Shown one piece after another: positions 1 through 64,000 of a DNA stretch of 64,000 nucleotides. Position 1 is the first letter of the stretch; each line of letters starts with the position of its first letter. Under the pieces are notes generated by a model that had not been told where the DNA came from, did not search any database, and saw only the letters and a list, made by a program, of their open reading frames with translations. Both the position numbers and the translations under genes were made by a program. The DNA lies in NCBI GenBank assembly GCA_964633875.1, contig CAZWKL010000005.1, forward strand, positions 12,412 through 76,411, given 5' to 3'. This DNA is from an uncultured Pseudomonadales bacterium. GTDB lineage: Bacteria > Patescibacteriota > Microgenomatia > UBA1400 > PJMF01.

Positions 1-39
1 TCCGAAGACAAGTGCTCTAATCCACTGAGCTACTGGCGC
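1..39 (-). tRNA. partial tRNA (5' half; anticodon loop reads TCG, possibly tRNA-Arg) cut by the window edge
   Basis: The reverse complement, GCGCCAGTAGCTCAGTGGATTAGAGCACTTGTCTTCGGA, has a canonical acceptor 5' strand, a D-arm (TAGCTCAGTGG...GAGC) and an anticodon stem-loop start. The 3' half lies outside the window. Confidence 0.4.
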
Positions 40-846
40 TTGAAAGCATATTGTACCTCAAAAGCCTGGCTGAGTACACAAATCTTACCCCCAGACAAAA
101 CCAAAAAAATCTACTATAATCACCTAGTAATTATGGAAATTAATTACTACCCCCTCATCAACAAAGTTTACCGCTTACTCAATCTCAAAAAAGAGATCTC
201 TGACGATGAAGACTACGAAAGCTCTTTTATCGTGCCTTTTATTACCGTCGCCCGTGAGCCAGGCAGTGGCGGTGCGCCGATTGCTAGGAGAGTGGCGGAA
301 AAACTCAACTTTGAGTTCATTGATGAGCAGTTGGTTGATGAAATCGCCAAATCCACCAAAAAACGCAAGCAAATCATTAGCGCCATCGACGAAAAGAGCA
401 GAACTAAGTTTGAAGACATCGTTCACAACCTTTTCAATACTGAGTATGTTGACGACTACAAATACATTTCAGAACTGGCCAAACTGATTCTGGCTCATGC
501 TCACAAAGGCAGAACTGTCATCCTGGGCAGAGGCGCCAATTTTATTACTCCTTTTGCCAAAGGCTTACATGTTAACATTACTGCGCCCTACGAAGTCCGG
601 GTGCAACGGGCGATGGATTTTGAAGGCCACACTCGAGCCACAGCCAAAAAAGTGATTGCTAAAGTCGAAAAAGAGCGCCGGGATTTTGTTCAACAGTACT
701 TCAAAAAAGACCTTACCAAACACAACGCCTATGACTTAACCATCAATACCACCTATTTCCGGGTAGAAGAGGCTGCCGACGTCATTATCGAAGCTCTCAA
801 AAGAAAGTTCAGCCGCTCTTTCCCGAGACTTGGGAAACGCATCTAA
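40..846 (+). CDS. cytidylate kinase-like family protein (P-loop NMP kinase fold)
   Basis: 268 aa ORF. The motif ITVAREPGSGGAPIARRVAEKLNFEFIDEQL resembles the N-terminal nucleotide-binding region of the cytidylate kinase-like family. Confidence 0.6.
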   Translation: MKAYCTSKAWLSTQILPPDKTKKIYYNHLVIMEINYYPLINKVYRLLNLKKEISDDEDYESSFIVPFITVAREPGSGGAPIARRVAEKLNFEFIDEQLVDEIAKSTKKRKQIISAIDEKSRTKFEDIVHNLFNTEYVDDYKYISELAKLILAHAHKGRTVILGRGANFITPFAKGLHVNITAPYEVRVQRAMDFEGHTRATAKKVIAKVEKERRDFVQQYFKKDLTKHNAYDLTINTTYFRVEEAADVIIEALKRKFSRSFPRLGKRI

Positions 847-880
847 TTGTATTACAATACAGTCTTGTTGATATGCTAAT

Positions 881-964
881 GCCGAAGTGGCGGAATGGTA
901 GACGCGCACGCTTCAGGAGCGTGTGGAGGCAACTCCGTGGAGGTTCAAATCCTCTCTTCGGCAC
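881..964 (+). tRNA. tRNA-Leu(CAG), type II with long variable arm
   Basis: Acceptor GCCGAAG/CTTCGGC; D-arm GCG-GAATGGTAGA-CGC; anticodon stem CACGC/GCGTG with loop TTCAGGA (anticodon CAG); long variable arm; T-loop TTCAAAT. Confidence 0.85.
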
Positions 965-970
965 AGACAA

Positions 971-2419
971 ATGCAACAAACCCAAAAAATTATCACACTG
1001 CTCCTGGCTACCTGCTTCCTGGCATTTGTAGTTTTGTCCTGGTGGTTACTGTTTCGTGATGAACGAGCGCTGGCAGGTATTGGGTTTTTTTATCCGCATT
1101 TGGCTGGCTGGCTTTTTGCCACTCGCACCTGGCTGCTTGACCGAAGCGTCAATTTGTTACCCACGCTGTTGTTTGCAGCAACCAGCCTGGTTGCTTTTGC
1201 TACTTACCTAGTCAGCTTAAGACTTAATTTTTCTAAGCGCACCAGTATTACGATGGCGTTAGTATTCCAAGTTGTGGCTTTTTTTTCATACCCGGTGTTG
1301 TCTACAGATATTTTTTCTTACATTTATTCGGATCGGGTACTTTTTGAGTACGGCCAAAACCCGTGGGAAGTTGCTCCCGGAAATTTTCCTGACGATTCTT
1401 TTGGCTTGATGGCAGATTGGACCGATCAAACCAGAGTTTATGGACTAGTCAATCAAATAATTTACTGGCCGGCTGCTGTGATTGGGGCGGGGCAGTTGCT
1501 CTCAACAGTGCTGAGTTATAAATTAGTAGCAGTGGTTTTTTATCTGGCCGCACTGGCTACTAGCTTAAAGTTAGTCGAAAAATGGCCAGAAAAACGCCAG
1601 GCTTTGCTGGTTCGGGCTATTTTTTGGAATCCTCTAATAGTACTGGAATTTGTGTCATCGGCCCATAACGATATTGCTATGATTTTTTTCCTATTATTGA
1701 GTTTGGCTTTTTGGAACAAAAAAGTGTGGTTTTTGGCGGGGATGCTGATAGCTTTGTCAGTGCAGGTCAAGCTTATTCCTGTTTTGGCCTTTGGTTTTTT
1801 CACGCTACAATTGCTTCAAGAGAAAAATCTCCGCGCGCTTACTCAATATACATTGAGTTTTCTGGCCGTTAATTTCCTGTCGTTTGCACTCATGGGTATT
1901 AGCCCGCTGAGTTTCCTTGAGCGCGTGCTTTACAACACCACTGTTTATTGGCAGTCTTTACCCGAATTAGTTGAGAGATTCTTGCCTGGAATTACAATGC
2001 CATTTGCCTTGATTTTTGTAGTAGTTGTAGCCGCGTTGGCGGCATTACAAATCAAAAATGGCTGGCCGCCGCTTAAAACTACCGCTCTGGCTTTAGCGCT
2101 GTATCTGGTTTTCTTTTCTGCCGCTAATTGGAATTGGTACATTCTTTGGCCATTTGTGCTGATTTTATTCTTGGAAGAGAATAGTGGACTCAAAAATTAC
2201 CTGTTATTGGCTACCGGCACTGCGCTGATGGCTTATCCGCTGCTTTGGTTTTCACACCGGTTTGGGTTTGGCCACCCGGCTTGGTCACTTGCAACCTACT
2301 TGCTTATCTTTGTCTTGCCCCTTATAGCAATCAAGATTAACAACGTTAAAAAACTGCGGCACACACCTTTACTCGGGGAGCATTCTCGATTATACTATGG
2401 CACATCATTTAACAAATAA
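971..2419 (+). CDS. polytopic integral membrane protein, GT-C-like glycosyltransferase candidate (DUF2029/GT87-like)
   Basis: Long ORF with more than 10 predicted hydrophobic helices. The six-frame ORF starts at 923 inside tRNA-Leu, so I moved the start to the first ATG after the tRNA (971, MQQTQKII...). Confidence 0.45.
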   Translation: MQQTQKIITLLLATCFLAFVVLSWWLLFRDERALAGIGFFYPHLAGWLFATRTWLLDRSVNLLPTLLFAATSLVAFATYLVSLRLNFSKRTSITMALVFQVVAFFSYPVLSTDIFSYIYSDRVLFEYGQNPWEVAPGNFPDDSFGLMADWTDQTRVYGLVNQIIYWPAAVIGAGQLLSTVLSYKLVAVVFYLAALATSLKLVEKWPEKRQALLVRAIFWNPLIVLEFVSSAHNDIAMIFFLLLSLAFWNKKVWFLAGMLIALSVQVKLIPVLAFGFFTLQLLQEKNLRALTQYTLSFLAVNFLSFALMGISPLSFLERVLYNTTVYWQSLPELVERFLPGITMPFALIFVVVVAALAALQIKNGWPPLKTTALALALYLVFFSAANWNWYILWPFVLILFLEENSGLKNYLLLATGTALMAYPLLWFSHRFGFGHPAWSLATYLLIFVLPLIAIKINNVKKLRHTPLLGEHSRLYYGTSFNK

Positions 2420-2501
2420 GCCCAGGTGGTGGAACAGGTAGACACGCAGTCTTGAGGAGGCTGTGCTTAACAGCGTGGAGGTTCAAGTCCTCTCCTGGGC
2501 A
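2420..2501 (+). tRNA. tRNA-Leu(GAG), type II
   Basis: Acceptor GCCCAGG/CCTGGGC; D-arm GTG-GAACAGGTAGA-CAC; anticodon stem CAGTC/GGCTG with loop TTGAGGA (anticodon GAG); long variable arm; T-arm GGAGGTTCAAGTCCTCC. Confidence 0.85.
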
Positions 2502-2702
2502 CTATGAAAATCTGCATCTGCTCGTCGATGGCTTTTTATCCTCAATGACATTATCAAGATAAAATAATAAACCATGACAGCAATAGAGATTGATAGTTTC
2601 CATTAGCCTGGTAAAATATAATCATTATCGGGAGGAGGGTTCTAATAAGAGTCGTCCCCACACCAATACCAGTAATTACTGCTAATTGGTTTTAAAAATA
2701 TT

Positions 2703-2942
2703 GTGATGGCAGACTATAAAAAAGGACCTCTGGTCATATCAATAAAACAGATTAAGGGTGAAACTCCTGCGAAGATCACTTTCGTTGGTGAAAAAGAGGA
2801 CAAATATCCGAATAATCTGTATATTGACGTTACTCCAGAAGAAGCAGCAGAAATTCGTAGCACTGGACAACTACCTGTATCAGTACAAGATAAAATATCA
2901 GAAAGTCAGCACACTCTGCCACCAGATAACTCGGCCGCTTAG
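2703..2942 (+). CDS. hypothetical small protein (79 aa)
   Basis: ORF in an AT-rich intergenic region with no recognisable motif. Its 3' end overlaps tRNA-Val by about 10 nt. It may be spurious. Confidence 0.25.
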   Translation: MMADYKKGPLVISIKQIKGETPAKITFVGEKEDKYPNNLYIDVTPEEAAEIRSTGQLPVSVQDKISESQHTLPPDNSAA

Positions 2943-3006
2943 CTCAGTTGGTTAGAGCGTCCGGTTTACATCCGGGAAGTCGGGGGTTCGAGTCCCTCAG
3001 CGGCCA
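2933..3006 (+). tRNA. tRNA-Val(TAC)
   Basis: GGCCGCTTAGCTCAGTTGGTTAGAGCGTCCGGTTTACATCCGGGAAGTCGGGGGTTCGAGTCCCTCAGCGGCCA. Anticodon loop TTTACAT gives anticodon TAC. Confidence 0.85.
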
Positions 3007-3011
3007 CATAT

Positions 3012-3060
3012 GCCAAGCTAGCCAAGGTGGTTCCGCCTACGGCGGATCTGAAAAACATGA
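3012..3060 (+). pseudogene. degenerate 5' fragment copy of tRNA-Phe carrying a TCCGCC-TAC-GGCGGA hairpin ('decoy')
   Basis: The first 20 nt (GCCAAGCTAGCCAAGGTGGT) are identical to the tRNA-Phe 5' end at 3093. The hairpin TCCGCCTACGGCGGA (3032-3046) then replaces the D-stem/anticodon-stem segment. The 14 nt TCTGAAAAACATGA is shared with the anticodon loop region. No T-arm or acceptor 3' strand follows. Confidence 0.7.
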
Positions 3061-3092
3061 AACGCTAGCGATTAACAAACGATTTGATACAA

Positions 3093-3168
3093 GCCAAGCT
3101 AGCCAAGGTGGTCACGGCGCATGTCTGAAAAACATGAGATTGAGGTTCGACTCCTCAGCTTGGCACCA
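3093..3168 (+). tRNA. tRNA-Phe(GAA) with encoded CCA
   Basis: Acceptor GCCAAGC/GCTTGGC plus ACCA; anticodon stem CATGT/ACATG with loop CTGAAAA (anticodon GAA); T-arm TGAGG-TTCGACT-CCTCA. Confidence 0.8.
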
Positions 3169-3170
3169 TC

Positions 3171-3199
3171 AAAAAACGCCCTCTCGTTGGGCGTTTTTT
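3171..3199. terminator. bidirectional rho-independent terminator
   Basis: AAAAAACGCCC-TCTCGTT-GGGCGTTTTTT: GC stem flanked by an A-run and a T-run, between the convergent tRNA cluster (+) and the gene at 3213..4028 (-). Confidence 0.7.
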
Positions 3200-3212
3200 C
3201 TTCCAACTGCGT

Positions 3213-4028
3213 TTACTCTTTCCACTGTGCGTTTGCCTTCTTATGATCGGCCTCATCGGCAACATCAAACCAAATTCCCTGAAAAATAAAAGCGCTCAGC
3301 TCTCCGTTTTCGGCCAGTTTAGGAAAAATGTCTGCCTCCATGCTGGCCACTTTGCCCCTGGGAATAGCCGTCAAAACCTCCGAATTTAGAACATAAATGC
3401 CGGTATTAACAATACTAATACCTTTATTGGCGCCCCTCTCCATAAAACGAATGATTTTATTGCCATGCAGAAAAGCCTGGCCAAATTTTTTCTCACTCAT
3501 TCGCGGCTTAACCCCAATCGTTGCCTTCGTATTTTCGCGCAAATGAAACTTAATCAAATCTTGAAGATTAATATCTGTCAAAACATCGCCGTGAATGACC
3601 AAAAAAGGATTGCCTGTCACATATTTTTCAGTCAATTTAAGAGCGCCGGCCGTGCCCAGCGGCTTTTTTTCCTCCACATAGGTAAGCTTCACCCCAAACT
3701 GGCTGCCATCGCCAAAAACTGTTTTAATCTGTTTTTCGTAAATACCGCCACAAACGTAAACATCAACAATTCCATGCTTCTTGAGATTTTCCAAAGTAAT
3801 GGCCAATAAAGGCCGGTTGCCAATTTTTTTCAGCGCGAGCGGAGTAGCTAATTTTCTCTTGCCACCAGCCAAAATCACCGCCATCGACACTGTTGGCTCC
3901 ATGCTGCTACGAATCAGCAACTCAATCGCGTGAGAACGATTACGCACTGCTTTGCCATCCACCAAATCATCAACCTTGGTTAAAAGCTCTCCGGGTAAAG
4001 TAATTGTCAACCTGGACTTGTGCCTCAT
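3213..4028 (-). CDS. sugar-phosphate nucleotidyltransferase with N-terminal ribbon-helix-helix-like segment
   Basis: MAVILAGGKRKLATP...(G-rich NTP_transferase signature) plus the core nucleotidyltransferase fold. The roughly 45 aa N-terminus (LTITLPGELLTKVDDLVDGKAVRNRSHAIELLIR) looks like a CopG/RHH domain. Confidence 0.7.
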   Translation of the reverse strand: MRHKSRLTITLPGELLTKVDDLVDGKAVRNRSHAIELLIRSSMEPTVSMAVILAGGKRKLATPLALKKIGNRPLLAITLENLKKHGIVDVYVCGGIYEKQIKTVFGDGSQFGVKLTYVEEKKPLGTAGALKLTEKYVTGNPFLVIHGDVLTDINLQDLIKFHLRENTKATIGVKPRMSEKKFGQAFLHGNKIIRFMERGANKGISIVNTGIYVLNSEVLTAIPRGKVASMEADIFPKLAENGELSAFIFQGIWFDVADEADHKKANAQWKE

Positions 4029-4091
4029 AGGTCATACTTTATCATACATTAGACCTGCAGCAAAATCAGTCGGGGCAAAATTCGCTTAAAA

Positions 4092-5123
4092 CTATTCCGC
4101 AGCACTGAGCTGCAGTTGCTGGTTAAAATATTGCTTCTCCATAGCTGAGCGAAAGGCATTATATTGGGCAGTAGGATTATCGGCTGTATCAAGAAAACTA
4201 AAACCGGCAAACGGCCCGGGCGAGCCTTTCAAAATAAACGGTGTCACCGCTGCCACTCTGTCATGCGACCAAATATGCTCAAGAGCGTAAACATAGTAAG
4301 CGGGCAACCAACGCCTGAGAGCAGAGCTTTCCTCCCAGCCGGTTTCAGTGATATAAACTTGCAAATCTTGCTTAGTTTTACCTGCCAAAAACTGTAGCTC
4401 ATACTCGAAACCATTCATGCCATTTTTGGCTTTTCTCTGCGGTGAGGCCGCGAAACCAGGATTAGGATAAGAGTGCGAGTTCCAAGCATCAGCATAAGCA
4501 AAAATCTCTGGGTCAAACTCATGCATCCGCGTTAAATAATTAAAAGCTTCCATAGTTTCCGGACCATTAGGAGCGGCCAAATCCATCGCTGCCGGCATCA
4601 CTACAAACGCACTGTCCACCGCGTGAGCCCAACTGCTGGCAAAACGAAAAACCCGGGCGTAATCAATCGGATCAATGACGCCACCCCATTCCTTAGCGTG
4701 ATTGACCTCGTTGTAAATAATGATGTGTTTCTGCTGAGTGGGCCACTGAAATTGACTCAAGGCATTGATCTGATCCACTGTATTTTTGCGGTTGGGAATA
4801 GTCCAGCCCTGGCCATCCATGGTAGAGGCCAGTCTGACAATAGGAATAATTCTGTTTTCCTTGGCTTCATCGAAAAACTTTTGCCACTGAGAGGTTTTGT
4901 CAATGTCCTCAAGAGTGTAGGGCACCGTCACGTAATGCCAATTTTTATCTACCTCATGCATCCGCACCAACTGCTTGGCATCCACTATTTCTTCAGGATG
5001 AAGAATATGAATACCCATCTTAGAAACATTGGCTGCGCTGACCTGAGCAGGAAACACCCACAGCCCAAAAAACAGCAAGCTGAGCAACAATTTTTTCATC
5101 ATTGTAATATTATAGGATATCAT
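4092..5123 (-). CDS. secreted glycoside hydrolase, clan GH-A (GH5-like TIM barrel)
   Basis: Signal peptide MMKKLLLSLLFFGLWVFPAQVSA. NE in IIIYNEVNH and E in ITETGWE match the acid/base and nucleophile motifs of GH-A enzymes. Confidence 0.5.
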   Translation of the reverse strand: MISYNITMMKKLLLSLLFFGLWVFPAQVSAANVSKMGIHILHPEEIVDAKQLVRMHEVDKNWHYVTVPYTLEDIDKTSQWQKFFDEAKENRIIPIVRLASTMDGQGWTIPNRKNTVDQINALSQFQWPTQQKHIIIYNEVNHAKEWGGVIDPIDYARVFRFASSWAHAVDSAFVVMPAAMDLAAPNGPETMEAFNYLTRMHEFDPEIFAYADAWNSHSYPNPGFAASPQRKAKNGMNGFEYELQFLAGKTKQDLQVYITETGWEESSALRRWLPAYYVYALEHIWSHDRVAAVTPFILKGSPGPFAGFSFLDTADNPTAQYNAFRSAMEKQYFNQQLQLSAAE

Positions 5124-5253
5124 ATTTTGCTTGCACAGTCCATACTGGCCTACTTCGGCCCTTACTTTTCTTGCTTTGCTATACTAGCATACAGACACGG
5201 TTTTTAGAGAAAATAATTGTAATAATTGTGTAAAAGTCGAAGCTAGTAAAATT

Positions 5254-6021
5254 ATGAAAGCTGTCTTTTTAGCTTTTTCCTGGATATTGCTTTCCTCTGG
5301 AGTGATCCTTACTGGTATCGCTGGGCTGCAGTTTTTTAATCTGGCTGAAGCGATTAAGCAAACTGAAGAAACACCGTCAAATGTCTTAATTTCTTCCTCT
5401 CTGGACGAATCGATGAGAATTGATGGCGCTAGTGCCGCCAATATGGCTGCAATTATGGAGGCCGGCGACGCCAGAGCCCAGATTATCGCTAATTTCCTCG
5501 AGAGGCATAATTCTCCCCTCAAGCCGTACGATTATTATGGTGAGTTTTTGGTTGAAACAGCGGATAAATATGGCCTGGATTTCCGGTTTTTGCCAGCCAT
5601 CATGATGGAGGAGAGCAATCTTTGCCGAGTGACACCGAAAATCCGCACCAATCCTGACGACCCAGATTCCGGTTTAGCCGAAACTTATAATTGTTTAGGT
5701 TTGGGTGTTCACTCGAGGGGAACTTGGGGGTTTAAATCCTATGAAGAAAATCTGGAAAAAGCTGCCGAAATCCTCAAAAAAAATTATATTGACCAAGGCA
5801 GGCTGACAACTTATCAGGTAGCGCAAAAATATACCGCCAGCGTGGATAAATGGACCAACTCGGTCAATCAATGGATGGCGGAAATGCGCTATGACGACCG
5901 AGTTCTAGGGCGTTCCATGAAAGAAAATACCGATGTAACCGAGTTTACCGGCAGCAGCGCCACGCCCGCTGCTACTCTATCGCCCGAAACTGATTTGGTG
6001 CCACTCGACTCACTCGAGTAA
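5254..6021 (+). CDS. membrane-anchored lysozyme-like/SLT-like protein (hypothetical)
   Basis: N-terminal TM helix. LPAIMMEESN resembles the catalytic-glutamate motif of SLT domains. Confidence 0.35.
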   Translation: MKAVFLAFSWILLSSGVILTGIAGLQFFNLAEAIKQTEETPSNVLISSSLDESMRIDGASAANMAAIMEAGDARAQIIANFLERHNSPLKPYDYYGEFLVETADKYGLDFRFLPAIMMEESNLCRVTPKIRTNPDDPDSGLAETYNCLGLGVHSRGTWGFKSYEENLEKAAEILKKNYIDQGRLTTYQVAQKYTASVDKWTNSVNQWMAEMRYDDRVLGRSMKENTDVTEFTGSSATPAATLSPETDLVPLDSLE

Positions 6022-6154
6022 AAAACAACTTTTCCTCAAGAGATATTATTATATAATTTGATATATTTTAATAGGTTATTGACACTTATAGACATTTAGT
6101 ATATATTTTGATTACCTCTGAAGGTTCGACCTCACCGGGACGTACGTTCAGAGA

Positions 6155-6188
6155 CAAAAAAACCCTGGCTTCTGGCCAGGGTTTTTTG
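6155..6188. terminator. bidirectional rho-independent terminator
   Basis: AAAAAAACCCTGGC-TTCTG-GCCAGGGTTTTTT, between the gene at 5254..6021 (+) and tRNA-Leu (-). Confidence 0.7.
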
Positions 6189-6195
6189 TTTTGAG

Positions 6196-6277
6196 TGCCA
6201 CGGGTGGGACTCGAACCCACACGGCTTGCGCCACACGATTCTAAGTCGTGCTTGTCTACCAATTCCAACACCGTGGC
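6196..6277 (-). tRNA. tRNA-Leu(TAG), type II
   Basis: Reverse complement: GCCACGGTGTTGGAATTGGTAGACAAGCACGACTTAGAATCGTGTGGCGCAAGCCGTGTGGGTTCGAGTCCCACCCGTGGCA. Anticodon loop CTTAGAA gives anticodon TAG. Confidence 0.85.
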
Positions 6278-6346
6278 TAGATAAAAAAAGAGCCAGCTAT
6301 ATTCTACAGGAGCGTGATAAAATTGGCGAGTAACCGGTAGCAAACC

Positions 6347-7024
6347 ATGTCAGCCATCACTTATCAGCATCGCGTCAATCCCAGAGCTAAAAGGCTAATT
6401 ATGAGGGTGGAGCCGGATGGTACCGTCTTGGTCACCACACCCAGATTTACCCCGCAAAAAACCATTGCCCGTTTTGTTGAAGAGCACCAAGACTGGATTA
6501 CGGCTGAAAAAAACCGGCACCAAAATAAGCCACGGCCAATCACTCAAGATGAAGTGATGGTTTTTGGCAAAAAATACACCAAGACTTTGCGTTATTCTAG
6601 CCAAGTGCCGGTAGGAGTGAAAATTGTTGGTGACGAGCTCATCCTCAACCCCACCGAAAATAAATCATCCTGGGGTAGAAGCGAAAATAATTTACTGAAA
6701 AACTACCTCAAGCACACTGCCGAGAGATACATTCTTCCCAGAACCGCGCAATTTGGGGAAAAAATGGCTATTACCTATGGCGCTATCACCCTGAGAGAAC
6801 AAAAAACCAGGTGGGGTAGTTGCAGCAGCAGAGGTAATTTAAACTTCAACTGGCGGTTGGTGCATTACCCCCCGGAAATCATTGATTATGTGATCATTCA
6901 TGAGTTGGCTCACCGGCAACACATGAATCATTCTAAACAATTTTGGCACTTGGTGGCGGAACATGATCCCGCCTACCGCGTACACAGGGGGTTCTTGAAA
7001 AGACAGGGAATGTCGCTAGGATAA
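6347..7024 (+). CDS. YgjP-like (DUF45/M48-like) metal-dependent hydrolase
   Basis: WRLVHYPPEIIDYVIIHELAHRQHMNH contains an HExxH motif in a context typical of YgjP/SprT-like proteins. Confidence 0.65.
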   Translation: MSAITYQHRVNPRAKRLIMRVEPDGTVLVTTPRFTPQKTIARFVEEHQDWITAEKNRHQNKPRPITQDEVMVFGKKYTKTLRYSSQVPVGVKIVGDELILNPTENKSSWGRSENNLLKNYLKHTAERYILPRTAQFGEKMAITYGAITLREQKTRWGSCSSRGNLNFNWRLVHYPPEIIDYVIIHELAHRQHMNHSKQFWHLVAEHDPAYRVHRGFLKRQGMSLG

Positions 7025-7029
7025 AGTCA

Positions 7030-7707
7030 ATGTTAATAATTCACGGAGACAATATCATCCAATCCAGGCAAAAGCTCAAGGAGGCGCTGGATCAAGCTAG
7101 GCAAAAGGGGCTGGAAATTGTCAGGGCGGAAGCGAAAAACCTCACTGAAGCGGCACTGGAGGAGCTTTTGGGAGCGACTGATTTGTTTGGCACTGGCAAT
7201 TTTATTATTATTGAAGGCCTCCACTCCCTGCCCCGGTCGAAAAAAAAAGATGCGCTCATTGAACAAACTGTTTCACATCAAACCGACAACCTGGTGCTTT
7301 GGGAAAAAAGAAGTCTCACCAAAACCATGCTCAAAAAGTTTCCTGCAGCCAAAGTAGAGGAATTTAAATCCAGTAGCGCCACTTTTAAATGGTTGGAGCT
7401 TTTGGGCACTCCTAGGCAAAAACAAAAACTTGAGCTGCTGCATCAAGGCATCGCAGCCGATAGCGATTACTTTTGTTTTATCATGCTGATTAGGCAAATT
7501 GGGCTGCTGATCCAGGCAAAGGATGGTGGCAAAATCGCCGGCCCGCCGTTTGTGGTGCAAAAAATTAAAAGCCAAGCGGCCAGACTCACCATGGCACAAC
7601 TGCTCGAAGTTCACGAAAAACTGTACCAACTCGATCTCAGGCAAAAAACTTCGCGATCACCGCTCAATCTGGCTCAGGAACTTGACCTGATCACTTTATC
7701 GTTGTAA
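7030..7707 (+). CDS. holA: DNA polymerase III delta subunit-like (short HolA)
   Basis: N-terminal pattern LIIHGDNIIQSRQKL...LTEAALEELLGATDLFGTGNFIIIEG matches the HolA N-domain consensus. Short at 225 aa. Confidence 0.5.
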   Translation: MLIIHGDNIIQSRQKLKEALDQARQKGLEIVRAEAKNLTEAALEELLGATDLFGTGNFIIIEGLHSLPRSKKKDALIEQTVSHQTDNLVLWEKRSLTKTMLKKFPAAKVEEFKSSSATFKWLELLGTPRQKQKLELLHQGIAADSDYFCFIMLIRQIGLLIQAKDGGKIAGPPFVVQKIKSQAARLTMAQLLEVHEKLYQLDLRQKTSRSPLNLAQELDLITLSL

Positions 7708-7750
7708 ATTGGAGAAGTTCATACTTTTTCATACATTGCGAAGGAGCATT

Positions 7751-9163
7751 ATGGATATAAATCCCGGTATTTTCAAAGCCTACGACATCAGGGGAATTTG
7801 GAACAAAGAACTCTTCCCCGAAACTACCTATTTAATTGGCCTGGGTTTGGGCACTTACTTTAAGCGCAACGGTGTTACTACCGTTCATGTCAGTCGCGAT
7901 AACCGAGTAAGTGGCGAAGAAGTCCGGGATAATCTAGTCAAGGGCCTGAGAGAAACCGGCGCCAACGTCATAGATCTTGGAATGATTACTACGCCCATGA
8001 ACTATTCGAGTTGGTATCTGCGTGATGCGGTAGCCAGTATCAGCATTACTGCTTCCCACAACCCTCCGGAATATAATGGCTTCAAGGCAGCCCTGAATAA
8101 GGTCCATTTTACCTCCGAAGACTATCAGCAGATCAAGGACCTGGTCATCAGGAGTGATTTTGATAAAAGCAATGAGCCTGGTACTTACACTCAAGATGAC
8201 CTCTGGTCTGACTATGCAGCCCGGGTGACTCAGGATATCCGGCTCAAAAAACCGGTTAAGGTTGTGCTCGATTGTGGCAACGGCACCTGTAGTGACACCA
8301 CTGAAAAAATTCTTCGGGACATCGGTTGTGAGGTTATCGAACTTTTTTGTGAACATGACGGCTCTTTTCCCAACCATCCACCCTACCCACAAAAGGAGGA
8401 TTTTTATGCTGTGCTCAAAGAAACCATCGTCCACGAACAGGCTGACTTAGGCATTGCTATGGACGGAGATGGAGATCGGTTTGGTGTCTATGACGAACGG
8501 GGTAATTTTATTAGCAATGATTTAATAGGTGCCCTGATTGGTACGGGTATGGCTACAGAAAACCCCGGCATGAAAGCAGTGTTTAATGTTTCAACTTCCC
8601 GAATTGCTATTGACCAACTCGAAAATCAAGGCGTAACGGTGGTGCTTTGGAAAACCGGCTATCCATTTATTATTGAAAAGATGAAAGAAACCGGAGCACT
8701 TCTCGGTAACGAAATAGCCGGTCATTTTTTCCTCAAAGATAAATACTACGGTTTTGATGATGCTACCTACGCAGCCGCTCGCTTCATTGAATTCTATTCC
8801 AACCAAAACAAAACTGTTTCTGAGTTAGTGAATAGCATGCCCCAGTACCTGAGTACACCAGAATTTCGGGTACCCGCTCCGGATGAGCCAGACAACAATA
8901 AATTCACTATTATTGCCGCGATTGTGAAGGAATTCAGAGAAAAATTCAAAAATGCGGACATCATGGACTTTGATGGCCTCAGAATAACTTTCTCGGACAA
9001 CAGTTGGATTCTGATTAGAAATTCAAACACCGAACCGCTCATCACTGGCCGAGCTGAGGCAAAAACAGCAGAGCGACTTGGAGAGCTCAAAGAACTATTG
9101 GTATCGACGTTACAACAACATGGCGTAGCACTCGACTGGTCCAACCCAATTGCCAGTCACTAG
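7751..9163 (+). CDS. phosphoglucomutase/phosphomannomutase (alpha-D-phosphohexomutase)
   Basis: Active-site Ser loop ITASHNPPEYNGFK; metal-binding loop GIAMDGDGDRFGV. I chose the start at the ATG preceded by AAGGAG (7741-7746). Confidence 0.9.
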   Translation: MDINPGIFKAYDIRGIWNKELFPETTYLIGLGLGTYFKRNGVTTVHVSRDNRVSGEEVRDNLVKGLRETGANVIDLGMITTPMNYSSWYLRDAVASISITASHNPPEYNGFKAALNKVHFTSEDYQQIKDLVIRSDFDKSNEPGTYTQDDLWSDYAARVTQDIRLKKPVKVVLDCGNGTCSDTTEKILRDIGCEVIELFCEHDGSFPNHPPYPQKEDFYAVLKETIVHEQADLGIAMDGDGDRFGVYDERGNFISNDLIGALIGTGMATENPGMKAVFNVSTSRIAIDQLENQGVTVVLWKTGYPFIIEKMKETGALLGNEIAGHFFLKDKYYGFDDATYAAARFIEFYSNQNKTVSELVNSMPQYLSTPEFRVPAPDEPDNNKFTIIAAIVKEFREKFKNADIMDFDGLRITFSDNSWILIRNSNTEPLITGRAEAKTAERLGELKELLVSTLQQHGVALDWSNPIASH

Positions 9164-9216
9164 GGGACAAACTGGAGTAAACTATAAGTACTCTGTACAG
9201 AAAACAATAAGGAATT

Positions 9217-10317
9217 ATGCCAAATCAATCCATCCTCGACTCCCGCGAAGAAATCGCTCAGCTGGACCAATCCAACATGCTCGGCTCTATTGAGGCCCTC
9301 GGCAAGCAAATTGAGCATGCTTGGAAAGAGGTGCAGACTGTTGAGTTTAAGCCTCAAGCAGAAATCCGCAACGTGGTGGTAGCCGGCATGGGCGGCTCTG
9401 GATTGGGCGGGGATGTCATCAAACACTTGTTCAAAGATGAAATTACAGTGCCGTTTGAAATAGTTCACTCTTACACCCTACCGGCTTATGTTAACGAAAA
9501 TACACTGGTGTTGCTTTCCAGTTACTCAGGCACTACCGAGGAAGTGCTGGCTTGCGCCGAGGCAGCGCACCAAAAAAACGCCCAAATAATGATTATTGCT
9601 GCCGGGGGAGAACTGGCGAAACATGCCCAAGAACATCAGCATCCTGCCTACATCATCGACCCCATCCACAATCCTTCCCAACAGCCACGAATGGCCATTG
9701 GCTATGCTGTTTTTGGCACCATCGGTCTGCTGGCCAAGGCAGGCATCATCACCATCAACGACCAAATGGTGAACGAAGTCGTGGCCACCATTGATACCGT
9801 GATTGCCGATAACAATGTCGAAGTTGTTGGTGAAAGTAACCCCGCCAAAGCTCTGGCTTTCAACATGGTTGGCAGACGAGGGGTTATTGTCGCGGCTGAG
9901 TTTCTTGAAGGCGCCGCGCACGTGGCTGCCAATCAACATAACGAAAATGCCAAAGCCTTCGTGGATTACAAAATCATTCCCGAGCTCAACCATCACCTCA
10001 TGGAAGGCTTGCAGTTTCCGCGCTCAAATCCAACCGACCACTTCTTCCTGATGATTCAATCTCAGCTTTACAACCCCAAAAATGGCTTGAGGATGAGGCT
10101 GACTCAGCAAGTGATTGAGAACAACGAAATTGATACTCTGAGCATCCTACTGCGCGCCTCCACCAAAATCAGCCAGGTTTTTGAAATGATTACCCTGTTT
10201 GCTTTTGCCGGTTTTTATCTTTCTATGTTAGAAGGCATTGATCCCAGCCCGATTCCTTTTGTGGATTACTTCAAAGACGAGCTGAAGAAACAAAGCCAAG
10301 ACTACCAACTCACATAA
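9217..10317 (+). CDS. bifunctional phosphoglucose/phosphomannose isomerase (SIS domain)
   Basis: SIS-domain nucleotide-binding pattern VVVAGMGGSGLGGDVIKHL. Size and layout fit archaeal-type PGI/PMI. Confidence 0.65.
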   Translation: MPNQSILDSREEIAQLDQSNMLGSIEALGKQIEHAWKEVQTVEFKPQAEIRNVVVAGMGGSGLGGDVIKHLFKDEITVPFEIVHSYTLPAYVNENTLVLLSSYSGTTEEVLACAEAAHQKNAQIMIIAAGGELAKHAQEHQHPAYIIDPIHNPSQQPRMAIGYAVFGTIGLLAKAGIITINDQMVNEVVATIDTVIADNNVEVVGESNPAKALAFNMVGRRGVIVAAEFLEGAAHVAANQHNENAKAFVDYKIIPELNHHLMEGLQFPRSNPTDHFFLMIQSQLYNPKNGLRMRLTQQVIENNEIDTLSILLRASTKISQVFEMITLFAFAGFYLSMLEGIDPSPIPFVDYFKDELKKQSQDYQLT

Positions 10318-10338
10318 CCTAGTGCAACCATTTCTGAT

Positions 10339-12228
10339 TTGAGTTATGATAGAAGGGCAATGTCAACACCTGCCCTGATCTTATTAGCCGATTATAGTGG
10401 CTCTGCTAAAGAGCTGGTTGGCGAGCGAGCTTACAGCCAAGGCAGACTTCATGAACAAGAAATTCCGGTGCCAAGGTCCTTTTGTGTCACGGAAAACGCT
10501 CTTCAATCGATTGCTAAGGTCAACAATCTCAAAAACAAAATTGACAAAGCACTGCCGGCAAATATCAGCAGTGAAACGCAAAAGTCTCGGGCCAAAAACA
10601 ACTTTCTCAAAATTTTTGCCACCTTAAAAGTTCCCCGTGACATTGCTAGTGAGATGGTCGGTTTGTACCGTCAGTACTTGTGGGAAGACTACGTTCACAT
10701 TATGCCCAGTAACAGTCCTAACTACAGCTCTGAGTGGGTGCATGACAACGTCAGGGGAGAGGCCAATGTCATTGAGTCTATCCTGCAGGTGTGGGGCAGG
10801 CTAGTTTTTGCCAACTCCATGCATTCCGCTAAAAATACGCCTTTGCACACCCGGCTTTTTTCTTCACCCATCATGGTGGAGTGGGCGCCTCAGGCTGAGG
10901 CGTCCGGCGTGGCTTTTACCAAAGATCCGGAAACCGGCTCGAAAACTGAAGTTACCATTTATGGTGTGCCGGGCATTTTTCATCCGCAAAAATCAGAGCA
11001 GCATGATGTTTATAAAGTCGATGTCAGAACCTGGAATCTGGTCAGCCAGCAAATCGCGACCAAAAAACAGGCCTTTGCCCGAGGTGATGAATCTTTGGCG
11101 GTGGTAAAAGTGCCCGGCTCAATTGCCAACCAACCGGTACTCGAGCGTGGTGAGGCCGAAAATCTGGCGCGGCTGGTTTTTAAGATTAAACAACAGTCGC
11201 TGCAACAGCAAAAAGTGCATTGGTTGATAATCAATCACCAACTGTTGATCACTGCTATTGAACCAGTAGCGGAGTTTGAGTTTGAGCATCCGGCTGCTAA
11301 TCACCCAGAAATGGCTAAAAAGCCAGGCATTAAGTACCTCACTGCTCTCTATATTTCCGCGGGCAACCCCGACAAAGCCGGTGAGCAAGTTCAAGAAATC
11401 ATTGACGGGGTTGGCCTGCTTAGGAGTGAGTACGCCATTGCCAAATTCGGTCTTCACCCTCAACACGTGCTCAAAAGCAAAAAACACACCGCTCTGCTCA
11501 AAGAGGAACTAATCAAGACTATTCAAACTTACCGCCAACATCTCAATGGCAGGCCGCTGATCTACCGCTCACAAAACTTTACCTCGGCGGAATTGCTCAC
11601 CTTAAAATTTGCCAGCAACTACGAACCGAATGAACCCAATCCCTACCTGGGATACAGGGGGGGCTTAAAAATCGCTGCTCAGTCCGAGCTTTTCAACTTT
11701 GAACTGGATGCCATTCTTGAAGTAATGAGTCAAACCGGCCAGGCTCCCTTTGGTTTGATGGTGCCTTTTATTAGAACACCGGGTGAGCTGCGTACTGCCA
11801 TCGACCTGATCGCTAAAAAAGGCCTGTTGCATAAAAGCCACTTCCAAGTCTGGCTACAACTTAATACGCCGGAAAATATTTACAACTTATCAGCCTACCC
11901 GCTCAATCAAGTGGCCGGTGTTTCCCTTAACGCCCGCAGCCTGCATGGTCTACTTAGCGGCATCGATCCGGATAACGCGGAAATGCTGTCCAGATACCCA
12001 CTACCGGCAAACTTATTGCTCAACCTGATCAAGCAAGTAACCGATAAACTGCAGGAGAGCGGCGATTACCACTCAACCAAAGTTTTCCTTCACCTGGAAA
12101 ATTTCAACGCCTATCTGGCCGCGGAAGCGATTAAGCTCGGCATTAACGGCCTTATCGTCAAACCACAAGTTGCCCGATTGGCTCAAGAGTGTATTATTGA
12201 TACTGAAAGAACGCAAATAATTAGCTAA
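10339..12228 (+). CDS. PEP-utilizing enzyme family protein (PPDK/PEP synthase-like N and C domains; phosphohistidine domain not recognisable)
   Basis: The N-terminus resembles the PEP/pyruvate-binding domain. The C-terminal TIM barrel carries LLRSEY and NPYLGYRGG, similar to GLFRTEFLF and NPxLGxRG of PEP-utilizing enzymes. I could not find a GGxTSHAAI-like motif. Confidence 0.5.
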   Translation: MSYDRRAMSTPALILLADYSGSAKELVGERAYSQGRLHEQEIPVPRSFCVTENALQSIAKVNNLKNKIDKALPANISSETQKSRAKNNFLKIFATLKVPRDIASEMVGLYRQYLWEDYVHIMPSNSPNYSSEWVHDNVRGEANVIESILQVWGRLVFANSMHSAKNTPLHTRLFSSPIMVEWAPQAEASGVAFTKDPETGSKTEVTIYGVPGIFHPQKSEQHDVYKVDVRTWNLVSQQIATKKQAFARGDESLAVVKVPGSIANQPVLERGEAENLARLVFKIKQQSLQQQKVHWLIINHQLLITAIEPVAEFEFEHPAANHPEMAKKPGIKYLTALYISAGNPDKAGEQVQEIIDGVGLLRSEYAIAKFGLHPQHVLKSKKHTALLKEELIKTIQTYRQHLNGRPLIYRSQNFTSAELLTLKFASNYEPNEPNPYLGYRGGLKIAAQSELFNFELDAILEVMSQTGQAPFGLMVPFIRTPGELRTAIDLIAKKGLLHKSHFQVWLQLNTPENIYNLSAYPLNQVAGVSLNARSLHGLLSGIDPDNAEMLSRYPLPANLLLNLIKQVTDKLQESGDYHSTKVFLHLENFNAYLAAEAIKLGINGLIVKPQVARLAQECIIDTERTQIIS

Positions 12229-12241
12229 TTAGAGAGTAATA

Positions 12242-13528
12242 ATGGCGCAAATCAGCGGGGTTCATGCGAGAGAAATTCTAGATTCAAGAGGCATACCTAC
12301 CATTGAATGCACCCTGTGGTTAGACAATAACGCCATTGTGGTTACCGATGTGCCGGGAGGTACTTCCAAAGGCAAGTACGAAGCCGTAGAACTGCGCGAC
12401 AACGACCCAGAGCACATGATGGGCAGAGGCGTACTCACTGCCGTCAATAATATTAACAGCATTATTGCCCCCCAACTGATCGGCAAAGACCCCACTCATC
12501 AAACTGAGATAGACCAGTTATTAGTCGATTTAGACGGTACACCAGACAAATCCAAGCTTGGCGCCAATGCCATTCTGGCTGTGTCGCAGGCGGTTTTGAA
12601 GTCGGGAGCTTTGAGCGCCAACGTGCCGCTGTATTTCTACATCCAACAAAAATACCAAATTATTCAGCAGCTACTTATTCCTACACCCATTTTCACCATG
12701 GTCAACGGCGGCGAACACGGGGCGGATAACCTGGATATTCAGGAATTTCAAATTGTGCCAGCCAGCCACACTGATTTCATGCAGTCGTTGGAAATGGCCG
12801 CAGCTTTATTCCAACGTTTTGGTGAGGTTTTGGAGATGAAAGGCGCCGTCCACTCTACCGGCCTGGTGGGTGGTTATACCCCCAATTTATACAGCAACAG
12901 CGACGTTTTTGAGTTACTGGTAGAAACGATTAAGTCCACGCAGTACACCTTTGCTCAGGATTTGTTCTTTGGTGTCGATGTGGCTGCCTCTGTGCTTCAT
13001 GATGGCGGCAAGTACAAACTCAAAGACCGCACCGAACCATACTCCAGCAAAGAACTGCTTGACTACTACAAAAAACTGCGCGAACTTTATCATGTTTTTT
13101 ATATCGAAGATCCTTTTGAAGAAGATGACCTGAAATCATGGCAAAGTATCACTGCTGAGTTAGGAGAAACTACCAAAATTGTCGGTGACAGTTTGTTGGT
13201 GACCAATAAGCAAAAAACCCTTGATGCCATCGAGCAAAAAACTTGCAATACGCTTTTGGTGAAACCAAATCAAACCGGTACCATTAGTGAAACCGTAGAA
13301 GTTGTTAAGATTGCCAAAGGCGCGGGTTGGCAAACAGTCATGTCACACCGCAGCGGTGAAACCAATGATGACATTGTCGCCGATTTGGCAGTTGGACTTG
13401 GAGTTGATTATACTAAGTTCGGCCCACCTAATCGCGGTGAACGCGTGGCCAAATACAATAGGCTGATGCAAATCTACGAAGAAATTAAACGCAGTAATGA
13501 ACAGGCAAATGAACAGACAGGAGCTTAA
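12242..13528 (+). CDS. eno: enolase
   Basis: AREILDSRGIPTIEC N-terminus and the SHRSGETNDD motif. Confidence 0.95.
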   Translation: MAQISGVHAREILDSRGIPTIECTLWLDNNAIVVTDVPGGTSKGKYEAVELRDNDPEHMMGRGVLTAVNNINSIIAPQLIGKDPTHQTEIDQLLVDLDGTPDKSKLGANAILAVSQAVLKSGALSANVPLYFYIQQKYQIIQQLLIPTPIFTMVNGGEHGADNLDIQEFQIVPASHTDFMQSLEMAAALFQRFGEVLEMKGAVHSTGLVGGYTPNLYSNSDVFELLVETIKSTQYTFAQDLFFGVDVAASVLHDGGKYKLKDRTEPYSSKELLDYYKKLRELYHVFYIEDPFEEDDLKSWQSITAELGETTKIVGDSLLVTNKQKTLDAIEQKTCNTLLVKPNQTGTISETVEVVKIAKGAGWQTVMSHRSGETNDDIVADLAVGLGVDYTKFGPPNRGERVAKYNRLMQIYEEIKRSNEQANEQTGA

Positions 13529-13530
13529 AA

Positions 13531-15483
13531 ATGTTTCGTTCAATGCTCAAATCCCTCAAAAACTTAGGGCGCAAGCCCCAGCCAGCAGCTCAACCACCAG
13601 CAACAGCCAGCCTCCCAGCCGCTACCACTCCCGATCCGGCCAATCTGGCTGAAAAATTCGGCAATTCAGGCACTGAACAAGTTCAAACCCCCGAGCAAAA
13701 AATTGAGGGCGTTGAGTCACCGGCAACGAAAACCAAAACCAAAACTGCCACAGCCACTCCGAAAGCAACTCAGCCAACAGAAACCAAATTACAGCTGATC
13801 AAATCGGGCAAACCTTTTTCCGAAACTTATCCCAGAAAAGAATATAAAGGCCCTAAGCCAACCGTTCTTTTAATCCTCGATGGTTGGGGTATAGGGCCAA
13901 GCAACGCCGGCAACGCTATTTCCAGAGCCAAAACACCAAATATGGATAAGTTTTGGGCCTCCTGTCCCCACACTCAATTGGAAGCCAGCGGACAGGCGGT
14001 CGGTCTCCCTCAAGGGGAAGACGGCAACACTGAAACCGGCCATCTTAATATTGGCGCCGGTCACATTGTTTATCAAGACTTACCACGCATAAACATGTCT
14101 ATTGCCGACGGCAGTTTCGACAACAATCAAGCCTTTCTGAACGCCATCAATCATGTTAAAAAACATAACTCGGCACTTCACCTGATGGGTTTAATTGGTG
14201 CTGGTGGCGTTCACTCAAATATTGAGCATCTTTACGCTTTGCTCCACTTTTGCAAACAACACGAGTTACAAACAGTCTATATCCATGGCTTTACTGACGG
14301 CCGCGACTCACCACCAACTTCGGGAATCAATTACGTCCGCCAGATTATGGAGCGCTGCGATAGCTTGGGTGTCGGCAAAATTGCCACCCTGATGGGCAGA
14401 TATTACGCCATGGACCGCGATAAAAAATGGGACCGGATTGAAAAAGCCTATAACGCCCTCACCATTAGCGTAGCTGACCAGTGCGTCACCGACGCGGTTG
14501 GGGCGCTGCAAGAGCAGTATGACAAAGGCACCACTGACGAATTTATCGAGCCAATTGTTATTTGCGAGCCTGATGGAACCAAGCGCGTCATTCAAGACAA
14601 CGACGCGGCTATCTTTTTTAACTACCGGATTGATAGACCTCGTGAACTTACCCGCGCCTTTGTGATGCCGGATTTTGAAAGAGGTATTGATGATCTTGGT
14701 TTTGACCCCTACACGGAAAAATATGAAAAAACCAACATTCAGAAAAAAGAAGTGATTCAAACTTTCGAACGGAAGAAGAAGATCACCAACCTCTACTTCG
14801 TTACCATGACCAGATACGAAGAAAATCTGCCCACCGACGTGGCTTTTCCACCGCAAAATATCAAAATGCCGCTGGGCAAGGTTTTTGCTACCAAAGGACT
14901 GAGGCAATTGCGCATTACTGAAACAGAAAAAGAGCGGTTTGTTACTTACTACATGAACGGTCAGGAAGAAATTATTTTTCCCGGAGAAGAGCGGATCATT
15001 GTGCCTTCCAAAGGGGTAAAGTCCTATGATGAAACCCCAGAAATGAGTTCCCGAGAAATCGCCGTGGCCATGATTGAAGAAATCAGAAAGAAAAATTATG
15101 ATGTTATTGTCGCCAACCTTTGTAACGGTGATATGGTCGGGCATACCGGCAATTTAGAAGCAACCATCCAAGCCTGTGAGATTTTAGATGAGGTGGTCGG
15201 CACCATTGTCAACGAGGTGTTGCTGCATGATGGCGTTGTTCTCATTACTGCCGATCATGGCAATGCCGAAGAACTGATCAACAACGAAACTGGCCAAGTT
15301 GACACCGAACACTCAATTTATCCAGTACCATTGATAGTTATCAGTAAAGAGTTACTGGGCAAGTCCACTATGCTCCCCAGCGGCATTCTGGCTGATGTAG
15401 CGCCAACTATGCTCCACCTGATGGGCATTGATAAGCCGGACTCTATGACTGGCCGAGCGTTGACGCGAACTATTAAAAATTAG
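13531..15483 (+). CDS. gpmI: 2,3-bisphosphoglycerate-independent phosphoglycerate mutase with Pro/Thr/Ala-rich N-terminal extension
   Basis: LILDGWGIG...GNTETGHLNIGAG iPGM core. About 110 aa of low-complexity sequence precede it. Confidence 0.9.
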   Translation: MFRSMLKSLKNLGRKPQPAAQPPATASLPAATTPDPANLAEKFGNSGTEQVQTPEQKIEGVESPATKTKTKTATATPKATQPTETKLQLIKSGKPFSETYPRKEYKGPKPTVLLILDGWGIGPSNAGNAISRAKTPNMDKFWASCPHTQLEASGQAVGLPQGEDGNTETGHLNIGAGHIVYQDLPRINMSIADGSFDNNQAFLNAINHVKKHNSALHLMGLIGAGGVHSNIEHLYALLHFCKQHELQTVYIHGFTDGRDSPPTSGINYVRQIMERCDSLGVGKIATLMGRYYAMDRDKKWDRIEKAYNALTISVADQCVTDAVGALQEQYDKGTTDEFIEPIVICEPDGTKRVIQDNDAAIFFNYRIDRPRELTRAFVMPDFERGIDDLGFDPYTEKYEKTNIQKKEVIQTFERKKKITNLYFVTMTRYEENLPTDVAFPPQNIKMPLGKVFATKGLRQLRITETEKERFVTYYMNGQEEIIFPGEERIIVPSKGVKSYDETPEMSSREIAVAMIEEIRKKNYDVIVANLCNGDMVGHTGNLEATIQACEILDEVVGTIVNEVLLHDGVVLITADHGNAEELINNETGQVDTEHSIYPVPLIVISKELLGKSTMLPSGILADVAPTMLHLMGIDKPDSMTGRALTRTIKN

Positions 15484-15679
15484 TTCTACTAAAAAAACTA
15501 ACTCCGCCTTTCGGGATATCCCCTCTTAATTTATTTTTGTAAGTTGATATATTTTGTTATTTTTCTATACTGTAATATGTAGTTGTGATTTTGGGTTGAC
15601 TTCGGTTATGCTAGTAATACTTCGGGAATGATTGGCCCGAAACTAACAAAGCTCAAATATTAATTACTAAAAGGAGAAC

Positions 15680-16300
15680 ATGGCAGTCACTCTTTATAAA
15701 CGTCAAAGACAAATCGTCGATTTTCTGGCTCAGTACATTCAGAAGAACGGCTACGCGCCTACCTTACAAGAAATTGCTAACGCCATCGGTGTTTCCTCTT
15801 TGGCTACCGTCCATGAGCATTTGCAAGCGCTGGAACGCAAAAAAGTTATCAAAAAACATGAAGGCACAGTTCGCGGTATTGAGTTGGTGGACAGAACTTT
15901 CCTCAACACTACCGAAAGTGTCGACTTGCCGCTCATGGGCTATATTGCTGCTGGCTCGCCTATTGAGCCGCACTCCGATCCCAACGCCTCATTTAAGGTT
16001 TCACCGGAAATGATTAGTGGTAAGAAACGGTCGTATGTTTTGCAAGTCAAAGGCCAGTCGATGATCGAAGACCATATTCAGGATGGTGACTATGTGGTCA
16101 TCGAAGAAACTCCTGAAGTAAACAACGGTGACATTGTGGTGGCTTTGCTTGACAACGGCTTGGCTACTCTTAAAAGATACTTCAAAGAGGTCACTAGAGT
16201 TAGGCTCGAGCCGGCCAATGCCAATATGAGTCCGATTTACGCTACCAATGTGCAAATTCAGGGCAGAGTAGTCGGGCTAATCCGCAAATTCCAGTATTAA
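15680..16300 (+). CDS. lexA: LexA repressor
   Basis: N-terminal winged HTH (TLQEIANAIGVSS...HLQALERK). C-terminal S24 peptidase with the Ser of GQSM and the Lys of LKRY. The start is preceded by AAAGGAGA. Confidence 0.9.
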   Translation: MAVTLYKRQRQIVDFLAQYIQKNGYAPTLQEIANAIGVSSLATVHEHLQALERKKVIKKHEGTVRGIELVDRTFLNTTESVDLPLMGYIAAGSPIEPHSDPNASFKVSPEMISGKKRSYVLQVKGQSMIEDHIQDGDYVVIEETPEVNNGDIVVALLDNGLATLKRYFKEVTRVRLEPANANMSPIYATNVQIQGRVVGLIRKFQY

Positions 16301-16322
16301 ATTGCTAAAGTGAAACTGGGGC

Positions 16323-16357
16323 AAATTAGCAGTCAAACGAATTGACTGCTAATTTTG
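16323..16357. terminator. bidirectional rho-independent terminator (14 bp perfect stem)
   Basis: AAATTAGCAGTCAA-ACGAA-TTGACTGCTAATTTT, between lexA (+) and the convergent gene at 16452..17006 (-). Confidence 0.7.
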
Positions 16358-16451
16358 CTGGCGAAGAATTTTCATTGGTATACCGGGCAAATTTTTGTGT
16401 CAAATTTGTATAGTTTGATACTTTTTTATGTAGTTTGATCAATTATGAGCT

Positions 16452-17006
16452 TTATTTTTGGGAGTCAAATTCTTGCTCGCGGTACTCAAGAGCGTGGTTG
16501 ACGTAGCAACGGAGTACATACAAATAATCTGAGAGGCGGTTGATGTATTTGAGCAGCAGCGGCCGAATGGGCTGACGTTCATTTTGGGTTACTATCAATC
16601 GCTCGGCCCGACGGGCCACAGTTCTGGCTATATCTAAGTAAGCGCCCAGTTCCGTGCCTCCCGGCAACAGAAACTTGGTGTGCCAGCCACCAGCCATTGA
16701 GGTTTGCAGCGCGGCTGATTTTCTCTCAACTTTTTGTAACTGTTTTTCGGTGAGAAATTTCTTTGAGCCGGCCACTTCGGCGCCGACATAAAATAAAGTA
16801 TCTTGAACTTCGTAAAGAAATTTTTTGTGTGGGGCAAACTCGCTTTCAAACTTGGCCGTCACCAACCCCAACCAGGAATTAAGCTCATCAATGGTACCGA
16901 TAACCTCAAAGATCGGATCGCTTTTGGAAAGCCGCTCGCCGCTGGCCAAACTGGTTTTACCTTGATCACCGGTTTTGGTAGAAACATTAAGAATTTTTTT
17001 GGGCAT
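16452..17006 (-). CDS. ATP:cob(I)alamin adenosyltransferase, PduO-type (MMAB family)
   Basis: N-terminus MPKKILNVSTKTGDQGKTSLASGERLSKSDPIFEVIGTIDELNSWLG matches the PduO/Cob_adeno_trans family. Confidence 0.75.
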   Translation of the reverse strand: MPKKILNVSTKTGDQGKTSLASGERLSKSDPIFEVIGTIDELNSWLGLVTAKFESEFAPHKKFLYEVQDTLFYVGAEVAGSKKFLTEKQLQKVERKSAALQTSMAGGWHTKFLLPGGTELGAYLDIARTVARRAERLIVTQNERQPIRPLLLKYINRLSDYLYVLRCYVNHALEYREQEFDSQK

Positions 17007-17019
17007 AAGTTATTATAAG

Positions 17020-17766
17020 CTATTGGTTCTGCTGCCAATCCACGGCAGTGAGCAGAGGACCATAAACATCGTCTTCGATAGCAATTTGCAGTTCTTTTAA
17101 TTCGGTTGGGGAGGGCGGCTGCTGGGTGAACCGGACCGCGCCAGCGGCTTCAATTAAGCAAAACGGCTGTGCTTCATCGGCTTCGCCCATCTCCACCACC
17201 GCAGCAGCCGCCAACCCCTCAGCTACATTTACCTGGGTCACGTTCATCAACTTCCCAAAAAGATCAGGCTTACCAATGAAATTATTCAGTGGCGCAAAGC
17301 CGCAATAGGCCAAAGCCGTGCCCATAGTTCCCCATTTCAGCGGAAAAGTTTTACTGTCTGTAATCAAAACCCCCACTTCCTTCAGCCCATACTGATGACG
17401 AAGAAACTTCCAGATTTCTGCTGCCGACCGATACGGATCTTCTGGCAACAACACATACTGACTATCAGCGTTTGACTCATCCAACCCGGCATTGACCGCC
17501 AAAAGTGAGTGCTTAATCGTCAACATCATTTGATACTTCGACGCCGTCGGCTCCAAGTAATAATCAGCCTCGCGCCTCACCAAGGCATGTTTTTCCTCTT
17601 TGGTTCCTTCAGCTTTTGAAACCACCGCGCCTTCACTCAAAGCCACCACTTTCGAAGTCACCACCACCACGGTTTTTTCTGACAACGGCGGCAGTACTTG
17701 TTTCAACAAGGCATACAAATCATCATGGGCATGAACAATGGGAGATTGCAGAGGAGTCACTTTCAT
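17020..17766 (-). CDS. CofE-like (F420-0:gamma-glutamyl ligase family) protein
   Basis: KVTPLQSPIVHAHDDLYALL...VVVTSKVVALSEGAVVSKAEG matches the CofE-like fold. The longest ORF runs to 17841 and would overlap the uvrB start, so I chose the internal start MKVTPL. Confidence 0.5.
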   Translation of the reverse strand: MKVTPLQSPIVHAHDDLYALLKQVLPPLSEKTVVVVTSKVVALSEGAVVSKAEGTKEEKHALVRREADYYLEPTASKYQMMLTIKHSLLAVNAGLDESNADSQYVLLPEDPYRSAAEIWKFLRHQYGLKEVGVLITDSKTFPLKWGTMGTALAYCGFAPLNNFIGKPDLFGKLMNVTQVNVAEGLAAAAVVEMGEADEAQPFCLIEAAGAVRFTQQPPSPTELKELQIAIEDDVYGPLLTAVDWQQNQ

Positions 17767-17835
17767 GCCCCGATTATACACGCCCCACCCATACCCATCA
17801 TCTATTTGCATAAGTGCGGTATAATGACAGGTTGC

Positions 17836-20127
17836 ATGCAATTCAAATTAAGCTCCCGGTTTCAGCCCACCGGTGACCAGCCAGACGCCATTACCAAGCT
17901 CACTCAGGGCATCCTTAATGGCAAACAACACCAAACTCTCCTTGGTGTTACTGGTAGTGGCAAAACCTTTACCATGGCCAATGTAATTGAGCGGGTGCAA
18001 AAACCCACACTCGTCATTGCCCACAATAAAACTTTAGCTGCTCAACTTTACCAAGAATTCCGCGACTTTTTCCCAAATAATGCCGTCAGCTACTTTGTTT
18101 CTTATTATGATTATTACCAGCCGGAGGCCTACATTCCCACCACCGATACCTACATTGAAAAAGAAGCCACCATCAACGACGAAATCGACAAGCTCCGCTT
18201 GGCCACCACCACCAACTTGCTTACCAGGCCGGACAGTATTGTAGTGGCTTCGGTTTCGTGCATTTACAACCTGGGCAATCCAGTTGAGTACGGCCGCTAC
18301 ATGCTCAGGCTGGTTGAGGGCGAAGTGATCTCGCGCGAAACTTTGCTGCTGCAGTTGGCCAACTTGCAGTACGACCGTAGCGACAATGAGTTCAGGCGTG
18401 GCACTTATCGTTTGCGTGGAGACACTTTGCATCTCTGGCCAGCCTATGAAGACAAAGCGCTCCGGATTGATACTTTAGAAAATCAAATTGAATCAATTAA
18501 ATGGATCGACCCAATTTCCGGCATCGTGGTTACTCCCGACAATGACAGCCTTGGCCCCAACAAAACTGAGCAAGGCAAAGAGTTCGTGATTTATCCTGCT
18601 AAACATTACGTCATGAATCCCAAATCCCAGAACCAGGCTTTGGCAGAGATTCGCCAGGATTTGCAGCTCAGACTTGAAGCCTTGAAAGCGGAAAACAAAA
18701 TCGTTGAGGCTTACCGTCTCGAGCAAAAAGTCCAGTATGATCTGGAAATGATGCAAGAGTTTGGTTATGTCAATGGCATTGAGAACTACTCTCGTTACTT
18801 TGAAGAACGCGGTCCGGGCGATCCTCCTTACACCCTCCTTGATTATTTCCAGGCCAATGCGGATGAGTTCGCCGGCGGTTCATACCTCACCATCATTGAT
18901 GAAAGTCATATCACTTTGCCACAAATTAAAGGCATGCATAATGGTGATCGCGCCCGCAAAGAAACCCTCATCGAGTACGGCTTCCGCTTGCCCAGCGCCC
19001 TGGATAACCGGCCGCTCAAGTTTGAGGAGTTTATGAAAGCCTCCCGCCAGCTCACTTATGTTTCGGCCACTCCCGAGCAACTGGAGTTGTCACTTTCAGG
19101 TCATCAAGTAATCGAGCAACTAATCCGGCCCACCGGACTGGTAGACCCCAATATTGAACTGCGCCCGATAGACGGCCAGATAGAAGACTTGGTGATTGAA
19201 GTGCTCATCCGCAAGCAATTCGGCCAAAGAGTCCTAGTCACCACCCTCACCAAAAAAATGTCGGAGGCGCTGACCGATTACCTCAACAGTCCGGAAAAAA
19301 TTGACAAGCTCGTGGCCAACTACCAAGAAAAAATGGTGGCCGAGAAAGAGCGCCGCCTGGACTCGGCTGAGAATCTGGAAACAATCTGGCGCCAGGAGCA
19401 ATTGCCGATTGAACAGATGGCGATCGGGGCGATTGAGCCCAAATACTATCACCATCTGGGCAAAACCGACGCTACTCATCTCGACCTCAATAATCTCGAT
19501 TATCCCAAGGTGGCCTATCTGCACTCAGATATCGAAACCTTGGAGCGCTCTGACATTCTCGACGATCTCCGGCGAGGTGAGTACGATGTTGTCGTCGGCA
19601 TCAACCTCCTGAGAGAAGGCCTGGACTTGCCCGAAGTTTCCCTGGTGGCTATTCTTGATGCTGACAAAGCCGGCTTTCTTAGATCACGCACTTCTCTTAT
19701 TCAAACTATGGGCCGGGGCGCCAGGCATATTGAGGGTCACGCCATTCTTTACGCTGACTTTCTTACTGCCGGAATTAAGCAAGCTGTAGAAGAAACTCTT
19801 AGGAGAAGAGAGACGCAAATCAAATATAATCAGGATCGTGACATCACTCCCACCTCGATTATCAAGCCCATCCGCAAAAGAATGATTGAAAAGAAGGCAG
19901 AGGAGGAGGCTGATGAATCTGACTACACCGCGGGTACTGAGCCCATCATCGTGCAACTCACTAAAAATGAGCAAATCGACCTCAACAGAATCGAGGCCGC
20001 GGCTCTCACGCCATATGACAGAAAAAAATTAGCGGAGAAACTGCGTCGCCGCATGGGGCAAGCAGCCAAAGATATGGATTTTGAGCTGGCGGCGTTGCTG
20101 AGGGACAAGATTAAGGAACTTAATTAA
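17836..20127 (+). CDS. uvrB: excinuclease ABC subunit B
   Basis: MQFKLSSRFQPTGDQPDAI...LLGVTGSGKTF...YFVSYYDYYQPEAYIP aligns with the E. coli UvrB N-terminus. C-terminal UVR motif DFELAALLRDKIKEL. About 75 aa are inserted before the YLHSDIETLER block. Confidence 0.9.
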   Translation: MQFKLSSRFQPTGDQPDAITKLTQGILNGKQHQTLLGVTGSGKTFTMANVIERVQKPTLVIAHNKTLAAQLYQEFRDFFPNNAVSYFVSYYDYYQPEAYIPTTDTYIEKEATINDEIDKLRLATTTNLLTRPDSIVVASVSCIYNLGNPVEYGRYMLRLVEGEVISRETLLLQLANLQYDRSDNEFRRGTYRLRGDTLHLWPAYEDKALRIDTLENQIESIKWIDPISGIVVTPDNDSLGPNKTEQGKEFVIYPAKHYVMNPKSQNQALAEIRQDLQLRLEALKAENKIVEAYRLEQKVQYDLEMMQEFGYVNGIENYSRYFEERGPGDPPYTLLDYFQANADEFAGGSYLTIIDESHITLPQIKGMHNGDRARKETLIEYGFRLPSALDNRPLKFEEFMKASRQLTYVSATPEQLELSLSGHQVIEQLIRPTGLVDPNIELRPIDGQIEDLVIEVLIRKQFGQRVLVTTLTKKMSEALTDYLNSPEKIDKLVANYQEKMVAEKERRLDSAENLETIWRQEQLPIEQMAIGAIEPKYYHHLGKTDATHLDLNNLDYPKVAYLHSDIETLERSDILDDLRRGEYDVVVGINLLREGLDLPEVSLVAILDADKAGFLRSRTSLIQTMGRGARHIEGHAILYADFLTAGIKQAVEETLRRRETQIKYNQDRDITPTSIIKPIRKRMIEKKAEEEADESDYTAGTEPIIVQLTKNEQIDLNRIEAAALTPYDRKKLAEKLRRRMGQAAKDMDFELAALLRDKIKELN

Positions 20128-20128
20128 A

Positions 20129-23110
20129 ATGCAAAAACTAGATAAAATCATCATCGAGGGCGCCCGCGAACACAACCTCAAAAACATCAATGTAGAGATA
20201 CCAAAAAATCAGTTGGTGGTTTTTACCGGCTTGTCAGGCAGTGGCAAAAGTTCGCTGGCTTTCGATACTTTGTATGCTGAAGGTCAGCGGCGTTATGTGG
20301 AAAGCCTCAGCTCTTACGCTCGGCAGTTTTTGGGCATTATGCGCAAGCCTGATGTGGATCATATTGAAGGTCTCTCGCCGGCCATCTCGATAGATCAGAA
20401 AACCACTTCACACAACCCGCGCTCTACCGTCGGCACTATCACCGAGATTTATGATTACCTCCGGCTGCTTTATGCGCGGATCGGCCACCCTCACTGTCCC
20501 CAATGCGGCAAAGAAATATCCACCCAATCTGTCGATCAGATTTTGGACCAGATTATTAATGAGTTTGCCAATCGCGCCGCCACCGGCCAACCGGTGAGAG
20601 CGCTTATTCTGGCTCCGGTGGTGCGCCAGCGCAAAGGAGAGTTTGGTTCGCTTTTTAATAATATCCGGCAAGCAGGCTACCAACGCGCCCGAATAGACGG
20701 CACTATTTATGATCTGGCTGAAGACTTAACTTTAATCAAAACCAACAAACACAGCATTAGCGTGGTGATTGATCGCTTGGTCATTGCCGCCAAACAGCTT
20801 AAAGACGAAGAAGAGTACAAAACTCAGCGCCGACGCATCTCCCAATCTATCGAAGAAGCGCTGAAGTTAGCCGATGGCCTGGCGACTGTTTCTTTTATCG
20901 AAGACGACTCCCTCAGTTTTCCCGAGAACCCCAAGCAATTCACTGACAAATTATTCAGCGAGAAACGAGCTTGCAGCGACTGCGGCATTTCTATTCCCGA
21001 GATCGAACCACGGCTTTTCTCTTTCAACTCGCCTCAGGGCGCCTGTCCTACCTGCAATGGCCTTGGGAACTTGCTCAAAATCAATGAAAATAAAATGCTG
21101 GCTCCGGCGCTCACTCTCAGTGAAGGCGCTATTATCCCGTTTTCAAGAACACTGAGCCAAGACACTTGGTGGGCGCGTTTGGTGCGGGTGGTGGTGGAAA
21201 ATCAAGGCTACGATTTTCGCAAAACTCCCTACGAAGCTATGGATGAAGATACTCAAAAAATCCTACTACACGGCTCTGAGCAGGTTTACCGGGTAGAGGG
21301 GGAAAATCGGCAAGGCAGGCAGACAGTGATCCACGAAACTTTTGAGGGTTTTATCACCAATCTGGAGCGTCGCTACGAAGAAACAGACTCAGATTACATT
21401 CGCAGAGACATTGAGCAATACATGGAACGGCAAATTTGCCCTCAGTGTCGTGGCACCAGGCTTAAAGAAGAGGCTCTGAGCGTGCATATTGAAGGCAGGC
21501 ACATTGCTCAGGTTACCGGCTTGGCTTTGAAAAAAACTTTAGCTTGGGCAGAGCAGCTCTGGGCAGGCGAGATTTTGACTGCCAAAGAAAAAGTCATCGG
21601 CGAATCAATTCTCAAAGAAATTATTTCCCGGCTCAAATTCCTTAATGCCGTTGGTCTTAATTACCTGAGCCTGGATCGGGAGGCTAGCACTTTGGCTGGC
21701 GGCGAGGCGCAAAGAATCCGCCTGGCGTCGCAAATTGGCACCGGCTTGACCGGAGTGCTTTATATCCTGGATGAACCGACCATTGGCCTGCACCAGCGCG
21801 ACAATCATCAACTCATCGAAACTCTCAAAAATCTTCAGCAAAAAGGCAATACGGTGGTGGTAGTTGAGCATGACCGTGATTTGATGAAGGCCGCCGATTA
21901 CATCATTGATTTCGGCCCTAAAGCAGGCAAGCACGGCGGAGAAGTGGTGGCGGTGGGCACTCCGGCAGAAATTATGAGTAATAACAACTCCATTACCGGC
22001 CAGTACCTGAAGCGCAAAAAGGATGTCGTGCTTAAAAAACCCAACCAAGAGAGAAGAGTTGTGCCCGATGATGAAGTGCCCAGCAAAACTCAGTCGGGAG
22101 CAAAAATCAGAATTGTTGGCGCCAATCATCACAACCTCAAAAATATTGACGTTGAGTTTCCGCTCAGCAAATTTGTTTGTATCACCGGCATTTCTGGCTC
22201 CGGCAAATCAACCTTGCTGCACGAAACTCTTTATCCTCACCTGGCTAAAAGTCTGGATCGTGCTACTGAAATTATACCCGGCCCAATCGCTAGTATTACT
22301 GTCCCCGACGCAGTCAGGCGAGTGAGTTTGATCGACCAAAGCCCGATTGGCAGAACCCCGCGGTCTAATCCGGCCACTTACACCAAAATTTTCGATTATA
22401 TCCGCAAAACTTTTGCCAACACTCAGGAAGCTAAAATCCGTGGTTACCAATCGGGCAGGTTTAGTTTTAATGTCAAAGGCGGGCGCTGCGAAGCTTGTCA
22501 GGGTGACGGTCAAATCAAAATCGAAATGCAGTTTTTGCCTGACGTTTATGTTACTTGTGATGTCTGTGAAGGCAAGCGCTACAACTCCGAAACGCTGGAA
22601 GTAGAGTACCGCGGCAAGAATATTTATCAGGTCCTCAAAATGACGATTGAAGATGCTTATGAATTTTTTGAGCACAACAGCACCATTCGTGGCAAACTGA
22701 AAACCCTACTTGACGTGGGGCTGGGATATATCGAACTCGGCCAGCCCGCTCCCACTCTGAGTGGTGGTGAAGCGCAAAGGGTTAAGCTGGCCAGAGAACT
22801 GTCAACTCGTACCTATGACCACGTGGTTTACATGCTTGATGAACCCACTACCGGCCTGCACTTCGCCGACATCCAAAAACTGCTTAAAGTCCTGCAGCAA
22901 CTGGTAAACCAAGGCAATACCGTCATTACCATCGAGCACAATCTTGATGTGATTAAAAATTCAGACTGGATTATTGACCTTGGCCCTGAAGGTGGCGAAG
23001 GTGGTGGTGAAGTTATCGCTGTCGGCACCCCGGCAGCAATTGTCAATGATCCCAATTCTATTACCGGAAAATATTTACGAGAAGAATTCGCAGAAATGGC
23101 TAACAAATAG
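20129..23110 (+). CDS. uvrA: excinuclease ABC subunit A
   Basis: Two ABC ATPase modules (GLSGSGKSSLAFDT, GISGSGKSTLLHE) and zinc-finger Cys pairs. 993 aa. Confidence 0.95.
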   Translation: MQKLDKIIIEGAREHNLKNINVEIPKNQLVVFTGLSGSGKSSLAFDTLYAEGQRRYVESLSSYARQFLGIMRKPDVDHIEGLSPAISIDQKTTSHNPRSTVGTITEIYDYLRLLYARIGHPHCPQCGKEISTQSVDQILDQIINEFANRAATGQPVRALILAPVVRQRKGEFGSLFNNIRQAGYQRARIDGTIYDLAEDLTLIKTNKHSISVVIDRLVIAAKQLKDEEEYKTQRRRISQSIEEALKLADGLATVSFIEDDSLSFPENPKQFTDKLFSEKRACSDCGISIPEIEPRLFSFNSPQGACPTCNGLGNLLKINENKMLAPALTLSEGAIIPFSRTLSQDTWWARLVRVVVENQGYDFRKTPYEAMDEDTQKILLHGSEQVYRVEGENRQGRQTVIHETFEGFITNLERRYEETDSDYIRRDIEQYMERQICPQCRGTRLKEEALSVHIEGRHIAQVTGLALKKTLAWAEQLWAGEILTAKEKVIGESILKEIISRLKFLNAVGLNYLSLDREASTLAGGEAQRIRLASQIGTGLTGVLYILDEPTIGLHQRDNHQLIETLKNLQQKGNTVVVVEHDRDLMKAADYIIDFGPKAGKHGGEVVAVGTPAEIMSNNNSITGQYLKRKKDVVLKKPNQERRVVPDDEVPSKTQSGAKIRIVGANHHNLKNIDVEFPLSKFVCITGISGSGKSTLLHETLYPHLAKSLDRATEIIPGPIASITVPDAVRRVSLIDQSPIGRTPRSNPATYTKIFDYIRKTFANTQEAKIRGYQSGRFSFNVKGGRCEACQGDGQIKIEMQFLPDVYVTCDVCEGKRYNSETLEVEYRGKNIYQVLKMTIEDAYEFFEHNSTIRGKLKTLLDVGLGYIELGQPAPTLSGGEAQRVKLARELSTRTYDHVVYMLDEPTTGLHFADIQKLLKVLQQLVNQGNTVITIEHNLDVIKNSDWIIDLGPEGGEGGGEVIAVGTPAAIVNDPNSITGKYLREEFAEMANK

Positions 23111-23138
23111 CTCACAAAAACGTTACAATGTTGATAAT

Positions 23139-25028
23139 ATGCGTAAATTGTTGAGAATCATCGCCGTGTTTTTTGCGGCCGTTTTTGTTTTTGGCAGAAC
23201 GCCGGTTTTGATCAAGGCCCAAACACCAAGCGTCAATGAATTCCACACCAAGCTCGTTACTACCTATCTGGTGGATCAAGCTGGTAACTCGAGGGTAAAA
23301 CATGATTACACTATTAAAAATCTCACCCCAACTGCCTTTATCAAACAATACACTCTTACCTTAGCTTACCCCAACCTTAGCAATATCGAAGTAACTGAAA
23401 GCGGTCGGAAAATCAATGCCGATATCAGTGAAGCAAAACCTCTTACCACTATTGTTATCACCTTTCCTCAGGACGTAGTTGGCGAAAACAAGATTAGAAA
23501 TTTCTCTATTGAATATGTAAACCCGGATTTAGCTTCAATCGGCGGTAATTCTTTGGAAATACACGCTCCCGAACTGGCAAATCCTGAACAATACAATGAG
23601 CATGAGGTCATTCTCGTCACCCCGATCAAGTACGGTAATCCCATTCGTTCCAACCACGCAATCGCCAACAAAACCATCACCGAACAAGGTATCAGAACTA
23701 CTTTCTACGGGCTTGGAGGCAAAGCGCTTTCAGTCTTGTTCGGCGATAAACAAATCTACTCACTGACACTCAGATACAATCTGGAAAACCTCAGTAGCTC
23801 GGCCGCGTTTACCCAAATCGCTCTCCCTCCCGATACAGCCTTTCAAAAAATGCATTATCACTCCCTTGATCCGCTACCTCAGGAAATGAAAAGAGACGCT
23901 GACGGCAACTGGATTGCCAAATACAACCTGCCTGCCAACAGCATTACCCCAGTTTACCTGACTGCCAACGCTCAGATCACTCTGGAGCCACAGCCAGAAA
24001 TAAAAGTTTTACCACCCAATCAACTCCACACCAAAAAGGCAGATTACTGGGACACTCGCAATTCCCGAGTAGCTGGTGAAGCCTCCCTCCATCGCACCCC
24101 TGAAGATATCTACAATTTTGTCACCAAAACCTTGCAATACTCGTACGATTTTGCTGCTACTCAAAATCGACTCGGCGCCGTTAAAGCTTTGGATAAACCG
24201 GATCAGGCAGTCTGTCAAGAATTTACCGACCTTTTTGTTGCCATGTCTCGAGCGAACAACATTCCTACCAGAAGACTAACTGGCTTTGCTTACAGCCAAA
24301 ACGACACTCTGCGCCCGTCCAGTTTTAATGGCGACATCCTGCACGCCTGGCCGGAATACTTTGATAATGACAAAAATTTGTGGATCCAAGTAGATCCAAC
24401 TTGGGGCAACACTACAGGCGGCGTGGATTACTTTCATCAGTTTGATCTCAATCATATAGTTTTTGCCATCAACGGCACTTCCAGCACTACCCCTTTTCCG
24501 GCCGGATCATATAAAGTAGAGGATGAAGAAACCAAAGATGTTGAAGTGACCTTTGCCAACGAGTTTCCGAAAGTTGAACCAAACTTTTCACTCAATTTCC
24601 AACCGGCCAAAGTGTTGGGTATTTCCCTGCCGGGTTTCTACAACCTCACCATTACCAACAACACTGGACAAGCGTGGTACGATATTGACGCAAGGTTTAA
24701 TTACGCTCGAGATGCAGCACAACTAAACAGAGGAGAAAACCTAGAAATTCCTGCCTTATTGCCATTTCAAACCCAAACTTTTGCCATCACGGCTCACACC
24801 CCACAGTGGCAAATTATCAATGATCTATCGGTCAGTATCGAATTAACCTCGGCAGCTAATCCTCAAACAGCAAGCACAGTACTATATGAAAGCCAAGAAA
24901 ATTACCTTAAAGCCGGACCAGCCATCATCGAACACATTAAAAACACCCAAGTGGTCGTTGGTGTGGGCGTCGGCCTTATCCTCCTTACCCTCATCGGCGG
25001 GAGTATATTGGTTTTTAGACGAACATAA
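23139..25028 (+). CDS. secreted transglutaminase-like cysteine protease superfamily protein with C-terminal TM anchor
   Basis: Signal peptide MRKLLRIIAVFFAAVFVFG. TGase core with Cys (AVCQEFTDLFVAMSRANNIPTRRLTGFAY), His (DILHAWPEYFD) and Asp (WIQVDPTWG). C-terminal hydrophobic helix VVVGVGVGLILLTLIGG. Confidence 0.7.
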   Translation: MRKLLRIIAVFFAAVFVFGRTPVLIKAQTPSVNEFHTKLVTTYLVDQAGNSRVKHDYTIKNLTPTAFIKQYTLTLAYPNLSNIEVTESGRKINADISEAKPLTTIVITFPQDVVGENKIRNFSIEYVNPDLASIGGNSLEIHAPELANPEQYNEHEVILVTPIKYGNPIRSNHAIANKTITEQGIRTTFYGLGGKALSVLFGDKQIYSLTLRYNLENLSSSAAFTQIALPPDTAFQKMHYHSLDPLPQEMKRDADGNWIAKYNLPANSITPVYLTANAQITLEPQPEIKVLPPNQLHTKKADYWDTRNSRVAGEASLHRTPEDIYNFVTKTLQYSYDFAATQNRLGAVKALDKPDQAVCQEFTDLFVAMSRANNIPTRRLTGFAYSQNDTLRPSSFNGDILHAWPEYFDNDKNLWIQVDPTWGNTTGGVDYFHQFDLNHIVFAINGTSSTTPFPAGSYKVEDEETKDVEVTFANEFPKVEPNFSLNFQPAKVLGISLPGFYNLTITNNTGQAWYDIDARFNYARDAAQLNRGENLEIPALLPFQTQTFAITAHTPQWQIINDLSVSIELTSAANPQTASTVLYESQENYLKAGPAIIEHIKNTQVVVGVGVGLILLTLIGGSILVFRRT

Positions 25029-26310
25029 TCTTGTTCTTTACGTCGGTAAAGCCAAAAACCTCAAAAAGCGAGTTCAGTCTTACACCCGCTTCGGGCAACT
25101 TTCTAACCGAATCAGGCAACTGGTGAAAGTGGCCACGAAAGTCAAGTTTAAAGAGCTGCCCAGCGAACTGGAAGCCCTACTCACGGAAGCTGAGCTGATT
25201 CGCCGCTACCAACCTCAATATAATGTTCTACTTAAAGACGATAAAAGTCCTCTTTATATTCATATTACTAACGAAATTTATCCTCGAGTCCTGCAAGTTA
25301 GAAAAAAAGAGCTTAACACCAACAATCTCAGGGGCACCATTCTTGGTCCCTTTCCGAGCGCTTACAAAGTTAAGGAAGTTTTGCAAATCGCACGAAAAAT
25401 TTTTCCCTGGTGCAACCGAGCGGGCAATCTTGAACAGAAAAACAACAAAGCCAAGTTGACTCCATGTTTTTATTATCATATTGATCAGTGCAATGGCGCC
25501 TGTATTGAAAAAATCAGCCCTCAAGAGTATCGGGAGAACATTAACCAGCTTATTATTTTCCTCAAAGGTAAAAAATCGGTTGTTACCACCCAGCTTAAAA
25601 ATGATCTCGAAGAAGCAATTGGGACCGAAAACTTTGAAGCGGCAGCGGTTTACCGCGATAAATTAACCCTAATAGACGAGGTGACGCAACCCAAAAAAAT
25701 TCTCAAGCCTGAGTTAACCACCCCGGGACTAACTGCCAAAATCGAGCAAGACGGCATTATCTACTTGCAAGACATTCTGTCTACTCACTTGGGCTTACCA
25801 AAGAAGTTTCCTCTGGAAAGAATTGAGGGTTATGATGTCAGCAACACCATGGGCACCAATCCATCGGTAGCGATGGTGACATTTATTGATGGAGTGGCCG
25901 ATCCTTCCCACTACCGGCTTTTCAATATCCGCTCCATCCAAACACCCAACGACTACCAAATGATGAAAGAAGCTATTTCCAGAAGACAAAACAACCGGCA
26001 GTGGGGCCTTCCTGATTTGCTGGTGATTGACGGCGGCAAAGGCCAGGTAAGATCGGCACTGAGTGTTTGGAGTTGGCAGGCTCCGGTCATTGGTCTGGTA
26101 AAAAACCCCGACCGACTGGTTTTGCCCATGCTTGATTGGTCTGCCAGAACTGAGAGCAGTTATTTTGACTTAAAAAACCTGCAGTATCTTGAGCTCAAAC
26201 TCAAGGGAGGCAATCCTGCCTTAAAATTATTGCAGCGTATCCGTAATGAGGCCCACCGTTTTTCCAAAAAACAGCACACCAGAAGACGGCTCAAAAGTAT
26301 GTTTGAGTGA
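24886..26310 (+). CDS. uvrC: excinuclease ABC subunit C, short form (GIY-YIG, UVR and RNase H-like endonuclease domains; no C-terminal HhH)
   Basis: GIY-YIG (GVYWFLDEHNLVLYVGKAKNLKKRVQSY), UVR-like (NFEAAAVYRDKLTLI), and the C-terminal endonuclease domain (IEGYDVSNTMG...LLVIDGGKGQV). The start is uncertain: ATG at 24886, or GTG at 24961. It overlaps the end of the upstream gene. Confidence 0.8.
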   Translation: MKAKKITLKPDQPSSNTLKTPKWSLVWASALSSLPSSAGVYWFLDEHNLVLYVGKAKNLKKRVQSYTRFGQLSNRIRQLVKVATKVKFKELPSELEALLTEAELIRRYQPQYNVLLKDDKSPLYIHITNEIYPRVLQVRKKELNTNNLRGTILGPFPSAYKVKEVLQIARKIFPWCNRAGNLEQKNNKAKLTPCFYYHIDQCNGACIEKISPQEYRENINQLIIFLKGKKSVVTTQLKNDLEEAIGTENFEAAAVYRDKLTLIDEVTQPKKILKPELTTPGLTAKIEQDGIIYLQDILSTHLGLPKKFPLERIEGYDVSNTMGTNPSVAMVTFIDGVADPSHYRLFNIRSIQTPNDYQMMKEAISRRQNNRQWGLPDLLVIDGGKGQVRSALSVWSWQAPVIGLVKNPDRLVLPMLDWSARTESSYFDLKNLQYLELKLKGGNPALKLLQRIRNEAHRFSKKQHTRRRLKSMFE

Positions 26311-26359
26311 GTCCGGTAACAAACTTGCGCGCCAAGGTCATGGCCCGTATACTGGAAAC

Positions 26360-26716
26360 ATGGTTAGGATTTTGCTTCATACCATTGTGACCTTGGGCTT
26401 GTTGGCAGTCGTGTTGCCCACAGTCAACTTTGCCAGCCTGACAGCTCTGATTTTTGCCAGCATTATTTTTGCTATTTTGTTTCACTTCATCAAACCTATC
26501 TTGAACATACTTCTTTTTCCGGTCAACTTCGTCACTCTTGGCTTATTTTCTGCTTTGATTAATATCTTTTTACTCTGGTTGGTTGAGTATCTGGTGCCGG
26601 GCTTCACCATTCAAGCCATGATTCTGTTTGGCCTGCAGTTAAGCTATTTCTGGACTCTGGCGGTTTTGTCAATGTTGATTGGTTTTACTGGCTCCATAAT
26701 TGGAAAAATAATATAA
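26360..26716 (+). CDS. DUF360 / phage-holin-4_2 family small membrane protein
   Basis: Four hydrophobic segments. LLFPVNFVTLGLFSALINIFLLWLV matches the PxxxxTLGLF core of PF04020. Start taken at MVRILLH. Confidence 0.55.
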   Translation: MVRILLHTIVTLGLLAVVLPTVNFASLTALIFASIIFAILFHFIKPILNILLFPVNFVTLGLFSALINIFLLWLVEYLVPGFTIQAMILFGLQLSYFWTLAVLSMLIGFTGSIIGKII

Positions 26717-26744
26717 AAATTAGCTAATACGGTATAATTGCACC

Positions 26745-27686
26745 ATGAAAAGCCTCTTTCTCACCGCTCTTGTTTTTTTGTTATCGACTTTTGTCTTAAG
26801 TGCTCGACTGCCTCATCAGGCTGTTGCTCAAGTGCAAGACGAACAAGTGATAGATTTGAGCGTGGCTACCGATGAGGCTGAAGCTACCGGAGAAGCCGAA
26901 ACCGCCAGCCCATCAGCTGATGTTGAGCAGAAAATTCAAGAACAGACAGACAATGACATCACGGAGAGAACTGGGCCACAGCGTAGCCGGCTAACTACCT
27001 ATCTAACTGAAAATCCACCAGCAGAACTGAGTTGGCACAATTTCCTCCAACATGCCATTTACAGCGCGGTCACCAACGGCCTATCGGCCAACATTGTGGT
27101 TTTGCTGATTCTCTTCCCGGTCATTACCTCAGTCATCGCCGCTTTCCGCCACCTTATTGGCCTCAGGGGTTTTGGCGTTTACGCGCCGGCAGTCTTGTCG
27201 GTAGCGCTGGCATCTACCGGAATCACCACCGGGTTGATTGTGTTCTTTATTGTGCTAATGACAGCCTTAATTTTCCGCTCGCTCACCAGAAAACTGCGGC
27301 TCCAGTACCTGCCTAGAACTGCCATGTTGCTGTGGGGAGTATCTTTGGTGGTGCTCCTGTTGATGATTTTCTCAGCCATGTATGAGATGACCTTTTTCAT
27401 GGCGATCAGCATTTTCCCACTGCTGATTATCATGCTGCTCACCGAAAACTTCATAGAAACCCAATTGATGAGCAGCCAATCCCAAGCCGTTCGCTTAACT
27501 ATTGAGACAGTTTTGATTGCCATTGTTGGCTCACTTATCATTGGCTCTGAAACCCTACAAAGAACAGTGATCTTAAATCCTGAAGCTACCATTCTGGGTG
27601 TGGCAGTCATTAACATTCTGGTTGGTAAGTATGCCGGCTTGCGATTTTTGGAATATTTCAGATTTGAATCAATTCTGGAGAGGTAA
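26745..27686 (+). CDS. 7TM membrane protein (7TM_transglut-like) with acidic extracytoplasmic N-terminal region
   Basis: Signal peptide, then an acidic low-complexity segment, then 7 predicted TM helices. Sits immediately upstream of the ATP-grasp gene. Confidence 0.55.
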   Translation: MKSLFLTALVFLLSTFVLSARLPHQAVAQVQDEQVIDLSVATDEAEATGEAETASPSADVEQKIQEQTDNDITERTGPQRSRLTTYLTENPPAELSWHNFLQHAIYSAVTNGLSANIVVLLILFPVITSVIAAFRHLIGLRGFGVYAPAVLSVALASTGITTGLIVFFIVLMTALIFRSLTRKLRLQYLPRTAMLLWGVSLVVLLLMIFSAMYEMTFFMAISIFPLLIIMLLTENFIETQLMSSQSQAVRLTIETVLIAIVGSLIIGSETLQRTVILNPEATILGVAVINILVGKYAGLRFLEYFRFESILER

Positions 27687-27688
27687 TC

Positions 27689-28972
27689 ATGCCCGCAGCC
27701 AAAGACATCCTCGGTCTCAACTCCCGCAATCAGCTTTTTGTTTCCCTGAATCCCGCCTCTTCGCGGAGTTTTGCTTCCTCCAAGTACGCTACCAAGCTGT
27801 TACTTGATAGCAAAGACATTCCAGTGGCCAAAATCTTCGGTTTGCTGGCCACTAATGAAGATGTCAACGACTTTGACTGGTTTTCTCTCAAGAATAATTT
27901 TGTGATTAAACCCACTAACGGCAGTGCCGGCAAAGGCATTGTGGCTTTCAAAAAACAGCTGCCTGACGGCAAACACTGGCTGGATGTTTTGGACAAAACC
28001 TGGTCGATTGATGATATTTTGTTTCACTGCTACGACATCTTGGATGGGCAGTACAGCACTTGGGGAGCTCAACACAACATTATTGTGGAAGAAAGAATTA
28101 TTACCCACCCAACAATTGCCAAATACTGTCAAAAGGGTACTCCTGACCTTAGGGTGATTGTCTTTAATTCCGTTCCTGTCATGGCTATGCTCAGGCTGCC
28201 AACAGAAGAATCCGAGGGGAGAGCCAATCTGCACCAGGGAGCCATTGGTGCTGGCGTGGATATGACTACTGGCGTCACTACTCACGCTATTACCGGCAAA
28301 GGCAAATCAATCCAATACTTGCCGGGAACCAAAAAGAAACTTAATGGTATTAAAATTCCCAACTGGAAAGACTATTTGCTGACAGCTGTCCAGGCAGCAG
28401 AAGCCGCCCATCTCAAATTTTCCGGCATTGATCTTTTTATCAGTGAAGACAGAGGACCGCTGGTGGTGGAGCTTAACGCCAATCCTGGACTTTCAATCCA
28501 ACTCGCCAACGAAGCCGGACTAAGAAGACGATTGGAAAGAGTAGCTGATCTCCAAGTCCAGAATCCCGAGCATGGTGTCAGGATTGGCCGGTCTTTATTT
28601 GCCACTATTTATGCTGATAAAATTATTTCCCAGGAAGGTTTGGCCGTCGTCAATCCCAAGGAAAAAATTATTGTCTACAGCGATGCCAAAGAGAGAATAG
28701 AAGTACCGGCGCTGCTGCACACCGGCCGCTTTAGGAGTGCGATTTCTTACAGCCTGGCACAAGATTTGGGCCTGCTGGACCCGGAAGACTTGCTTTGGTT
28801 TCAAAGAGAAAAAAGAGAGGGTATGGCTCCTGTAGTAGAAACCACCATTAAAATTAAAGACCGGAAAATCAACACTGCCATGGTTGTTTCCAAGAGACTG
28901 AATAAAACCAAGCATAAAATGGAAATTGGCCGCCGCGATCTAGCTGGCTTTTTAATAGGCACCAGCCAATAA
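27689..28972 (+). CDS. RimK-related ATP-grasp amidoligase (alpha-L-glutamate ligase-like)
   Basis: N-terminus ILGLNSRNQLFVSLNPASSR...DSKDIPVAKIF and central ATP-grasp blocks resemble the alpha-L-glutamate ligase-related family. Glycine-rich loop TNGSAGKGIV. Confidence 0.65.
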   Translation: MPAAKDILGLNSRNQLFVSLNPASSRSFASSKYATKLLLDSKDIPVAKIFGLLATNEDVNDFDWFSLKNNFVIKPTNGSAGKGIVAFKKQLPDGKHWLDVLDKTWSIDDILFHCYDILDGQYSTWGAQHNIIVEERIITHPTIAKYCQKGTPDLRVIVFNSVPVMAMLRLPTEESEGRANLHQGAIGAGVDMTTGVTTHAITGKGKSIQYLPGTKKKLNGIKIPNWKDYLLTAVQAAEAAHLKFSGIDLFISEDRGPLVVELNANPGLSIQLANEAGLRRRLERVADLQVQNPEHGVRIGRSLFATIYADKIISQEGLAVVNPKEKIIVYSDAKERIEVPALLHTGRFRSAISYSLAQDLGLLDPEDLLWFQREKREGMAPVVETTIKIKDRKINTAMVVSKRLNKTKHKMEIGRRDLAGFLIGTSQ

Positions 28973-28977
28973 TTATT

Positions 28978-29958
28978 ATGGGCATTATCCTCGACCTCAT
29001 TCCCACTAACTTAGATTCCGAAAAAGCTAAATTCTACGCTGACGCTCATTACAATCCTCAGTTTACCTATGTTAGGGAATTTACTGATGAAGAGATGAAC
29101 AAGTATGATCATCCCAAAAAAGAGTATTTTGAACATGCTCAAAAAATGCTTGAGCTGTACGGGTTGCCCTTGCTGTCGGGGGAAGTCGAGAGTTTTCCGC
29201 CAGATACACCACCTTACGCAACTCAACAGGAGGTGGAAAACTACCTTCGGGATCTGGTTGGAAAATTGGGCCTTCCCGATCTACCGGTACGTTTTTCCGA
29301 AGAATTTGGCTCCCAGATGATGTTGGTGGGAGGTAGTTTGCACATTCGCCTGCCAATTAAATTTACCACCAACAACCTCAGACATAAGTTGAATCATGAA
29401 ATTCAAACTCACTACTTGCGCCGTTACAACCAAGACTTGCAGGAGTGGAATCTTGAATCGGAAAAAAAAGACCCTCAAGCTTTCAGAACTACCGAAGAAG
29501 GTCTGGCAAATTTGCACTCTTTCGTCGAGCGCCCGGATCCGGTCATGCGTAAAACTTACCTCAATTACTTTGCTGCCTACTTTGGTCATCACGCTTCCTT
29601 CAGGCAACTCTACAACGAACTGATTGCTGTTGGCGTCAATGAACGCCTGGCCTGGAACTTGACGCTGAAACAAAAGCGGGGCTTGAAAGATACCAGCCTG
29701 CCTGGCGGCTGGTCCAAAAACCACATTTATTTTGAAGGCACGGTTAAAGTTTGGCGCTGGCTTGCAGACAGTACCAACGACCCCAGAGCTTTGTACTACG
29801 GCAGGATTACGCTTGAAGATGTGCCGCGCGTGCTTGAGTTGCCTCTTAGCCAAGACATCATTTTTCCGACTTTTTATCAAGACCTCAACTCATACCGGCA
29901 ACTGATTGATGCTATCGGGGAAATCAATAAGCTGTCGGCACTGCCGGTTTTTACCTAA
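28978..29958 (+). CDS. DUF1704 / MATCAP-like metallocarboxypeptidase (QEGLA family; atypical HExxxH)
   Basis: HEIQTH (HExxxH) zinc motif and a TTEEGLANLHSF (QEGLA-like) motif. Conserved neighbourhood with the RimK-like ATP-grasp gene. Confidence 0.6.
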   Translation: MGIILDLIPTNLDSEKAKFYADAHYNPQFTYVREFTDEEMNKYDHPKKEYFEHAQKMLELYGLPLLSGEVESFPPDTPPYATQQEVENYLRDLVGKLGLPDLPVRFSEEFGSQMMLVGGSLHIRLPIKFTTNNLRHKLNHEIQTHYLRRYNQDLQEWNLESEKKDPQAFRTTEEGLANLHSFVERPDPVMRKTYLNYFAAYFGHHASFRQLYNELIAVGVNERLAWNLTLKQKRGLKDTSLPGGWSKNHIYFEGTVKVWRWLADSTNDPRALYYGRITLEDVPRVLELPLSQDIIFPTFYQDLNSYRQLIDAIGEINKLSALPVFT

Positions 29959-30007
29959 AAAAGAACAGACTGATGTATAAAATTGTGATTTTAGACTGAG
30001 GAGCCTG

Positions 30008-30754
30008 ATGATTTTTCCGTTGTATAAACCTCTGGGGCAGTCTGCTCACTTGTTAGCTCAAGCCGCAGGGAAGAGACGGGGTGAAAAAGCGACGCACACC
30101 GGCACTTTGGACCCCATGGCAGAAGGAGTTTTACTAGTTTTGACCGGCGAGGACCGGTTTAAAAAAGGCTCGCTGAGTGAATATGCCAAAATTTACGAAT
30201 TTGCGGCTCTGCTGGGGGTGAGTACTGATTCCAATGACCTGCTGGGACTGGTGACGGCAGTTGAAAAAGGCGGGTTTTCTTTGGATGAAGTTAAGTTGCG
30301 GGCAGCTGCTCAAACATTTGCCGGCCGGCAACAACAAAGATTGCCGGATTTTTCAGCCAAAAGAAGCGGAGGCGAGAGCTACTTTGATCTTGCTAAAGCC
30401 GGTAGAAAACCGCCTGCGGCTTATGAAGAAATAGAAATTTACTCTCTTGAGTTGGCTAAGCTCAAAAAAATATCTGCTCAGCAACTGAAGCAGGCGCTAA
30501 CCCAAAAAATCAAGCTGGTTGAAGGAGATTTCCGGCAGCTGGAAATATTAGACCGCTGGCAACAATTTTTCCTCCAAGATGCCCCGGAAAGCTTTTGGCT
30601 GGCTTCCTTTACTGCTCAAGTTTCCAAGCGGACATATATTAGGGCGCTAGTGAGAGATTTGGGAGCTAAACTTGGTATTCCCACCACTACTTTTAGCCTG
30701 GTCCGCACTGCTAATGGTCCTTACACCATCGCGGATTGCCTCTGCCTGATATAA
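30008..30754 (+). CDS. truB: tRNA pseudouridine synthase (TruB-like)
   Basis: KATHTGTLDPMAEGVLLVL contains the catalytic Asp of GTLDP. Overall similarity to the TruB N-terminal half. Confidence 0.75.
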   Translation: MIFPLYKPLGQSAHLLAQAAGKRRGEKATHTGTLDPMAEGVLLVLTGEDRFKKGSLSEYAKIYEFAALLGVSTDSNDLLGLVTAVEKGGFSLDEVKLRAAAQTFAGRQQQRLPDFSAKRSGGESYFDLAKAGRKPPAAYEEIEIYSLELAKLKKISAQQLKQALTQKIKLVEGDFRQLEILDRWQQFFLQDAPESFWLASFTAQVSKRTYIRALVRDLGAKLGIPTTTFSLVRTANGPYTIADCLCLI

Positions 30755-30766
30755 TAATGCCCCTAA

Positions 30767-31939
30767 ATGACCGGAAAACAAACCAAATACCAATCAAATA
30801 AGGTTCAAGCTTCACACCGGCAGCCGAAAATTAAGGTTGCGGTGGGAATGTCTGGCGGGGTTGATTCATCGCTGGCTGCCCATTTGCTGGTAGAGCAGGG
30901 GTATGATGTCACCGGAGTTTTTCTGGAGTGTTGGCGCGCACCCGGCTGCCGCAGTGATGAGGACCGTAAAGATGCCCTGGAAGTGGCGCTGGGTTTAAAC
31001 GTTCCTTTCAAAGTTTTGGATTTTAAAGCAGCTTACCGCCAACAAGTGGTGGAAAACTTCTTTGCCGAGTACGAAGCCGGCCGGACTCCCAACCCAGACG
31101 TGCTTTGCAACAAAGAAATCAAGTTTGGCCTGTTTTATGACTGGGCCATGAGTGAGGGTTTTGATTATATTGCCACCGGACATTATGCCAAAAAAGTGGC
31201 AATTGAGGCGCAAAATTTCCTGGCCATTCCTGCTGATCACGCTAAAGATCAGACTTATTTTATGCACTTGATCACTCAAAACCAACTTGATCACACTATT
31301 TTTCCTCTGCAGGAACTTAACAAAAATCAGGTTCGCACCGAAGCCAAAAAAAGAAAGATTCATGTGGCGGAGAAAAAAGATTCTGTCGGCATTTGTTTTA
31401 TCGGCGATATCAACGTGCATGATTTCCTCGAGGAGAGGCTCGGGAAAAATCCGGGCGAGGTGGTTGATACTCAAGGTAACGTCATTGGCGCTCATCAAGG
31501 GTTATGGTTTTATACTGTCGGCCAACGCAGCGGTTTTACCGTTAACCAAACTAGCCTGGTCAAACACACTGACGGCTCCACCATTACTAAACACAACATC
31601 CCGCCTTTTTATGTGATTGGTAAGGATGCAGAGAAAAACCAGCTGGTGGTTGGGTTTGGGAGCAAGACTTTTAGGGACGAGTTTAGTATTTCCGGGCTGC
31701 ACCTTATCGACCCAAAAAGTTCGTCTGTTTTGCGCGAAGAAAGGCTGAAAGTTAGAATCCGTCACACCGGCGAGTTAATTCCTTGCCAAGTTGAGGGCAA
31801 TTCTAAAGTTATTTTGGAGAAACCGACTAAAGGCATCGCGGCAGGGCAGAGCGCGGTGTTTTATCAGCAGACCGGGAATGAGATTATTTGTCTTGGGGGT
31901 GGGGTGATTGAGTTTGGTATTGAGGATCTACACGCATAA
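30767..31939 (+). CDS. mnmA: tRNA-specific 2-thiouridylase
   Basis: PP-loop KVAVGMSGGVDSS and MnmA-typical central and C-terminal blocks. Confidence 0.9.
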   Translation: MTGKQTKYQSNKVQASHRQPKIKVAVGMSGGVDSSLAAHLLVEQGYDVTGVFLECWRAPGCRSDEDRKDALEVALGLNVPFKVLDFKAAYRQQVVENFFAEYEAGRTPNPDVLCNKEIKFGLFYDWAMSEGFDYIATGHYAKKVAIEAQNFLAIPADHAKDQTYFMHLITQNQLDHTIFPLQELNKNQVRTEAKKRKIHVAEKKDSVGICFIGDINVHDFLEERLGKNPGEVVDTQGNVIGAHQGLWFYTVGQRSGFTVNQTSLVKHTDGSTITKHNIPPFYVIGKDAEKNQLVVGFGSKTFRDEFSISGLHLIDPKSSSVLREERLKVRIRHTGELIPCQVEGNSKVILEKPTKGIAAGQSAVFYQQTGNEIICLGGGVIEFGIEDLHA

Positions 31940-32879
31940 GCATTTCAATCAACCTCAACTTGAAAAATGTCCTGGTGTTAAGTAGCGCATCTTTCCATCT
32001 GTCGGGGCCTTTATCAGCCATTACTCTTTGTTCATGTTTATAACTATCTTCTAATCCTTTACCTATAAGAAACCGGGTGGGAACACCACCAATGCTGATA
32101 CCTCTCACATCTGCTGGTGATTCAACTAAACGTTGTTTGGGATTTCCTGCTTGGTCCACCTCTTCTTCATTGTACATAGACACCACTTCGCCATTTTCGT
32201 TCACTCGGATACTTTGAAGAGTTTCAACATCAGTCTCCCCATCCCTGTCTACTTTTCCGCTCAAGCCACTAAATAAATGGGCATCTATTACTTCTTTCCC
32301 AGCTTCGTCTAAGATACTAAATTGTCTAAACAAGTATGAAGTAAGCCCTCTCGGATGCGGTTCGGCATTACTTTCATTAATTGTTGATAACTTGATAATT
32401 CCTTTTTCATTCAGTTCTTTTAGGGCAGCCTCAACTTCTTCCAACATATCCACTGGGACCAGTAAATCAACATCATTAAATGTGTCTCCCTCTACTCCGA
32501 ACTCTTCTTGATGCACCATTTCGACAGGAATCAAATGCCCTTGATGTAGGCTTAAAGCCCATAAATAAATAGCTACAGATCGAGTAATAACCAAGGGCAC
32601 ATCATGTTTTTCAAAAACTTCTTGCACAGGACCTATAATTTTTAATAGACGTTTTAAGACCTCATAGAGAGCGTATTCTTTCTCGATTTTCCGAACTTTT
32701 TCTTCTGGAATACCTGGCTCATGTCTCAAATCAGAAACTAGTTCAAATTCAGGAAACTTAGGAGAGAAATCTGGTTCTTGGGACAAATCAGGTGCTGGTA
32801 TTTCGCGCACTAACGTAAGTCCTGGCACTGCAGACCCTTGTTCTCGATTTTCATCCACAGGACCATCTATTTCTGACAT
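31884..32879 (-). CDS. hypothetical acidic protein with possible minimal nucleotidyltransferase-like motif
   Basis: FGVEGDTFNDVDLLV resembles the hG[GS]x(n)DhD core of Pol-beta-like NTases. The N-terminus is acidic. Convergent 56 nt overlap with mnmA. The local sequence looks AT-richer than the surroundings. Confidence 0.5.
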   Translation of the reverse strand: MSEIDGPVDENREQGSAVPGLTLVREIPAPDLSQEPDFSPKFPEFELVSDLRHEPGIPEEKVRKIEKEYALYEVLKRLLKIIGPVQEVFEKHDVPLVITRSVAIYLWALSLHQGHLIPVEMVHQEEFGVEGDTFNDVDLLVPVDMLEEVEAALKELNEKGIIKLSTINESNAEPHPRGLTSYLFRQFSILDEAGKEVIDAHLFSGLSGKVDRDGETDVETLQSIRVNENGEVVSMYNEEEVDQAGNPKQRLVESPADVRGISIGGVPTRFLIGKGLEDSYKHEQRVMADKGPDRWKDALLNTRTFFKLRLIEMLMRVDPQYQTQSPHPQDK

Positions 32880-32946
32880 ATAGATTTATTCTTACACAAA
32901 GTAAATAATGAAGTCCAGCAGCAGTAAATTCGTTAACAAAACACTC

Positions 32947-32974
32947 TTGACAATCACTTGCCAGATGTTAAGAT
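32947..32974 (+). promoter_or_regulatory. putative sigma70-like rRNA promoter
   Basis: TTGACA (32947-52), about 16 nt spacer, TAAGAT. It lies about 500 nt upstream of 16S and is followed by a GC hairpin and a boxA-like AAACAATTTA. Confidence 0.35.
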
Positions 32975-33377
32975 ATAAATCCTCATAGAGATCAAGTCTC
33001 CGCCAACTGGCGGACGAAACTAGTCTCCCCAAACAATTTAAGTTGTGCATTAGCCAAGATGATAGAGAGAATCAAACCTCTCTGTTTTTTGCTGATTCAA
33101 TTGGGAAAAGAGGATTGGCGGTAATTTAAGACCGCCCAGCTATTTAAAAAGTGAATATCTGACATAAACATGGTGGTAGAACCGCGACACAAAAGTGTGA
33201 GAAGCGGAACACTATCATGTTTTTTATGACAGTGATCCGTCATATTTGAACTTTGAGTTCAGTAAAGACTGCGAGTAATTCGCAGCACAAATACGTATAA
33301 CGTAAACACAATGAGCACAAATTCAAACCTCAATTAAGTCAATAGCTTTTTAGACTTCGGTTTAAAAAGTTAAAGAA

Positions 33378-33440
33378 ATTCTTTATGAGAGTTTGATCCG
33401 CCGCAGGCGGATGAACGCTGGCCAGCTTTTGCCGGTCCAA
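33378..33440 (+). other. degenerate duplicate of the 16S 5' end carrying a TCCGCC-GCA-GGCGGA hairpin (leader 'decoy')
   Basis: TTTATGAGAGTTTGATCC and GGATGAACGCTGG are identical to 16S positions 1 to about 40 at 33466 onward. The native CTGGCTCAGG is replaced by GCCGCAGGCGG, which keeps a hairpin. Confidence 0.7.
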
Positions 33441-33473
33441 CGTAACAAACAATCATGAAGACAGCTTTTTTAT

Positions 33474-33509
<36 letters not shown>

Positions 33510-34505
33510 TGTGCCTTAGGCATGCAAGTCGAACGGGAAGTCTCCTTCGGGAGACAGAGAGTGGCAGACGGGTGAGTAACGCGTAGGAATCTACCCAGTA
33601 GTGGGGAATAGCCCACCGAAAGGTGGGGTAATACCGCATACGATCGCAAGATGAAATCTACCGCAAGGTGGAGCTATTGGAGGAGCCTGCGTGCTATCAG
33701 CTAGTTGGTGGGGTAATGGCCTACCAAGGCGACGACGGCTAGCCGATGTGAGAGCATGATCGGCCACAAGGCTACTGAGACACGGAGCCTACACCTACGG
33801 GTGGCAGCAACCGGGAATATTGCGCAATGGACGAAAGTCTGACGCAGCGACACCGCGTGTGGGAAGACGCTCTTCGGAGTGTAAACCACTGTGGCGAGGG
33901 ATGAAGTTCTGACAGTACCTCGCTAGAAAGCACCAGCTAACTACGTGCCAGAAGCTTCGGTAATACGTGGGGTGCAAGCGTTATCCGGATTTACTGGGCG
34001 TAAAGGGTCCGTCGGCGTCCCTGTAAGTCTCTTGTTCAAGCCCGAGGCTCAACTTCGGAAAGGCAAGGGAAACTGCAAGGATAGAGTTTGTTCGAGGAAA
34101 CTAGAATTCTTGGTGGAGGGGTGAAATCCGTAGATATCAAGAGGAATACCATGCGCGAAGGCAGGTTTCTAGGACATAACTGACGCTCAGGGACGAAAGC
34201 TTGGGTAGCAAATGGGATTAGAGACCCCAGTAGTCCAAGCTGTAAACATTCCTTGCTAGTTGTCCGCCTTTGGGTGGATGACGTAAGCTAACGCGTTAAG
34301 CAAGGCGCCTGGGGAGTACGACCGCAAGGTTAAAACTCAAAGGAATTGACGGGGGAGCGCACAACCGGTGGAGCATGTGGTTTAATTCGATACAAAGCGA
34401 AAAACCTTACCCGGATTTGACATGTACCTGCACGTCTGCCGAAAGGCAGACTTCTTCGAGAGTGGTACACAGGTGATGCATGGCTGTCGTCAGCTCGTGT
34501 CGTGA

Positions 34506-35393
34506 ACAAAAAACTCGCGACCCGTACTAGAAATGGTACGAGAAAAATCTGGCTCATATCGGTGAAGTCCGGTTATCGCAAACTGTTTGCAAGGAAATTC
34601 TTGTAAACTTGCCATAATGGATAATACCGAGGGAAGTCGGGTAATTACGAGTGTCTTTAGAGCTCGGAAAAATCTTGAGCTCTGTTTAACTAATCGTCAA
34701 ATGTCCATAGTTCTAGGTTCAATTCTCGGTGACGCTTATGTCCATCCAAAAGGAAAAATCTGCTTTGAACACTCAGAGCAGCAAAAAAATTACCTTTTAT
34801 GGAAGTATGTAGAACTAAAGAATTTAGCTTATCCTCAAGTAGCAAAAGTTACTCGTAAGGATAGGCGGAACAACAAACAGACAATTAGTTGGCGGTTCTT
34901 CTTGAGGCAATATTTTCGCCCCCTGAGAGCTGCTTTCTATTTCAAAGGCAAAAAAGTAGTACCAGATGATCTTAATCTTTGGTTTACGCCCTTGCTTTTG
35001 TCGGTCTGGTACATGGATGACGGATACCTTGATCAAGGAAAATACCCAGTTTTTATGACTGAGTGCTTTGATAACAAAAATATAAGTCTTCTAACAGAAA
35101 TGTTAAGAGAAATATTTAAACTGCAAAGCATTATTACTTCCAAGAACAGGATCCGTATAGTTAGTAAAAGCAGAACACAATTCTTTTCACTGATAGAGCC
35201 GCATATTACTAAAGACCTCAAATATAAATTACCCTGACCCCGTAACGACTGGAAGCCGCTTATCAGGCGGTGGAAGATCCGCCCCAGGCGGATAACACGC
35301 CAGCCCCTATTTTCTGTAATTGATTTCTGTAATTGATTATAGAAAAAGGGTGAAGGTATAGTCTGGCATTTAGAGTAATCTAGATGGTTTTGG
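34506..35393 (+). mobile_element. 16S intron 1 (about 0.9 kb, probably group I) with homing endonuclease ORF
   Basis: The sequence between 16S exon GTCGTGA and the resumption GACGTCTATTTAAGTATAGTAACGAGCGCAACCC. Boundaries are approximate to within a few nt. Confidence 0.7.
34587..35237 (+). CDS. LAGLIDADG homing endonuclease (double-motif) encoded in 16S intron 1
   Basis: Motifs LGSILGDAYV and VWYMDDGYL. The start may be internal (MSIVLGSILGDAY). Confidence 0.8.
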   Translation: MQGNSCKLAIMDNTEGSRVITSVFRARKNLELCLTNRQMSIVLGSILGDAYVHPKGKICFEHSEQQKNYLLWKYVELKNLAYPQVAKVTRKDRRNNKQTISWRFFLRQYFRPLRAAFYFKGKKVVPDDLNLWFTPLLLSVWYMDDGYLDQGKYPVFMTECFDNKNISLLTEMLREIFKLQSIITSKNRIRIVSKSRTQFFSLIEPHITKDLKYKLP

Positions 35394-35700
35394 AGACGTC
35401 TATTTAAGTATAGTAACGAGCGCAACCCTTGCCGTATGTTATACGTGTCATGCGGGACTGCCTGTGCATTGCACAGGAGGAAGGAGAGGACGACGTCAAG
35501 TCAGCATGTCCCTTACATCCGGGGCTACACACATCCTACAATGGGGTAGACAACAGGTATAGCAACAGCGCGAGCTAGAGCCAATCCTCTAAACTACTCC
35601 TCAGTTCGGATTGGAGGCTGCAATTCGCCTCCATGAAGCCGGAATCGGTAGTAATCGCAAATCAGCAGGTTGCGGTGAATACGTTCTCGCTCCTTGTACA

Positions 35701-36606
35701 AATAAATATGCGCCTTCCGCGCATACTATCCAGTTAGTTTAAATCTAACGTGTCATAAGCAAGTAGACACAAGCAAAATTGCAAGCCTATCCGGGTAACC
35801 GGCAGGCTGAAGGGCAAAAGTAGCGGTGGTCAGCTTGGAGTTTAAACGGCATAGTGCTGTGAGGATCCTGCGTACAACTGGAGAACTCACTTGCTAACAC
35901 AAACAGCACTCTGTATGTGGGCTCGAGATGATCGCGAATGGATAGTATGTGAACGAAGGGAGATCCTGTTTGCTCTCTATTTGATGCAAAGAAAATAGAG
36001 TATAGTGAAGGTAACAACACTAAATTAGTAAGCAGGAAGTCTGCAGAGGTCATAGTATCAGCGCCTTGGCGTTGAGAAGGACCAAACTTAGTGTCATGAA
36101 ATTGTCTCCTGAATATGTGTGCGGGTTTGTTGATGGCGAAGGTTGCTTCACTATCACCATTGCCAAGCACAAACAGAAAAAACTCGGCATCGATGCCCGT
36201 CTTCATTTTGAGATTGAAGTGCGAGCAGATGATATTGAAATTCTGAGAAGAATTCAAGAAACGCTGGAGTGTGGCAGAATATATCATCTCAATTATGAGA
36301 GGTATGGCTGGCATCCCCATGCAGAATTCAAGGTTTCTTCTTTAAAGGACATTAGAGAAAAAGTAATACCATTCTTTCAAAGGTATCCACTTCAGGCAAA
36401 GAAAAAGGTTGCTTTTGACCAATTCGTTAAAGCAGCAAAGATTTTTGCCGAAAAGCGACACCTAACCTCAGAAGGTATTAAAGAATTAAAACAAATCAGG
36501 AAACAAATGAATATATATAGACACCAAGGGTTCGCCACGGTGCGGGAAAACCGCGCGCCGGGCGGCGAGAGACACATGAATCAGTGATGACATGATGATC
36601 TCAGAA
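35701..36606 (+). mobile_element. 16S intron 2 (about 0.9 kb) with homing endonuclease ORF
   Basis: Insertion between CCTTGTACA and CACTGCCCGTCAAGCC. Boundaries are approximate. Confidence 0.7.
36096..36587 (+). CDS. LAGLIDADG homing endonuclease (single-motif) encoded in 16S intron 2
   Basis: CGFVDGEGCFTITI is the LAGLIDADG motif. The ORF track extends the start to 36066. Confidence 0.8.
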   Translation: MKLSPEYVCGFVDGEGCFTITIAKHKQKKLGIDARLHFEIEVRADDIEILRRIQETLECGRIYHLNYERYGWHPHAEFKVSSLKDIREKVIPFFQRYPLQAKKKVAFDQFVKAAKIFAEKRHLTSEGIKELKQIRKQMNIYRHQGFATVRENRAPGGERHMNQ

Positions 36607-37122
36607 CACTGCCCGTCAAGCCAGCAAAGTCAGCAACGCCCGAAGCGGGTGACCGTAATTATCTTTTGATGAAGCGGCCCTTCTACGGCGAGGTTGGCGA
36701 TGAGGACTAAGTCGTAACAAGGTATCCGTACTGGAAGGTGCGGATGGATCACCTCCTTTCTAAGGAGATGGGTAGGAGCAATCACGACCTCCTGTTTCCC
36801 GCGCTTAGTAATAAGCGCAAAACAAATTAAAAAAATCCCGTGGCTATCATACCCGGGCCGTGTCCGCCGGAAGCGGATCGGCTCTACCACCATGTTTGTG
36901 TCAGAATTCACTTAAACATTTTCCAAACTTTTGTTAATTTCAGCAAGAATTGGTCAAGCCAGTGAGCTAGTTTAATGATATCTTCTATATCAAAACATAT
37001 CTTTATACATCATTTTTCCTTGATACATCAACCAGAAAAATTTCAGCCGCAATTTAGCAGTCTTTTTTCTTGTCTGCTAATTACTACTTCACACCATCTC
37101 ATAATCTAGTTACAATAACTGA

Positions 37123-37581
37123 GTGCCAAGTAAAATCAAAAACTACACCCTAGTGTTTCTGTTTAATGAGGATCTTTCTAAGGTAGTGCTCATCAAGAAA
37201 ACTCGGCCTAAGTGGCAGAAAAATAAGTTCAATGGCGTTGGTGGAAAAATTGAGAATGGAGAAAAAACTGTTGAAGCTGCAGCTCGGGAAATAAAGGAGG
37301 AAACAGGTTATGTCATTAATAATAAGTCAAAATTAATAAAAATTGCCAGCATGGAATCGAATGAGTGGAAAGTACATATCTTTGCCGCTCAAATATATGA
37401 AGATGTAAAAATGCACGAAGCCACAGAAGAAGGAGAGGTTCAGTGGCACCAAACAAGCAATCTGCCCACTAACTGTATAGATAACTTGCCTTGGTTAATT
37501 CCATTATGCCAAAATAAACTAAAAGAAAATTACATTGATAGATGCCATATTTTTTACAAAAACGACACCGAGCATCAGTAA
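37123..37581 (+). CDS. NUDIX hydrolase
   Basis: NUDIX box GGKIENGEKTVEAAAREIKEETG. GTG start. Confidence 0.8.
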   Translation: MPSKIKNYTLVFLFNEDLSKVVLIKKTRPKWQKNKFNGVGGKIENGEKTVEAAAREIKEETGYVINNKSKLIKIASMESNEWKVHIFAAQIYEDVKMHEATEEGEVQWHQTSNLPTNCIDNLPWLIPLCQNKLKENYIDRCHIFYKNDTEHQ

Positions 37582-37601
37582 ATGCCTAAAGGAGGACGCT
37601 T

Positions 37602-40166
37602 ATGGATATGAACAAACTCACCACTAAATCAGCCGAAGCCCTGCAAGGGGCGATGCAACTGGCCGGAGAGCTGTCTCATCCGGAAATTTTGCCGCTCCAC
37701 CTGGCAGTTGTTTTGATCAATCAGCCGGCAGGGATTGTGCCGGCACTTTTGCAAAAACTGGATCAGGACCCGCAAAAAATTTCCAGCGCTCTCCAAGAAG
37801 CACTGAGCCAAAAGCCCACCGTGTCCGGGCCCACCCAGGCCTATCTCTCTTCAGCTTTAAAAACAGTCTTTGATGTTGCCGAGAAAGAAGCCGGACAAAT
37901 GAAAGACGAGTTTGTCAGCACCGAGCACTTGTTTTTAGGCTTGCTGGAACAAAAAGAAGTTGGCGAAATTTTCGCTGTCTCAACCAAAGAAGTCAAAAGC
38001 GCGCTTAAAAACCTGCGAGGCAAGCAAAAAGTCACCGACCGTGATCCTGAAAACAAGTTTCAGGCTTTAGAAAAATATACTCTGGACTTCACCCAGTTGG
38101 CTGCTGACGGCAAGATCGATCCCGTTATCGGCAGGGATCAAGAAATCCGCCGGATTATGCAAATTCTGTCCCGCCGCACCAAAAATAATCCAGTGCTGGT
38201 AGGGGAGCCGGGAGTTGGTAAAACCGCTATCGTGGAAGGCTTAGCTAAGAAAATTATTGAAAATGATGTCCCAGACCAACTGCGGAATAAGAAATTGCTT
38301 TCGCTGGATATGGGTAGCTTGGTGGCTGGAACCAAGTATAGAGGAGAATTTGAGGACAGATTGAAAGCAGTAATTCAGGAAATCGAAGCAGCGGAGGGAC
38401 AAATCATTCTCTTTATTGATGAGCTGCACACCATTGTCGGCGCCGGAGCGGCGGAAGGCTCTACCGATGCCGGCAATCTGCTTAAGCCGGCTTTAGCTCG
38501 TGGCAGTCTACGTACAATTGGCGCCACCACTTTGAAAGAATATCGCCAGTATGTGGAAAAAGACGCTGCCCTGGAACGGCGCTTCCAGCCAGTGATGGTT
38601 AACGAACCAAGTGTGAGCGACACCATTTCCATTCTTAGAGGCATTAAAGAAAAGTACGAAACTCACCACGGGGTGAGGATTAGGGACAACGCTTTGGTGG
38701 CCGCGGCCAAGCTTTCCGACCGCTATCTGCCTGACAGATTTCTGCCTGACAAAGCCATCGACCTTATGGACGAAGCCGCCGCGGCCATCAAAATTGAACT
38801 CGACAGCAAGCCTACCGAGCTTGATCAACTAGAAAGACACCTCCGGCAGCTGGAAATTGAAAAGCAAGCGCTCAAAAAAGAAACCGATGAGCAATCCAAA
38901 TCCAGGCTGAACAAGATTGAAAAAGAGCTTTCCGATCTGGGAGAGCAGTACTCGCAGCTGGAACTGCAGTGGCAAAATGAAAAGAAAGTCATTGATGAAA
39001 TCAAGTCCTTAAATCAAAAATTGGATGAACTCAGAGAGGCGGCAGCCCAAGCCGAGCGCAATCTTGACCTGCAAAAGGCAGCAGAAATAAATTATGGCGA
39101 AATTCCCAGTGCCAAAAAGCGCCTCGACGAACTCCAGCAAGAATTGGAAGAAGTGCAGCAACATCAGCAAATTCTCAAAGAAGAGGTGACGGAGGAGGAT
39201 ATAGCCAGGGTGATTGCCCGCTGGACGGGTATTCCCACCGAAAAAATGCTCATGGAGGAAAGTGAAAAACTCGCCAAGATGGAAGAGGAGATCGGTGTGC
39301 GCTTGATTGGACAACGCCAGGCGGTGGCGGCCGTCGCCAACGCGGTCCGGCGTAGCCGGGCAGGGATTAAGGAGGAGGGCCGGCCGATTGGTTCGTTTAT
39401 GTTTCTTGGCCCCACCGGGGTTGGTAAAACCGAATTGGCCAAGGCTTTAGCGGAGTTTCTTTTCAACGATGAAGACGCCATTATCCGTATTGATATGAGT
39501 GAGTACATGGAGCGCCACGCGGTTGCCAGACTAATCGGCGCTCCTCCCGGTTACATCGGCTACGAAGAGGGCGGCCAGCTCACCGAAGCGGTGCGGCGCC
39601 GGCCATACAGCGTAGTTCTTTTTGATGAAATTGAAAAAGCCCACCCAGAAGTTTTCAACACTCTGCTGCAAATCCTTGACGAAGGCAGACTGACAGACAG
39701 CAAAGGCAGAACTGTTGATTTTAAGAATACTGTTATCATCATGACTTCCAACCTCGGCAGCGACAAAATTCAAGCGCTCCAGGGTGATAAGCCAGCAGTA
39801 GAGGAGGCGGTCCACCAAGTTCTCAGCCAAAAATTCCGCCCGGAATTCCTCAACCGCCTCGATGAGATTATTATTTTTGACCCACTTTCAGAGGCAGAAA
39901 TCGGCCAGATCGTTAAACTGCAAATCGCTGAGGTGCAAAAAAGGCTGGCGGACAAAAATATTACTATCGAAATATCAGCAGAAGCCGCCGCCGAGTTGGC
40001 TAAACAAGGTTTCGATCCGGTTTTCGGCGCCAGACCGCTCAAGCGCCTGATTCAAAATACCATTCTGGACCAGCTTTCCCTGCTGATTATTGAAGGTAAA
40101 ATCAAAGAAGGCGGAAAAGTCAAAGCGGTGGTGAAAAACGGCCGGATTGTCTTAAATAAGGCGTGA
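37602..40166 (+). CDS. clpB: ATP-dependent chaperone ClpB
   Basis: Two AAA+ modules ([16 protein letters not shown]), a coiled-coil middle domain, the ClpB N-domain, 854 aa. Confidence 0.95.
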
Positions 40167-40228
40167 TATAATTCAATTCGCGCCAATTTTTGCGCCTGCT
40201 TATGTTACAATAACCCTCTCAGGAAGAT

Positions 40229-40302
40229 GGGTGACTAGCTCAGTTGGTTAGAGCGCAGTCCTGATAAGACTGAGGTCAATGGTTCGAATCCATTGTCACC
40301 CA
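40229..40302 (+). tRNA. tRNA-Ile(GAT)
   Basis: GGGTGACTAGCTCAGTTGGTTAGAGCGCAGTCCTGATAAGACTGAGGTCAATGGTTCGAATCCATTGTCACCCA. Anticodon loop CTGATAA gives anticodon GAT. Confidence 0.85.
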
Positions 40303-40378
40303 CATTTTCTTTTCCCATAGGTTCGCTGTTCCTATTCACCCTTGCGCTTTAGCAGACAAACATTTAGAATGCTAATTT

Positions 40379-42826
40379 ATGAATGCTGATCAAGCCAAAG
40401 AAACAAAAATAATTACTATTAAGCCGAGTAAAAACAAGACCCTGCCGGTAATTCCCATCAGGGAAGGAGTGCTTTTTCCCAGTACTGAATCCGTGCTTAC
40501 TTTCGGCAGAAAAGTTTCTCTTAACGCTCTCAAGGCTGCCAATGGTACCAAAAAACAAGTGGTACTGGTGACCCAGCGCGACGCCAAAATTGACGAGCCA
40601 ACCCCTGAAGATTTGTACCAGATTGGCACGCTGGCAGTTATTGAAAAAACCCTCAAAACAGAGGACAGCATTAATGCTTTGGTCAGGGGACTGGGCCGGG
40701 TGAAAATTCTCAACTTTATTGAAACTGATCCTATGTTTTCTGCCGAAATTGAAAAGCTCGACCCCACCAGCGAAGACGATGAAGAAATGGCCGCTATGGT
40801 GGCTCATTTGCAAAAAGAATTCCGCAAAGCCGTCCACATGGGCAAACCAGTGGAATTTCTCAACTTCATGAAATTGATGGGTGGAGTTACTCATGGCGAG
40901 TTAGTTGACCAAATTGCTAGTACTCTGAGCATTAAAACCCCAGAGAAACAGATGTTGCTTGAGCTGACTGATGTTAAAGAGCGGATGAAACTGGTGATCA
41001 AGCACTTGGCTCACGAAATGAAGGTGTTGGAAATTGAAAAAGACGTAGTTCACAAAACCCAGGAAAAATTTGACAAACACATGCGCGAAAATATTCTGCG
41101 CGAAAGGCTGAGGACGATTCAGCGCGAGTTGGGTGAAATTGACGATGATGAAGAAGTTGTCGGCGATTACGAAAAACGCCTCAAGAATCTAGTGCTCAGC
41201 AAAGACATCAGGAGCAAAATTAAGAAAGAGATTAAGCGGCTGAGACAAATGTCCGTTAATAATCCTGAAGCGGGTTATATCCGTTCATGGCTTGATACTA
41301 TTTTTGAACTGCCTTGGAATAAAGTTAGTGAAGGCAATGTCAACCTTGAACGAGCTGAGGCTGTGCTGGAAAAAAATCATTACGGACTGGAGGAAGTTAA
41401 AGATCGCATTCTCGAGTCCATCGCGGTGATGCAGTTGGGTCAGCAAAAGCAAATTGACGAAATTACTCAAGGTAAAGTGATTGAAAAGACCAGCTTGCCC
41501 ACCATTCTGTGTTTTGTGGGGCCGCCCGGTGTGGGTAAAACTAGTATCGGTAAAGCTATCGCGGAGTCACTCGGCAGAAAATTTGTTAAAATTTCTCTTG
41601 GAGGAGTTAAAGACGAAGCAGAAATTCGCGGCCACAGGCGCACTTATGTCGGCGCTATGGCGGGAAAAATTATTAACGGCATTAGAAATGCCGGCACTAA
41701 GAATCCGGTCTTTATGCTTGATGAAGTCGATAAAATCGGTGGTGACTACAAAGGCGATCCTTCCGCAGCCTTACTGGAGGCGCTTGATCCGGAACAAAAC
41801 AACAAGTTTGAGGATCATTATCTTGACTTGCCGTTTGATCTGTCTCAAGTAATCTTCATTACTACCGCCAACCGCCTGGATACTATTCCCCCAGCACTGT
41901 TGGACCGTTTGGAAATCATCCAGTATTCAGGCTACACGCACGAAGAAAAATTCCACATTGCCAAAGAACACCTGCTACCCAAAGTAACTGCGGCCAACAA
42001 TCTCAACAGCGGTCAAATAAAAATTTCTGACCGGGTCATTAAAACTATTATTGAACTTTATACCAAGGAGGCAGGAGTTAGAAGTCTGGAACGAACCCTG
42101 AGCAAAATCATGAGAAAAGCTGCCAGAGAACTAATTGCTTCTTACCAAGATGAAAAATCGCAAGATGTGGAAAGCATTGCTATTTCTAACGATAAGCTAG
42201 AAGATTTTCTGGGTCCAGCCAAATACGATGTGACTTTAGCTGAAGAGCAAGACATCGTTGGTCAGGCTACCGGCTTGGCTTTCACCAGTGTGGGCGGCGA
42301 CGTGCTCTTTATTGAAGTAGCCCTCACTCCCGGCAAAGGTGAAATTAAGCTCACCGGTAAACTGGGTGATGTTATGAAAGAGTCAGCCCAAGCAGCGCTC
42401 ACTTACGTCAAGTCCAACGCCGACAATCTGGGTATAGACAAAGAGGCCCTCAAGAAAACAGATGTTCATATTCACGTTCCGGAAGGAGCGGTGCCTAAAG
42501 ACGGCCCTTCAGCGGGTGTAACTATTACTGCGGCGATTGTTTCAGCCTTTACTAACATCCCTGTCAAAAAAGATGTAGCCATGACCGGCGAAGTCACTTT
42601 GCGAGGTAGGGTGCTGAGAATTGGCGGTTTGAAAGAAAAGAGCATTGCTGCGCACAGGGCAGGCAGCAAAGTTGTCTTAATTCCGGCAGAAAATATGCGC
42701 GATCTTCCTGAATTGCCAGATGCAATCAAAAAGGAAATTAAGTTCATTGGTGTTTCGCACGTCTCGGAAGCCTTGCGGGAAGCCTTGACTAAGCCTCCTA
42801 AGTCCTTGAGCCGGCTGGTGAGCTAA
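40379..42826 (+). CDS. lon: ATP-dependent protease Lon
   Basis: LON N-domain, AAA+ (GPPGVGKTS) and protease domain with DGPSAGVTITAAIVSAF. Catalytic Ser-Lys dyad. Confidence 0.95.
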   Translation: MNADQAKETKIITIKPSKNKTLPVIPIREGVLFPSTESVLTFGRKVSLNALKAANGTKKQVVLVTQRDAKIDEPTPEDLYQIGTLAVIEKTLKTEDSINALVRGLGRVKILNFIETDPMFSAEIEKLDPTSEDDEEMAAMVAHLQKEFRKAVHMGKPVEFLNFMKLMGGVTHGELVDQIASTLSIKTPEKQMLLELTDVKERMKLVIKHLAHEMKVLEIEKDVVHKTQEKFDKHMRENILRERLRTIQRELGEIDDDEEVVGDYEKRLKNLVLSKDIRSKIKKEIKRLRQMSVNNPEAGYIRSWLDTIFELPWNKVSEGNVNLERAEAVLEKNHYGLEEVKDRILESIAVMQLGQQKQIDEITQGKVIEKTSLPTILCFVGPPGVGKTSIGKAIAESLGRKFVKISLGGVKDEAEIRGHRRTYVGAMAGKIINGIRNAGTKNPVFMLDEVDKIGGDYKGDPSAALLEALDPEQNNKFEDHYLDLPFDLSQVIFITTANRLDTIPPALLDRLEIIQYSGYTHEEKFHIAKEHLLPKVTAANNLNSGQIKISDRVIKTIIELYTKEAGVRSLERTLSKIMRKAARELIASYQDEKSQDVESIAISNDKLEDFLGPAKYDVTLAEEQDIVGQATGLAFTSVGGDVLFIEVALTPGKGEIKLTGKLGDVMKESAQAALTYVKSNADNLGIDKEALKKTDVHIHVPEGAVPKDGPSAGVTITAAIVSAFTNIPVKKDVAMTGEVTLRGRVLRIGGLKEKSIAAHRAGSKVVLIPAENMRDLPELPDAIKKEIKFIGVSHVSEALREALTKPPKSLSRLVS

Positions 42827-42844
42827 TCGTGATAAACTAGCAGT

Positions 42845-43717
42845 ATGAAGAAAGTGCTTGCTTTGGGGCTGCTGATCGGAGCGGCCGTGCTCGTGGCCGC
42901 CTGCATTCCCCTCGCCAAACCTGAAAAATCAGGCATTAGGGTTGTTACCAATGGCGTTGACAGCACTGTCTATCTCAATGACAATTATCTGGACAAAACC
43001 CCAACCCTGAATCAGAGCTTATCTCCAGGCACTTATACTCTAAAAATTCAGCCCAATGATCCGGAATATGTACCCTACGAAACCACGGTGAAGCTCCACC
43101 CCGGCTCACTGACAGTAGTAACTTGGAATCCCAGCACGCGCATAGAGTACAGCGGCGGCATTATTTTCGAAATGGAACCAATTAGATCCAGTAATACCGC
43201 GGAAATTTCGGTGGTTACTATTCCTGATGGAGCCATTATTAAACTGGGAGAGGGAGATAAAGAATTTGCTCCTTTTATTTTCCAAAACGTTCAGCCAGGC
43301 CAACATGAGTTGGAAATTATGTTGCCTTCGTATGAAGTGCAGCAGCACACTTTGGATGTGCCAACGGGTTTCCGGCTCCTGGTTAATGTGAAGTTGGCAA
43401 AGCAGCTGAATCCTGCTGATACCAGCGAGAAAAACATCACTGCTCCAGAAAGAGAGGAAGACACCAGTGAACCAGCTACTTCATCAGCCATGATTGCCAG
43501 ACCAAGGGTACAAATCCAAAAAACCGGTTTCTTTAATAACGGGCAGGAGGTTTTGCGGGTGAGAGACGCTGCTGGGTTGGTAGGCAAAGAGCTGGGGTTT
43601 GCTCCTGTCGGCTCGTGGTATCAGTACTTAAATGAAACCAATGCCGGCTGGCTGAAGATCAATTTCAACAATCAAGTAGGTTGGGTGAGCCAAGATTATG
43701 CGTTGCTTGAAAATTAG
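42845..43717 (+). CDS. secreted/lipoprotein with PEGA-like repeats and C-terminal SH3b-like domain
   Basis: Signal/lipobox region LIGAAVLVAAC. Two PEGA-like segments (VVTNGVDSTVYLND..., VVTIPDGAIIKLGEG...). C-terminus GWLKINFNNQVGWVSQDY. Confidence 0.45.
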   Translation: MKKVLALGLLIGAAVLVAACIPLAKPEKSGIRVVTNGVDSTVYLNDNYLDKTPTLNQSLSPGTYTLKIQPNDPEYVPYETTVKLHPGSLTVVTWNPSTRIEYSGGIIFEMEPIRSSNTAEISVVTIPDGAIIKLGEGDKEFAPFIFQNVQPGQHELEIMLPSYEVQQHTLDVPTGFRLLVNVKLAKQLNPADTSEKNITAPEREEDTSEPATSSAMIARPRVQIQKTGFFNNGQEVLRVRDAAGLVGKELGFAPVGSWYQYLNETNAGWLKINFNNQVGWVSQDYALLEN

Positions 43718-45383
43718 CAGTTGGATTTTCCTGCTGTTTTTCCTGGTTTATTTTTCCTATTTTTGGTTGAATGTGGGTAAATTCGAAAATGGTAATTTTT
43801 TCCTGCGCCAAAGTAATATGTGGGGAGATTGGGCGCTCCATTTTACTGTTGGTTCTGCTTTTGCCGAACGATCGTTTTGGTTGTCTGAAAATCCACTCCT
43901 GATCAATACTCAGATTTCATATCCTCCTTTTACCGGCTGGTTAGCGGCAATTTTGTTTAAGTTAGGCTTGCCTTTTTTTGCCGCTTTTATTGTTCCAAGT
44001 TATTTTTTTTCGCTCCTCATAGTTTTGGTTCTGTTTTTATTTTTTAAAATTTTGCTGAAATCACAAAAAATGGCGGTCGCTGCTTCGCTTTTGTACTTAC
44101 TCAATGGTGGTTGGGGCTTTATTTATTACTTTGCTGAGATTGCCAACAGCGCAGATAAGTGGAGAGCCATCTTTTTTCCTGTTCAAGAATACACTGACAT
44201 GGCGGAAAAAGGCATTCACTTCATGTCTTTTCTCACTAGCATGATTTATCCGCAGCGGGCTTTTGCCGTCGGTTTTCCGCTAGTGTTGGGAGCGCTTGGA
44301 ATTGTGATGTACTTATTGGTGTTGAAGAAAAAAGTGAACAAGCAGTATCGCTGGCCATTGTTGGCAATCACCACTATTACCATCGGCATCTCACCAATCA
44401 TTCACCCCCACGCGGCTTTAGCTGCTGCTATTATTTTGCTTTCCTGGTTTGCTTTTCATCTGGCAGAAAATTGGCGGGGTAAAAACCTCCAGCAAAAGTT
44501 GAGTCGCGCGCTGCGAAAATCCCGAGAGTGGTTGGCAGTTGGTGGCGGCTCTATTCTGATTGCCTTGTTTTTACTAGTGTTTTTCTTTGCCAGCAGCGTA
44601 GAAAACAAAACTAGCTTTATCAGCCTCAACCCAGGCTTTATGTCAGCTGAATCTGATTATTCTTGGCCAGTTTACTGGTTGATGAATTGGGGTCTGGTTC
44701 CTGTGCTGGGAATATCGGGATTATTGCTGTTGTTCAAATTCAATAAAACCGCCGGCAAAGTAATTTTTCCCTTTTTCTTGATTTTCTTACTCGCCAATAT
44801 CTGGCAATTCCAACCCTGGATTTGGGATAACATGAAGTTGCTGGCTTGGTCAGCGGTGGGGATTGTCGCCGCGGCAACCATTGCGATCCAAAAAATCTGG
44901 AGCCAAAAAGGCTTACTGCCCAGATTGGCCGCGGCCTTGATTTTCTTGTCTTGCATCTCTTCCGGTTCACTGGAAATGCTCAAAAATCTCCAGTTTTCTA
45001 GACATCATTACTTGATGTACTCGGCAGAAGAACTGGAGTTGGCTAACTGGATAAAAAGCCACACCCACAAAGACAGCATTTGGCTTACCAGCACTGTTTC
45101 CAACAACTGGACTTACAACCTAACCGGCCGGCAAACCATTTTGGCCTATCCTGGTTGGCTAATATCGCACGGGTATAAGATCAATGAAGTGATGGAAGAT
45201 CATGCCCGGATGATGCGCTCACCTCAGACTGCACTTGATTTATTTGCCAAGTATCAAATTACTCATATCGCCATTGGACCAAGAGAAATAGAACAGCACG
45301 ACGCCGACCTTGAAAGATTCGGCCAGTTATTCACTCCCATCAAAACCACTCAGAATTACACCATTTTTCAGACAGAAAATTAG
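43698..45383 (+). CDS. polytopic membrane protein (GT-C-like/unknown)
   Basis: More than 10 hydrophobic helices. No soluble catalytic motif recognised. Confidence 0.4.
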   Translation: MRCLKISSWIFLLFFLVYFSYFWLNVGKFENGNFFLRQSNMWGDWALHFTVGSAFAERSFWLSENPLLINTQISYPPFTGWLAAILFKLGLPFFAAFIVPSYFFSLLIVLVLFLFFKILLKSQKMAVAASLLYLLNGGWGFIYYFAEIANSADKWRAIFFPVQEYTDMAEKGIHFMSFLTSMIYPQRAFAVGFPLVLGALGIVMYLLVLKKKVNKQYRWPLLAITTITIGISPIIHPHAALAAAIILLSWFAFHLAENWRGKNLQQKLSRALRKSREWLAVGGGSILIALFLLVFFFASSVENKTSFISLNPGFMSAESDYSWPVYWLMNWGLVPVLGISGLLLLFKFNKTAGKVIFPFFLIFLLANIWQFQPWIWDNMKLLAWSAVGIVAAATIAIQKIWSQKGLLPRLAAALIFLSCISSGSLEMLKNLQFSRHHYLMYSAEELELANWIKSHTHKDSIWLTSTVSNNWTYNLTGRQTILAYPGWLISHGYKINEVMEDHARMMRSPQTALDLFAKYQITHIAIGPREIEQHDADLERFGQLFTPIKTTQNYTIFQTEN

Positions 45384-46066
45384 TCTGAAACAGCTTTGGC
45401 TATTACGGCTGCAAACTCTCCGACATTCAACGAAGCGCCACCCACTAAAGCTCCATCAGTAACCAAAGTGTACTCCCCGATATTTTGCGGCTCAACGCTG
45501 CCGCCATATAAAACCGGTACCTCGCCAAAAGAGTTCCTGATTTTCTCCCGCACTTGTTTCACTTGGCCGACATCGGCATTTCGGCCCGTGCCAATGGCCT
45601 CAAGCGGCTCGTAAACTACCAAGCATTGCCGCAAGTACTCATCATCAATGGCCGCGGCTTGTGGCTCGACATCATTTTCATCAACGCAGACAAGCGGCTT
45701 TAAACCTGCACTAAGCGCTTGATCAATTTTGCCGGCCACCTCTTGATGAGTTTCATGAAAATAGCGCCGCCGTTCTGAGTGCCCAAGAATGGCGTAAGCC
45801 ACACTTAAACCCATAATGTTTCTGGTAGCAATAGCGCCGGTGTAACTGCCGGCAGAAAAATGACTGAGGTCTTGAACCGCCAGCTTCACCTTGGTGCCGA
45901 CAAACTTTTCCGCCAGCGCCGGCAATAAAGTAAAAGGCGGCGCCACCACCACTTCAACTCCCGCCGGAAAACTGTCGCTCTCGGCCAAAAACTGATCTGC
46001 CCAGTGGCGCGCTTCTTCAATATTTTTATTAGCTTTCCAGTTACCCACTACGATTTTTTTCATCAT
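45380..46066 (-). CDS. tpiA: triosephosphate isomerase
   Basis: GNWKANK, AILGHSERR and YEPLEAIGTG motifs. Confidence 0.9.
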   Translation of the reverse strand: MMKKIVVGNWKANKNIEEARHWADQFLAESDSFPAGVEVVVAPPFTLLPALAEKFVGTKVKLAVQDLSHFSAGSYTGAIATRNIMGLSVAYAILGHSERRRYFHETHQEVAGKIDQALSAGLKPLVCVDENDVEPQAAAIDDEYLRQCLVVYEPLEAIGTGRNADVGQVKQVREKIRNSFGEVPVLYGGSVEPQNIGEYTLVTDGALVGGASLNVGEFAAVIAKAVSD

Positions 46067-46112
46067 GAAGTCACTATATCATTACGACTCACGGCTGTGC
46101 TAGTATGTTGGC

Positions 46113-48005
46113 GTGCTGAATTTATTGGACAAGCTCAACGAACAACAAAAAAAGGCAGTGCTCCACAGCGAAGGGCCGGCTATTGTCCTGGCTGGCGCTG
46201 GTTCCGGCAAAACTACCGTCTTGACTACCAGAGCCGCTCATCTGATTGCCAGCAAGCAGGTTGATCCTCGGTCAGTGATGGTGGTGACTTTTACCAACAA
46301 AGCAGCAGGAGAAATCCGCCAACGCATTCAAAGCAGCACCGGTTTCAGCCTTCCTTATTCAGGCACCTTTCACAGTCTTTGCGCTAGAATCCTGAGAATC
46401 GATGGCCAGCATATTGGCCTCAACCGTGATTTTGTCATCTACGACACCGACAACCAAAAGCAGCTCCTAAAACACATTTACAAAGAGCGGGGATTGGAAA
46501 ATAGCCGGTTTGGCCTTCAGGCGGTCCGGAGTGTCATTTCTCAAGCGAAAAATGAAATTATCAGCCCTCAACAATACGCAGAAATGGCTCAGGGCAAGTA
46601 TCAAGAACAAGCTGCGCAGATATACGCTTGGTATCAGCGGGAGTTAGAAAAGGCTCAAGCGGTTGATTTTGATGATCTGCTGCTTAAAACTCTGCAGTTA
46701 CTTAAAAATGTCCCGATGGTGAGAGATAAATATCAGAACCAACTTGAACATGTTCTGGTCGATGAGTACCAAGACACTAACAAAGTTCAGTACGAATTAA
46801 CCAAAATTTTCACCCAGCCGCACAACAACTTATACGTAGTTGGCGACTTCAGTCAAAGCATTTACGCCTGGAGGGGAGCTGATTACCGTAACATGTTACT
46901 TTTACGCCAAGATTTTGCCGGTATCACCGAGTACCGGCTTGAACAAAATTACCGTTCCAGCCAAACTATTCTTGACGCAGCCACTCAGGTAATTTCCCAC
47001 AACACCAATCACCCTATTCTCGAACTTTGGACCACCAAAACCGCCGGCAATAACATCAACGTCATCGAGGCCGCCAGCGGCAGAGAAGAGGCCCGCGAAG
47101 TAGTCAAGCATATTCAAAAAGAAAAAGTCCAGTACCCCTACAGCGAAATGGCCATTTTGTACCGGACTAACGCTCAATCGCGCGAGTTTGAAGAAGCGCT
47201 GATCCGGGCGGGCATTCCTTATCGTCTGATTGGCGGCACCAAATTCTACGAGCGCAAAGAAATTAAGGACGTGATTTCGTACCTCAGCTACTTCGTCAAC
47301 CAAATGGATGTGGTTAGTTTTGCCCGAATCCAAAAACTTGGTAAAAGGAGACTAGAAAAATTTACTAACTGGTTCCAGAGTAAGAAGGTGCAAGACAAAG
47401 ATCCGGCCGGCATTCTAAAATCCATCCTGGATGTCACCGGCTATCTGGATAAATACAACAAAGAAAATGAAGAGGATCTTAGCAGAATCGAAAACGTTCA
47501 CGAGCTGATCAACGTAGCCGCTCAATTTACCACCGTGCAACAGTTGCTGGAAAATATTGCCCTCATTCAAGACGACGCTTTTGCCGACGTCAGTGAAAAA
47601 GAAACAAACAATGCTGTCAGTCTGATGAGTCTGCATTCTGCCAAAGGTTTGGAATTTGAGGTAGTTTTTATGGTGGGGATGGAAGATGGCCTGATGCCGC
47701 ACTCGCGATCAATGCTGGACCCGGAAGAAATGGAAGAAGAAAGAAGGCTTTGTTATGTCGGGATTACCAGGGCCAAATCTCAGCTTTACTTAACTTACGC
47801 CCGTTCCAGATACCAATACGGCAGCCAACAAAATGCTCTTCGCAGCCGGTTTTTGGGCGACATTTCCGAGCAAATTTTGCACTTTTCCGGCGGTGATCAA
47901 GAAAATCATTCTCCAACCAACAGACGATATGTTCAGATAGACGAAAATTTGGTAGAGGGCATCATTAAGGGAGAACTGGACCTTGATGCTTTCATCGACA
48001 GTTAA
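46113..48005 (+). CDS. uvrD: ATP-dependent DNA helicase UvrD/PcrA family
   Basis: Walker A LAGAGSGKTTVLTTR. SF1 helicase motifs (VDEYQDTN, TVHSAKGLEF-like LHSAKGLEF). GTG start. Confidence 0.9.
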   Translation: MLNLLDKLNEQQKKAVLHSEGPAIVLAGAGSGKTTVLTTRAAHLIASKQVDPRSVMVVTFTNKAAGEIRQRIQSSTGFSLPYSGTFHSLCARILRIDGQHIGLNRDFVIYDTDNQKQLLKHIYKERGLENSRFGLQAVRSVISQAKNEIISPQQYAEMAQGKYQEQAAQIYAWYQRELEKAQAVDFDDLLLKTLQLLKNVPMVRDKYQNQLEHVLVDEYQDTNKVQYELTKIFTQPHNNLYVVGDFSQSIYAWRGADYRNMLLLRQDFAGITEYRLEQNYRSSQTILDAATQVISHNTNHPILELWTTKTAGNNINVIEAASGREEAREVVKHIQKEKVQYPYSEMAILYRTNAQSREFEEALIRAGIPYRLIGGTKFYERKEIKDVISYLSYFVNQMDVVSFARIQKLGKRRLEKFTNWFQSKKVQDKDPAGILKSILDVTGYLDKYNKENEEDLSRIENVHELINVAAQFTTVQQLLENIALIQDDAFADVSEKETNNAVSLMSLHSAKGLEFEVVFMVGMEDGLMPHSRSMLDPEEMEEERRLCYVGITRAKSQLYLTYARSRYQYGSQQNALRSRFLGDISEQILHFSGGDQENHSPTNRRYVQIDENLVEGIIKGELDLDAFIDS

Positions 48006-48082
48006 AGTCAACACCTGGCCAAACAGGAACAAAAGAAACATGATTGGAGTTTTGTCATGAGTTCTTTATAATACCACTCAGT

Positions 48083-49129
48083 ATGATCGTGCGTGAAATC
48101 AGGGAAGAAGAAAAGCAAAAATATAACCAAGCTGTCCAACACCCGTTGCAATCTTGGGAGTGGGGTGAGTTCCGCAAACAAACCGGCACTCGGGTAGAGC
48201 GGGTCGGATTTTTCCGTGAAGGCAAACTCGAAAAAGCTTTTCAAGTTACTTTTCATCCACTTCCCTATATTCACCGGTTTATCAACAAAAACGTCGGCTA
48301 CCTCCCCAAGGCTTTCATGCCTGATGAAGAACAAATCCACACCCTGAAAGAGTTGGGCAAAAGAAATAACGCTCTTTTCATTAAGCTAGAACCCAATGTA
48401 GCCAGGAGCATTGAGACCAAATCGGGTTTTAACACCATTACCAAGTTTTTACTTGATAAGGGAGCACAACCAGGCAGGCCGCTTTTCACTAAATACACTT
48501 TTCACCTCGATCTCACTCAACCAGAAGATAAACTCTTCACCAATCTGGAAAGCAAAACCAGGTACAACGTGCGGCTGGCCATCAAAAAAGGTGTGGAGAT
48601 TTACGAGAACACCACTCAAGAAGGCATGGAGCAGTACATCAAAATTCTGGAGGAAACAACACAGCGGCAAGGTTTTTATGCCCATACACCGGACTATTTC
48701 CGAAAAATGTGGGCTGAGTTGGGTAGCTCCGGCATGCTGAGAATCTTCAACGCTGTCTATGAAGGAGAAATTTTGGTTTCTTGGATTGTTTTCATTTTCA
48801 ACAATCGTCTTTATTATCCTTATGGCGCTTCAAGAGATATTCACCGCAACGTCATGGCCAGCAATTTGATGATGTGGGAAATTATTAAGTTCGGCAAAAG
48901 GGAAGGCTGCACTACTTTTGATATGTGGGGCTCACTCGGTCCGGACGCCAGCGCTGCCGATCCTTGGTATGGCTTTCACAAGTTCAAAAGCGGTTATGGT
49001 GGCGACTTAGTGGAATACTTAGGCACCTACGACCTTGTTTTTGACCCAGGCATGTATAAAATATTTAGAGTTGTTGAAAACTTGCGCTGGAAATGGTTGC
49101 GGCTAAAAACCCGTGTTCCATTTTTGTAA
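48083..49129 (+). CDS. FemAB-family / GNAT-fold aminoacyltransferase-like protein
   Basis: Size and blocks (YNVRLAIKKGVEIYE, FDMWGS) resemble FemXAB-type peptidyltransferases. Start taken at the ATG just after a TATAAT. Confidence 0.45.
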   Translation: MIVREIREEEKQKYNQAVQHPLQSWEWGEFRKQTGTRVERVGFFREGKLEKAFQVTFHPLPYIHRFINKNVGYLPKAFMPDEEQIHTLKELGKRNNALFIKLEPNVARSIETKSGFNTITKFLLDKGAQPGRPLFTKYTFHLDLTQPEDKLFTNLESKTRYNVRLAIKKGVEIYENTTQEGMEQYIKILEETTQRQGFYAHTPDYFRKMWAELGSSGMLRIFNAVYEGEILVSWIVFIFNNRLYYPYGASRDIHRNVMASNLMMWEIIKFGKREGCTTFDMWGSLGPDASAADPWYGFHKFKSGYGGDLVEYLGTYDLVFDPGMYKIFRVVENLRWKWLRLKTRVPFL

Positions 49130-49160
49130 TTTTGTAGTCAATAATTAATTAAGGAAAAAT

Positions 49161-49904
49161 ATGGCAAGTCCAAGATTCAAAAGAGTGATGCTCAAAGTTG
49201 GTGGCGAATCTCTGCTCGGCAACCGGGAGTACGGCATTGATCCCCAAGCTGCTCTTGAAGTTGCAGAGCAAATTAAAGAAATTTACGCCAAGCATGTGCA
49301 AGTGGCCATAGTTATCGGCGGCGGCAATATTTTCCGCGGCTTGGCTGGTTCAAAACACGGGATTGAGCGCGCCACCGCTGATTACATGGGCATGTTGGCC
49401 ACTGTCATGAACGGCTTGGCGTTGCAGGATGCTTTAGAAAAAATCGGCGTCCCCACCAGGATGCAATCGGCGCTTTCCATGCCGGCTGTAGCCGAGAGCT
49501 TCATTCGTCGGCGCGCCATCCGGCATATGGAAAAGGGCAGGGTAGTAATTTTGAGCGCCGGCACCGGCGTGCCTTATGTCACTACCGACACTGGCGCTTC
49601 GCTGCACGCGTTGGAGCTTCACTGTGATGTACTGATTAAAGCCACCAAAGTTGATGGGATTTTCGACAAGGACCCGGCTACAAATCCCGATGCCAAGCGG
49701 TTTGCCACACTTTCATTTAAGGACGCCATCAAAATGGAAGAAGTCCAGGTGATGGATACTGCCGCTCTGGCTATGTCGATGGAAAATAACATGCCGGTGA
49801 TGGTTTTTGAGCTTTTCAAAAAAGGCAATCTGAGCAAAGCTATAGACGGCAAAGATATCGGCACTTACGTCAGCAATGAAGTGGAAACTCAGTTAGCGGA
49901 GTAG
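49161..49904 (+). CDS. pyrH: UMP kinase
   Basis: MLKVGGESL...VAIVIGGGNIFRG; preceded by AAGGAAAAA. Confidence 0.9.
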   Translation: MASPRFKRVMLKVGGESLLGNREYGIDPQAALEVAEQIKEIYAKHVQVAIVIGGGNIFRGLAGSKHGIERATADYMGMLATVMNGLALQDALEKIGVPTRMQSALSMPAVAESFIRRRAIRHMEKGRVVILSAGTGVPYVTTDTGASLHALELHCDVLIKATKVDGIFDKDPATNPDAKRFATLSFKDAIKMEEVQVMDTAALAMSMENNMPVMVFELFKKGNLSKAIDGKDIGTYVSNEVETQLAE

Positions 49905-49977
49905 CTTCAAGTCATGATATTCTAGTTAGTAGATGAAATTTAGCCAGTTATTTCTGGGGAAAACCACAGAAAGGTTG

Positions 49978-51024
49978 ATGATGAAAAAAACATTTGGCAT
50001 TAACGGTTTTGGCCGAATCGGCCGCACCAGCCTCCGGGTTTGGTGGCAATACTACCGCGATCAAGCTGATTTGAAAGTGATCAACACTTCCGGTTCGATG
50101 GAGGTTGAAGACTGGGCGCACTTGCTGAAGTATGATACTAATTACGGAGTTTTTGGCAGTGAAGTTCGGGCAGAAAGACACCAGTCCAAAGACGAAGTTT
50201 CAGATGAAAATCCAGTGCTGGGCACGATTACCCTTGATGGCAATTACTCAATGACTGTGCTGGCTCAGCGCGATCCCAATAAAATCCCCTGGGGGCAGCA
50301 TGGCGTTCAGGCAGTAATTGAAGCCACCGGCGTTTTTGTCACTGAAGAAAAAGCGGCGCAACACTTGGCGGGCGGAGCGGAAACGGTGATTATTTCGGCA
50401 CCGGCCAAAGGAGAGGGTGTCAGTACTGCTATTGTTGGTGTCAACAACTTTGATTCAAATAACAAAGTCCGCTCTAACGCTTCCTGCACCACCAATTGCG
50501 TGGCACCGGTGGCTCAATTGATGGTCCGGCACTTTGGGGTAGAAAAAGCTATGCTCACCACCATTCACGCCTACACCGACGATCAAAACACTCAAGACAA
50601 CTCGCACAAAGATCTGCGCCGGGCACGCAGCGCCGCGGAAAATATTATTCCCACCACCACCGGCGCAGCCAAAGCTACTGCCGAAGTAGTGCCGGAGCTT
50701 CAGGGTCTGTTTGACGGTCTAGCCATGAGGGTGCCGGTGCGGACCGGTTCTATTTCGGATATGGTTTTTTTGGTGAGGCGCGAGGTGACGATAGAGGCAG
50801 TCAACCAAGTTTTCATTAACGCAGCCCAAGAAGAAAAATGGCAAAATATCCTGGCGGTTACCCATGAGCCGCTGGTTTCTTCGGATATTGTGGGCAGACG
50901 GGAATCCTCGATTGTGGACTTGAACTTCACCAACGTGATTGGCGGCAACTTGGTAAAAGTGGTCAGCTGGTATGACAATGAGTGGGGATACTGCAACCGG
51001 CTGATTGAGCAAGTTTGGGGTTGA
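49978..51024 (+). CDS. gap: glyceraldehyde-3-phosphate dehydrogenase
   Basis: FGINGFGRIGR NAD-binding motif. Catalytic SNASCTTNCVAP. Confidence 0.9.
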   Translation: MMKKTFGINGFGRIGRTSLRVWWQYYRDQADLKVINTSGSMEVEDWAHLLKYDTNYGVFGSEVRAERHQSKDEVSDENPVLGTITLDGNYSMTVLAQRDPNKIPWGQHGVQAVIEATGVFVTEEKAAQHLAGGAETVIISAPAKGEGVSTAIVGVNNFDSNNKVRSNASCTTNCVAPVAQLMVRHFGVEKAMLTTIHAYTDDQNTQDNSHKDLRRARSAAENIIPTTTGAAKATAEVVPELQGLFDGLAMRVPVRTGSISDMVFLVRREVTIEAVNQVFINAAQEEKWQNILAVTHEPLVSSDIVGRRESSIVDLNFTNVIGGNLVKVVSWYDNEWGYCNRLIEQVWG

Positions 51025-51120
51025 TAACCACATATTTCTCCGACCAAATTAGATGCTACAGTTTTTGCAAGCTTGATGAGCTAAAACTTGCTTGTGTCAT
51101 CAAGAACTTATTCCGCCACC

Positions 51121-52596
51121 ATGATTGGTCTTAAGCCAATCAAAATTGAAATCGAAGTAGATATTGCCCGTGGTCAACCCAAATTAATTATCATTGGCTT
51201 ACCTTCTCGAACCGTAACGGAAGCCAAAGAACGCATTACTACCGCCTTGCAAAACTGTGGCGTGAGGATTAAAGCCAAACGTACAATCGTCAATCTGGCT
51301 CCGGCCGATATTCGCAAAAAAGACAGTTGTTTTGAACTGGCTATTGTGGCTTCTTTGCTCAAGGAATATGGCATTTTGAGCGTCGATATGGAGTCGACTA
51401 TGTTTTTTGGAGAGTTGGCACTAAATGGGGAAATCAAGCCGATGAAAGCAGCGCTGCCGCTGCTCATCGCTGCCAAAAGCATGGGTTACTCGCGGGTACT
51501 GATGCCTGCAGCGAACGTTAGAGAAGTGCAACATCTCCGGGGAATTAAAATTTTTCCCATCAGGCACCTGCGTGATCTAATTGATTTTGCCAAAGGAAAA
51601 AAGCTGGCTGAACTAAAAAAGCAAGAGTTTATTACTACTGCTCGGGAAAAGTATAAAATTACGCTTGATGACATTTCCGGACATGGTCAAGCTAAAAGAG
51701 CTCTGGAGATCGCGGCGGCAGGCGGACACAACTTGCTGATGATCGGGCCTCCTGGCAGCGGCAAAAGCATGTTGGCTCAAGCAATCACCTCACTCCTGCC
51801 GCCGCCCAACCAAAAAGAGGCCACCGAGATATCGAGTATTCATTCTTTAGCCGGAGAATTGAAAAATGGCTTGATCACCTACCGCCCCCTCCGCAGTCCA
51901 CATCATTTTATTACTATCACCGGTCTGCTTGGAGGAGGCGCAGACCTGCTTCCGGGTGAAATTTCCCTAGCTCACAAAGGCGTGCTTTTTTTGGATGAAA
52001 TTAATGAATTTCCACGAATCAGTCTAGAAGCGCTAAGAGAGCCACTAGAACAAGGTACGATTACGATCAAAAGAGCGGTTGGCACTGCTCAATATCCGGC
52101 AAACTTTGCTTTAATTGCGGCAGCCAATCCTTGCCCATGCGGCTACGCCGGTAGCCACCACCGCAAATGCAATTGCACTCCTTATCAAATTCATCAATAT
52201 CAGAGTAAGTTGTCAGGCCCGCTCAAAGACAGGATCGACCTTCAGCTTTTTATTGAACCTGTCAATCCTCAGAGCCTTACCACCCGGAGCCAAAACCAAA
52301 ATTGGCAAGCAATCGCAGCAACAATTAGAAAAGCTCGCGACAAACAAGCTCAGAGGTACGAAAACACCCGCTATAATTCAAACTCTGAGCTTGATTCACG
52401 GGGAGTAAGAAAGCACTGTTTTTTAACAGATGAGGCCTCAAAATTGCTCTTAAAAGCCAGCAAGAAACTACCCCTAACCAGCAGAGGCTACTTTTCCGTA
52501 ATTAAGGTTTCCCAGACCATTGCCGATTTAACCTCATCAGCCATGATTGAAAAAAGACACCTGGCCGAGGCCCTGCAGTACCGGATGTTACAATGA
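51121..52596 (+). CDS. YifB/ComM family ATPase (Mg-chelatase-like AAA+)
   Basis: N-terminal Lon-like fold (IEVDIARGQPKLIIIGLP), AAA+ motifs (GPPGSGKSM) and a C-terminal Mg-chelatase domain. Confidence 0.85.
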   Translation: MIGLKPIKIEIEVDIARGQPKLIIIGLPSRTVTEAKERITTALQNCGVRIKAKRTIVNLAPADIRKKDSCFELAIVASLLKEYGILSVDMESTMFFGELALNGEIKPMKAALPLLIAAKSMGYSRVLMPAANVREVQHLRGIKIFPIRHLRDLIDFAKGKKLAELKKQEFITTAREKYKITLDDISGHGQAKRALEIAAAGGHNLLMIGPPGSGKSMLAQAITSLLPPPNQKEATEISSIHSLAGELKNGLITYRPLRSPHHFITITGLLGGGADLLPGEISLAHKGVLFLDEINEFPRISLEALREPLEQGTITIKRAVGTAQYPANFALIAAANPCPCGYAGSHHRKCNCTPYQIHQYQSKLSGPLKDRIDLQLFIEPVNPQSLTTRSQNQNWQAIAATIRKARDKQAQRYENTRYNSNSELDSRGVRKHCFLTDEASKLLLKASKKLPLTSRGYFSVIKVSQTIADLTSSAMIEKRHLAEALQYRMLQ

Positions 52597-52600
52597 TTTT

Positions 52601-53146
52601 ATGCTTAAAAATAAGTATTTTAAGATTGCTTTAGTGATAATACTAATTTTGGCTCTTTCTCAGGCAGTCTACTTATTGCCTGAGCTTTCCTCCCCCAAGC
52701 CAGTTGCTGACCAAAAAAATATTCAGGAAGCAACCAACCAACAAAGAGATTTTAATACTGAAGGGCTTTACTTACTCATCAACGCCCACCGGAAAGAAAA
52801 TAATCTCAGCCCACTCTTAATCGATCCCCGCCTAGAAGAAAGCGCTGCTGCCAAAATCAACGACATGATCAGCCAAAAATATTACCGTCATGAAGACACC
52901 GTCAACCAAGAATCATGGTATCTCTTCAACTCAGCAGGATATGATTACAAAATGGCCGGAGAAAATATTTCTCTCAGCCACAACACTCCCTGGCAAGTTT
53001 TTCAAGCCTGGTCTGAAAGCGAGACACACAATGAACAAATGCTTAAACCTAATTACGAAGAAATGGGGTTAGCAGCGGATTGTCATAGCTTCAGAGAATA
53101 TGGCGGCGAAAACTGCGTCATTGTGCTTCATTTGGGGCTTAGATAG
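52601..53146 (+). CDS. secreted CAP/SCP/PR1-like (YkwD-like) domain protein
   Basis: N-terminal TM/signal segment. YYRHED...HNEQMLKPNYEEMGLAADC matches CAP-domain blocks. Confidence 0.55.
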   Translation: MLKNKYFKIALVIILILALSQAVYLLPELSSPKPVADQKNIQEATNQQRDFNTEGLYLLINAHRKENNLSPLLIDPRLEESAAAKINDMISQKYYRHEDTVNQESWYLFNSAGYDYKMAGENISLSHNTPWQVFQAWSESETHNEQMLKPNYEEMGLAADCHSFREYGGENCVIVLHLGLR

Positions 53147-53930
53147 CGCCGGCAAAGTGAAAAATAAGCAAACTAGTCCCAGCCAACCAGCAGTAAACGG
53201 CGAAATACTCAAACTTAGCCCTGTTAATCATGGCTCTAAGCAGCCAAAGGCTGCCAAGCCCAACTACAAAAGCAGACAGAAAACCAATCCCAAAAACCAA
53301 CTCATCAATCTCTGCCAAACTGAATGTTTCCAGTTTTGCCAACTCATTGGCGCTTGCTCCTAAAATTACCGGGATTGCCATTAAAAACGAAAATTCAAAG
53401 GCCTTGATTCTGCTCAGTTCTTGCTTTAATCCTCCCAAAACGGTTGATCCGGAGCGGGTCACACCCGGAATCAGGGCAATCATTTGATATAAACCAATGG
53501 TCAAAGCGCTCCGATAAGTAAGCGTTGTTTTTTCAGGTTTTTCCGCCTTTTTTCCCAGAGAATGCAGTTTCAATTCCCTGCTAATCATGAAATTAATCAC
53601 ACCAGAAACCAGCAGCGACAAAGCCACTAGCAAGACATTGCTGTATGACTCTACAATTAAATCATTAAAGAAAAAGCCCACCAGTCCAGCAGGCACAAAA
53701 GCAACCAGCAGTAAAACAATTTTCTGAGCCTTTAATTCATAAATTTGCTTACGGAAAAAAAGCAAAATCGCCAACAAAGTAGCGCAATGAAGCATCACTT
53801 CAAACAGCACATTGTGATCTGTCACTCCAAGTAAAGCTTGAGTCACCACCAAGTGTCCAGAACTGGAAATCGGCAAAAATTCAGTTAGGCCTTGGACAAT
53901 TCCAAGAAAAATTGAGTCAAAAACTGTCAT
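53139..53930 (-). CDS. uppP: undecaprenyl-diphosphatase
   Basis: MTVFDSIFLGIVQGLTEFLPISSSGHL N-terminus and 8 TM segments. Confidence 0.9.
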   Translation of the reverse strand: MTVFDSIFLGIVQGLTEFLPISSSGHLVVTQALLGVTDHNVLFEVMLHCATLLAILLFFRKQIYELKAQKIVLLLVAFVPAGLVGFFFNDLIVESYSNVLLVALSLLVSGVINFMISRELKLHSLGKKAEKPEKTTLTYRSALTIGLYQMIALIPGVTRSGSTVLGGLKQELSRIKAFEFSFLMAIPVILGASANELAKLETFSLAEIDELVFGIGFLSAFVVGLGSLWLLRAMINRAKFEYFAVYCWLAGTSLLIFHFAGAI

Positions 53931-53945
53931 ACATTGAAATTGAAG

Positions 53946-54728
53946 CTATTCTTCTTCTCTAATCTGGTGATACCAATCATGCAACATTTCCTGAATCAAA
54001 TCTTTAGCTCCCAACCCGATTGCCAATGCAAACCCAAGAGAAAACATCAGCACAAAACCAATAAACAAAATCAGAATAAATTCTCTGGCGATTCCCAGCT
54101 CAGAAACCGCCACTAACCCGGTAATGCTGAAAACAAAATAGCCTGCTAGCTTACCAGCTACCAAGGCACTTTTGTTGTCGCGGCCATCAATTGATCTGAC
54201 CGCACTCTTCACTAAACTTTCAACCAGCCCAGCCAAAACAACACCAAAAATAAAGACTATAAACGCGGCGATGATATTAGGAATGTAGTTGATAATTTGC
54301 TCCAACAAATGCGAGAGTGAAGACAAACCCAAAACCGCTACCGTCGAATGAATCACCACCAACATAATAATCCAAAAAATCACTGACGCAATTAAGTCCT
54401 CGATTTTATGATCAAGTTCTCCGCGTTTGAAAAAATCGCTAATTGGCGCTTTCTTAACCACTTTTGAATCGAACACCGTCTTAAGAATTTTTAAGACCGA
54501 ACCCTTAATAACCTTCGCCAAAATCCAACCCACCACAAAAATTACCAAAGCCGCAGCCAGTTGCGGAATATAGGCAATCATGCCAGCTAGGGCATTATTA
54601 ACCAGAGAAATAAAGGTGGCGTAGCTTGTATCCATAAAACCTCCTGATTGCATTATACGGAATATTAGTAGAAATAGTAAATACCAAGACAATGAGTTTC
54701 TATAAAAAATCCTCCACAACGTGACCAA
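53946..54728 (-). CDS. membrane protein with conserved TM-helix repeats (MscS-associated-like)
   Basis: Several hydrophobic helices and repeats resembling the Conserved TM helix family. The start is uncertain because the long ORF approaches the RNase P RNA 3' end. Confidence 0.45.
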   Translation of the reverse strand: MVTLWRIFYRNSLSWYLLFLLIFRIMQSGGFMDTSYATFISLVNNALAGMIAYIPQLAAALVIFVVGWILAKVIKGSVLKILKTVFDSKVVKKAPISDFFKRGELDHKIEDLIASVIFWIIMLVVIHSTVAVLGLSSLSHLLEQIINYIPNIIAAFIVFIFGVVLAGLVESLVKSAVRSIDGRDNKSALVAGKLAGYFVFSITGLVAVSELGIAREFILILFIGFVLMFSLGFALAIGLGAKDLIQEMLHDWYHQIREEE

Positions 54729-54741
54729 GTGAAGGATTTTG

Positions 54742-55090
54742 ATACAGAGTTCATAAGCCGGATTCTGTACTAGGTAATGATTTATCTAATGCCTGAAGCT
54801 TTATCATCGGCCGCTATAAAGCGGCTGGGAATAGATCCAATGCGATGAAACTCGTCAGTTGCAGCGGGGAGGATTGCCGCCCATTTGGCCTGAGCCAAAC
54901 CAGCACCCGATAGCTTGGTCGTTTCAACTGCCGCTACGCAGCTCGTCTCTGTGGCTCTGACTGTATCCGCCCGGGGGCGGACCTTTGGCTTAAACCTCAC
55001 GAAGAGGCCACCGCCAAACACCCTCTATTCTGCTGTCCGGACTTTCCTCCCATTGCGTTGAGCGCAACAGGCCATTACCGAACTCTGTGG
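54742..55090 (-). ncRNA. rnpB: RNase P RNA (bacterial type A)
   Basis: Minus-strand RNA contains P4 GGGAGGAAAGUCCGGAC (plus strand ctgtccggactttcctccc), the 3' consensus ACAGAAUCCGGCUUAU, and P1 pairing ACAGAGUUC with GAACUCUGU. Ends approximate to within about 5 nt. Confidence 0.8.
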
Positions 55091-55141
55091 AAACATTATA
55101 CAACAAAAAAGAGAATTTTGGAGCTGATTTAGTCGGAGATA

Positions 55142-56209
55142 TTAAGCTTTTTCTATTTTTTCAATGTCTTTTTTATCAACCAAATTGAAAAAGGTGACGT
55201 AGGTAGTTCTCAAGATAATGTAACTAGGTACAGCTAAAAGTGCGCCAAGAACACCTACCAACTTCAGGCCAATCAAAATTGAGAGGATTGAAATTAAAGG
55301 ATTGACATTGGCTTGAGCGCTCATCACTTTTGGCACCAACAAATTATTTTCTACTTGCTGAATCACCACAAAAAGCAGCAACACAACTAGCGCCATCACC
55401 GGCCCAAAAGCCAAATAGGCAATGATAATGGCAGGAATGGCGGAAACGGTCGGACCAATATTGGGCACAATTTCCAGTAAGCCAGCGATCAGCGCCAGGG
55501 GCAGAGCGCGTGGAATGCCCAGTAGCATCAAGCCAATGTAAGTAAACAAGCCCACAGCCAGCATTAAGATGACTTGTCCTCGCACCCAGCCGCCCAGCTG
55601 CAGCTCGATTGAGTCAATAAACCCTTTTGCCTGACGGAAATGTTTTGGTTTATTGGTAAACCAACCAATTTTTTTATAAAGATTATCGCGATCAATCATT
55701 AAGTAAACTGAGATCACAAAGATTGTCAGTAACTTGAAAACTGTACTAAAAGTCGCGTTGATGACGTTAAAAACCATATTGACTGATTGCCCGATTCTGT
55801 CAGCGTAATCATTAAGTTGACTGAGAGAGAATTCGAAGGTTTTGATCTCGTTCTCAATAGCAGGCAAATCAACAGACGAAATAAACTCTATCACCTCTTT
55901 TGCTAACGGAGGCAAAACAAATAACAAGAAAACCAATAGTCCTGCTAGAAAAATAATGTAAGTAGCGACTATAGCCAAAAATTTTTGAAATTTCAGACGA
56001 TTCCTAAACCACATCACCACTGGCCTTAATGCCACCATGATAATAAAGGCCAGGAGCATCAGTAGCAAAATGTCTTTGATATAAAAAAGAAAATAAAGCG
56101 TTAGCAGAATGAAAATTGTCAAAAGAATAGACTGGGGGGCTACAAAAATTGTTCGTTTATCAGAAAATAGAGACATCATAAAATTCAGTATAGCATGTAT
56201 AAGCTTCAT
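55142..56209 (-). CDS. AI-2E family transporter (PerM/UPF0118)
   Basis: 8 TM segments and the conserved GPTVSAIPAIIIAYL block. Confidence 0.7.
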   Translation of the reverse strand: MKLIHAILNFMMSLFSDKRTIFVAPQSILLTIFILLTLYFLFYIKDILLLMLLAFIIMVALRPVVMWFRNRLKFQKFLAIVATYIIFLAGLLVFLLFVLPPLAKEVIEFISSVDLPAIENEIKTFEFSLSQLNDYADRIGQSVNMVFNVINATFSTVFKLLTIFVISVYLMIDRDNLYKKIGWFTNKPKHFRQAKGFIDSIELQLGGWVRGQVILMLAVGLFTYIGLMLLGIPRALPLALIAGLLEIVPNIGPTVSAIPAIIIAYLAFGPVMALVVLLLFVVIQQVENNLLVPKVMSAQANVNPLISILSILIGLKLVGVLGALLAVPSYIILRTTYVTFFNLVDKKDIEKIEKA

Positions 56210-57164
56210 TTACGATTTCGGGGTTTTCGGCTTTTAGCCAAGTGATTTTCTTATTTTTCTTAAACCAGGTCGTTTGTCTTTTGGCGTAGGAAAGTTCTTT
56301 TTTGGTCCAGATTTCTACGCATTCTGTTTTAGATATCTCGCCTTGTGTGTAAGCTAAAACTTCTCTGAATCCCAAGGTTTTATAAACCGGGCTAGTGGTT
56401 TTGGTGGCATCAAGCAAGCTGGCAACTTGTTCCACTTCCAGAATCGCGCCTCCGTTCAGTCGCGATAAAACCCGGGATTTAATTCTTTTGGCTAATTCTT
56501 CAGGTTCAAGTCGCAAACCAAGATAAAAGTGTTTTAAAGCTTCTAGAGTTTCTGAAATTTGGATGGGTGCGGTCGGTTGAGCTTGAGCAATTTCAATCAG
56601 ACGAATAAGGCGGCGGGGGTTGTTTTGGTCTGAGTGATTCATTTGTTGATACTTTTTTGGATCGGCATTTTCAGCCCAATCTTTTAGTCCTGCCAAAGAA
56701 AGTTGGCCTGCTTTTTCACGCACAGCAAAATTAGGAGCAACACTAATAGCCGGATCATTAGAGAGGAAATAATCGTGATATAAGCCGGTGCCACCAACAA
56801 TTATAATGGCATAATTTTTCACAATATATTTTTTTATAAGTTGTTGTGACATAGCTCTGAAATGGGCCACTGACCACTCATCGATCGGCCCAATAATACT
56901 TATACCGTGAAGAGAAAGCTTGTTTGTTTCGGCCGCAACGAAGTAAGCATAATCCAGTTCATCATCAACTTTTTTCACAAAATTAACCGGAATATCTCCG
57001 CCTGTTAAAAGTTCTAGGCCTTGATAAACTTGGCGGGAATCAGCTGAAATTACCGCCACCCCACTAGCTACATTTTCAGCCAAGAGTTTATGGGCTAAGT
57101 TCAGCGCTAGATCAGTTTTGCCGCTAGCCGTCGGACCAACAATTGAGAGTACCGGAAGTTGCAT
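56160..57164 (-). CDS. miaA: tRNA dimethylallyltransferase
   Basis: P-loop IVGPTASGKTDLAL and MiaA-typical blocks. Confidence 0.9.
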   Translation of the reverse strand: MQLPVLSIVGPTASGKTDLALNLAHKLLAENVASGVAVISADSRQVYQGLELLTGGDIPVNFVKKVDDELDYAYFVAAETNKLSLHGISIIGPIDEWSVAHFRAMSQQLIKKYIVKNYAIIIVGGTGLYHDYFLSNDPAISVAPNFAVREKAGQLSLAGLKDWAENADPKKYQQMNHSDQNNPRRLIRLIEIAQAQPTAPIQISETLEALKHFYLGLRLEPEELAKRIKSRVLSRLNGGAILEVEQVASLLDATKTTSPVYKTLGFREVLAYTQGEISKTECVEIWTKKELSYAKRQTTWFKKNKKITWLKAENPEIVNEAYTCYTEFYDVSIF

Positions 57165-57168
57165 ACTT

Positions 57169-58350
57169 TTATACTACCACTGGGCGATTGGACAAGTTGT
57201 CTTTGTTAATAATTTGGTCCAGGTACTCCCAGCGTTCTTTCTTGACATGATGAGGAATATCATCAGGATAAATTCTCCAGCTGGCAGTGCCGGGACGAGG
57301 AGAGTACATGGCAATAAATGCCACTTGCCAATCAACGTCCTCAGCCAACTTCACCGTTTCCGCAAACTCTTCATCGGTTTCGCCAGGAAAGCCAACAATA
57401 ATATCCGTGCCTAAGACAATTTTTGGATCAGCTTGCCTCAGTTTTTCCACCACCTCCAAATATCTCTCTTTGGTGTAACCGCGGTTCATCCGGTAAAGCA
57501 CCTGGTTGCTGCCGGATTGCACCGGCAAATGGACATAGCGGTCAATTTTCTTGTTTTTGCCGATTTCATCGATTAGTTCATCATGAAAATCCCAAGGATT
57601 GCTGGTCATAAACCTGATTTTCTTGATCTGCTTAAACTGCGAAATTGCCTGCAGCAGCCTCACAAACGGTGGAGTTTCAGTCGGCCGTAAATACTGAGAT
57701 TGGTTGTCCGGCAGGTCTTTCCTGGTAAAACCTTTGTTTTCCAGCATCAATTTCCTAAACCCAATCCCTACTTTTTCTAACCCCCAAGAGTTAACGTTCA
57801 TGCCCAGCAAAGTTACCTCTTCATAACCTTTATCAACCAAAGCTTGCATTTCCTGCATAATGGCCTCAAATGGCCTTGATTGTTCCCGGCCGCGTGAGTA
57901 GGGCACGATGCAATAAGTACAAAAAGAATTGCAGCCAGTCGAAATCGGTATCCAGGCGTGTTTTTGATCTTTCCTCACTGCCGCTTGATTAAAACCAACC
58001 TCGTTGATCGGCAAAATTTCATCAATTGCCGGGATCATTTCATATAATTTTTCGTTGCCGTGATGGGTCATGCAGCCAGTGAGAATAATCTTGGGCCGCT
58101 GCTGACCCAATTCATGAAAATAAACCACCACGTTGTGAATAAATCCCCGCGCCCGATGTTCAGCCCGCTGCCTGACCGCGCAAGTATTGACTACTAGTTC
58201 GTCACACTGCCGCCAATCCTTAGCTTCAGCATAGCCACGAGACAAGTAATCACCGGCAATTCTTTCAGAATCACTTTTGTTGGATTGGCAACCAAAAGTA
58301 TGGATGTAGTAGGTTTTAACAGCGCTACTCATGGGGTGATATTTTAGCAA
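57169..58350 (-). CDS. miaB: radical-SAM methylthiotransferase (MiaB-like)
   Basis: MTTase N-domain Cys (YIHTFGCQSNKSD). Radical SAM CxxxCxxC (GCNSFCTYCIVPYSRG). TRAM-like C-terminus. Adjacent to miaA. Confidence 0.85.
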   Translation of the reverse strand: MLKYHPMSSAVKTYYIHTFGCQSNKSDSERIAGDYLSRGYAEAKDWRQCDELVVNTCAVRQRAEHRARGFIHNVVVYFHELGQQRPKIILTGCMTHHGNEKLYEMIPAIDEILPINEVGFNQAAVRKDQKHAWIPISTGCNSFCTYCIVPYSRGREQSRPFEAIMQEMQALVDKGYEEVTLLGMNVNSWGLEKVGIGFRKLMLENKGFTRKDLPDNQSQYLRPTETPPFVRLLQAISQFKQIKKIRFMTSNPWDFHDELIDEIGKNKKIDRYVHLPVQSGSNQVLYRMNRGYTKERYLEVVEKLRQADPKIVLGTDIIVGFPGETDEEFAETVKLAEDVDWQVAFIAMYSPRPGTASWRIYPDDIPHHVKKERWEYLDQIINKDNLSNRPVVV

Positions 58351-58351
58351 A

Positions 58352-59038
58352 TTATTCTTGGGAAGATACCTGCCAATATCTGATCCAGGAAATTACCAAA
58401 ACGATAAACTGTAATAACAGGAGAACGGCCCAGATGGAGCCAATATAGACAGCATGCAAAAAGATGAAAATCATAATAATATAGGTAAGGCGGTGAATCA
58501 TGTGTCTCCAGTTACCCAGTAATTCAATAGCCAAGTCATTAGAAGTAATCCAGAGAGGAATGAGCAAAATCAAGGCCGTTAGTCCCCAAATTTGACCTTG
58601 CCAGATCTGTTCATACCAATAATGAAGCCCTTCCTGGATAACTGCAGGGAGAATAAAAATAAAAAGCAGATGAACAAACAAAAGCAAGAACATCAAAATG
58701 CCCATTCGCCTCCGAAAGATCACCAATAAATTGGCCAAAGGAACCGTGTACTCAGGTTTAACTTTCAGCCTTTTGAGAATGCCCGGAACCAAAGTCATTG
58801 AATACAAAAAAATCGCCGCCGAGCCGGCAAAATTGCCTATTTGCTCAATCGCTAGACGGTAGGTGTCATACTGTTGGATCAACAAGCTACTGCCCATCCA
58901 ACCCACCACAATCACGGTAATTTCCAAAAGTTGAAAAATTTTAATAAAGAAACCTTGCCAATCAATATCTACAGCGCGGATATTCGCTAACAGAGTACGC
59001 ACACCTTTTAGTATAACTAATACCAAACAATAGAACAA
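58352..59038 (-). CDS. ferric-reductase-like transmembrane heme-binding protein (MsrQ/YedZ-like)
   Basis: 6 TM segments with conserved His pairs (VIFRRRMGILMFLLLFVHLL; HRLTYIIMIFIFLHAVY). Confidence 0.4.
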   Translation of the reverse strand: MFYCLVLVILKGVRTLLANIRAVDIDWQGFFIKIFQLLEITVIVVGWMGSSLLIQQYDTYRLAIEQIGNFAGSAAIFLYSMTLVPGILKRLKVKPEYTVPLANLLVIFRRRMGILMFLLLFVHLLFIFILPAVIQEGLHYWYEQIWQGQIWGLTALILLIPLWITSNDLAIELLGNWRHMIHRLTYIIMIFIFLHAVYIGSIWAVLLLLQFIVLVISWIRYWQVSSQE

Positions 59039-59053
59039 ACAACAAACAAAAAG

Positions 59054-59128
59054 AGGCGCAGACGGGATTCGAACCCGTGAATCGAAGGTTTTGCAGACCT
59101 CGCCATTAGACCACTTTGGTACTGCGCC
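59054..59128 (-). tRNA. tRNA-Cys(GCA)
   Basis: Reverse complement: GGCGCAGTACCAAAGTGGTCTAATGGCGAGGTCTGCAAAACCTTCGATTCACGGGTTCGAATCCCGTCTGCGCCT. Anticodon loop CTGCAAA gives GCA. Discriminator U. Confidence 0.8.
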
Positions 59129-59203
59129 GGCGGTATCTAGTTATTATAACCGAAGAAAATCTGGCTCAAAAAGCAAAAAGCCAAATAGAACTTTTAATCT
59201 GGT

Positions 59204-59232
59204 TTGAGAAAAAAGACCTTCCTGTATATAAT
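59204..59232 (+). promoter_or_regulatory. sigma70-like promoter of tig (possibly leaderless)
   Basis: TTGAGA, 17 nt spacer, TATAAT. The ATG at 59241 lies about 8 nt after the -10 element. Confidence 0.45.
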
Positions 59233-59240
59233 GCACCCCT

Positions 59241-60233
59241 ATGGCGAAAACTCAATCATCAACAAAAACCAAAACTACAGTCAACGCTCCCAAGAAGAGC
59301 CCTATTATTGACAACACCGTCATCACCCTAACTTTGCCGGCAGCTGATACTGCCAAGGCATATAGACAAGCCCTCAACCGGTTGAAGAAAAATGTGGCTG
59401 CTCCAGGCTTTAGAAGAGGCGCTGTTCCTACCAAAATCGCCGAAGAAAAAATCGGCCCAAATGAAATCATTGAACATGCCCTGCAGCAACTGATTCCGGA
59501 CCTCTATCAAGCAGAAATCACTAAAAATAACTACCGCCCCTTGACTCAACCTGAATTTCATCCGGTCAAGCTAGAAAAAGGTAGTGACTGGGTGATTGAA
59601 GTTCATATTGCCCAAAAACCAGAGGTAAACCTTAAAAATTACCAAAATGTAGTTAAGAAAGCCAAAAAAGCTGCTGCCAAGCACCTCGAGGAGCAAATCA
59701 AAGAGACTAAAAAGGCTCATGCCAAAACTGTGGCATCAGTAACAAAAAAAGATCCGGAAGAGGGTAAAAAAGCGGCTGAAACGGCAAAAAATCTTACTGA
59801 GCCTAATGAAGAGCAGAAAAAAGAACACGAACTCAGCCATATTTACCAGGCTTTGGTCGAGGAAAATGGTCCACAAATTCCTGAGCTTTTAGTCAAAGAA
59901 GAAGTAAGATATGAGCTCAATAACTTAGTGGGCAAACTTGAGGGCATGAATATGAAACTTGAAGATTTTTTGCAACACCAAGGCATTACCTTCGAACAAC
60001 TTTCAGCCCAATTTGCGTCTGAAACACTGGGAAGAATTCAGCTCACTTTCCTTTTAGACGCGATTGCAGCAGAGGAAAAACTTGAGGTGACTGACCAGGA
60101 AATTGAAGAGCAACTCGATAAAATTGAGGACCAAAAGCTCCGAGCAGAGCAAAAGAATAATCCTCAGTACCGTGCTTTAATCGAGCAAACTCTCAAGCGT
60201 CGCAAGGTGGCAAATTTTGTTGCGTCTTTATAA
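59241..60233 (+). CDS. tig: trigger factor (short form; PPIase domain apparently absent)
   Basis: N-terminal ribosome-binding motif GFRRGAVPTKIAEEKIG (compare GFRKGKVP in E. coli TF). TF-like C-terminal arm. 330 aa versus about 430. Confidence 0.7.
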   Translation: MAKTQSSTKTKTTVNAPKKSPIIDNTVITLTLPAADTAKAYRQALNRLKKNVAAPGFRRGAVPTKIAEEKIGPNEIIEHALQQLIPDLYQAEITKNNYRPLTQPEFHPVKLEKGSDWVIEVHIAQKPEVNLKNYQNVVKKAKKAAAKHLEEQIKETKKAHAKTVASVTKKDPEEGKKAAETAKNLTEPNEEQKKEHELSHIYQALVEENGPQIPELLVKEEVRYELNNLVGKLEGMNMKLEDFLQHQGITFEQLSAQFASETLGRIQLTFLLDAIAAEEKLEVTDQEIEEQLDKIEDQKLRAEQKNNPQYRALIEQTLKRRKVANFVASL

Positions 60234-60268
60234 TCAGCGATCCAGCCAGAGAAATCCCTAACATAGCG

Positions 60269-60297
60269 TTGACATTTACGCCTGGTAATCCTATAAT
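60269..60297 (+). promoter_or_regulatory. sigma70-like promoter
   Basis: TTGACA, 17 nt spacer, TATAAT. Followed by the inverted repeat GCACA-CTGAA-TGTGC (60314-60328) before the ATG at 60337. Confidence 0.5.
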
Positions 60298-60336
60298 TGC
60301 GCAAATTAAACTTGCACACTGAATGTGCAGATTACC

Positions 60337-61005
60337 ATGAACAACAACGGACAGAAAAAATCACCAGGCACAAACGGCACTAGTCCTGCGAATAATCCAT
60401 TTGCCAGGGCCTTGGCTGAAACTGAAAAATCATCCTATAACAATCAGCAATCCGCAGGTGCAGCAAAGAAAAACCCCTTCAGCGAGGCCCTCGCCAAAAC
60501 CGGCGATGGACTGACTGATGACTATTTGTTTGACTCAGAATGGGAAGCCATCCAAAAGCAAAAGCTTAAGGAAGAGCAGCAGCGTGAAGCACTCAAACGC
60601 AAGCTGCATGACAGGGTTAATCCCGTTGACAACAAAGATCTTTTTGATGCCAGGGAAAAACAGGTCAAAAAAGAGATTGAAGAGTTGCGCAAAGAGCTTA
60701 AATTGCTCTCCAAAGAAGTGGCCGCTTTCGACCGAGATATTGAGCTTACCCTCATGACCGAAACAGTCGATCCGGGTGAAGGCAAATACTACATCAATTT
60801 CTTCCAAAAACTCAGGGCTTTTATTATGCTGCTGAGAAAACGAATTCACAGCGCCAGAACTTGGGCCACTCAAATGCAAACTAAGAAAAGAAAAAAGCGC
60901 GGCGCGGGCTTGATGAGTCTTGAAGGCAAAGGCGGTCACGAAAAAACCAAAACCATTTATGACATGATGCATCATGAGGTTAGCAATGCCAGGAGTGGAG
61001 GGTAA
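60337..61005 (+). CDS. hypothetical coiled-coil/low-complexity protein
   Basis: Charged coiled-coil segment (KQKLKEEQQREALKRKL...EIEELRKELKLLSKEVAAFD). Start moved to the first ATG after the promoter; the ORF track gives a GTG at 60325. Confidence 0.4.
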   Translation: MNNNGQKKSPGTNGTSPANNPFARALAETEKSSYNNQQSAGAAKKNPFSEALAKTGDGLTDDYLFDSEWEAIQKQKLKEEQQREALKRKLHDRVNPVDNKDLFDAREKQVKKEIEELRKELKLLSKEVAAFDRDIELTLMTETVDPGEGKYYINFFQKLRAFIMLLRKRIHSARTWATQMQTKKRKKRGAGLMSLEGKGGHEKTKTIYDMMHHEVSNARSGG

Positions 61006-61057
61006 TGTTTGGTAGACCAGCGCCTCAATTTCTTGCTATAATGCACTCCTCAAATAA

Positions 61058-61131
61058 GAACTCGTAGCTCAGTTGGTTAGTCCGCCTACGGCGGAGACAT
61101 CGAAGAGGGCGGGAGGTTGAAAATTAAATAA
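61058..61131 (+). pseudogene. degenerate 5' fragment copy of tRNA-Val(GAC) carrying a TCCGCC-TAC-GGCGGA hairpin ('decoy')
   Basis: 23 nt GAACTCGTAGCTCAGTTGGTTAG are identical to the tRNA-Val 5' end at 61132. The hairpin TCCGCCTACGGCGGA (61081-61095) follows, then the shared GACATCGAAGAGG, then divergence. An extended -10 TGcTATAAT (61034-61042) lies upstream. Confidence 0.7.
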
Positions 61132-61205
61132 GAACTCGTAGCTCAGTTGGTTAGAGCGCTTCGTTGACATCGAAGAGGTCAGAGGTTCGAGTCCTCTCGA
61201 GTTCA
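61132..61205 (+). tRNA. tRNA-Val(GAC)
   Basis: GAACTCGTAGCTCAGTTGGTTAGAGCGCTTCGTTGACATCGAAGAGGTCAGAGGTTCGAGTCCTCTCGAGTTCA. Anticodon loop TTGACAT gives GAC. Confidence 0.85.
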
Positions 61206-61550
61206 CCCTAGATCCGATTTTTCAACTGGTTCCAAACAAGTGACTACAAACTCGTGTCTGGTTCCCCTATCTTTAAAAGGCAGCTCTGCGTACTCAATTG
61301 TAAATGACTTTGCTTCTCTAAATTGCTCAAGTTTTTCCTTCAAACGACTCATCTGCCTATTAAAAAGCCAGCCCCCAGTAGCAACCACGCAGTTTAATTG
61401 GTCGCCTGGCTTCATCGCCTTACACAGCTCCAACAACCTAGGAAAGTTTATAGGCTCAGAGAATGTTAACTCAGCATTTTGCACTGGACCAATATCTTTA
61501 TTATGTTCATGCATTTTTCTCCTTCCTATTAAATTACCAAAATATATCAT
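61203..61550 (-). CDS. hypothetical protein (115 aa)
   Basis: ORF between tRNA-Val and infC with no confident motif. The start may be internal (MHEHNKD). Confidence 0.3.
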   Translation of the reverse strand: MIYFGNLIGRRKMHEHNKDIGPVQNAELTFSEPINFPRLLELCKAMKPGDQLNCVVATGGWLFNRQMSRLKEKLEQFREAKSFTIEYAELPFKDRGTRHEFVVTCLEPVEKSDLG

Positions 61551-61697
61551 AACATACTATTTTCTCCCTATTCCCCTCAAGTGAACTCTGATATAATAGT
61601 ATTTCTGAAAACGGCTATATCCGGCTTGGTCTACAGGGCAAAGTAGGGTATAATTCCATCCGTTCAGCGTATCAAAGAGAAAGGATAGTAGAAAAAA

Positions 61698-62231
61698 GTG
61701 GCACATAATCCATACAAAAGAAAAGATCGCATTGCTCACAATCAATTTATCAGGGCTGATGAGGTCAGGGTGATTGACGATAAAGGTGAGCAGGTCGGCG
61801 TCATGCCCACCAGAGAAGCTATCGCCAGAGCCAAAGAGCAGGATAAAGATTTAGTTTTGATCACCGGGCAAACGAATCCGCCGGTGGCCAAAATTATTGA
61901 ACTGGCCAAATACAAGTATCAGCTTCAGCAAAAAAATGCTGCCAGCCGGAAGAAAGCCAAGTCGCAAGATATTAAGGAAGTCCGTTTCACACCCTTTATG
62001 GGAGCAGGGGACTTTGAATCCAGGCTTAAAAAAGTCAAAAACTTTCTGGAAAAAGGTGACAAGGTCCGCCTCAGTCTGATGTTTAAAGGCAGGGCCATCA
62101 CCAAAAAAGAATTTGGATATGATATTTTTGCCAATGTTATTGAGGCGACCAAAGATATTGCCGCGGTGGAAATGGAGCCAAAATTGTTGGGCAAAAAGTT
62201 AATTGCTCAGCTGATGCCAGTCAAAAACTAA
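61698..62231 (+). CDS. infC: translation initiation factor IF-3
   Basis: IRADEVRVIDDKGEQVGVMPTREAIARAKEQDKDLVLI matches the IF3 N-domain. GTG start. Confidence 0.9.
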   Translation: MAHNPYKRKDRIAHNQFIRADEVRVIDDKGEQVGVMPTREAIARAKEQDKDLVLITGQTNPPVAKIIELAKYKYQLQQKNAASRKKAKSQDIKEVRFTPFMGAGDFESRLKKVKNFLEKGDKVRLSLMFKGRAITKKEFGYDIFANVIEATKDIAAVEMEPKLLGKKLIAQLMPVKN

Positions 62232-62253
62232 AGGCAATTAAAGACAAAGGAGA

Positions 62254-62460
62254 ATGATGAAAAAAATCAAACAGAAAACCAGAAAAGGGGTAACTCGCCG
62301 TTTTAAGATCACCAAAACCGGCAAAGTTTTACGGCGCTCACAAAACATGCGCCACCTTAGGCGCAAGAAAAGCAAAAAAGCCATCAGAAAATACCGCAAA
62401 CCGGTTGAAGTCACCGGTAAAATAGCCAAAAAAATTAAACAAATGGTCGGGCAAGCTTAA
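62254..62460 (+). CDS. rpmI: 50S ribosomal protein L35
   Basis: Basic 68 aa protein KIKQKTRKGVTRRFKITKTGKV. Conserved infC-rpmI-rplT order. Confidence 0.85.
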   Translation: MMKKIKQKTRKGVTRRFKITKTGKVLRRSQNMRHLRRKKSKKAIRKYRKPVEVTGKIAKKIKQMVGQA

Positions 62461-62533
62461 TTGCGCCAATAAAAATTAACAGACAGGATCACCTGTCGGC
62501 CCTCAGCGAATAGCACCGGGCGAGAAAGTCAAT

Positions 62534-62890
62534 ATGGCAAGGACAAAAACTGGCACCACCAGAAAAAAACGCCACAAGAAAATTTTAAAATTAGCCAAAG
62601 GCTATCGCGGCACCAACAGCCGCTTGTACAAACGCGCCAAAGAAGCTGTGCTTCACGCTGGCCAATACGCCTACGTCGGGAGGAAGCTCCGCAAACGCGA
62701 CTTTCGCAAACTCTGGATTGTCCGTATTAGCGCCGCGGTCAAAGAAGCTGATCCGAGCTACAATTATTCACGTTTCGTTCGCGATCTTAAAACTGCCAAT
62801 GTCGAGCTCAATAGAAAAATGCTCAGTGAGTTGGCTGTACATGATTTTCCGGCTTTCAAAACGGTGGTTGAGAAGATTAAAAGTAAATAA
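62534..62890 (+). CDS. rplT: 50S ribosomal protein L20
   Basis: MARTKTGTTRKKRHKKILKLAKGYRG. Confidence 0.9.
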   Translation: MARTKTGTTRKKRHKKILKLAKGYRGTNSRLYKRAKEAVLHAGQYAYVGRKLRKRDFRKLWIVRISAAVKEADPSYNYSRFVRDLKTANVELNRKMLSELAVHDFPAFKTVVEKIKSK

Positions 62891-62905
62891 AGTTTGGAAA
62901 TATGG

Positions 62906-62939
62906 GCCCCAGCTGGCAGCCGCCAGCTGGGGCTTTTTT
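62906..62939 (+). terminator. rho-independent terminator after rplT
   Basis: GCCCCAGCTGGC-AGCC-GCCAGCTGGGGC followed by TTTTTT. Confidence 0.8.
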
Positions 62940-62979
62940 AATAACTACCAATGGGTATGATATCTTTACCCAACCTAAG

Positions 62980-64000
62980 ATGAACAAAGTATTAATTTTA
63001 TTGCTCTCAACCATTATATTTTTGGCGCCCACCAACCTTTTTCTTAATTTAACTGAGCAATTTTCCTATGTCAGTGGCTTAAGAGTAGACTATTTAATCC
63101 CTAAACTTTACCTTTCACAAATTTTTGTCGCCGCTTTCGTGCTGCTCTCACTCCTCAAAGCCATCATCAACAAAAACCTCAACTTAGCCGCCATTCTTGC
63201 TTCACTACGCCGGCATCCTTTCCTGTCAAGTCTGCTTTTAATCTCCAGCGCGGTTATTGCCACCCACACCAGCTTACAAGCGCCTGTCGTCGGCTCCTGG
63301 CAACTGGGCAATTTGCTGCTAATTTGGACCTTGATGCTCAGCGCCGCCAGCCTACTAAAACCCAGCAAACAAAGAAAAGGAATTCCGACCGCTATTTACC
63401 TGGCGTTGACTGTGACCATTATTTTTCAATCCCTGGTGGGCATCTACCAATTCGTCCAACAAACCTCGGTTTATGGCTACAACCTGCTGGGCGAACCGAA
63501 TATTTCTAGTTACCTTAGTCTGGCCAAAACTACGCTGCAGGGCAGAGAACTGGTACTGCCTTACGGTACTACCGCTCATCCAAATCTGCTGGGTGGATTT
63601 TTGGCCATTTATCTGCTCACAATCTGGCTGGTCACTTTCTCTGCAAAAAACAACCCCGTTTGGAAATCCTTGCTGGCAATTTTAGCCAGCATTACCGGAA
63701 CCATTGCCCTGACGCTGACTTTTTCTGTTTCCGCTTGGCTGAGCCTCGGACTTGGCCTGGCTACTTTAGTGCTGAAGCGGCAGAAAATCTTGTTGAGTTT
63801 GGCAGCGGTGATTTTTATTGCCACCCCAATGATGGTTTATTTCTTCGCTGCCAATGGCCTAGCCTTGCCATTTATGGATCAAAATTCCATCCTGCGCCGC
63901 AGCTACCTCAACACCGCTGCTATTAGAATGGGCGGCTCAAACCCTCTGGCTGGAACAGGTCTGAATTCTTTTACCCGGTATGTGGAGCAGTACAGCCCGG
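62980..64000 (+). CDS. O-antigen ligase/polymerase-like (Wzy_C-type) membrane protein, 3' partial (runs off the window)
   Basis: I translated frame 1 from the ATG at 62980 by hand and found no stop through the window end. Multiple TM helices and a loop with YGTTAHPNLLGGFLAIY, typical of O-antigen ligase family proteins. It is absent from the ORF track because it has no stop in the window. Confidence 0.55.
   Translation, partial: MNKVLILLLSTIIFLAPTNLFLNLTEQFSYVSGLRVDYLIPKLYLSQIFVAAFVLLSLLKAIINKNLNLAAILASLRRHPFLSSLLLISSAVIATHTSLQAPVVGSWQLGNLLLIWTLMLSAASLLKPSKQRKGIPTAIYLALTVTIIFQSLVGIYQFVQQTSVYGYNLLGEPNISSYLSLAKTTLQGRELVLPYGTTAHPNLLGGFLAIYLLTIWLVTFSAKNNPVWKSLLAILASITGTIALTLTFSVSAWLSLGLGLATLVLKRQKILLSLAAVIFIATPMMVYFFAANGLALPFMDQNSILRRSYLNTAAIRMGGSNPLAGTGLNSFTRYVEQYSP

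Follow-up and report, generated by a model that had tools for sequence, protein, structure and literature searches.

Why does a truncated copy of a tRNA-Phe gene, with a GC-rich hairpin set into its middle, stand just upstream of the intact gene, and is such a decoy a regulatory device or the scar of something that was once there? The locus lies in the window, by which we mean the whole stretch of 64,000 nucleotides of DNA that was analysed. Direct reading and repeat finding agree on the partial tRNA-Phe copy that the sequence-only reading had described, with a 20-nt arm, a hairpin and a 14-nt arm laid out as follows.

2933..3007, plus strand: tRNA-Val(tac), adjoining the decoy on its upstream side (ARAGORN, Rfam).
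3012..3031, plus strand: left arm (A) of the pseudo-tRNA-Phe, tRNA positions 1-20, with 20/20 nt identical to 3093-3112.
3032..3046, plus strand: hairpin TCCGCC-TAC-GGCGGA (TCCGCCTACGGCGGA), in place of the 11 nt CACGGCGCATG.
3047..3060, plus strand: right arm (C) of the pseudo-tRNA-Phe, with 14/14 nt identical to 3124-3137.
3061..3092, plus strand: spacer of 32 nt, where relatives hold a GIY-YIG ORF.
3093..3168, plus strand: intact tRNA-Phe(gaa) (ARAGORN, Rfam).

The replaced segment CACGGCGCATG is the 3' strand of the D stem together with the 5' strand of the anticodon stem of tRNA-Phe, and the right arm that follows the hairpin is the anticodon loop with the 3' strand of the anticodon stem. 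Neither this decoy (3012-3060) nor its counterpart at 61052-61125 is called as a tRNA by ARAGORN or Rfam, and neither shows a cloverleaf that the tRNA models recognise. The adjacency of tRNA-Val(tac) and tRNA-Phe is kept in relatives.

A like layout had been claimed for tRNA-Val(gac) and the 16S rRNA gene, and at both loci the arm, hairpin and arm were located by direct reading and by repeat finding.

61052..61125, plus strand: pseudo copy of tRNA-Val(gac), a tandem-duplication unit of 74 nt.
61052-61080, plus strand: its left arm, 7 nt of leader plus positions 1-22, equal to 61126-61154.
61081-61095, plus strand: its hairpin, again TCCGCCTACGGCGGA.
61096-61108, plus strand: its right arm, equal to 61166-61178.
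61109-61125, plus strand: its degenerate T-arm-like stretch.
61132..61207, plus strand: intact tRNA-Val(gac) (ARAGORN, Rfam).
33379..33465, plus strand: pseudo copy of the 16S 5' end.
33379-33399, plus strand: its left arm, of which 33382-33399 equals 33469-33486.
33397-33411, plus strand: its hairpin, TCCGCC-GCA-GGCGGA.
33409-33422, plus strand: its right arm, equal to 33494-33507.
33423-33465, plus strand: its spacer.
33468..36770, plus strand: 16S rRNA gene (Rfam; 3' end motif; Pfam).

The three partial 5' copies lie 74-87 nt upstream of the real genes, and in each of them TCCGCC-N3-GGCGGA stands in for about 10-11 native bases. The arms that flank the three hairpins comprise about 109 nt with 0 mismatches to the gene and the sequence is degenerate just beyond, with 21-43 nt (spacer or degenerate) between the end of the right arm and the intact gene. 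A promoter-like site (61013-61042) is located directly upstream of the tRNA-Val(gac) pseudo copy. Two contigs from other samples terminate within the duplicated tRNA-Val segment, and the 16S gene of the window is itself broken by two insertions with LAGLIDADG ORFs (Pfam).

The motif TCCGCC-N3-GGCGGA was found four times in the window and not once in any of 100 shuffles, which upholds the earlier count and rules out a chance origin. An assembly artefact is ruled out by the recurrence of the architecture in many independent assemblies. Two additional copies in the window (32999 and 54966) have a 4-nt loop, so that the TCCGCC/GGCGGA stem is present in 6 of the 14 GC-rich 6-bp hairpins of the window. 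All six are in stable-RNA contexts, an association that the sequence-only reading had also drawn, with three in the decoys, one in a 16S insertion, one upstream of 16S and one in RNase P RNA. The three that lie outside the decoys are as follows.

32999..33014, no strand assigned: solo hairpin TCCGCC-AACT-GGCGGA, with no flanking gene copy.
35278..35292, no strand assigned: solo hairpin TCCGCC-CCA-GGCGGA, inside the first, LAGLIDADG-carrying, 16S insertion.
54966..54981, no strand assigned: same-stem hairpin with a 4-nt loop, in RNase P RNA (54738-55090, minus strand).

The hairpin at 32999 lies about 25 nt downstream of a -10 hexamer, in a promoter-like site upstream of the 16S gene; it was considered as a fourth decoy and rejected as such, since it shares just an 11-mer with 32660 and nothing aligns. 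The hairpin at 54966 aligns with a native peripheral hairpin of RNase P RNA. Such same-stem hairpins outside gene copies (32999, 35278 and 54966) would be expected if the hairpins were small mobile palindromes in their own right, comparable to REP or GC-cluster repeats, that insert where sequence is dead or non-coding and tolerates them, the duplications of the RNA-gene 5' parts being separate events and any link to a GIY-YIG gene indirect. Against this, there are just 6 copies in 64 kb and none of them is in ordinary intergenic DNA, and the loci in relatives described below bear on the same point.

Could the decoys be working parts of the transcripts in which they lie? The possibility is that of a leader RNA module that acts in cis on stable-RNA precursors, in their processing, antitermination or folding, either with a boxB-like hairpin and a boxA-like TAACAAAC or as a helical copy/anti-copy switch. 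In its favour, the stretch 33446-33461 of the 16S spacer is complementary both to the decoy and to the real 16S 5' end. Moreover, the 16S leader folds better than shuffles (z = -3.9), TAACAAAC[A/G]AT is common to the tRNA-Phe and 16S spacers, and copy/anti-copy/real arrangements are found in the 16S leaders of other members of the candidate phyla radiation, or CPR (L067, L093). The arrangement in L067 and L093 could be a native folding device, and it counts against reading the 16S decoy as a scar. These loci come from a contig scan for a duplicated 16S 5' end (GAGTTTGATC-N55-85-GAGTTTGATC), which gives no frequencies. Among the matches listed, most were coding repeats, Bacillus-type boxA look-alikes or artefact-like perfect duplications, and the useful ones were L067, L093, L111 and L112, the last two having hairpin-interrupted 16S 5' copies comparable to that of the window. 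No example of a 16S decoy with an adjacent GIY-YIG ORF was found.

The tRNA loci argue against a leader function. The tRNA-Phe decoy is missing in relatives with the same operon structure (L123 and L127/L128) and, save for a possible decayed trace, in the closest relative (L125). The TAACAAAC motif is in only two of the three spacers, being absent from that of tRNA-Val, and the tRNA leaders fold no better than shuffles (z = -1.3 and -0.6). The minimum-energy fold of the tRNA-Phe leader pairs the acceptor strand of the decoy with the real 3' end. Rfam gave no match, and like pseudo copies elsewhere flank a mobile ORF. A leader module is accordingly a very improbable explanation. The specific proposal of a boxB/boxA role in processing or antitermination is not supported, given the relatives without a decoy, a TAACAAAC that is missing at tRNA-Val and that in the 16S spacer falls in the stretch complementary to the 16S 5' end, and the lack of structure in the tRNA leaders relative to shuffles. 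Nothing supports a role of the decoy in titrating away a host factor that binds the 5' ends of RNAs either. Because the nuclease gene is absent here while related copies flank one, we take the tRNA-Phe decoy to be, most likely, a scar rather than a regulatory device.

The evidence for this comes from the orthologous tRNA-Phe locus in relatives, which was located by means of the neighbouring NTP-transferase gene. The locus shows a presence/absence polymorphism in which six states were seen.

Empty: L123, L127/L128.
Pseudo copy only: the window.
Pseudo copy, ORF, intact gene: L129, L134, L149.
Intact gene, ORF, pseudo copy: L125, L151.
Both sides: L137, L150.
Arrays: L155.

In the empty state (L123, where the neighbour is 66% identical, and L127/L128, 63%), tRNA-Val is followed after 3-34 nt by tRNA-Phe and there is no decoy. 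In L129, L134/L138, L149, L150 and L137, on the other hand, a pseudo-tRNA-Phe with TCCGCC-N3-GGCGGA is followed by an ATG-started GIY-YIG ORF and then by the intact tRNA-Phe, such that an intact ORF occupies the place of the 32-nt spacer of the window. As in the window, tRNA-Val(tac) is directly upstream in L129, L134/L138 and L149, and the left arm in L150 equals that of the window. In L129, L134 and L149 the ORF runs in frame into tRNA-Phe, where the TGA in the anticodon loop serves as its stop. L125, the closest relative, has a neighbour that is 91% identical and a tRNA-Phe that is the same except for the 3' CCA, and it lacks the upstream decoy, save for the possible trace in its Val-Phe spacer, to which the 32-nt spacer of the window aligns weakly (p about 0.02). 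It has instead the mirror layout, in which the intact tRNA-Phe is followed at once by the ATG of an intact GIY-YIG ORF of 79 aa, the stop codon of which (TAG) coincides with tRNA positions 8-10 in another copy of tRNA-Phe, and in this second copy TCCGCC-ACA-GGCGGA is in place of the same 11 nt as in the window. The same 11-nt substitution in the same place was found in L125, L129, L134, L137, L149 and L150. In L151 the left arm of one copy is masked by Ns. The tRNA-Phe decoy is thus not conserved and its distribution among relatives is patchy. In a single case, L134, which bears on co-conversion or horizontal transfer, the arm of the pseudo copy (GCCGAGGTAGCC..GGTGGT) is that of a tRNA-Phe allele other than the adjacent intact gene (GCCAGGATAGCC..TTGGT), and it resembles the pseudo-tRNA of L145. 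ARAGORN mistakes the full-length copies with a hairpin in L145, L151 and L152 for tRNA-Arg(tcg) or tRNA-Ala(tgc), the loop of the hairpin being taken as the anticodon.

The ORF is identified as GIY-YIG by Pfam PF01541 (E = 3e-15 to 7e-18) over nearly the whole protein. Pfam found no other domain, the GIY-YIG domain occupying residues 1-69 of 75-86 aa with no separate DNA-binding domain, and the nearest solved structures are the UPF0213 proteins 1YWL (E = 1.5e-5) and 1ZG2 (E = 3.7e-5). Searching by protein, independently of the hairpin, yielded 2378 relatives, including seventeen clusters (P0121-P0137) of 86 aa with a tail encoded by tRNA-Phe, and tails of the type 'VPPxAD' in P0125, P0139 and P0141 that are the hairpin translated. 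The hosts of the ORFs are Patescibacteria and Bacteroidota and the ORFs are chromosomal; none of this GIY-YIG family was confirmed in the viral contigs searched. The same design was repeated at all six locus groups (6/6) that were reached by protein alone.

L150 and L151/L152: tRNA-Phe, reached by the protein search.
L154: tRNA-Ser, the hairpins being inserted into the T loop.
L155: tRNA-Phe, as an array of 9-10 tandem pseudo units.
L156-L159: tRNA-Arg, in cultured Bizionia.
L160-L163: tRNA-Val(gac), in Woesebacteria, with an intact GIY-YIG cassette.

These loci also bear on the proposal of independent mobile repeats. Two different hairpins are side by side in L154, where they split GGGTTC^GAATCC exactly, and hairpin classes are common to unrelated hosts (L111, 16S, in Saccharibacteria, and Bizionia, tRNA-Arg), both of which would be natural for such repeats. 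However, at every examined locus with an ORF of this subfamily the hairpin is in the pseudo copy, about 10-25 nt from the ORF boundary, and at the examined loci with a GIY-YIG ORF it is never in the intact copy, and in tRNA-Phe the same 11 nt are replaced whether the copy stands before or after the gene, in layouts that are independent of each other. We therefore consider independent repeats to be an improbable explanation.

Partial duplication of a tRNA gene is also the classic mark of integrase-mediated integration, and the copies could on that basis be attL/attR-type remnants of an island or prophage that was later deleted. There is, however, no integrase near any decoy according to the ORF list of the window, nor in any related locus. 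Furthermore, just 21-43 nt lie between the end of the right arm and the intact gene, it is a 5' portion that is duplicated and this is internally substituted, and the 16S 5' end is affected in the same way. An integrase/att origin, to which we give almost no credence, was rejected for the lack of an integrase near the decoys or in the related loci.

Is any part of the nuclease gene still present in the window? No GIY-YIG ORF or remnant was found in the window and a further 20 kb of the source contig, either by tblastn or by a profile search with filters off. Local alignment of the three spacers to the end of the L150 ORF gave p = 0.63, 0.52 and 0.06, no better than shuffles. The idea that the spacers are 3' remnants of the ORF, with TAACAAAC as Leu-Thr-Asn codons from the GRELTNN tail of P0142, was likewise dropped, as shuffles did equally well and the profile search was empty. 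The window therefore has footprints, not a cassette, and only position suggests that an ORF may once have been present at its three decoy loci.

We propose that the tRNA-Phe decoy, and by extension those of tRNA-Val(gac) and 16S, are probably dead, hairpin-marked duplicates left by small free-standing GIY-YIG endonuclease genes. The comparative data establish the architecture in the relatives, the identity of the ORF and its patchy distribution, and the mechanism that we suggest is built upon them. A nuclease of 75-86 aa, UPF0213-like and consisting of the catalytic domain only, would break a stable-RNA gene, and only lineages in which repair leaves one intact copy would persist, since the RNA gene is essential and cannot be split. 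Beside the intact copy there would then be a partial copy with its centre replaced by a GC-rich palindrome, with the nuclease ORF between the two. The hairpin copy would no longer fold as a tRNA and presumably could not be cut either, and the hairpin would break up a direct repeat that might otherwise delete the ORF by recombination. In the window, either the ORFs would have been deleted, or a nuclease with its gene elsewhere would have acted in trans to make the duplications. That the nuclease cuts the RNA gene, and that the hairpin marks the segment of cleavage or recognition, is suggested by this arrangement, and the hairpin itself may be a cleavage site that was disrupted, a handle to which the nuclease binds, or a scar without activity. 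The earlier suggestion of footprints from a small hairpin element duplicating its target came close to the comparative data, but the mobile agent is a GIY-YIG nuclease ORF, which was invisible to that reading since the window lacks it.

Three further features count against this proposal. The intact target remains beside the nuclease gene, and hence immunity through disruption of the site does not by itself explain how self-cleavage is avoided. The same stem is found across targets and phyla and in a functional RNase P RNA, for which a mere scar does not account. The perfect arms with degenerate sequence beyond them require gene conversion or selection. The hairpin copy may bind, or be immune to, the element's own nuclease.

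An alternative is that the hairpin copy is a working module in which the hairpin binds the nuclease and the arms give specificity, either as a guide, made of RNA or single-stranded DNA, or as an uncleavable competitor that shields the intact gene; the modules in the window may serve, or have served, a nuclease encoded elsewhere in the genome. The proteins have the catalytic domain only and are 42-72% identical to each other, yet their positions in tRNA-Phe, Val, Ser and Arg are very specific, and the TCCGCC/GGCGGA stem is constant across targets and at loci found without it. Likewise, a loop that varies from 2 to 4 nt speaks for a hairpin more than for a palindromic site in B-form DNA, L155 has 9-10 tandem arm-hairpin-arm units, and the arms in the window are free of mismatches despite the absence of an ORF. 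Nevertheless, identical arms are to be expected anyway from a recent duplicate or from gene conversion, the full-length pseudo copies (L125, L151 and L155) far exceed what a guide needs, and in L134 several positions of the left arm do not match the intact tRNA beside it. In addition, the hairpin class does not follow nuclease similarity, there being no pattern with either similarity or phylogeny in a small sample of 11 sequences. A conserved hairpin, arms that match the target and a unit that adjoins the ORF in relatives recall the scaffold plus guide of OMEGA or bridge-RNA systems, but a plain partial duplicate predicts all of them equally well. A working module is, on balance, unlikely. The more specific version, in which arm-hairpin-arm is the targeting or recognition module of the 75-86 aa nuclease, with the conserved GC hairpin as the handle for the protein and the arms, copied from the RNA gene, determining the target through base pairing or strand invasion, is decidedly doubtful. 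If true, it would explain how near-identical proteins with only a catalytic domain home to different tRNA and rRNA genes, and also the build-up of arrays of units such as that in L155.

The probable origin in GIY-YIG cassettes has several implications. Decoy starts of tRNA and rRNA genes are tied to a mobile element, and in bacteria of the candidate phyla radiation they could be mistaken for regulatory leaders. The pseudo copies are at risk of being miscalled as extra tRNAs and may break short-read assemblies. The element represents a class of selfish elements for which we found no description, in which a GIY-YIG gene with only a catalytic domain colonises essential RNA genes without an intron, preserves the host gene by duplicating it and marks the dead copy with a diagnostic palindrome. 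Its presence in cultured Bizionia makes target finding, the role of the hairpin and a possible retargeting of the nuclease by the arms accessible to experiment.

How do these cassettes compare with known systems? No published description of a hairpin-marked pseudo copy combined with a GIY-YIG gene was found. Among proteins of solved structure, the ORFs are closest in sequence to the UPF0213 or YhbQ-type stand-alone GIY-YIG proteins (1YWL, 1ZG2), which are of similar size and also have only the catalytic domain; the literature searched assigns no biological role to the UPF0213 proteins and reports no connection between them and duplications of tRNA genes.

SegB of phages T4 and T6 is a free-standing GIY-YIG homing endonuclease located in a tRNA gene cluster (PMC2330249; PMC13096335). 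It cuts inside tRNA genes and drives recombination-dependent segmental (tandem) amplification of stretches that contain tRNA genes, and the motif that it prefers, RAWTSGAAC, matches the T-loop sequence GTTCGAATC when read as reverse complement (PMC13096335; PMC2330249). The likeness, which makes SegB a precedent for the proposal, lies in a GIY-YIG gene among tRNA genes and in a motif at the T loop, which is where the hairpins of L154 insert. SegB has over 200 aa with a C-terminal DNA-binding region. It is, however, a phage protein, whereas the ORFs described here are chromosomal, have 75-86 aa and are often fused in frame to a tRNA, and hairpin-substituted pseudo-tRNA copies are not described for SegB.

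A second parallel is with the mitochondria of Allomyces, in which Paquin, Lang and co-workers reportedly found a mobile GIY-YIG ORF at the 3' end of an essential gene, atp6, as well as double-hairpin elements. The ORF is said to bring with it a replacement gene segment, the displaced resident segment remaining as a pseudo copy, and GC-rich hairpin elements reportedly occur at the borders of the mobile DNA. The target in that case is a protein-coding organelle gene, in contrast to those reported here, and there is no report of those hairpins taking the place of a defined stretch inside a duplicated copy.

Finally, the logic is shared with the intron-encoded I-TevI and with the 'intronless homing' of the phage Seg enzymes: the element-free allele is cut, the element is copied in during repair, and the allele that then carries it is different at the critical site. 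The cleavage site of I-TevI is about 23-25 bp from the insertion site, which may be compared with the distance of about 10-25 nt between the hairpin centre and the ORF boundary in the present loci. The cassettes differ in that they have no intron by which the gene could be restored in the RNA, the function of the host gene being kept by duplication, and in that they have no DNA-binding domain and the intact target persists beside the ORF.

The three partial, hairpin-interrupted copies of RNA genes in the window (decoys) share one design. Direct reading and repeat finding gave, for tRNA-Phe, the layout described in the sequence-only reading, with arm, hairpin, arm and spacer upstream of the gene, and arms and hairpin could also be read upstream of tRNA-Val(gac) and of the 16S 5′ end, where that reading had placed the same design.

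Decoys in the window
3012-3031, left arm of the tRNA-Phe decoy, 20 nt identical to tRNA positions 1-20
3032-3046, its hairpin, a perfect TCCGCC-TAC-GGCGGA replacing the native 11 nt CACGGCGCATG
3047-3060, its right arm, 14 nt that repeat, without mismatch, the anticodon loop and the 3′ strand of its stem
3093-3168, intact tRNA-Phe, downstream of the decoy
33382-33399 and 33409-33422, arms of the 16S 5′-end decoy, with hairpin TCCGCC-GCA-GGCGGA
61052-61080 and 61096-61108, arms of the tRNA-Val(gac) decoy, with a 15-nt hairpin at 61081-95 identical to that of the tRNA-Phe decoy

An unrelated 32 nt separate the right arm of the tRNA-Phe decoy from the gene, and the tRNA-Val decoy resembles a plain 74-nt tandem duplication in whose first copy a degenerate T arm follows the hairpin. 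TCCGCC-N3-GGCGGA had been said to exceed chance, and it does so, with four occurrences in the window versus none in 100 shuffles; versions of the stem with a 4-nt loop add two further copies. All six hairpins lie in stable-RNA contexts, again as proposed, three of them in decoys.

Other hairpins and the features around them
32999, hairpin ahead of 16S, ~25 nt 3′ of the -10 hexamer in a promoter-like site
35278, hairpin within the LAGLIDADG-carrying insertion of the 16S gene
54966, hairpin inside the RNase P RNA, functional
32947-33095, upstream of 16S: promoter-like TTGACA-16-TAAGAT (32947-32974), the solo hairpin (32999), terminator-like hairpin and T run (33061-33095)
33468-36770, 16S rRNA gene, ~3.3 kb with two insertions
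about 34506-35400, first insertion: LAGLIDADG_2 ORF 34587-35237 (E = 4e-31), weak group I intron match
about 35700-36600, second insertion: group II D1-D4 match 36000-36082, LAGLIDADG_1 ORF 36066-36587 (E = 3e-23)
37123-37581, NUDIX gene
37602-40166, ClpB-like gene
40229-40303, tRNA-Ile(gat)
54738-55090, minus strand, class A RNase P RNA, 94.8 bits in Rfam against a gathering score of 100

The RNase P RNA, one of whose peripheral hairpins has the stem of the decoys, was missed by the default Rfam scan because its score is just below 100. Taken together, the elements at 32947-33095 might form a ~110-nt gene for a small RNA, or else an attenuated leader, ahead of 16S. No 23S rRNA follows the 16S gene in the window (36770-40303), which means that the rRNA genes are unlinked.

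In relatives, a convergent NTP-transferase gene (window 3213-4028) led to the orthologous tRNA-Val(tac)-tRNA-Phe locus. The two tRNA genes are separated by 3 nt in L123 (neighbour 66% identical), 34 nt in L127/L128 (63%) and 32 nt in L125 (91%), and the decoy is missing upstream of tRNA-Phe in all of these loci; it is not a conserved leader element. The tRNA leaders of the window fold no better than shuffled sequence (z = -1.3, -0.6) and match no Rfam family. The tRNA-Phe of L125 equals that of the window except for the 3′ CCA, and its Val-Phe spacer aligns with the right arm and spacer of the window (p about 0.02), a hint that the tRNA-Phe decoy may be older than the split from L125, where it would have decayed; in that case the mismatch-free arms of the window would call for gene conversion or selection as an explanation.

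Alignment of L125 to the window, and reading of it, revealed a mirror arrangement in which the ATG of an intact 79-aa ORF directly follows the intact tRNA-Phe, its stop TAG forms positions 8-10 of a second tRNA-Phe copy, and that copy extends to the tRNA 3′ end with the same 11 nt replaced by TCCGCC-ACA-GGCGGA. A metagenome scan in which the hairpin had to precede the tRNA-Phe anticodon loop returned 21 loci, six with true tRNA-Phe copies (L129, L134 and L138, which are one sequence, L137, L145 and L149); the remainder were chance matches. The order in L129, L134 and L149 is tRNA-Val(tac), pseudo-tRNA-Phe (arm, hairpin, arm), ORF, intact tRNA-Phe; the 86-aa ORF occupies the position of the 32-nt spacer of the window and begins where the pseudo copy ends (GAGAT|G).

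GIY-YIG ORFs without a stop of their own
L129, 2709-2969
L134, 4387-4647
L149, 610-870

Their tail, ARIAKxVTAxV, is an in-frame reading of the intact tRNA-Phe, and translation ends at the TGA in the anticodon loop. If RNase P cleaved the precursor, a stop-less GIY-YIG mRNA would result, and this could be a built-in limit on nuclease expression. Pfam PF01541 (GIY-YIG) matches the ORFs over residues 1-69 (E = 3e-15 to 7e-18), the closest proteins of solved structure are 1YWL and 1ZG2, both UPF0213, and the predicted product is the GIY-YIG catalytic domain and nothing more.

A profile built from four of these ORFs, and hence a search independent of the hairpin pattern, found 2378 relatives, among which 17 clusters have a length of 86 aa and a tail encoded by tRNA-Phe, and three end in VPPxAD, the hairpin translated in the tRNA frame. 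The start of one relative (P0142) falls within a pseudo copy whose left arm is that of the window. When contigs were looked up for six profile-found proteins, the same design was present at every one.

Loci reached through proteins alone
L150, pseudo copy, ORF, intact tRNA-Phe; downstream a second hairpin copy, then a different GIY-YIG ORF before tRNA-Gly
L151/L152, tandem array of tRNA-Phe, ORF, pseudo copy, ORF, pseudo copy
L154, tRNA-Ser, ORF, partial 3′ copy whose T loop holds the inserts TCAGCC-GAA-GGCTGA and TCCGCC-TCT-GGCGGA
L155, 9-10 tandem 41-nt arm-hairpin-arm units abutting intact tRNA-Phe, then ORF and full-length hairpin copy
L156-L159, cultured Bizionia, pseudo-tRNA-Arg with an inserted 20-nt palindrome, ORF, intact tRNA-Arg
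L160-L163, Woesebacteria, pseudo-tRNA-Val(gac), ORF, intact tRNA-Val(gac), second pseudo copy

The hairpins of L154 split exactly GGGTTC^GAATCC. In L111 the 16S 5′ copy is interrupted by a palindrome that belongs to the same class as the Bizionia one. As the Woesebacteria carry the design at tRNA-Val(gac), with the anticodon arm of the pseudo copy replaced by GTCGCC-TTG-GGCGAC, this tRNA is a documented target outside the window. The L155 array (2500-2912 of ENA ERZ21878178 contig_5), whose unit is GCCGCGGTAG + TCCGCCGTGGCGGA + CAAAGGACAGAAATCTA, has a superficial likeness to a guide or repeat array.

We propose that the window decoys are the ORF-less state of this pseudo-copy/GIY-YIG-ORF architecture, and that the window itself holds scars only. 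Neither a GIY-YIG ORF nor a remnant was detected in the window or over another 20 kb of its source contig, and the ORFs may therefore be wholly lost from the decoys; the window spacers also have no significant similarity to the ORF end. The most economical mechanism would be that known for free-standing GIY-YIG endonucleases. Phage SegB is located in a tRNA cluster and cleaves within tRNA genes; the motif it prefers is the T-loop sequence GTTCGAATC in reverse complement, and the enzyme drives a recombination-dependent amplification of segments (PMC13096335; PMC2330249). We infer that the nuclease cuts the RNA gene and that the segment it cuts or recognises is the one marked by the hairpin. An essential RNA gene would be broken, and the cell would survive only if repair left one intact copy; the other would bear a palindrome where, presumably, the nuclease acts, and would be unable to adopt a tRNA fold or to recombine cleanly with the copy beside it. 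Alternatively, the decoys may have been made in trans, in the manner of the amplification that SegB drives or of the L155 units that lack an ORF.

It is improbable that the nuclease uses the hairpin as a handle and that the arms give specificity or protection. This reading is kept alive by three points for which the scar reading does not account: one stem, with loops of 2-4 nt, recurs across several targets and phyla, and the window also has it in the RNase P RNA, within a 16S insertion and close to a promoter-like site; a catalytic domain of ~80 aa finds specific sites in different RNA genes; and the intact target persists beside the nuclease gene. For the 16S decoy alone a native folding role is possible, in that no ORF-bearing example was found for it, part of its spacer is complementary to the 5′ end of 16S, and copy/anti-copy leaders occur elsewhere. 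In L067 (Berkelbacteria, about 331-420) and L093 (another Patescibacteria genome, minus strand, about 4101-4200) the 16S leader repeats a short part of the gene's 5′ end, and 21 nt perfectly complementary to the real 5′ end (CAAACTCTCATAAAA...) come next, an arrangement that may act as a switch in folding or processing.

Hairpin pseudo-tRNAs are a likely origin of false tRNA annotations. ARAGORN calls the full-length hairpin pseudo-tRNA-Phe tRNA-Arg(tcg) or tRNA-Ala(tgc) (L145 9331-9408; L151 749-825; L152 277-353), taking the hairpin loop as anticodon and mistaking the true anticodon arm for a long variable arm. An identical ribosomal protein L20 is encoded on two contigs of other samples (L165 and L166, position 1; Logan SRR8449813 and SRR13001968), both of which stop inside tRNA-Val(gac), at or just past the duplicated right arm; this suggests that the repeat, or strain variation there, breaks short-read assemblies. 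At about 1250-1320 in L149, two partial 5′ tRNA-Gly(gcc) copies (GCGCGGGTGTAGTTCAGTAGTAGCCCGCC.., GCGAGGGTAGTTCAGAGGTAGCCCGCC..) sit between a GIY-YIG ORF from a different subfamily, on their 5′ side, and the intact gene; each copy ends in a CCCGCC capable of pairing with its own acceptor strand, with no separate palindrome. ORFs of other GIY-YIG subfamilies also lie between tRNA genes of the same CPR tRNA clusters, namely Gly/Gln (L129 3237-3446), Arg/His (L134 2237-2569) and Phe/Gly (L150 about 612-860), and these clusters appear to be hot spots for GIY-YIG genes.

No description of the pseudo-copy/hairpin/GIY-YIG architecture was found in the literature searched. Among its nearest relatives in concept are SegB and intronless homing, together with the GIY-YIG insertion in Allomyces atp6, which reportedly is accompanied by double-hairpin elements.

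Follow-up and report, generated by a model that had tools for sequence, protein, structure and literature searches.

A RimK/RloC-type ligase and a MATCAP-type carboxypeptidase in a candidate membrane-associated cassette of an uncultured Patescibacteria bacterium

The Rlo system of Pseudomonas aeruginosa contributes to hypo-osmotic tolerance, cell shape or biofilm (Lormand et al., mBio 2025, PMC12239564), and in Pseudomonas RloB and RloC are of importance to biofilm as well as to the tolerance of stress and the susceptibility to antibiotics. The genetics of the P. aeruginosa system imply that a peptidase counteracts the product of a ligase and a 7TM protein, and the loss of RloA was suppressed by the loss of either RloB or RloC (PMC12239564). 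Polyglutamate is cleaved by both RimB and RloA, and RloA D48N served as a catalytically inactive control. RimB is a cytoplasmic retropepsin (PF05618) that binds and opposes RimK (PMC12239564). Enzymes of the MATCAP/TMCP group are trimmers of acidic C-terminal tails and also shorten chains of polyglutamate; MATCAP removes the single terminal Tyr of alpha-tubulin, and an EEG motif was reported for KIAA0895L (PMC10499314). Literature searches on DUF1704, QEGLA and PF08014 yielded Plasmodium gene identifiers only. No paper joining MATCAP with a bacterial ATP-grasp enzyme was found in the literature search, and a comparative-genomics paper from 2009 may describe the neighbourhood. The sequence-only reading of the locus described here had called this neighbourhood predicted and uncharacterised; the predicted linkage held, but the genetics of RloB and RloC had already been published (PMC12239564).

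The locus lies in a 64,000-nucleotide stretch of DNA (the window) from an uncultured Patescibacteria (CPR) bacterium. Three open reading frames that had been proposed to form a cassette at 26745-29958 were found at exactly these coordinates, all on the plus strand, as are the features within them. The genes encode an RloB-like 7TM membrane protein of 313 aa (26745..27686), an ATP-grasp ligase fused to a retropepsin-like domain (427 aa, 27689..28972) and a MATCAP-type zinc metallocarboxypeptidase of 326 aa (28978..29958). The gaps between them are 2 nt and 5 nt, respectively. The domains claimed for the three products were confirmed as PF14402 (7TM), a PF14397/TIGR02291-like ATP-grasp and PF08014 (MATCAP), with all three Pfam scores above the gathering cut-offs. 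Scans for promoters and terminators gave results at chance level only.

The match of the first protein to PF14402 (7TM_transglut, 1.3e-24) was confined to residues 115-310. The NCBIfam model for RloB (NF052267) reached 65.6 bits against a cut-off of 900 and covered only the C-terminal 7TM part (model positions 297-506). The transglutaminase domain is wholly absent, and the N-terminal region consists of a helix and a disordered acidic linker. The hydrophobic helix, a signal peptide or anchor, is encoded at 26754..26810 (hydropathy peak at aa 4-22; helix 2-20 in the AF2 model, pLDDT 83), and the linker comprises aa 28-54 with pLDDT values below 50. The seven-helix transmembrane domain (27087..27674) was delimited from the Pfam span, hydropathy and an alignment of 76 sequences, in which the polar residues R135 H136, E234 N235, E254 T255, P279 E280 and N290 were invariant. 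By positive-inside reasoning, the C-terminal tail GKYAGLRFLEYFRFESILER (27624..27683), which ends in ...ESILER, is predicted to be cytoplasmic and is a candidate substrate or docking element.

The ATP-grasp domain of the second protein (27698..28570) matched PF14397 (ATPgrasp_ST) over residues 13-285 with 3.5e-60 and 204 bits against a cut-off of 31.4. The top NCBIfam match was TIGR02291 (rimK_rel_E_lig, 4.8e-69) with 232.8 bits, below the curated cut-off of 314.2. The RimK family model TIGR00768 reached 59.2 bits against 143.4, PRK10446 25.6 bits against 331, and the LysX model 31 bits against 276. As the domain scored below the curated TIGR02291 and RimK cut-offs, the ligated amino acid is not assignable by family. 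In the AF2 model (pLDDT 86) the protein has two domains, with residues 307-316 as a disordered linker between them. The best Foldseek matches of this model were RimK (5zct/7qys, E 3e-10), and the top matches also included cyanophycin synthetase and the LysX/ArgX-LysW ligases. The ATP/Mg residues K74, D248, E261 and N263 were invariant. The ligase encoded in a canonical rloABC-type operon from Legionella shared 34.5% identity with the window ligase. Among 4237 homologues of the fusion protein, the best 120 were nearly all 418-431 aa long and at least 59% identical. The TTL family (PF03133) gave no match in the window protein at E<=0.01 and only sub-threshold matches in relatives. The loci of many relatives are adjoined by second ligases of the RimK type.

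The third protein lacks a signal peptide and matched PF08014 with 4.3e-15 and 56 bits against a gathering cut-off of 27. A profile of the family matched human MATCAP (7z5g) over its full length (7.3e-61), and BLASTP against the human catalytic domain gave 31% identity from end to end (E 5e-41). The protein corresponds to the catalytic domain alone (human residues ~140-462), and the N-terminal microtubule-binding extension is absent. The zinc-binding and catalytic motif HEIQTH (H140, E141, H145; 29395..29412) aligned with human HEIGTH, and the TEEGLA motif (29491..29508), which holds the putative third metal ligand ("EEG"), aligned with the human motif at E173, E174 and G175. Both motifs were invariant in 18 homologues. 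The TIGR02421 QEGLA model reached only 56.8 bits, far below 338.65, and the motif is EEGLA, not QEGLA. Sorting the family representatives into eukaryotic, CPR and QEGLA classes by length proved too crude and mixed in eukaryotic fragments; verified family members were compared instead. The window protein was closer to vertebrate MATCAPs, with 118-125 bits over a single stretch, than to proteins of the TIGR02421 type, with 91-100 bits over two stretches, and the three closest TIGR02421-type proteins examined had no adjoining ATP-grasp gene. Of the prokaryotic proteins found in the analysis, those of the CPR cassette are most closely related to eukaryotic MATCAP.

The C-terminal domain of the ATP-grasp fusion (residues ~317-427) had been overlooked in the sequence-only reading. 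It was identified as a degenerate RimB/RloA-type retropepsin domain (28637..28969) by hhalign, with a probability of 98.8% and an E value of 7e-17 against standalone CPR PF05618 proteins from related loci, and it was only by way of these that the homology was recognised. These standalone proteins passed the PF05618 gathering cut-off (33.6-45.6 bits against 27) and matched the solved structures 9g59, 9g58 and 2pma. Weak Pfam aspartyl-protease matches were present in 11 of 18 members of the fused-domain family, and relatives that keep DTGA matched PF05618 below threshold. The C-terminal 139 aa of the window protein had no match in Pfam, a PDB profile search with the C-terminal domain returned only chance homeobox matches, and the CPR profile of this domain did not detect the RloA-like protein of Legionella at E<=1e-3. 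The AF2 model of the domain is chiefly beta-strand with two short helices. The catalytic DTGA is replaced by HTGR (28718..28729), with His344 at the Asp position, where most relatives have Asn. Judged by its sequence, the fused retropepsin domain of the window is catalytically dead.

About 160 related loci, from GTDB at species level and from metagenomes, were surveyed. The 7TM gene was located immediately 5' of the ATP-grasp gene in every locus with room for it. MATCAP adjoined the ATP-grasp gene in 54 of the 76 informative species-level GTDB loci, and its start lay between -34 and +16 nt from the ATP-grasp stop in 47 of these 54. Another 25 metagenome loci with MATCAP had the trio as well, as did the three distant lineages L166, L167 and L175. 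The third position was occupied by MATCAP in most loci and by a standalone PF05618 retropepsin with DTGA in four, scattered through the tree; in loci with neither of the two, the fused domain usually keeps its Asp. This Asp was present in 5/78 MATCAP loci against 58/63 loci without MATCAP, and N, H, K or S took its place in 73/78 MATCAP loci. Five loci lacked both Asp and MATCAP. A strict prediction, made beforehand, that Asp in the fused domain excludes MATCAP failed, since P0029 and P0031 have DTGR and MATCAP, and L108, L117 and L167 are further exceptions. The association between Asp loss and MATCAP comes mostly from one deep split of the tree, so that Fisher p-values for it are too strong.

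The 7TM tail varied in the same way. Glu was present within its final two residues in 69/78 MATCAP loci against 3/61 without MATCAP, and was the very last residue in 60/78 against 2/61. The final six residues were net acidic in 56/78 MATCAP loci against 1/61 of the others, with a background of 16%. The remaining 18/78 MATCAP loci, including the window, have tails that do not end in Glu: the window tail ends in E-R, and E-Q, E-G and E-K-K-S were seen elsewhere. The acidic tails of the subclades differ in sequence and length. L166 combines MATCAP with a basic 7TM tail, and L175, which was looked at later, agrees with the covariation pattern. The associations between MATCAP, Asp loss and acidic tail represent few independent events, with exceptions.

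With moderate confidence we consider the cassette to be a CPR variant of the Rim/Rlo glutamate ligase-plus-peptidase systems with a MATCAP-type carboxypeptidase as trimmer. The RloB-like 7TM protein would hold the system at the membrane, the cytoplasmic RimK/RloC-like ATP-grasp enzyme would join amino acids to a C-terminal carboxylate, L-glutamate being the probable one, and the MATCAP-type enzyme would take the added residues off again. MATCAP would thereby have replaced an active retropepsin as trimmer, a job which such a retropepsin would do in related loci and does in the pairs RimK-RimB and RloC-RloA. At its former active site the dead retropepsin domain has acquired an Arg (xTGR), and it may have been kept as a module for acidic-peptide binding or dimerisation. 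The sequence-only reading had likewise paired a ligase with a carboxypeptidase, and the results on which it had staked this pairing came out in its favour: the ATP-grasp enzyme falls into the RimK-related clade by top family and top structural match, the third gene belongs to DUF1704 with both HEIQTH and EEGLA, and the gene linkage recurs in other genomes. The pairing is strengthened by the retropepsins, known antagonists of RimK-type ligases, that sit in the MATCAP slot in some genomes. A secreted substrate, also suggested there, is unlikely because neither cassette enzyme has a signal peptide.

As to the substrate, we tentatively propose the Glu-ended tail that the neighbouring 7TM protein has in the cytoplasm, and the length or charge of this tail might tune the protein; this is possible rather than probable. 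Loss of the last Arg from ...ESILER would expose Glu, comparable to the detyrosination of alpha-tubulin. The tail cannot be the universal substrate of the ATP-grasp enzyme, since this enzyme occurs in every locus irrespective of the tail. A broader proposal, which we regard as speculative and rather unlikely, is that the genomically encoded, Glu-ended tail is reversibly extended by the ATP-grasp enzyme and trimmed by the MATCAP-type enzyme as a prokaryotic "tail code" on a membrane protein, and that eukaryotic MATCAP arose from a bacterial de-glutamylase acting opposite an ATP-grasp ligase.

A transglutaminase-core protein (23139..25028; PF01841, 3.9e-15) ends 1.7 kb 5' of the trio and had been brought into the picture by the sequence-only reading. 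It has the Cys357/His401/Asp417 motifs together with a signal peptide and a membrane anchor at the C-terminus, but it was rejected as a core component. It belongs to a UvrA-TGase-UvrC block found in 49/80 loci, a conserved synteny of the lineage, and is missing where this synteny breaks. The wider flank (UvrA-TGase-UvrC-PF04020 ... MnmA), which is of mixed function, is kept in about 50 of 80 species, and it could be argued from this that the trio, too, consists of compact-genome neighbours without a common function. We disfavour this explanation and consider it highly improbable, as the trio outlasts the flanking synteny and recurs with unrelated flanks in L166, L167 and L175, its third slot is taken by either of two classes of peptidase, and three features vary together. 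It is also doubtful that the ligase acts in the manner of RimK on a soluble protein, for instance ribosomal protein S6, and that the role of the 7TM protein is confined to regulating or localising the ligase. Among solved structures RimK comes nearest, and the second ligases beside many relatives are of its type, but the RimK family model lies far below its cut-off, and a membrane complex is suggested by the invariant adjacency and near-overlap of the 7TM gene. No link to S6, the tails of which lay outside the comparison, was seen.

More weight was given to polymer or peptide export, although we still rate it as unlikely. The ATP-grasp enzyme would then make a free poly-amino-acid (poly-alpha-glutamate or cyanophycin-like) or modify an envelope component, the 7TM protein would translocate or anchor the polymer, and MATCAP would merely limit or recycle the cytoplasmic product. 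RimK makes free poly-alpha-glutamate (5zct; PMC12239564), cyanophycin synthetase ranks with the best matches of the ligase by fold, and in L166 a CphA-like gene (RimK plus Mur ligase) lies immediately 3' of MATCAP. In addition, RloA is periplasmic and the phenotypes are envelope-related in Pseudomonas (PMC12239564), a Shewanella mutant in a 7TM-transglutaminase gene over-produces vesicles, and export would account for the retention of the ligase in loci with a basic 7TM tail. It leaves the covariation of the acidic tail unexplained, however. No obvious signal peptide is seen in the lineage's MATCAP or in its fused and standalone retropepsins, the loci examined have no nearby genes for glycosyltransferases or exporters, and the 7TM model resembled no known transporter in structure comparison. 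A single processing step appears less probable again. Here MATCAP, instead of opposing the ligase, would mature a partner in a single event; it might, for instance, shorten the 7TM tail or the ATP-grasp protein by its final residue and thereby activate or dock that partner. The non-Glu tail ends and the removal of one Tyr from alpha-tubulin (PMC10499314) would fit such a clip. In most MATCAP loci, however, the terminal Glu run is already encoded and clipping would be needless, and the exchange of MATCAP with endo-acting, polyglutamate-cleaving retropepsins suggests the removal of a Glu-rich product.

Under the ligase-plus-trimmer reading, the 7TM protein's own tail is a concrete and testable substrate candidate for systems of the RloB/RloC type. 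The loci also amount to a natural experiment in which the class of the peptidase switches with ligase and membrane protein unchanged. Close relatives of human MATCAP sit in a bacterial operon with a predicted amino-acid ligase, and the cassette thus offers both a lead on the origin of eukaryotic MATCAP and a simple system for how MATCAP-type carboxypeptidases read acidic tails.

Among known systems, LysX/ArgX-LysW resembles the cassette in the fold of the ligase. The acceptor of LysX and ArgX is a partner protein, at its C-terminal Glu; the cassette has no gene for a small carrier protein, and no biosynthetic genes lie close by. The TIGR02421 QEGLA ("flavohemoglobin expression-modulating") proteins have PF08014 in common with the window protein. 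The Rlo system (P. aeruginosa RloABC, PMC12239564) shares an ATP-grasp gene adjoining a PF14402 7TM gene and a peptidase partner. RloB, however, has an inactive transglutaminase domain, which the window 7TM protein lacks, and RloA is separate, secreted and carries the catalytic DTG, whereas the window cassette has no separate retropepsin gene and its retropepsin domain is ligase-fused, predicted to be cytoplasmic and has His344. The putative active peptidase of the window is instead an unrelated MATCAP-type metalloenzyme, and most of the clade's MATCAP loci have an acidic 7TM tail, unlike the two proteobacterial RloB-type proteins examined. RimK-RimB is close in ligase structure and in its acceptor, a protein C-terminus ending in Glu (ribosomal protein S6), which the candidate 7TM tail resembles. 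It differs in that the window system would be membrane-tethered, with the retropepsin fused and inactive and the ligase far below the RimK cut-off. The eukaryotic MATCAP/TMCP1, TMCP2 and TTL/TTLL enzymes combine a peptidase of the same family, collinear and with HExxxH and EEG, with an ATP-grasp amino-acid ligase, and acidic C-terminal tails are the putative class of target in both cases. The window ligase is of the RimK/RloC and not the TTL type, and a 7TM membrane protein, not tubulin, is the candidate target. By this analogy, the addition and trimming of residues that underlie the tubulin code may have a bacterial counterpart in the cassette.

The three genes lie on the + strand and encode a 7TM protein (26745-27686; 313 aa; PF14402 7TM_transglut, 1.3e-24), an ATP-grasp ligase (27689-28972; 427 aa; PF14397 ATPgrasp_ST, 3.5e-60) and a MATCAP-type protein (28978-29958; 326 aa; PF08014 MATCAP, 4.3e-15), with gaps of 2 nt and then 5 nt. 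All three Pfam matches exceeded the gathering cut-offs; the coordinates of the sequence-only reading matched these ORFs exactly, and its 7TM, ATP-grasp and DUF1704-type domains were all recovered. Its placement of the ligase in the RimK-related clade also held, the best NCBIfam family being TIGR02291 'alpha-L-glutamate ligase-like' (4.8e-69), although the 232.8 bits were below the curated cut-off of 314.2. The next structural matches after RimK were cyanophycin synthetase and LysX/ArgX, and the ATP-grasp residues K74, D248, E261 and N263 were invariant. Residues 7-305 showed 34.5% identity to a 314-aa 'alpha-L-glutamate ligase-like protein' from a Legionella plasmid operon of canonical type (retropepsin / inactive-transglutaminase-7TM / ligase).

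The third protein had been read as DUF1704/MATCAP-like, and this stood with PF08014. The TIGR02421 QEGLA model gave 56.8 bits, far short of the cut-off of 338.65. The expected HExxxH and EEGLA motifs were present as HEIQTH and TEEGLA and were invariant among homologues. A profile of the family matched human MATCAP (KIAA0895L, 7z5g) over the whole catalytic domain at 7.3e-61, and the window protein itself was 31% identical to it (E 5e-41). In an exhaustive search with the window protein, vertebrate MATCAP1/MATCAP2 scored 118-125 bits in one stretch, while verified TIGR02421-type bacterial proteins scored lower (91-100 bits, two stretches); the reciprocal comparison agreed (88-137 against 58-94 bits). 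The protein is a true MATCAP-family member and not a TIGR02421 member.

The RloB-type family match of the 7TM protein was limited to the transmembrane part, and the protein lacks a transglutaminase domain. The N-terminus consists of a hydrophobic helix and a disordered acidic linker, and the C-terminal tail, ending ...ESILER, is predicted to be cytoplasmic. In one distant lineage (locus L167, 3176-4714) the 7TM protein has 512 aa, with N-terminal PKD domains replacing the acidic linker or transglutaminase domain, from which the extracytoplasmic module of the family appears interchangeable. A perfect TATAAT occurs 6 nt ahead of the 7TM start codon (26733-26738); a consensus promoter scan gave nothing above chance. 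A gap of 28 nt separates the 7TM gene from an upstream gene for a four-TM membrane protein (PF04020, 'phage holin 4_2'; 26246-26716). This gene is found at the same place in 51 of 80 related loci and may encode a fourth component or reflect synteny only.

The ATP-grasp protein carries a conserved extra domain that the sequence-only reading had overlooked (residues ~317-427); in the AF2 model this domain was separate, mainly beta-strand and located beyond a disordered linker. A Pfam search with the window's own domain gave zero matches; 11 of 18 homologous extra domains weakly matched retroviral-type aspartyl protease families. Standalone proteins of 119-143 aa, encoded downstream of the ligase in four related loci, matched the extra-domain profile (1e-9 to 1e-15). 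These contain a K[VI]DTGA motif, exceeded Pfam gathering for PF05618 (the RimB/RloA retropepsin family) and matched the solved retropepsin-like structures 9g59, 9g58 and 2pma. Profile-profile comparison with the fused domain gave a probability of 98.8% (E 7e-17) and aligned HTGR of the window with their DTGA; the ligase is thus fused to a retropepsin domain. The catalytic Asp position is occupied by His in the window and by Asn in most relatives, and Arg347 was gained beside the former active site. RloA D48N serves as a catalytically dead control (PMC12239564). With its catalytic Asp replaced, the window's fused domain is predicted to be dead.

Linkage was surveyed in 80 species-level genomes, anchored on the ligase. 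The 7TM gene was directly upstream wherever room existed, and the ligase had the extra domain in every case. The following gene was MATCAP in 54 loci, usually overlapping the ligase stop or a few nt away, and a standalone retropepsin in 4; in 20 loci the position was taken by other genes (second ligases of RimK type, or RmuC), and 4 loci had no room downstream. A further 80 loci, sampled from metagenomes, agreed with this, and the distant MATCAP-family members at loci L166, L167 and L175 lay within a trio of 7TM, ATPgrasp_ST (420-427 aa) and MATCAP in that order, so that the proposed linkage recurs in other genomes. No such trio was present at the loci of the three proteins nearest to the TIGR02421 model. 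The transglutaminase noted upstream was confirmed, catalytic triad included. Its gene is part of a UvrA-TGase-UvrC-PF04020 block, which occurs in about 50 of 80 loci; where that synteny breaks the gene is gone, while the 7TM-ligase pair persists. TruB directly follows the cassette in the window. Many relatives (L005, L083-L085, L071-L082, L166) have extra genes there without counterpart in the window, namely one or two RimK-family ATP-grasp ligases, a methyltransferase and a Peptidase_M29 aminopeptidase; L166 also has a gene for a RimK+Mur-ligase protein of 843 aa that is similar to cyanophycin synthetase. Among the GenBank MAG records with the CPR-type locus (L003, L008-L012 and many more), dozens bear the title 'uncultured Pseudomonadales' or 'Gammaproteobacteria', and others are called Vitreimonas, Limisphaerales or TM6. 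As their gene content is of Patescibacteria type, such names appear to be placeholders or wrong labels.

Pooled over both samples, the fused domain kept its Asp in 5 of 78 MATCAP loci against 58 of 63 loci without MATCAP or standalone retropepsin. Between the same groups, the 7TM tail ended in Glu in 60/78 against 2/61 (background: about 16% of long ORFs at the surveyed loci), had Glu among its last two residues in 69/78 against 3/61, and was net acidic over the last six in 56/78 against 1/61. The fused domain had Asn in all four standalone-retropepsin loci. From subclade to subclade the acidic tails vary in both length and sequence (...IIEEEE, ...DDQSE, ...SQEEEE, ...PGLEE), which suggests that the Glu end is maintained, not inherited once. 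L175, looked at later, fitted the pattern (NTAR, tail ...IIDTEE, MATCAP), and two proteobacterial RloB-type tails were not acidic and are partnered with DTGA retropepsins. Five loci had neither Asp nor MATCAP, and L166 combined MATCAP with a basic tail. A strict prospective prediction that Asp in the fused domain excludes MATCAP failed, as loci P0029 and P0031 have DTGR and MATCAP; L108, L117 and L167 resemble them. In a neighbour-joining tree, a single deep split and a nested subclade accounted for most of the Asp/MATCAP association, and Fisher p-values therefore overstate independence. Better evidence for equivalence comes from the four retropepsin-for-MATCAP swaps, scattered among MATCAP loci in this tree, which has no support values.

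Elsewhere in the window the 16S rRNA gene is interrupted (33468-37300). Together with the source names of homologues, this interruption assigns the host to the Patescibacteria/CPR. Rfam matches covered model positions 9-873 at 33476-34309 and 925-1374 at 35263-35687, about 950 nt apart, with a LAGLIDADG_2 ORF between them (about 34617-35237). Next come a match to group II intron D1-D4 at 36000-36082 and a LAGLIDADG_1 ORF at about 36096-36587. Within 33300-37300 no clean 3' end (model positions beyond 1374) was placed past 35687, and a permissive scan gave instead a single gapped 1-1533 match at 33468-34797. In the region 24886-25130, UvrC must start at or before 24961 to include its GIY-YIG domain, which Pfam places at residues 38-113 of the long ORF; it would then overlap the transglutaminase gene (stop 25028) by 68-143 nt in another frame, where the latter encodes its membrane anchor; the public UvrC call begins at 25123 and lacks a GIY-YIG match. 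On the - strand, an acidic ORF of 331 aa (31884-32879), for which no Pfam match is recorded, overlaps the end of the oppositely oriented MnmA gene and is conserved in the identical public contigs.

In the best-supported reading, the cassette encodes a membrane-located module of the Rim/Rlo type, with a ligase and a peptidase. The ATP-grasp enzyme would extend a C-terminal carboxylate with amino acids, probably Glu, which the MATCAP-type carboxypeptidase, having displaced the retropepsin as hydrolase, would remove. MATCAP/TMCP enzymes act on acidic tubulin tails, which they trim, and on polyglutamate chains, which they shorten (PMC10499314). As RloA binds polyglutamate via conserved Arg and Lys residues (PMC12239564), the dead domain may persist as an acidic-peptide-binding module, or as a dimerisation module. 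Covariation points to the 7TM tail as a candidate substrate. An unlikely alternative, in which a free polymer is made and exported, would explain why the ligase is kept at loci with basic 7TM tails. One-way processing by MATCAP and a soluble, S6-like substrate are each improbable, and mere synteny is very improbable.

No paper linking bacterial MATCAP with ATP-grasp was found in the literature searched, and an older comparative-genomics paper may describe the neighbourhood. Two of the three structural features of Rlo, the transglutaminase domain and an active retropepsin that is secreted as a separate protein, are absent from the cassette. By analogy, the cassette would nevertheless work like both RimK-RimB and RloABC.

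Follow-up and report, generated by a model that had tools for sequence, protein, structure and literature searches.

Results

The locus and its source

The stretch of DNA analysed here, called the window below, is 64,000 nt long and contains a 16S rRNA gene that starts at 33476. The gene has no 23S rRNA gene downstream of it and carries two introns with LAGLIDADG ORFs; after it come a NUDIX gene, clpB, tRNA-Ile and lon, in that order. Upstream of the promoter lies a divergent gene, on the minus strand at 31884-32879. From the promoter onward the elements follow each other as promoter, three hairpins (H1, H2 and H3), an ortholog of boxA and the leader-trailer helix. There is comparative support for each of these, and we have high confidence in the overall architecture of the leader. 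Taken as a whole the region is probably where transcription of an unlinked 16S gene of a CPR bacterium begins, with a sigma-70-type promoter and the 5' end of the leader. The features are collected in Table 1.

Table 1. Positions of the leader elements, the GC-rich hairpins and the related RNA features in the window
Feature	Position	Strand	Remarks
-35 hexamer TTGACA	32947-32952	+	TTGACn at the equivalent place in most relatives
Extended -10 TGtTAAGAT	32966-32974	+	10/12 match with TG
H1 leader stem-loop	32988-33027	+	Fold, covariation, covariance-model matches
Hairpin TCCGCC-AACT-GGCGGA	32999-33014	+	Variable GC-rich apex of H1
CCCCAAACAATTTAAG, called boxA-like in the first-pass annotation	33027-33042	+	Not the boxA
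H2 terminator-like hairpin, AUAGAGAG...CCUCUCUGU then U6	33061-33090	+	Stem 33061-33086
H3 hairpin GGCGGU-loop-ACCGCC	33117-33136	+	Directly 5' of the orthologous boxA
Orthologous boxA GCTATTTAAAAAGTGAA	33139-33155	+	10/12 to the E. coli core
Leader strand of leader-trailer helix	33148-33181	+	Overlaps the end of boxA
16S leader decoy	33379-33465	+	87-nt insertion, direct repeat D13
TCCGCC-GCA-GGCGGA, 16S leader decoy	33397-33411	+	
TCCGCC-type hairpin in 16S intron 1	35278		
Trailer hairpin GUG-UCCGC-CGGAA-GCGGA-U	36860-36878	+	Lineage-specific insertion
TCCGC-CGGAA-GCGGA, 16S trailer	36863-36877	+	
Trailer strand of leader-trailer helix	36881-36914	+	Duplex energy, covariation
RNase P RNA gene carrying the hairpin	54738-55090	minus	94.8 bits, just below the Rfam threshold of 100

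Independent public assemblies cover the region without gaps at 99.995-100% identity (ENA ERZ27247346, in which contig k141_1994639 is 93.6 kb long, and ERZ27247376; Logan SRR8449813 and SRR6484323), and three of them reach far enough to contain the 16S leader decoy described below. This agreement rules out an artefactual sequence, and the window is a natural metagenome contig. The 16S signature matches 117 species genomes. Most of these are labelled Patescibacteria/CPR, many of them being lineages of the Microgenomates group such as Pacebacteria, Woesebacteria and Curtissbacteria, and a sizeable minority are labelled Gammaproteobacteria or Pseudomonadales. The source organism is an uncultivated, ultra-small CPR bacterium of the Pacebacteria/Microgenomates type. 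Its nearest relative (L020, species CAZESB01) has a 16S that is 97.7% identical over 836 nt, and about 20 other relatives have 16S identities of 84-90%. The comparisons draw on 91 related loci, for each of which the 700 nt preceding the 16S were extracted. The annotated 77 kb of the contig contain no genes for Nus factors, which is uninformative for the whole genome.

The promoter

The strings that the first-pass annotation had picked out (TTGACA-N16-TAAGAT, both hairpins, CCCCAAACAATTTAAG and the trailer hairpin) are all present where it had placed them. The TAAGAT hexamer (32969-32974) follows TTGACA after a 16-nt spacer and has TGt directly before it. Since a pattern scan returns 15 promoter-like sites in 10 kb where 13.2 are expected, the pattern alone is not significant, and the promoter call therefore depends on conservation in the relatives. 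In 17 of them 16-22 nt separate the 'AAGT' of H1 from the end of a promoter with at least 10/12 matches, which mostly has the extended TG, and the promoter of L020 is identical to that of the window. The site at 32947-32974 is moreover the sole strong plus-strand candidate between the divergent upstream gene and the 16S, and the pattern scan finds no other promoter-like site on this strand from 32975 to the 16S. The hexamers, a spacing within 16-18 nt and the conserved orthologous position are those of a sigma-70 promoter. The proposal that this is an rRNA promoter is borne out by the fixed distance to the hairpin in about 17 relatives and by the lack of a strong plus-strand competitor. Transcription would start at about 32981. 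Between this promoter and the 16S the elements described here lie in the transcribed leader, which is the position of rrn antitermination signals.

A conserved stem-loop at the start of the leader

The hairpin TCCGCC-AACT-GGCGGA is the apex of a larger stem-loop, H1. In the window H1 consists of a middle stem (GAGAT/GTCTC), an internal loop (CAAG on the 5' side and GAAACUAG on the 3' side) and the apical stem, and when the flanks of the hairpin are included it folds with -17.1 kcal/mol (z = -3.7 against shuffles). At least 22 related 16S leaders keep H1, and the substitutions seen in it include compensatory changes and G-U pairs. Across the relatives the middle stem reads AGAT/ATCT and the asymmetric internal loop is conserved in sequence (mAAG on the 5' side, wACUm on the 3' side), and the apical stem varies in both sequence and length. 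The apex of L020 is TTCGCC-ACA-GGCGAA, a C-G to U-A double change relative to the window; in more distant relatives it takes forms such as a short GTCC-loop-GGAT and GTCTTG-loop-CAAGAT, among others. Many relatives also have a basal stem, which is missing from the window and from L020.

Two alignments describe the pairing. In the first, with 19 sequences (A1), the apical pairs are 98% paired with compensatory changes between C-G and U-A, and RNAalifold recovers the same two helices. In the second, which is model based (A2), 99.3% of the cells are paired as compared to 26-51% when the partners are slid, and the covariation score is 0.353 as compared to 0.170 in shuffles, with none of 500 shuffles reaching 0.353. 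Aligning the leaders of relatives and looking for covariation in the stem had been suggested as a check in the first-pass annotation; pairing is kept in 98-99% of the cells with compensatory changes, and the hairpin at 32999-33014 holds up as a conserved RNA element that covaries in the aligned 16S leaders. Some pairs of the middle stem are G-U; read from the other DNA strand these would be C-A mismatches, and H1 therefore belongs to the sense RNA and not to a DNA operator. Judged from this pattern of substitutions, H1 would act as a sense-strand RNA.

Of 100 related loci, 19 are matched by a covariance model of H1 (R1), each of them once and in the 16S leader, and three of the 19 were outside the training set. 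In the window the model finds the leader, plus weak chance matches at E 0.09-8; two of these, at 4987-5029 and 49741-49761, are inside coding sequence and look like chance. A search of the leader with Rfam 15 returned nothing at the gathering score, nor at E<=10 beyond obvious chance matches, and we regard H1 as a conserved hairpin that was previously undescribed. H1 is limited to relatives with roughly 84% or more 16S identity, the distant Microgenomates having other hairpins at this place, so that rRNA transcription in general can do without it.

Two further pairings of H1 were considered and rejected. One would join its 5' strand GAUCAAGU to the 5' end of the 16S (GUUUGAUC), where most relatives read GAUAAAG. 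The other is an alternative, antiterminator pairing of H1 with H2 through an ATAGAGA repeat that is found in both hairpins of the window and is absent from L020.

H2, H3 and the location of boxA

H2 is predicted to form 9 pairs followed by U6 (-12.9 kcal/mol, z = -3.5), which in this model is the anatomy of an intrinsic terminator. About 15 of 27 related leaders have a comparable hairpin with a U-run in the interval from promoter to boxA, with stems that are unrelated in sequence, and by our crude detection it is absent or weak in about 12 of the 27. At the place of H3, L020 has a different stem, CGTGAT...ATCACG.

Matches to boxA were scored against the E. coli core (GCTCTTTAACAA, GCUCUUUAACAA). 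The best match in the leader is GCTATTTAAAAA at 33139-33150 with 10/12, and the segment 33139-33155 aligns with a boxA of the GCTCTTTAACAAGTGAAGA type, scoring 9-12/12, in nearly all relatives. In these a conserved AAACATGGTGGTAG follows just after the boxA, whose position relative to the leader-trailer strand is the same. The first 8 nt of the E. coli boxA are its U-rich 5' part. It is the first 8 nt of boxA that are read by NusB-NusE (PMC3177189). The boxA of the window differs from the clade consensus GCTaTTTAAaAA by two substitutions, one of which is in the 5' part that NusB reads.

The first-pass annotation had placed boxA at CCCCAAACAATTTAAG instead and had combined it with the hairpin at 32999-33014 into a candidate boxB-boxA module. 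The leader does have a Nus-type boxA, located at 33139-33155 and not at 33027-33042. CCCCAAACAATTTAAG agrees with GCTCTTTAACAA at no more than 6 of 12 positions and only in the 3' AACAA part, lacks the U-rich 5' part of boxA and is common only to the window and L020; the conservation in orthologous leaders that had been proposed as a check does not extend beyond L020. The region can also fold as a 5-bp AU hairpin (ACAAT/GTTGT in the window, ACAAT/ATTGT in L020). The orthologous boxA is about 110 nt downstream of CCCCAAACAATTTAAG and about 125 nt downstream of the hairpin, which ends 124 nt before it with H2 and H3 in between, and the two do not form an adjacent module. A boxB is a hairpin directly 5' of boxA, and it is H3, not H1, that is its positional equivalent. 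The loop of H1 also departs from that of a lambda-type boxB, being AACU in the window, ACA in L020 and 3-7 nt of any sequence elsewhere. The leader strand after boxA contains no string resembling the UCUGUGUGGG of boxC.

The leader-trailer helix and the trailer

The leader and trailer strands pair in a helix of about 33 bp, with a duplex energy of -66.7 kcal/mol as compared to -30.8 +/- 4.7 for shuffled trailers. The helix covaries in the relatives, where the two strands read GGTGGTAG/CTACCACC, GGTGATAG/CTATCACC, GATGGTAG/CTACCATC and CGATGGTA/TACCATCG. A TTAAACATTTT-like string in the trailer (36912-36922) had been noted as a further boxA-like sequence; its start overlaps the outer end of the trailer strand, and we no longer count it as a boxA. 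At least 10 relatives read CCAGGTC and then GGCTCTATCACC directly, without the trailer hairpin.

Other copies of the GC-rich hairpin

The pattern TCCGC-N3-8-GCGGA is found 7 times in the window, in every case as listed on the plus strand, where 0.17 are expected. All 7 copies are in stable-RNA contexts, with one each in the apex of H1, the 16S decoy, intron 1 of the 16S, the 16S trailer and the RNase P RNA, and one in each of two tRNA decoys. The first-pass annotation had offered, as one possible reading, that the decoy hairpins at tRNA loci are the same element. The copies other than the H1 apex lack the middle stem and the internal loop of H1, and the H1 covariance model does not match any of the other TCCGCC hairpins even at E<=10 with the filters off. 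What they have in common is the GC-rich stem only. The loops are TAC (twice), GCA, CCA, AACT, CGGG and CGGAA, and since the 5' flanks differ as well and no RAYT gene is found in the annotated 77 kb, the copies do not qualify as REP elements. Related genomes have many stems of the CCGCC/GGCGG type in their rRNA helices and terminators (53 in 786 kb). In intron 2 of L020 there is an exact 15-mer TCCGCCTACGGCGGA at a place where the window has CAGCGCCTTGGCGTTGA and the flanks are otherwise 97% identical. Several of the copies are recent, as this difference, the trailer insertion and the decoys described next show.

Decoys of RNA genes

Three partial copies of the 5' ends of RNA genes, which we call decoys, are found in the window for the 16S, tRNA-Phe and tRNA-Val, and each carries the hairpin. 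Each has 18-29 nt of the 5' end of the gene and a second stretch of 13-14 nt, both identical to the real gene. The hairpin takes the place of the 7-11 nt between the two, and 74-87 nt further on comes the intact gene. The leader decoy is a copy of the 16S from about -11 to +35 in which the loop of helix 1 is replaced by GCC-GCA-GGC. L020 does not have this 87-nt decoy and its upstream context continues straight into the 16S. Likewise, in three relatives (L124, L128 and L129) tRNA-Val(GAC) comes directly after the promoter without a decoy, and in L124 the sequence of the gene is identical. From these comparisons the decoys are recent and lineage-specific. The pattern of the 16S decoy has no matches in 185,579 species genomes or in the JGI metagenomes, and that of the tRNA decoys has none in the JGI metagenomes, which indicates that decoys are rare or lineage-specific; a further 13 kb of the contig outside the window contain no more of them. 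The suggestion that the decoy hairpins are Nus-type boxB elements gains no support from the decoys. As a feature of this DNA the decoy insertions are more unusual than the leader itself.

We also considered a filler tail, TAACAAAC(A/G)AT, that the 16S and tRNA-Phe decoys have in common; H1 is followed by CAAACAAT. The tail was set aside, as it would arise by chance with a probability of about 1-5% when the post-hoc choice is allowed for. The shared part is an 8-mer between decoy fillers of 30-45 nt, and a longer consensus that we had drawn matched one copy only.

Discussion

Comparison to known leaders and antitermination elements

In E. coli, boxB, boxA and boxC follow just after the P2 promoter of the rrn operons, and boxC is inside the leader strand of a leader-trailer helix of 25-40 bp (PMC10250234). 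The E. coli boxB is poorly conserved and can be deleted with little effect (PMC10250234). The leader described here has the same plan, in which a promoter is followed by one or more hairpins, by boxA and lastly by the leader strand of a long helix enclosing the 16S, and its boxA agrees at 10 of 12 positions in the window and at up to 12 of 12 in the relatives. It differs from the E. coli leader in having three hairpins before boxA, with the conserved H1 some 124 nt upstream, in having a terminator-like hairpin in between, in the lack of a UCUGUGUGGG-type boxC string and in belonging to a 16S that is unlinked to a 23S. H1 also differs from the E. coli boxB in that its internal loop is conserved in sequence. 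We conclude that this is a leader of the known type with Nus/boxA and a leader-trailer helix and that it is mostly ordinary, the departures being the clade-specific 5' stem-loop, the terminator-like hairpin upstream of boxA and the unlinked 16S. In the literature we found no paper that describes the rRNA leaders of CPR/Patescibacteria.

Similarities to other systems are looser. In the nut sites of lambda, boxA comes before boxB, and boxB is a 5-bp stem with a GNRA-like loop of 5 nt (GAAAA/GAAGA) that is read by N. Nut and the present leader both have a short hairpin and a boxA in the nascent transcript just after the promoter; however, here the order is reversed and the loop is AACU, varying freely in the relatives. 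The put sites of HK022 and the EAR element of Bacillus are similarly structured, promoter-proximal RNAs that are made before a terminator. This resemblance would be one of logic only, as there is no similarity of sequence or structure and no Rfam match for the leader; put has two stem-loops, and EAR is a far larger RNA than H1. An action of this kind, by an RNA made ahead of the terminator, is the only way in which H1 could affect H2. Finally, 5' hairpins are well known stabilisers of transcripts, as in the 5' UTR of ompA. H1 shares with the ompA-type stem-loops that it is a stable hairpin a few nucleotides from the 5' end of the primary transcript, whereas for those stability is sufficient and H1 also keeps the sequence of its internal loop.

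A working model and its alternatives

Counted from the putative start, H1 occupies about +7 to +46 of the transcript as a three-tier stem-loop conserved in a family-level clade, and it would be the first structure to leave the polymerase, ahead of the terminator-like H2. It is also the only one with a conserved internal loop. At H2 boxA has yet to be made and cannot give cover, so that protection against termination there would have to originate upstream, and H1 is the candidate for it. NusB/NusE would then load on the boxA at 33139, rather than at 33027-33042, and by analogy with E. coli the loaded complex could give termination-resistant, folding-competent elongation, with the leader-trailer helix presumably serving as an RNase III-type processing stem. 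The invariant middle stem and the asymmetric internal loop have the look of a recognition site, perhaps for a protein or for RNA polymerase itself. The most likely role of H1, which we put forward with low confidence, is that of a promoter-proximal leader module that takes the polymerase past H2 and/or organises or protects the 5' end of the pre-rRNA. It can be called boxB-like only in a loose positional sense, and this label predicts little because the E. coli boxB is itself deletable with little effect.

Several other readings of the same elements have to be weighed against this one. That the hairpin at 32999-33014 is a boxB and CCCCAAACAATTTAAG a boxA in one Nus-type module, with the other TCCGCC hairpins as its copies, could appeal to the position just after the promoter as in the E. 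coli rrn operons, to a stretch of 9 identical nt (AACAATTTA) shared with the 3' part of the extended boxA of E. coli and to the 7 stems of the TCCGCC/GGCGGA kind where 0.17 are expected. We consider it very unlikely given that CCCCAAACAATTTAAG scores 6/12 without the U-rich 5' part and is not kept beyond L020, that a canonical boxA is conserved about 110 nt downstream, that the other hairpins go undetected by the H1 model and that the trailer string is part of a helix. H1 might instead have no role in transcription and act as a 5' stem-loop that shields the transcript from 5'-end-dependent nucleases, or places a processing cut, until the 16S has folded. Its start some 7 nt from the putative start of transcription would agree with this, as would an apex that is free to vary while pairing is kept, but for such a purpose any stable stem would suffice, and the leader is discarded in any case; the conserved sequence of the internal loop and middle stem speaks for specific recognition, and we think a purely stabilising H1 unlikely. 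More improbable still is that H1 and H2 make up a separate small RNA of about 110 nt which ends at the U-run at 33090, with the 16S transcribed from another start. The terminator anatomy of H2 is in favour of this, and three relatives (L064, L106 and L110) have, by eye, a second extended -10-like TGnTAnAAT after the U-run. The window, however, has no other promoter-like site on the plus strand from 32975 to the 16S, so that the boxA and leader-trailer strand downstream of H2 would be left without a promoter, and about 12 of 27 relatives lack the terminator-like hairpin. That the inverted repeat is an operator in the DNA, bound by a repressor or activator just past the start site, is barely credible: it is palindromic, close to the promoter and contains a conserved AGAT...ATCT, yet the apical stem changes in sequence and length while complementarity is kept and the G-U pairs are on the sense strand only, whereas operators conserve sequence and not pairing.

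A different question is what the TCCGCC hairpin itself is. It could be a small palindrome that spreads through, or is written into, stable-RNA loci and has no function where it is tolerated in the apex of H1. This would account for the occurrence of all 7 copies in stable-RNA contexts, for the trailer copy being an insertion relative to at least 10 relatives and the decoys being absent from relatives, for the exact 15-mer TCCGCCTACGGCGGA of L020 at the place of CAGCGCCTTGGCGTTGA, and for an apex in the window that is longer and more GC-rich than those of the more distant relatives. On the other hand, simple copying would not be expected to give differing loops, similar stems are common in related genomes (the 53 in 786 kb), and no transposase-like gene is found in the annotated 77 kb. 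We regard this idea as possible, if on the doubtful side, and it is compatible with the main explanation of H1 as a whole, the promoter-proximal leader module.

The hairpin can be compared to REP sequences, the GC clusters of yeast mitochondria and the palindromic elements of Rickettsia, which are also GC-rich palindromes scattered through an AT-rich genome, inside RNA genes as well, and whose presence or absence likewise differs between close relatives. Here, however, the units are much shorter at 15-16 nt, the loops differ between copies, the flanks lack a conserved tetranucleotide and a RAYT-type gene is not in view. Three of the copies come with partial duplications, 74-87 nt long, of the 5' end of the target gene, and to our knowledge none of the three families produces such duplications. 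A bolder combination, to which we give little credence, is that the hairpin is a module actively written into, or specifically recognised in, stable-RNA units, and that H1, as a separate matter, is a new cis-acting RNA that takes the polymerase past H2 before boxA has been made. If true, the hairpin with its three 'self-healing' insertions of 74-87 nt would be either a miniature element of a new kind, aimed at RNA genes but leaving them intact, or a processing or decoy signal that is new.

Significance of the leader

A near-canonical boxA beside a covarying helix suggests that these reduced genomes keep transcription and processing of rRNA coupled in the Nus-type manner. As an RNA motif H1 is clean, covarying and clade-specific, has a conserved internal loop and is a candidate binding site. 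The recurrence in many relatives of a terminator-like hairpin before boxA raises the question of how the polymerase passes it. There is also a lesson for annotation in where the real boxA lies.

Two minor observations concern the sequence of the hairpin in other loci. The exact 16-mer TCCGCCAACTGGCGGA is also found in the leader of a distant relative (L013) and inside the 16S of another (L053). The form CGCC-AACU-GGCG accounts for 3 of 126 such hairpins in related loci, which is suggestive and not strong.

Hairpins of the TCCGCC type and decoys

Three RNA genes of the window are preceded by decoys, each of them a partial direct copy of the 5' end of the adjoining gene that carries a TCCGCC-loop-GGCGGA hairpin. 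All three follow one layout, in which 18-29 nt identical to the gene lead into the hairpin, which stands in place of 7-11 nt of the gene copy, and are followed by another 13-14 identical nt and then by filler. Among the related loci, L020, the closest relative, has no 16S decoy, and the tRNA-Val decoy is missing in L124, L128 and L129. A search with the decoy junctions returned no matches in the public genome and metagenome collections searched.

Features of the window discussed here
Feature	Position	Strand	Details
tRNA-Phe decoy	3012-3092		just upstream of tRNA-Phe gene; start-to-start spacing 81 nt
16S decoy	33379-33465		just upstream of 16S gene; start-to-start spacing 87 nt
16S intron 1	34506-35392		homing-endonuclease ORF LAGLIDADG_2 at 34617-35237
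16S intron 2	about 35690-36606		homing-endonuclease ORF LAGLIDADG_1 at 36096-36587
RNase P RNA (class A) gene	54738-55090	minus	94.8 bits, E = 1e-29
tRNA-Val(GAC) decoy	61052-61125		just upstream of tRNA-Val(GAC) gene; start-to-start spacing 74 nt

The same type of hairpin is found at sites other than the decoys. The 16-mer TCCGCCAACTGGCGGA, which forms the apex of the conserved stem-loop in the 16S leader of the window, has an exact copy in the 16S leader of L013 (2274-2289), a distant relative with 78% 16S identity, and another within the 16S of a further relative, L053, near its 3' end. CCGCC-AACU-GGCGG caps non-homologous helices in several lineages, among them L013, L053 and, in its 16S, L033. 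The trailer hairpin of the 16S, GUG-UCCGC-CGGAA-GCGGA-U (36860-36878), is an insertion relative to at least 10 relatives, in which ...CCAGGTC runs straight into the trailer half of the leader-trailer helix with no such hairpin. Within an intron that is otherwise 97% identical around the site, one hairpin is swapped between the window (36058-36075, CAGCGC-CUUG-GCGUUG) and L020 (reverse complement 6931-6945, TCCGCC-TAC-GGCGGA), and this L020 15-mer is exactly the one that both tRNA decoys of the window carry. One further TCCGCC...GGCGGA hairpin (54966-54981) lies in the RNase P RNA gene, which a default Rfam scan misses because its score is just below the gathering score of 100.

Many related CPR genomes have exact, short-range (37-140 nt) duplications of 15-28 nt adjoining apparent tRNA genes (L015, L027, L032, L040, L050, L055, L060, L082, L089, L091 and L096). 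Judged by their sequence the duplicated pieces look like tRNA-gene ends, and the TCCGCC hairpin is absent from them. Partial duplication of tRNAs may be a more general trait of these genomes.

Leader folding, introns and gene order

Between the promoter and boxA of the window lies a hairpin that resembles a terminator, with a U-run after it (33061-33090); the polymerase reaches this hairpin before boxA is transcribed. In the 16S leaders of relatives, a comparable hairpin and U-run are present in about 15 of 27, with stems of unrelated sequence. In L064, L106 and L110 the U-run is followed by an extended -10-like motif that might act as a second promoter. Part of the leader strand that pairs with the trailer (33166-33180) could instead pair locally with 33211-33224 (AAACAUGGUGGUAG with CACUAUCAUGUUU), which may be a temporary structure formed before the trailer is transcribed.

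The second 16S intron, which also matches a group-II D1-D4 motif (36000-36082), is common to the window and L020. The first is absent from L020, which has a third intron after AAGTCGT (reverse complement 7587 onward) that the window lacks. With 97.7% 16S identity between the two, intron content therefore changes fast. The 16S is followed on its 3' side (36760-40303) by NUDIX, clpB, tRNA-Ile(GAT) and lon rather than by a 23S gene, and the rRNA genes are therefore unlinked.
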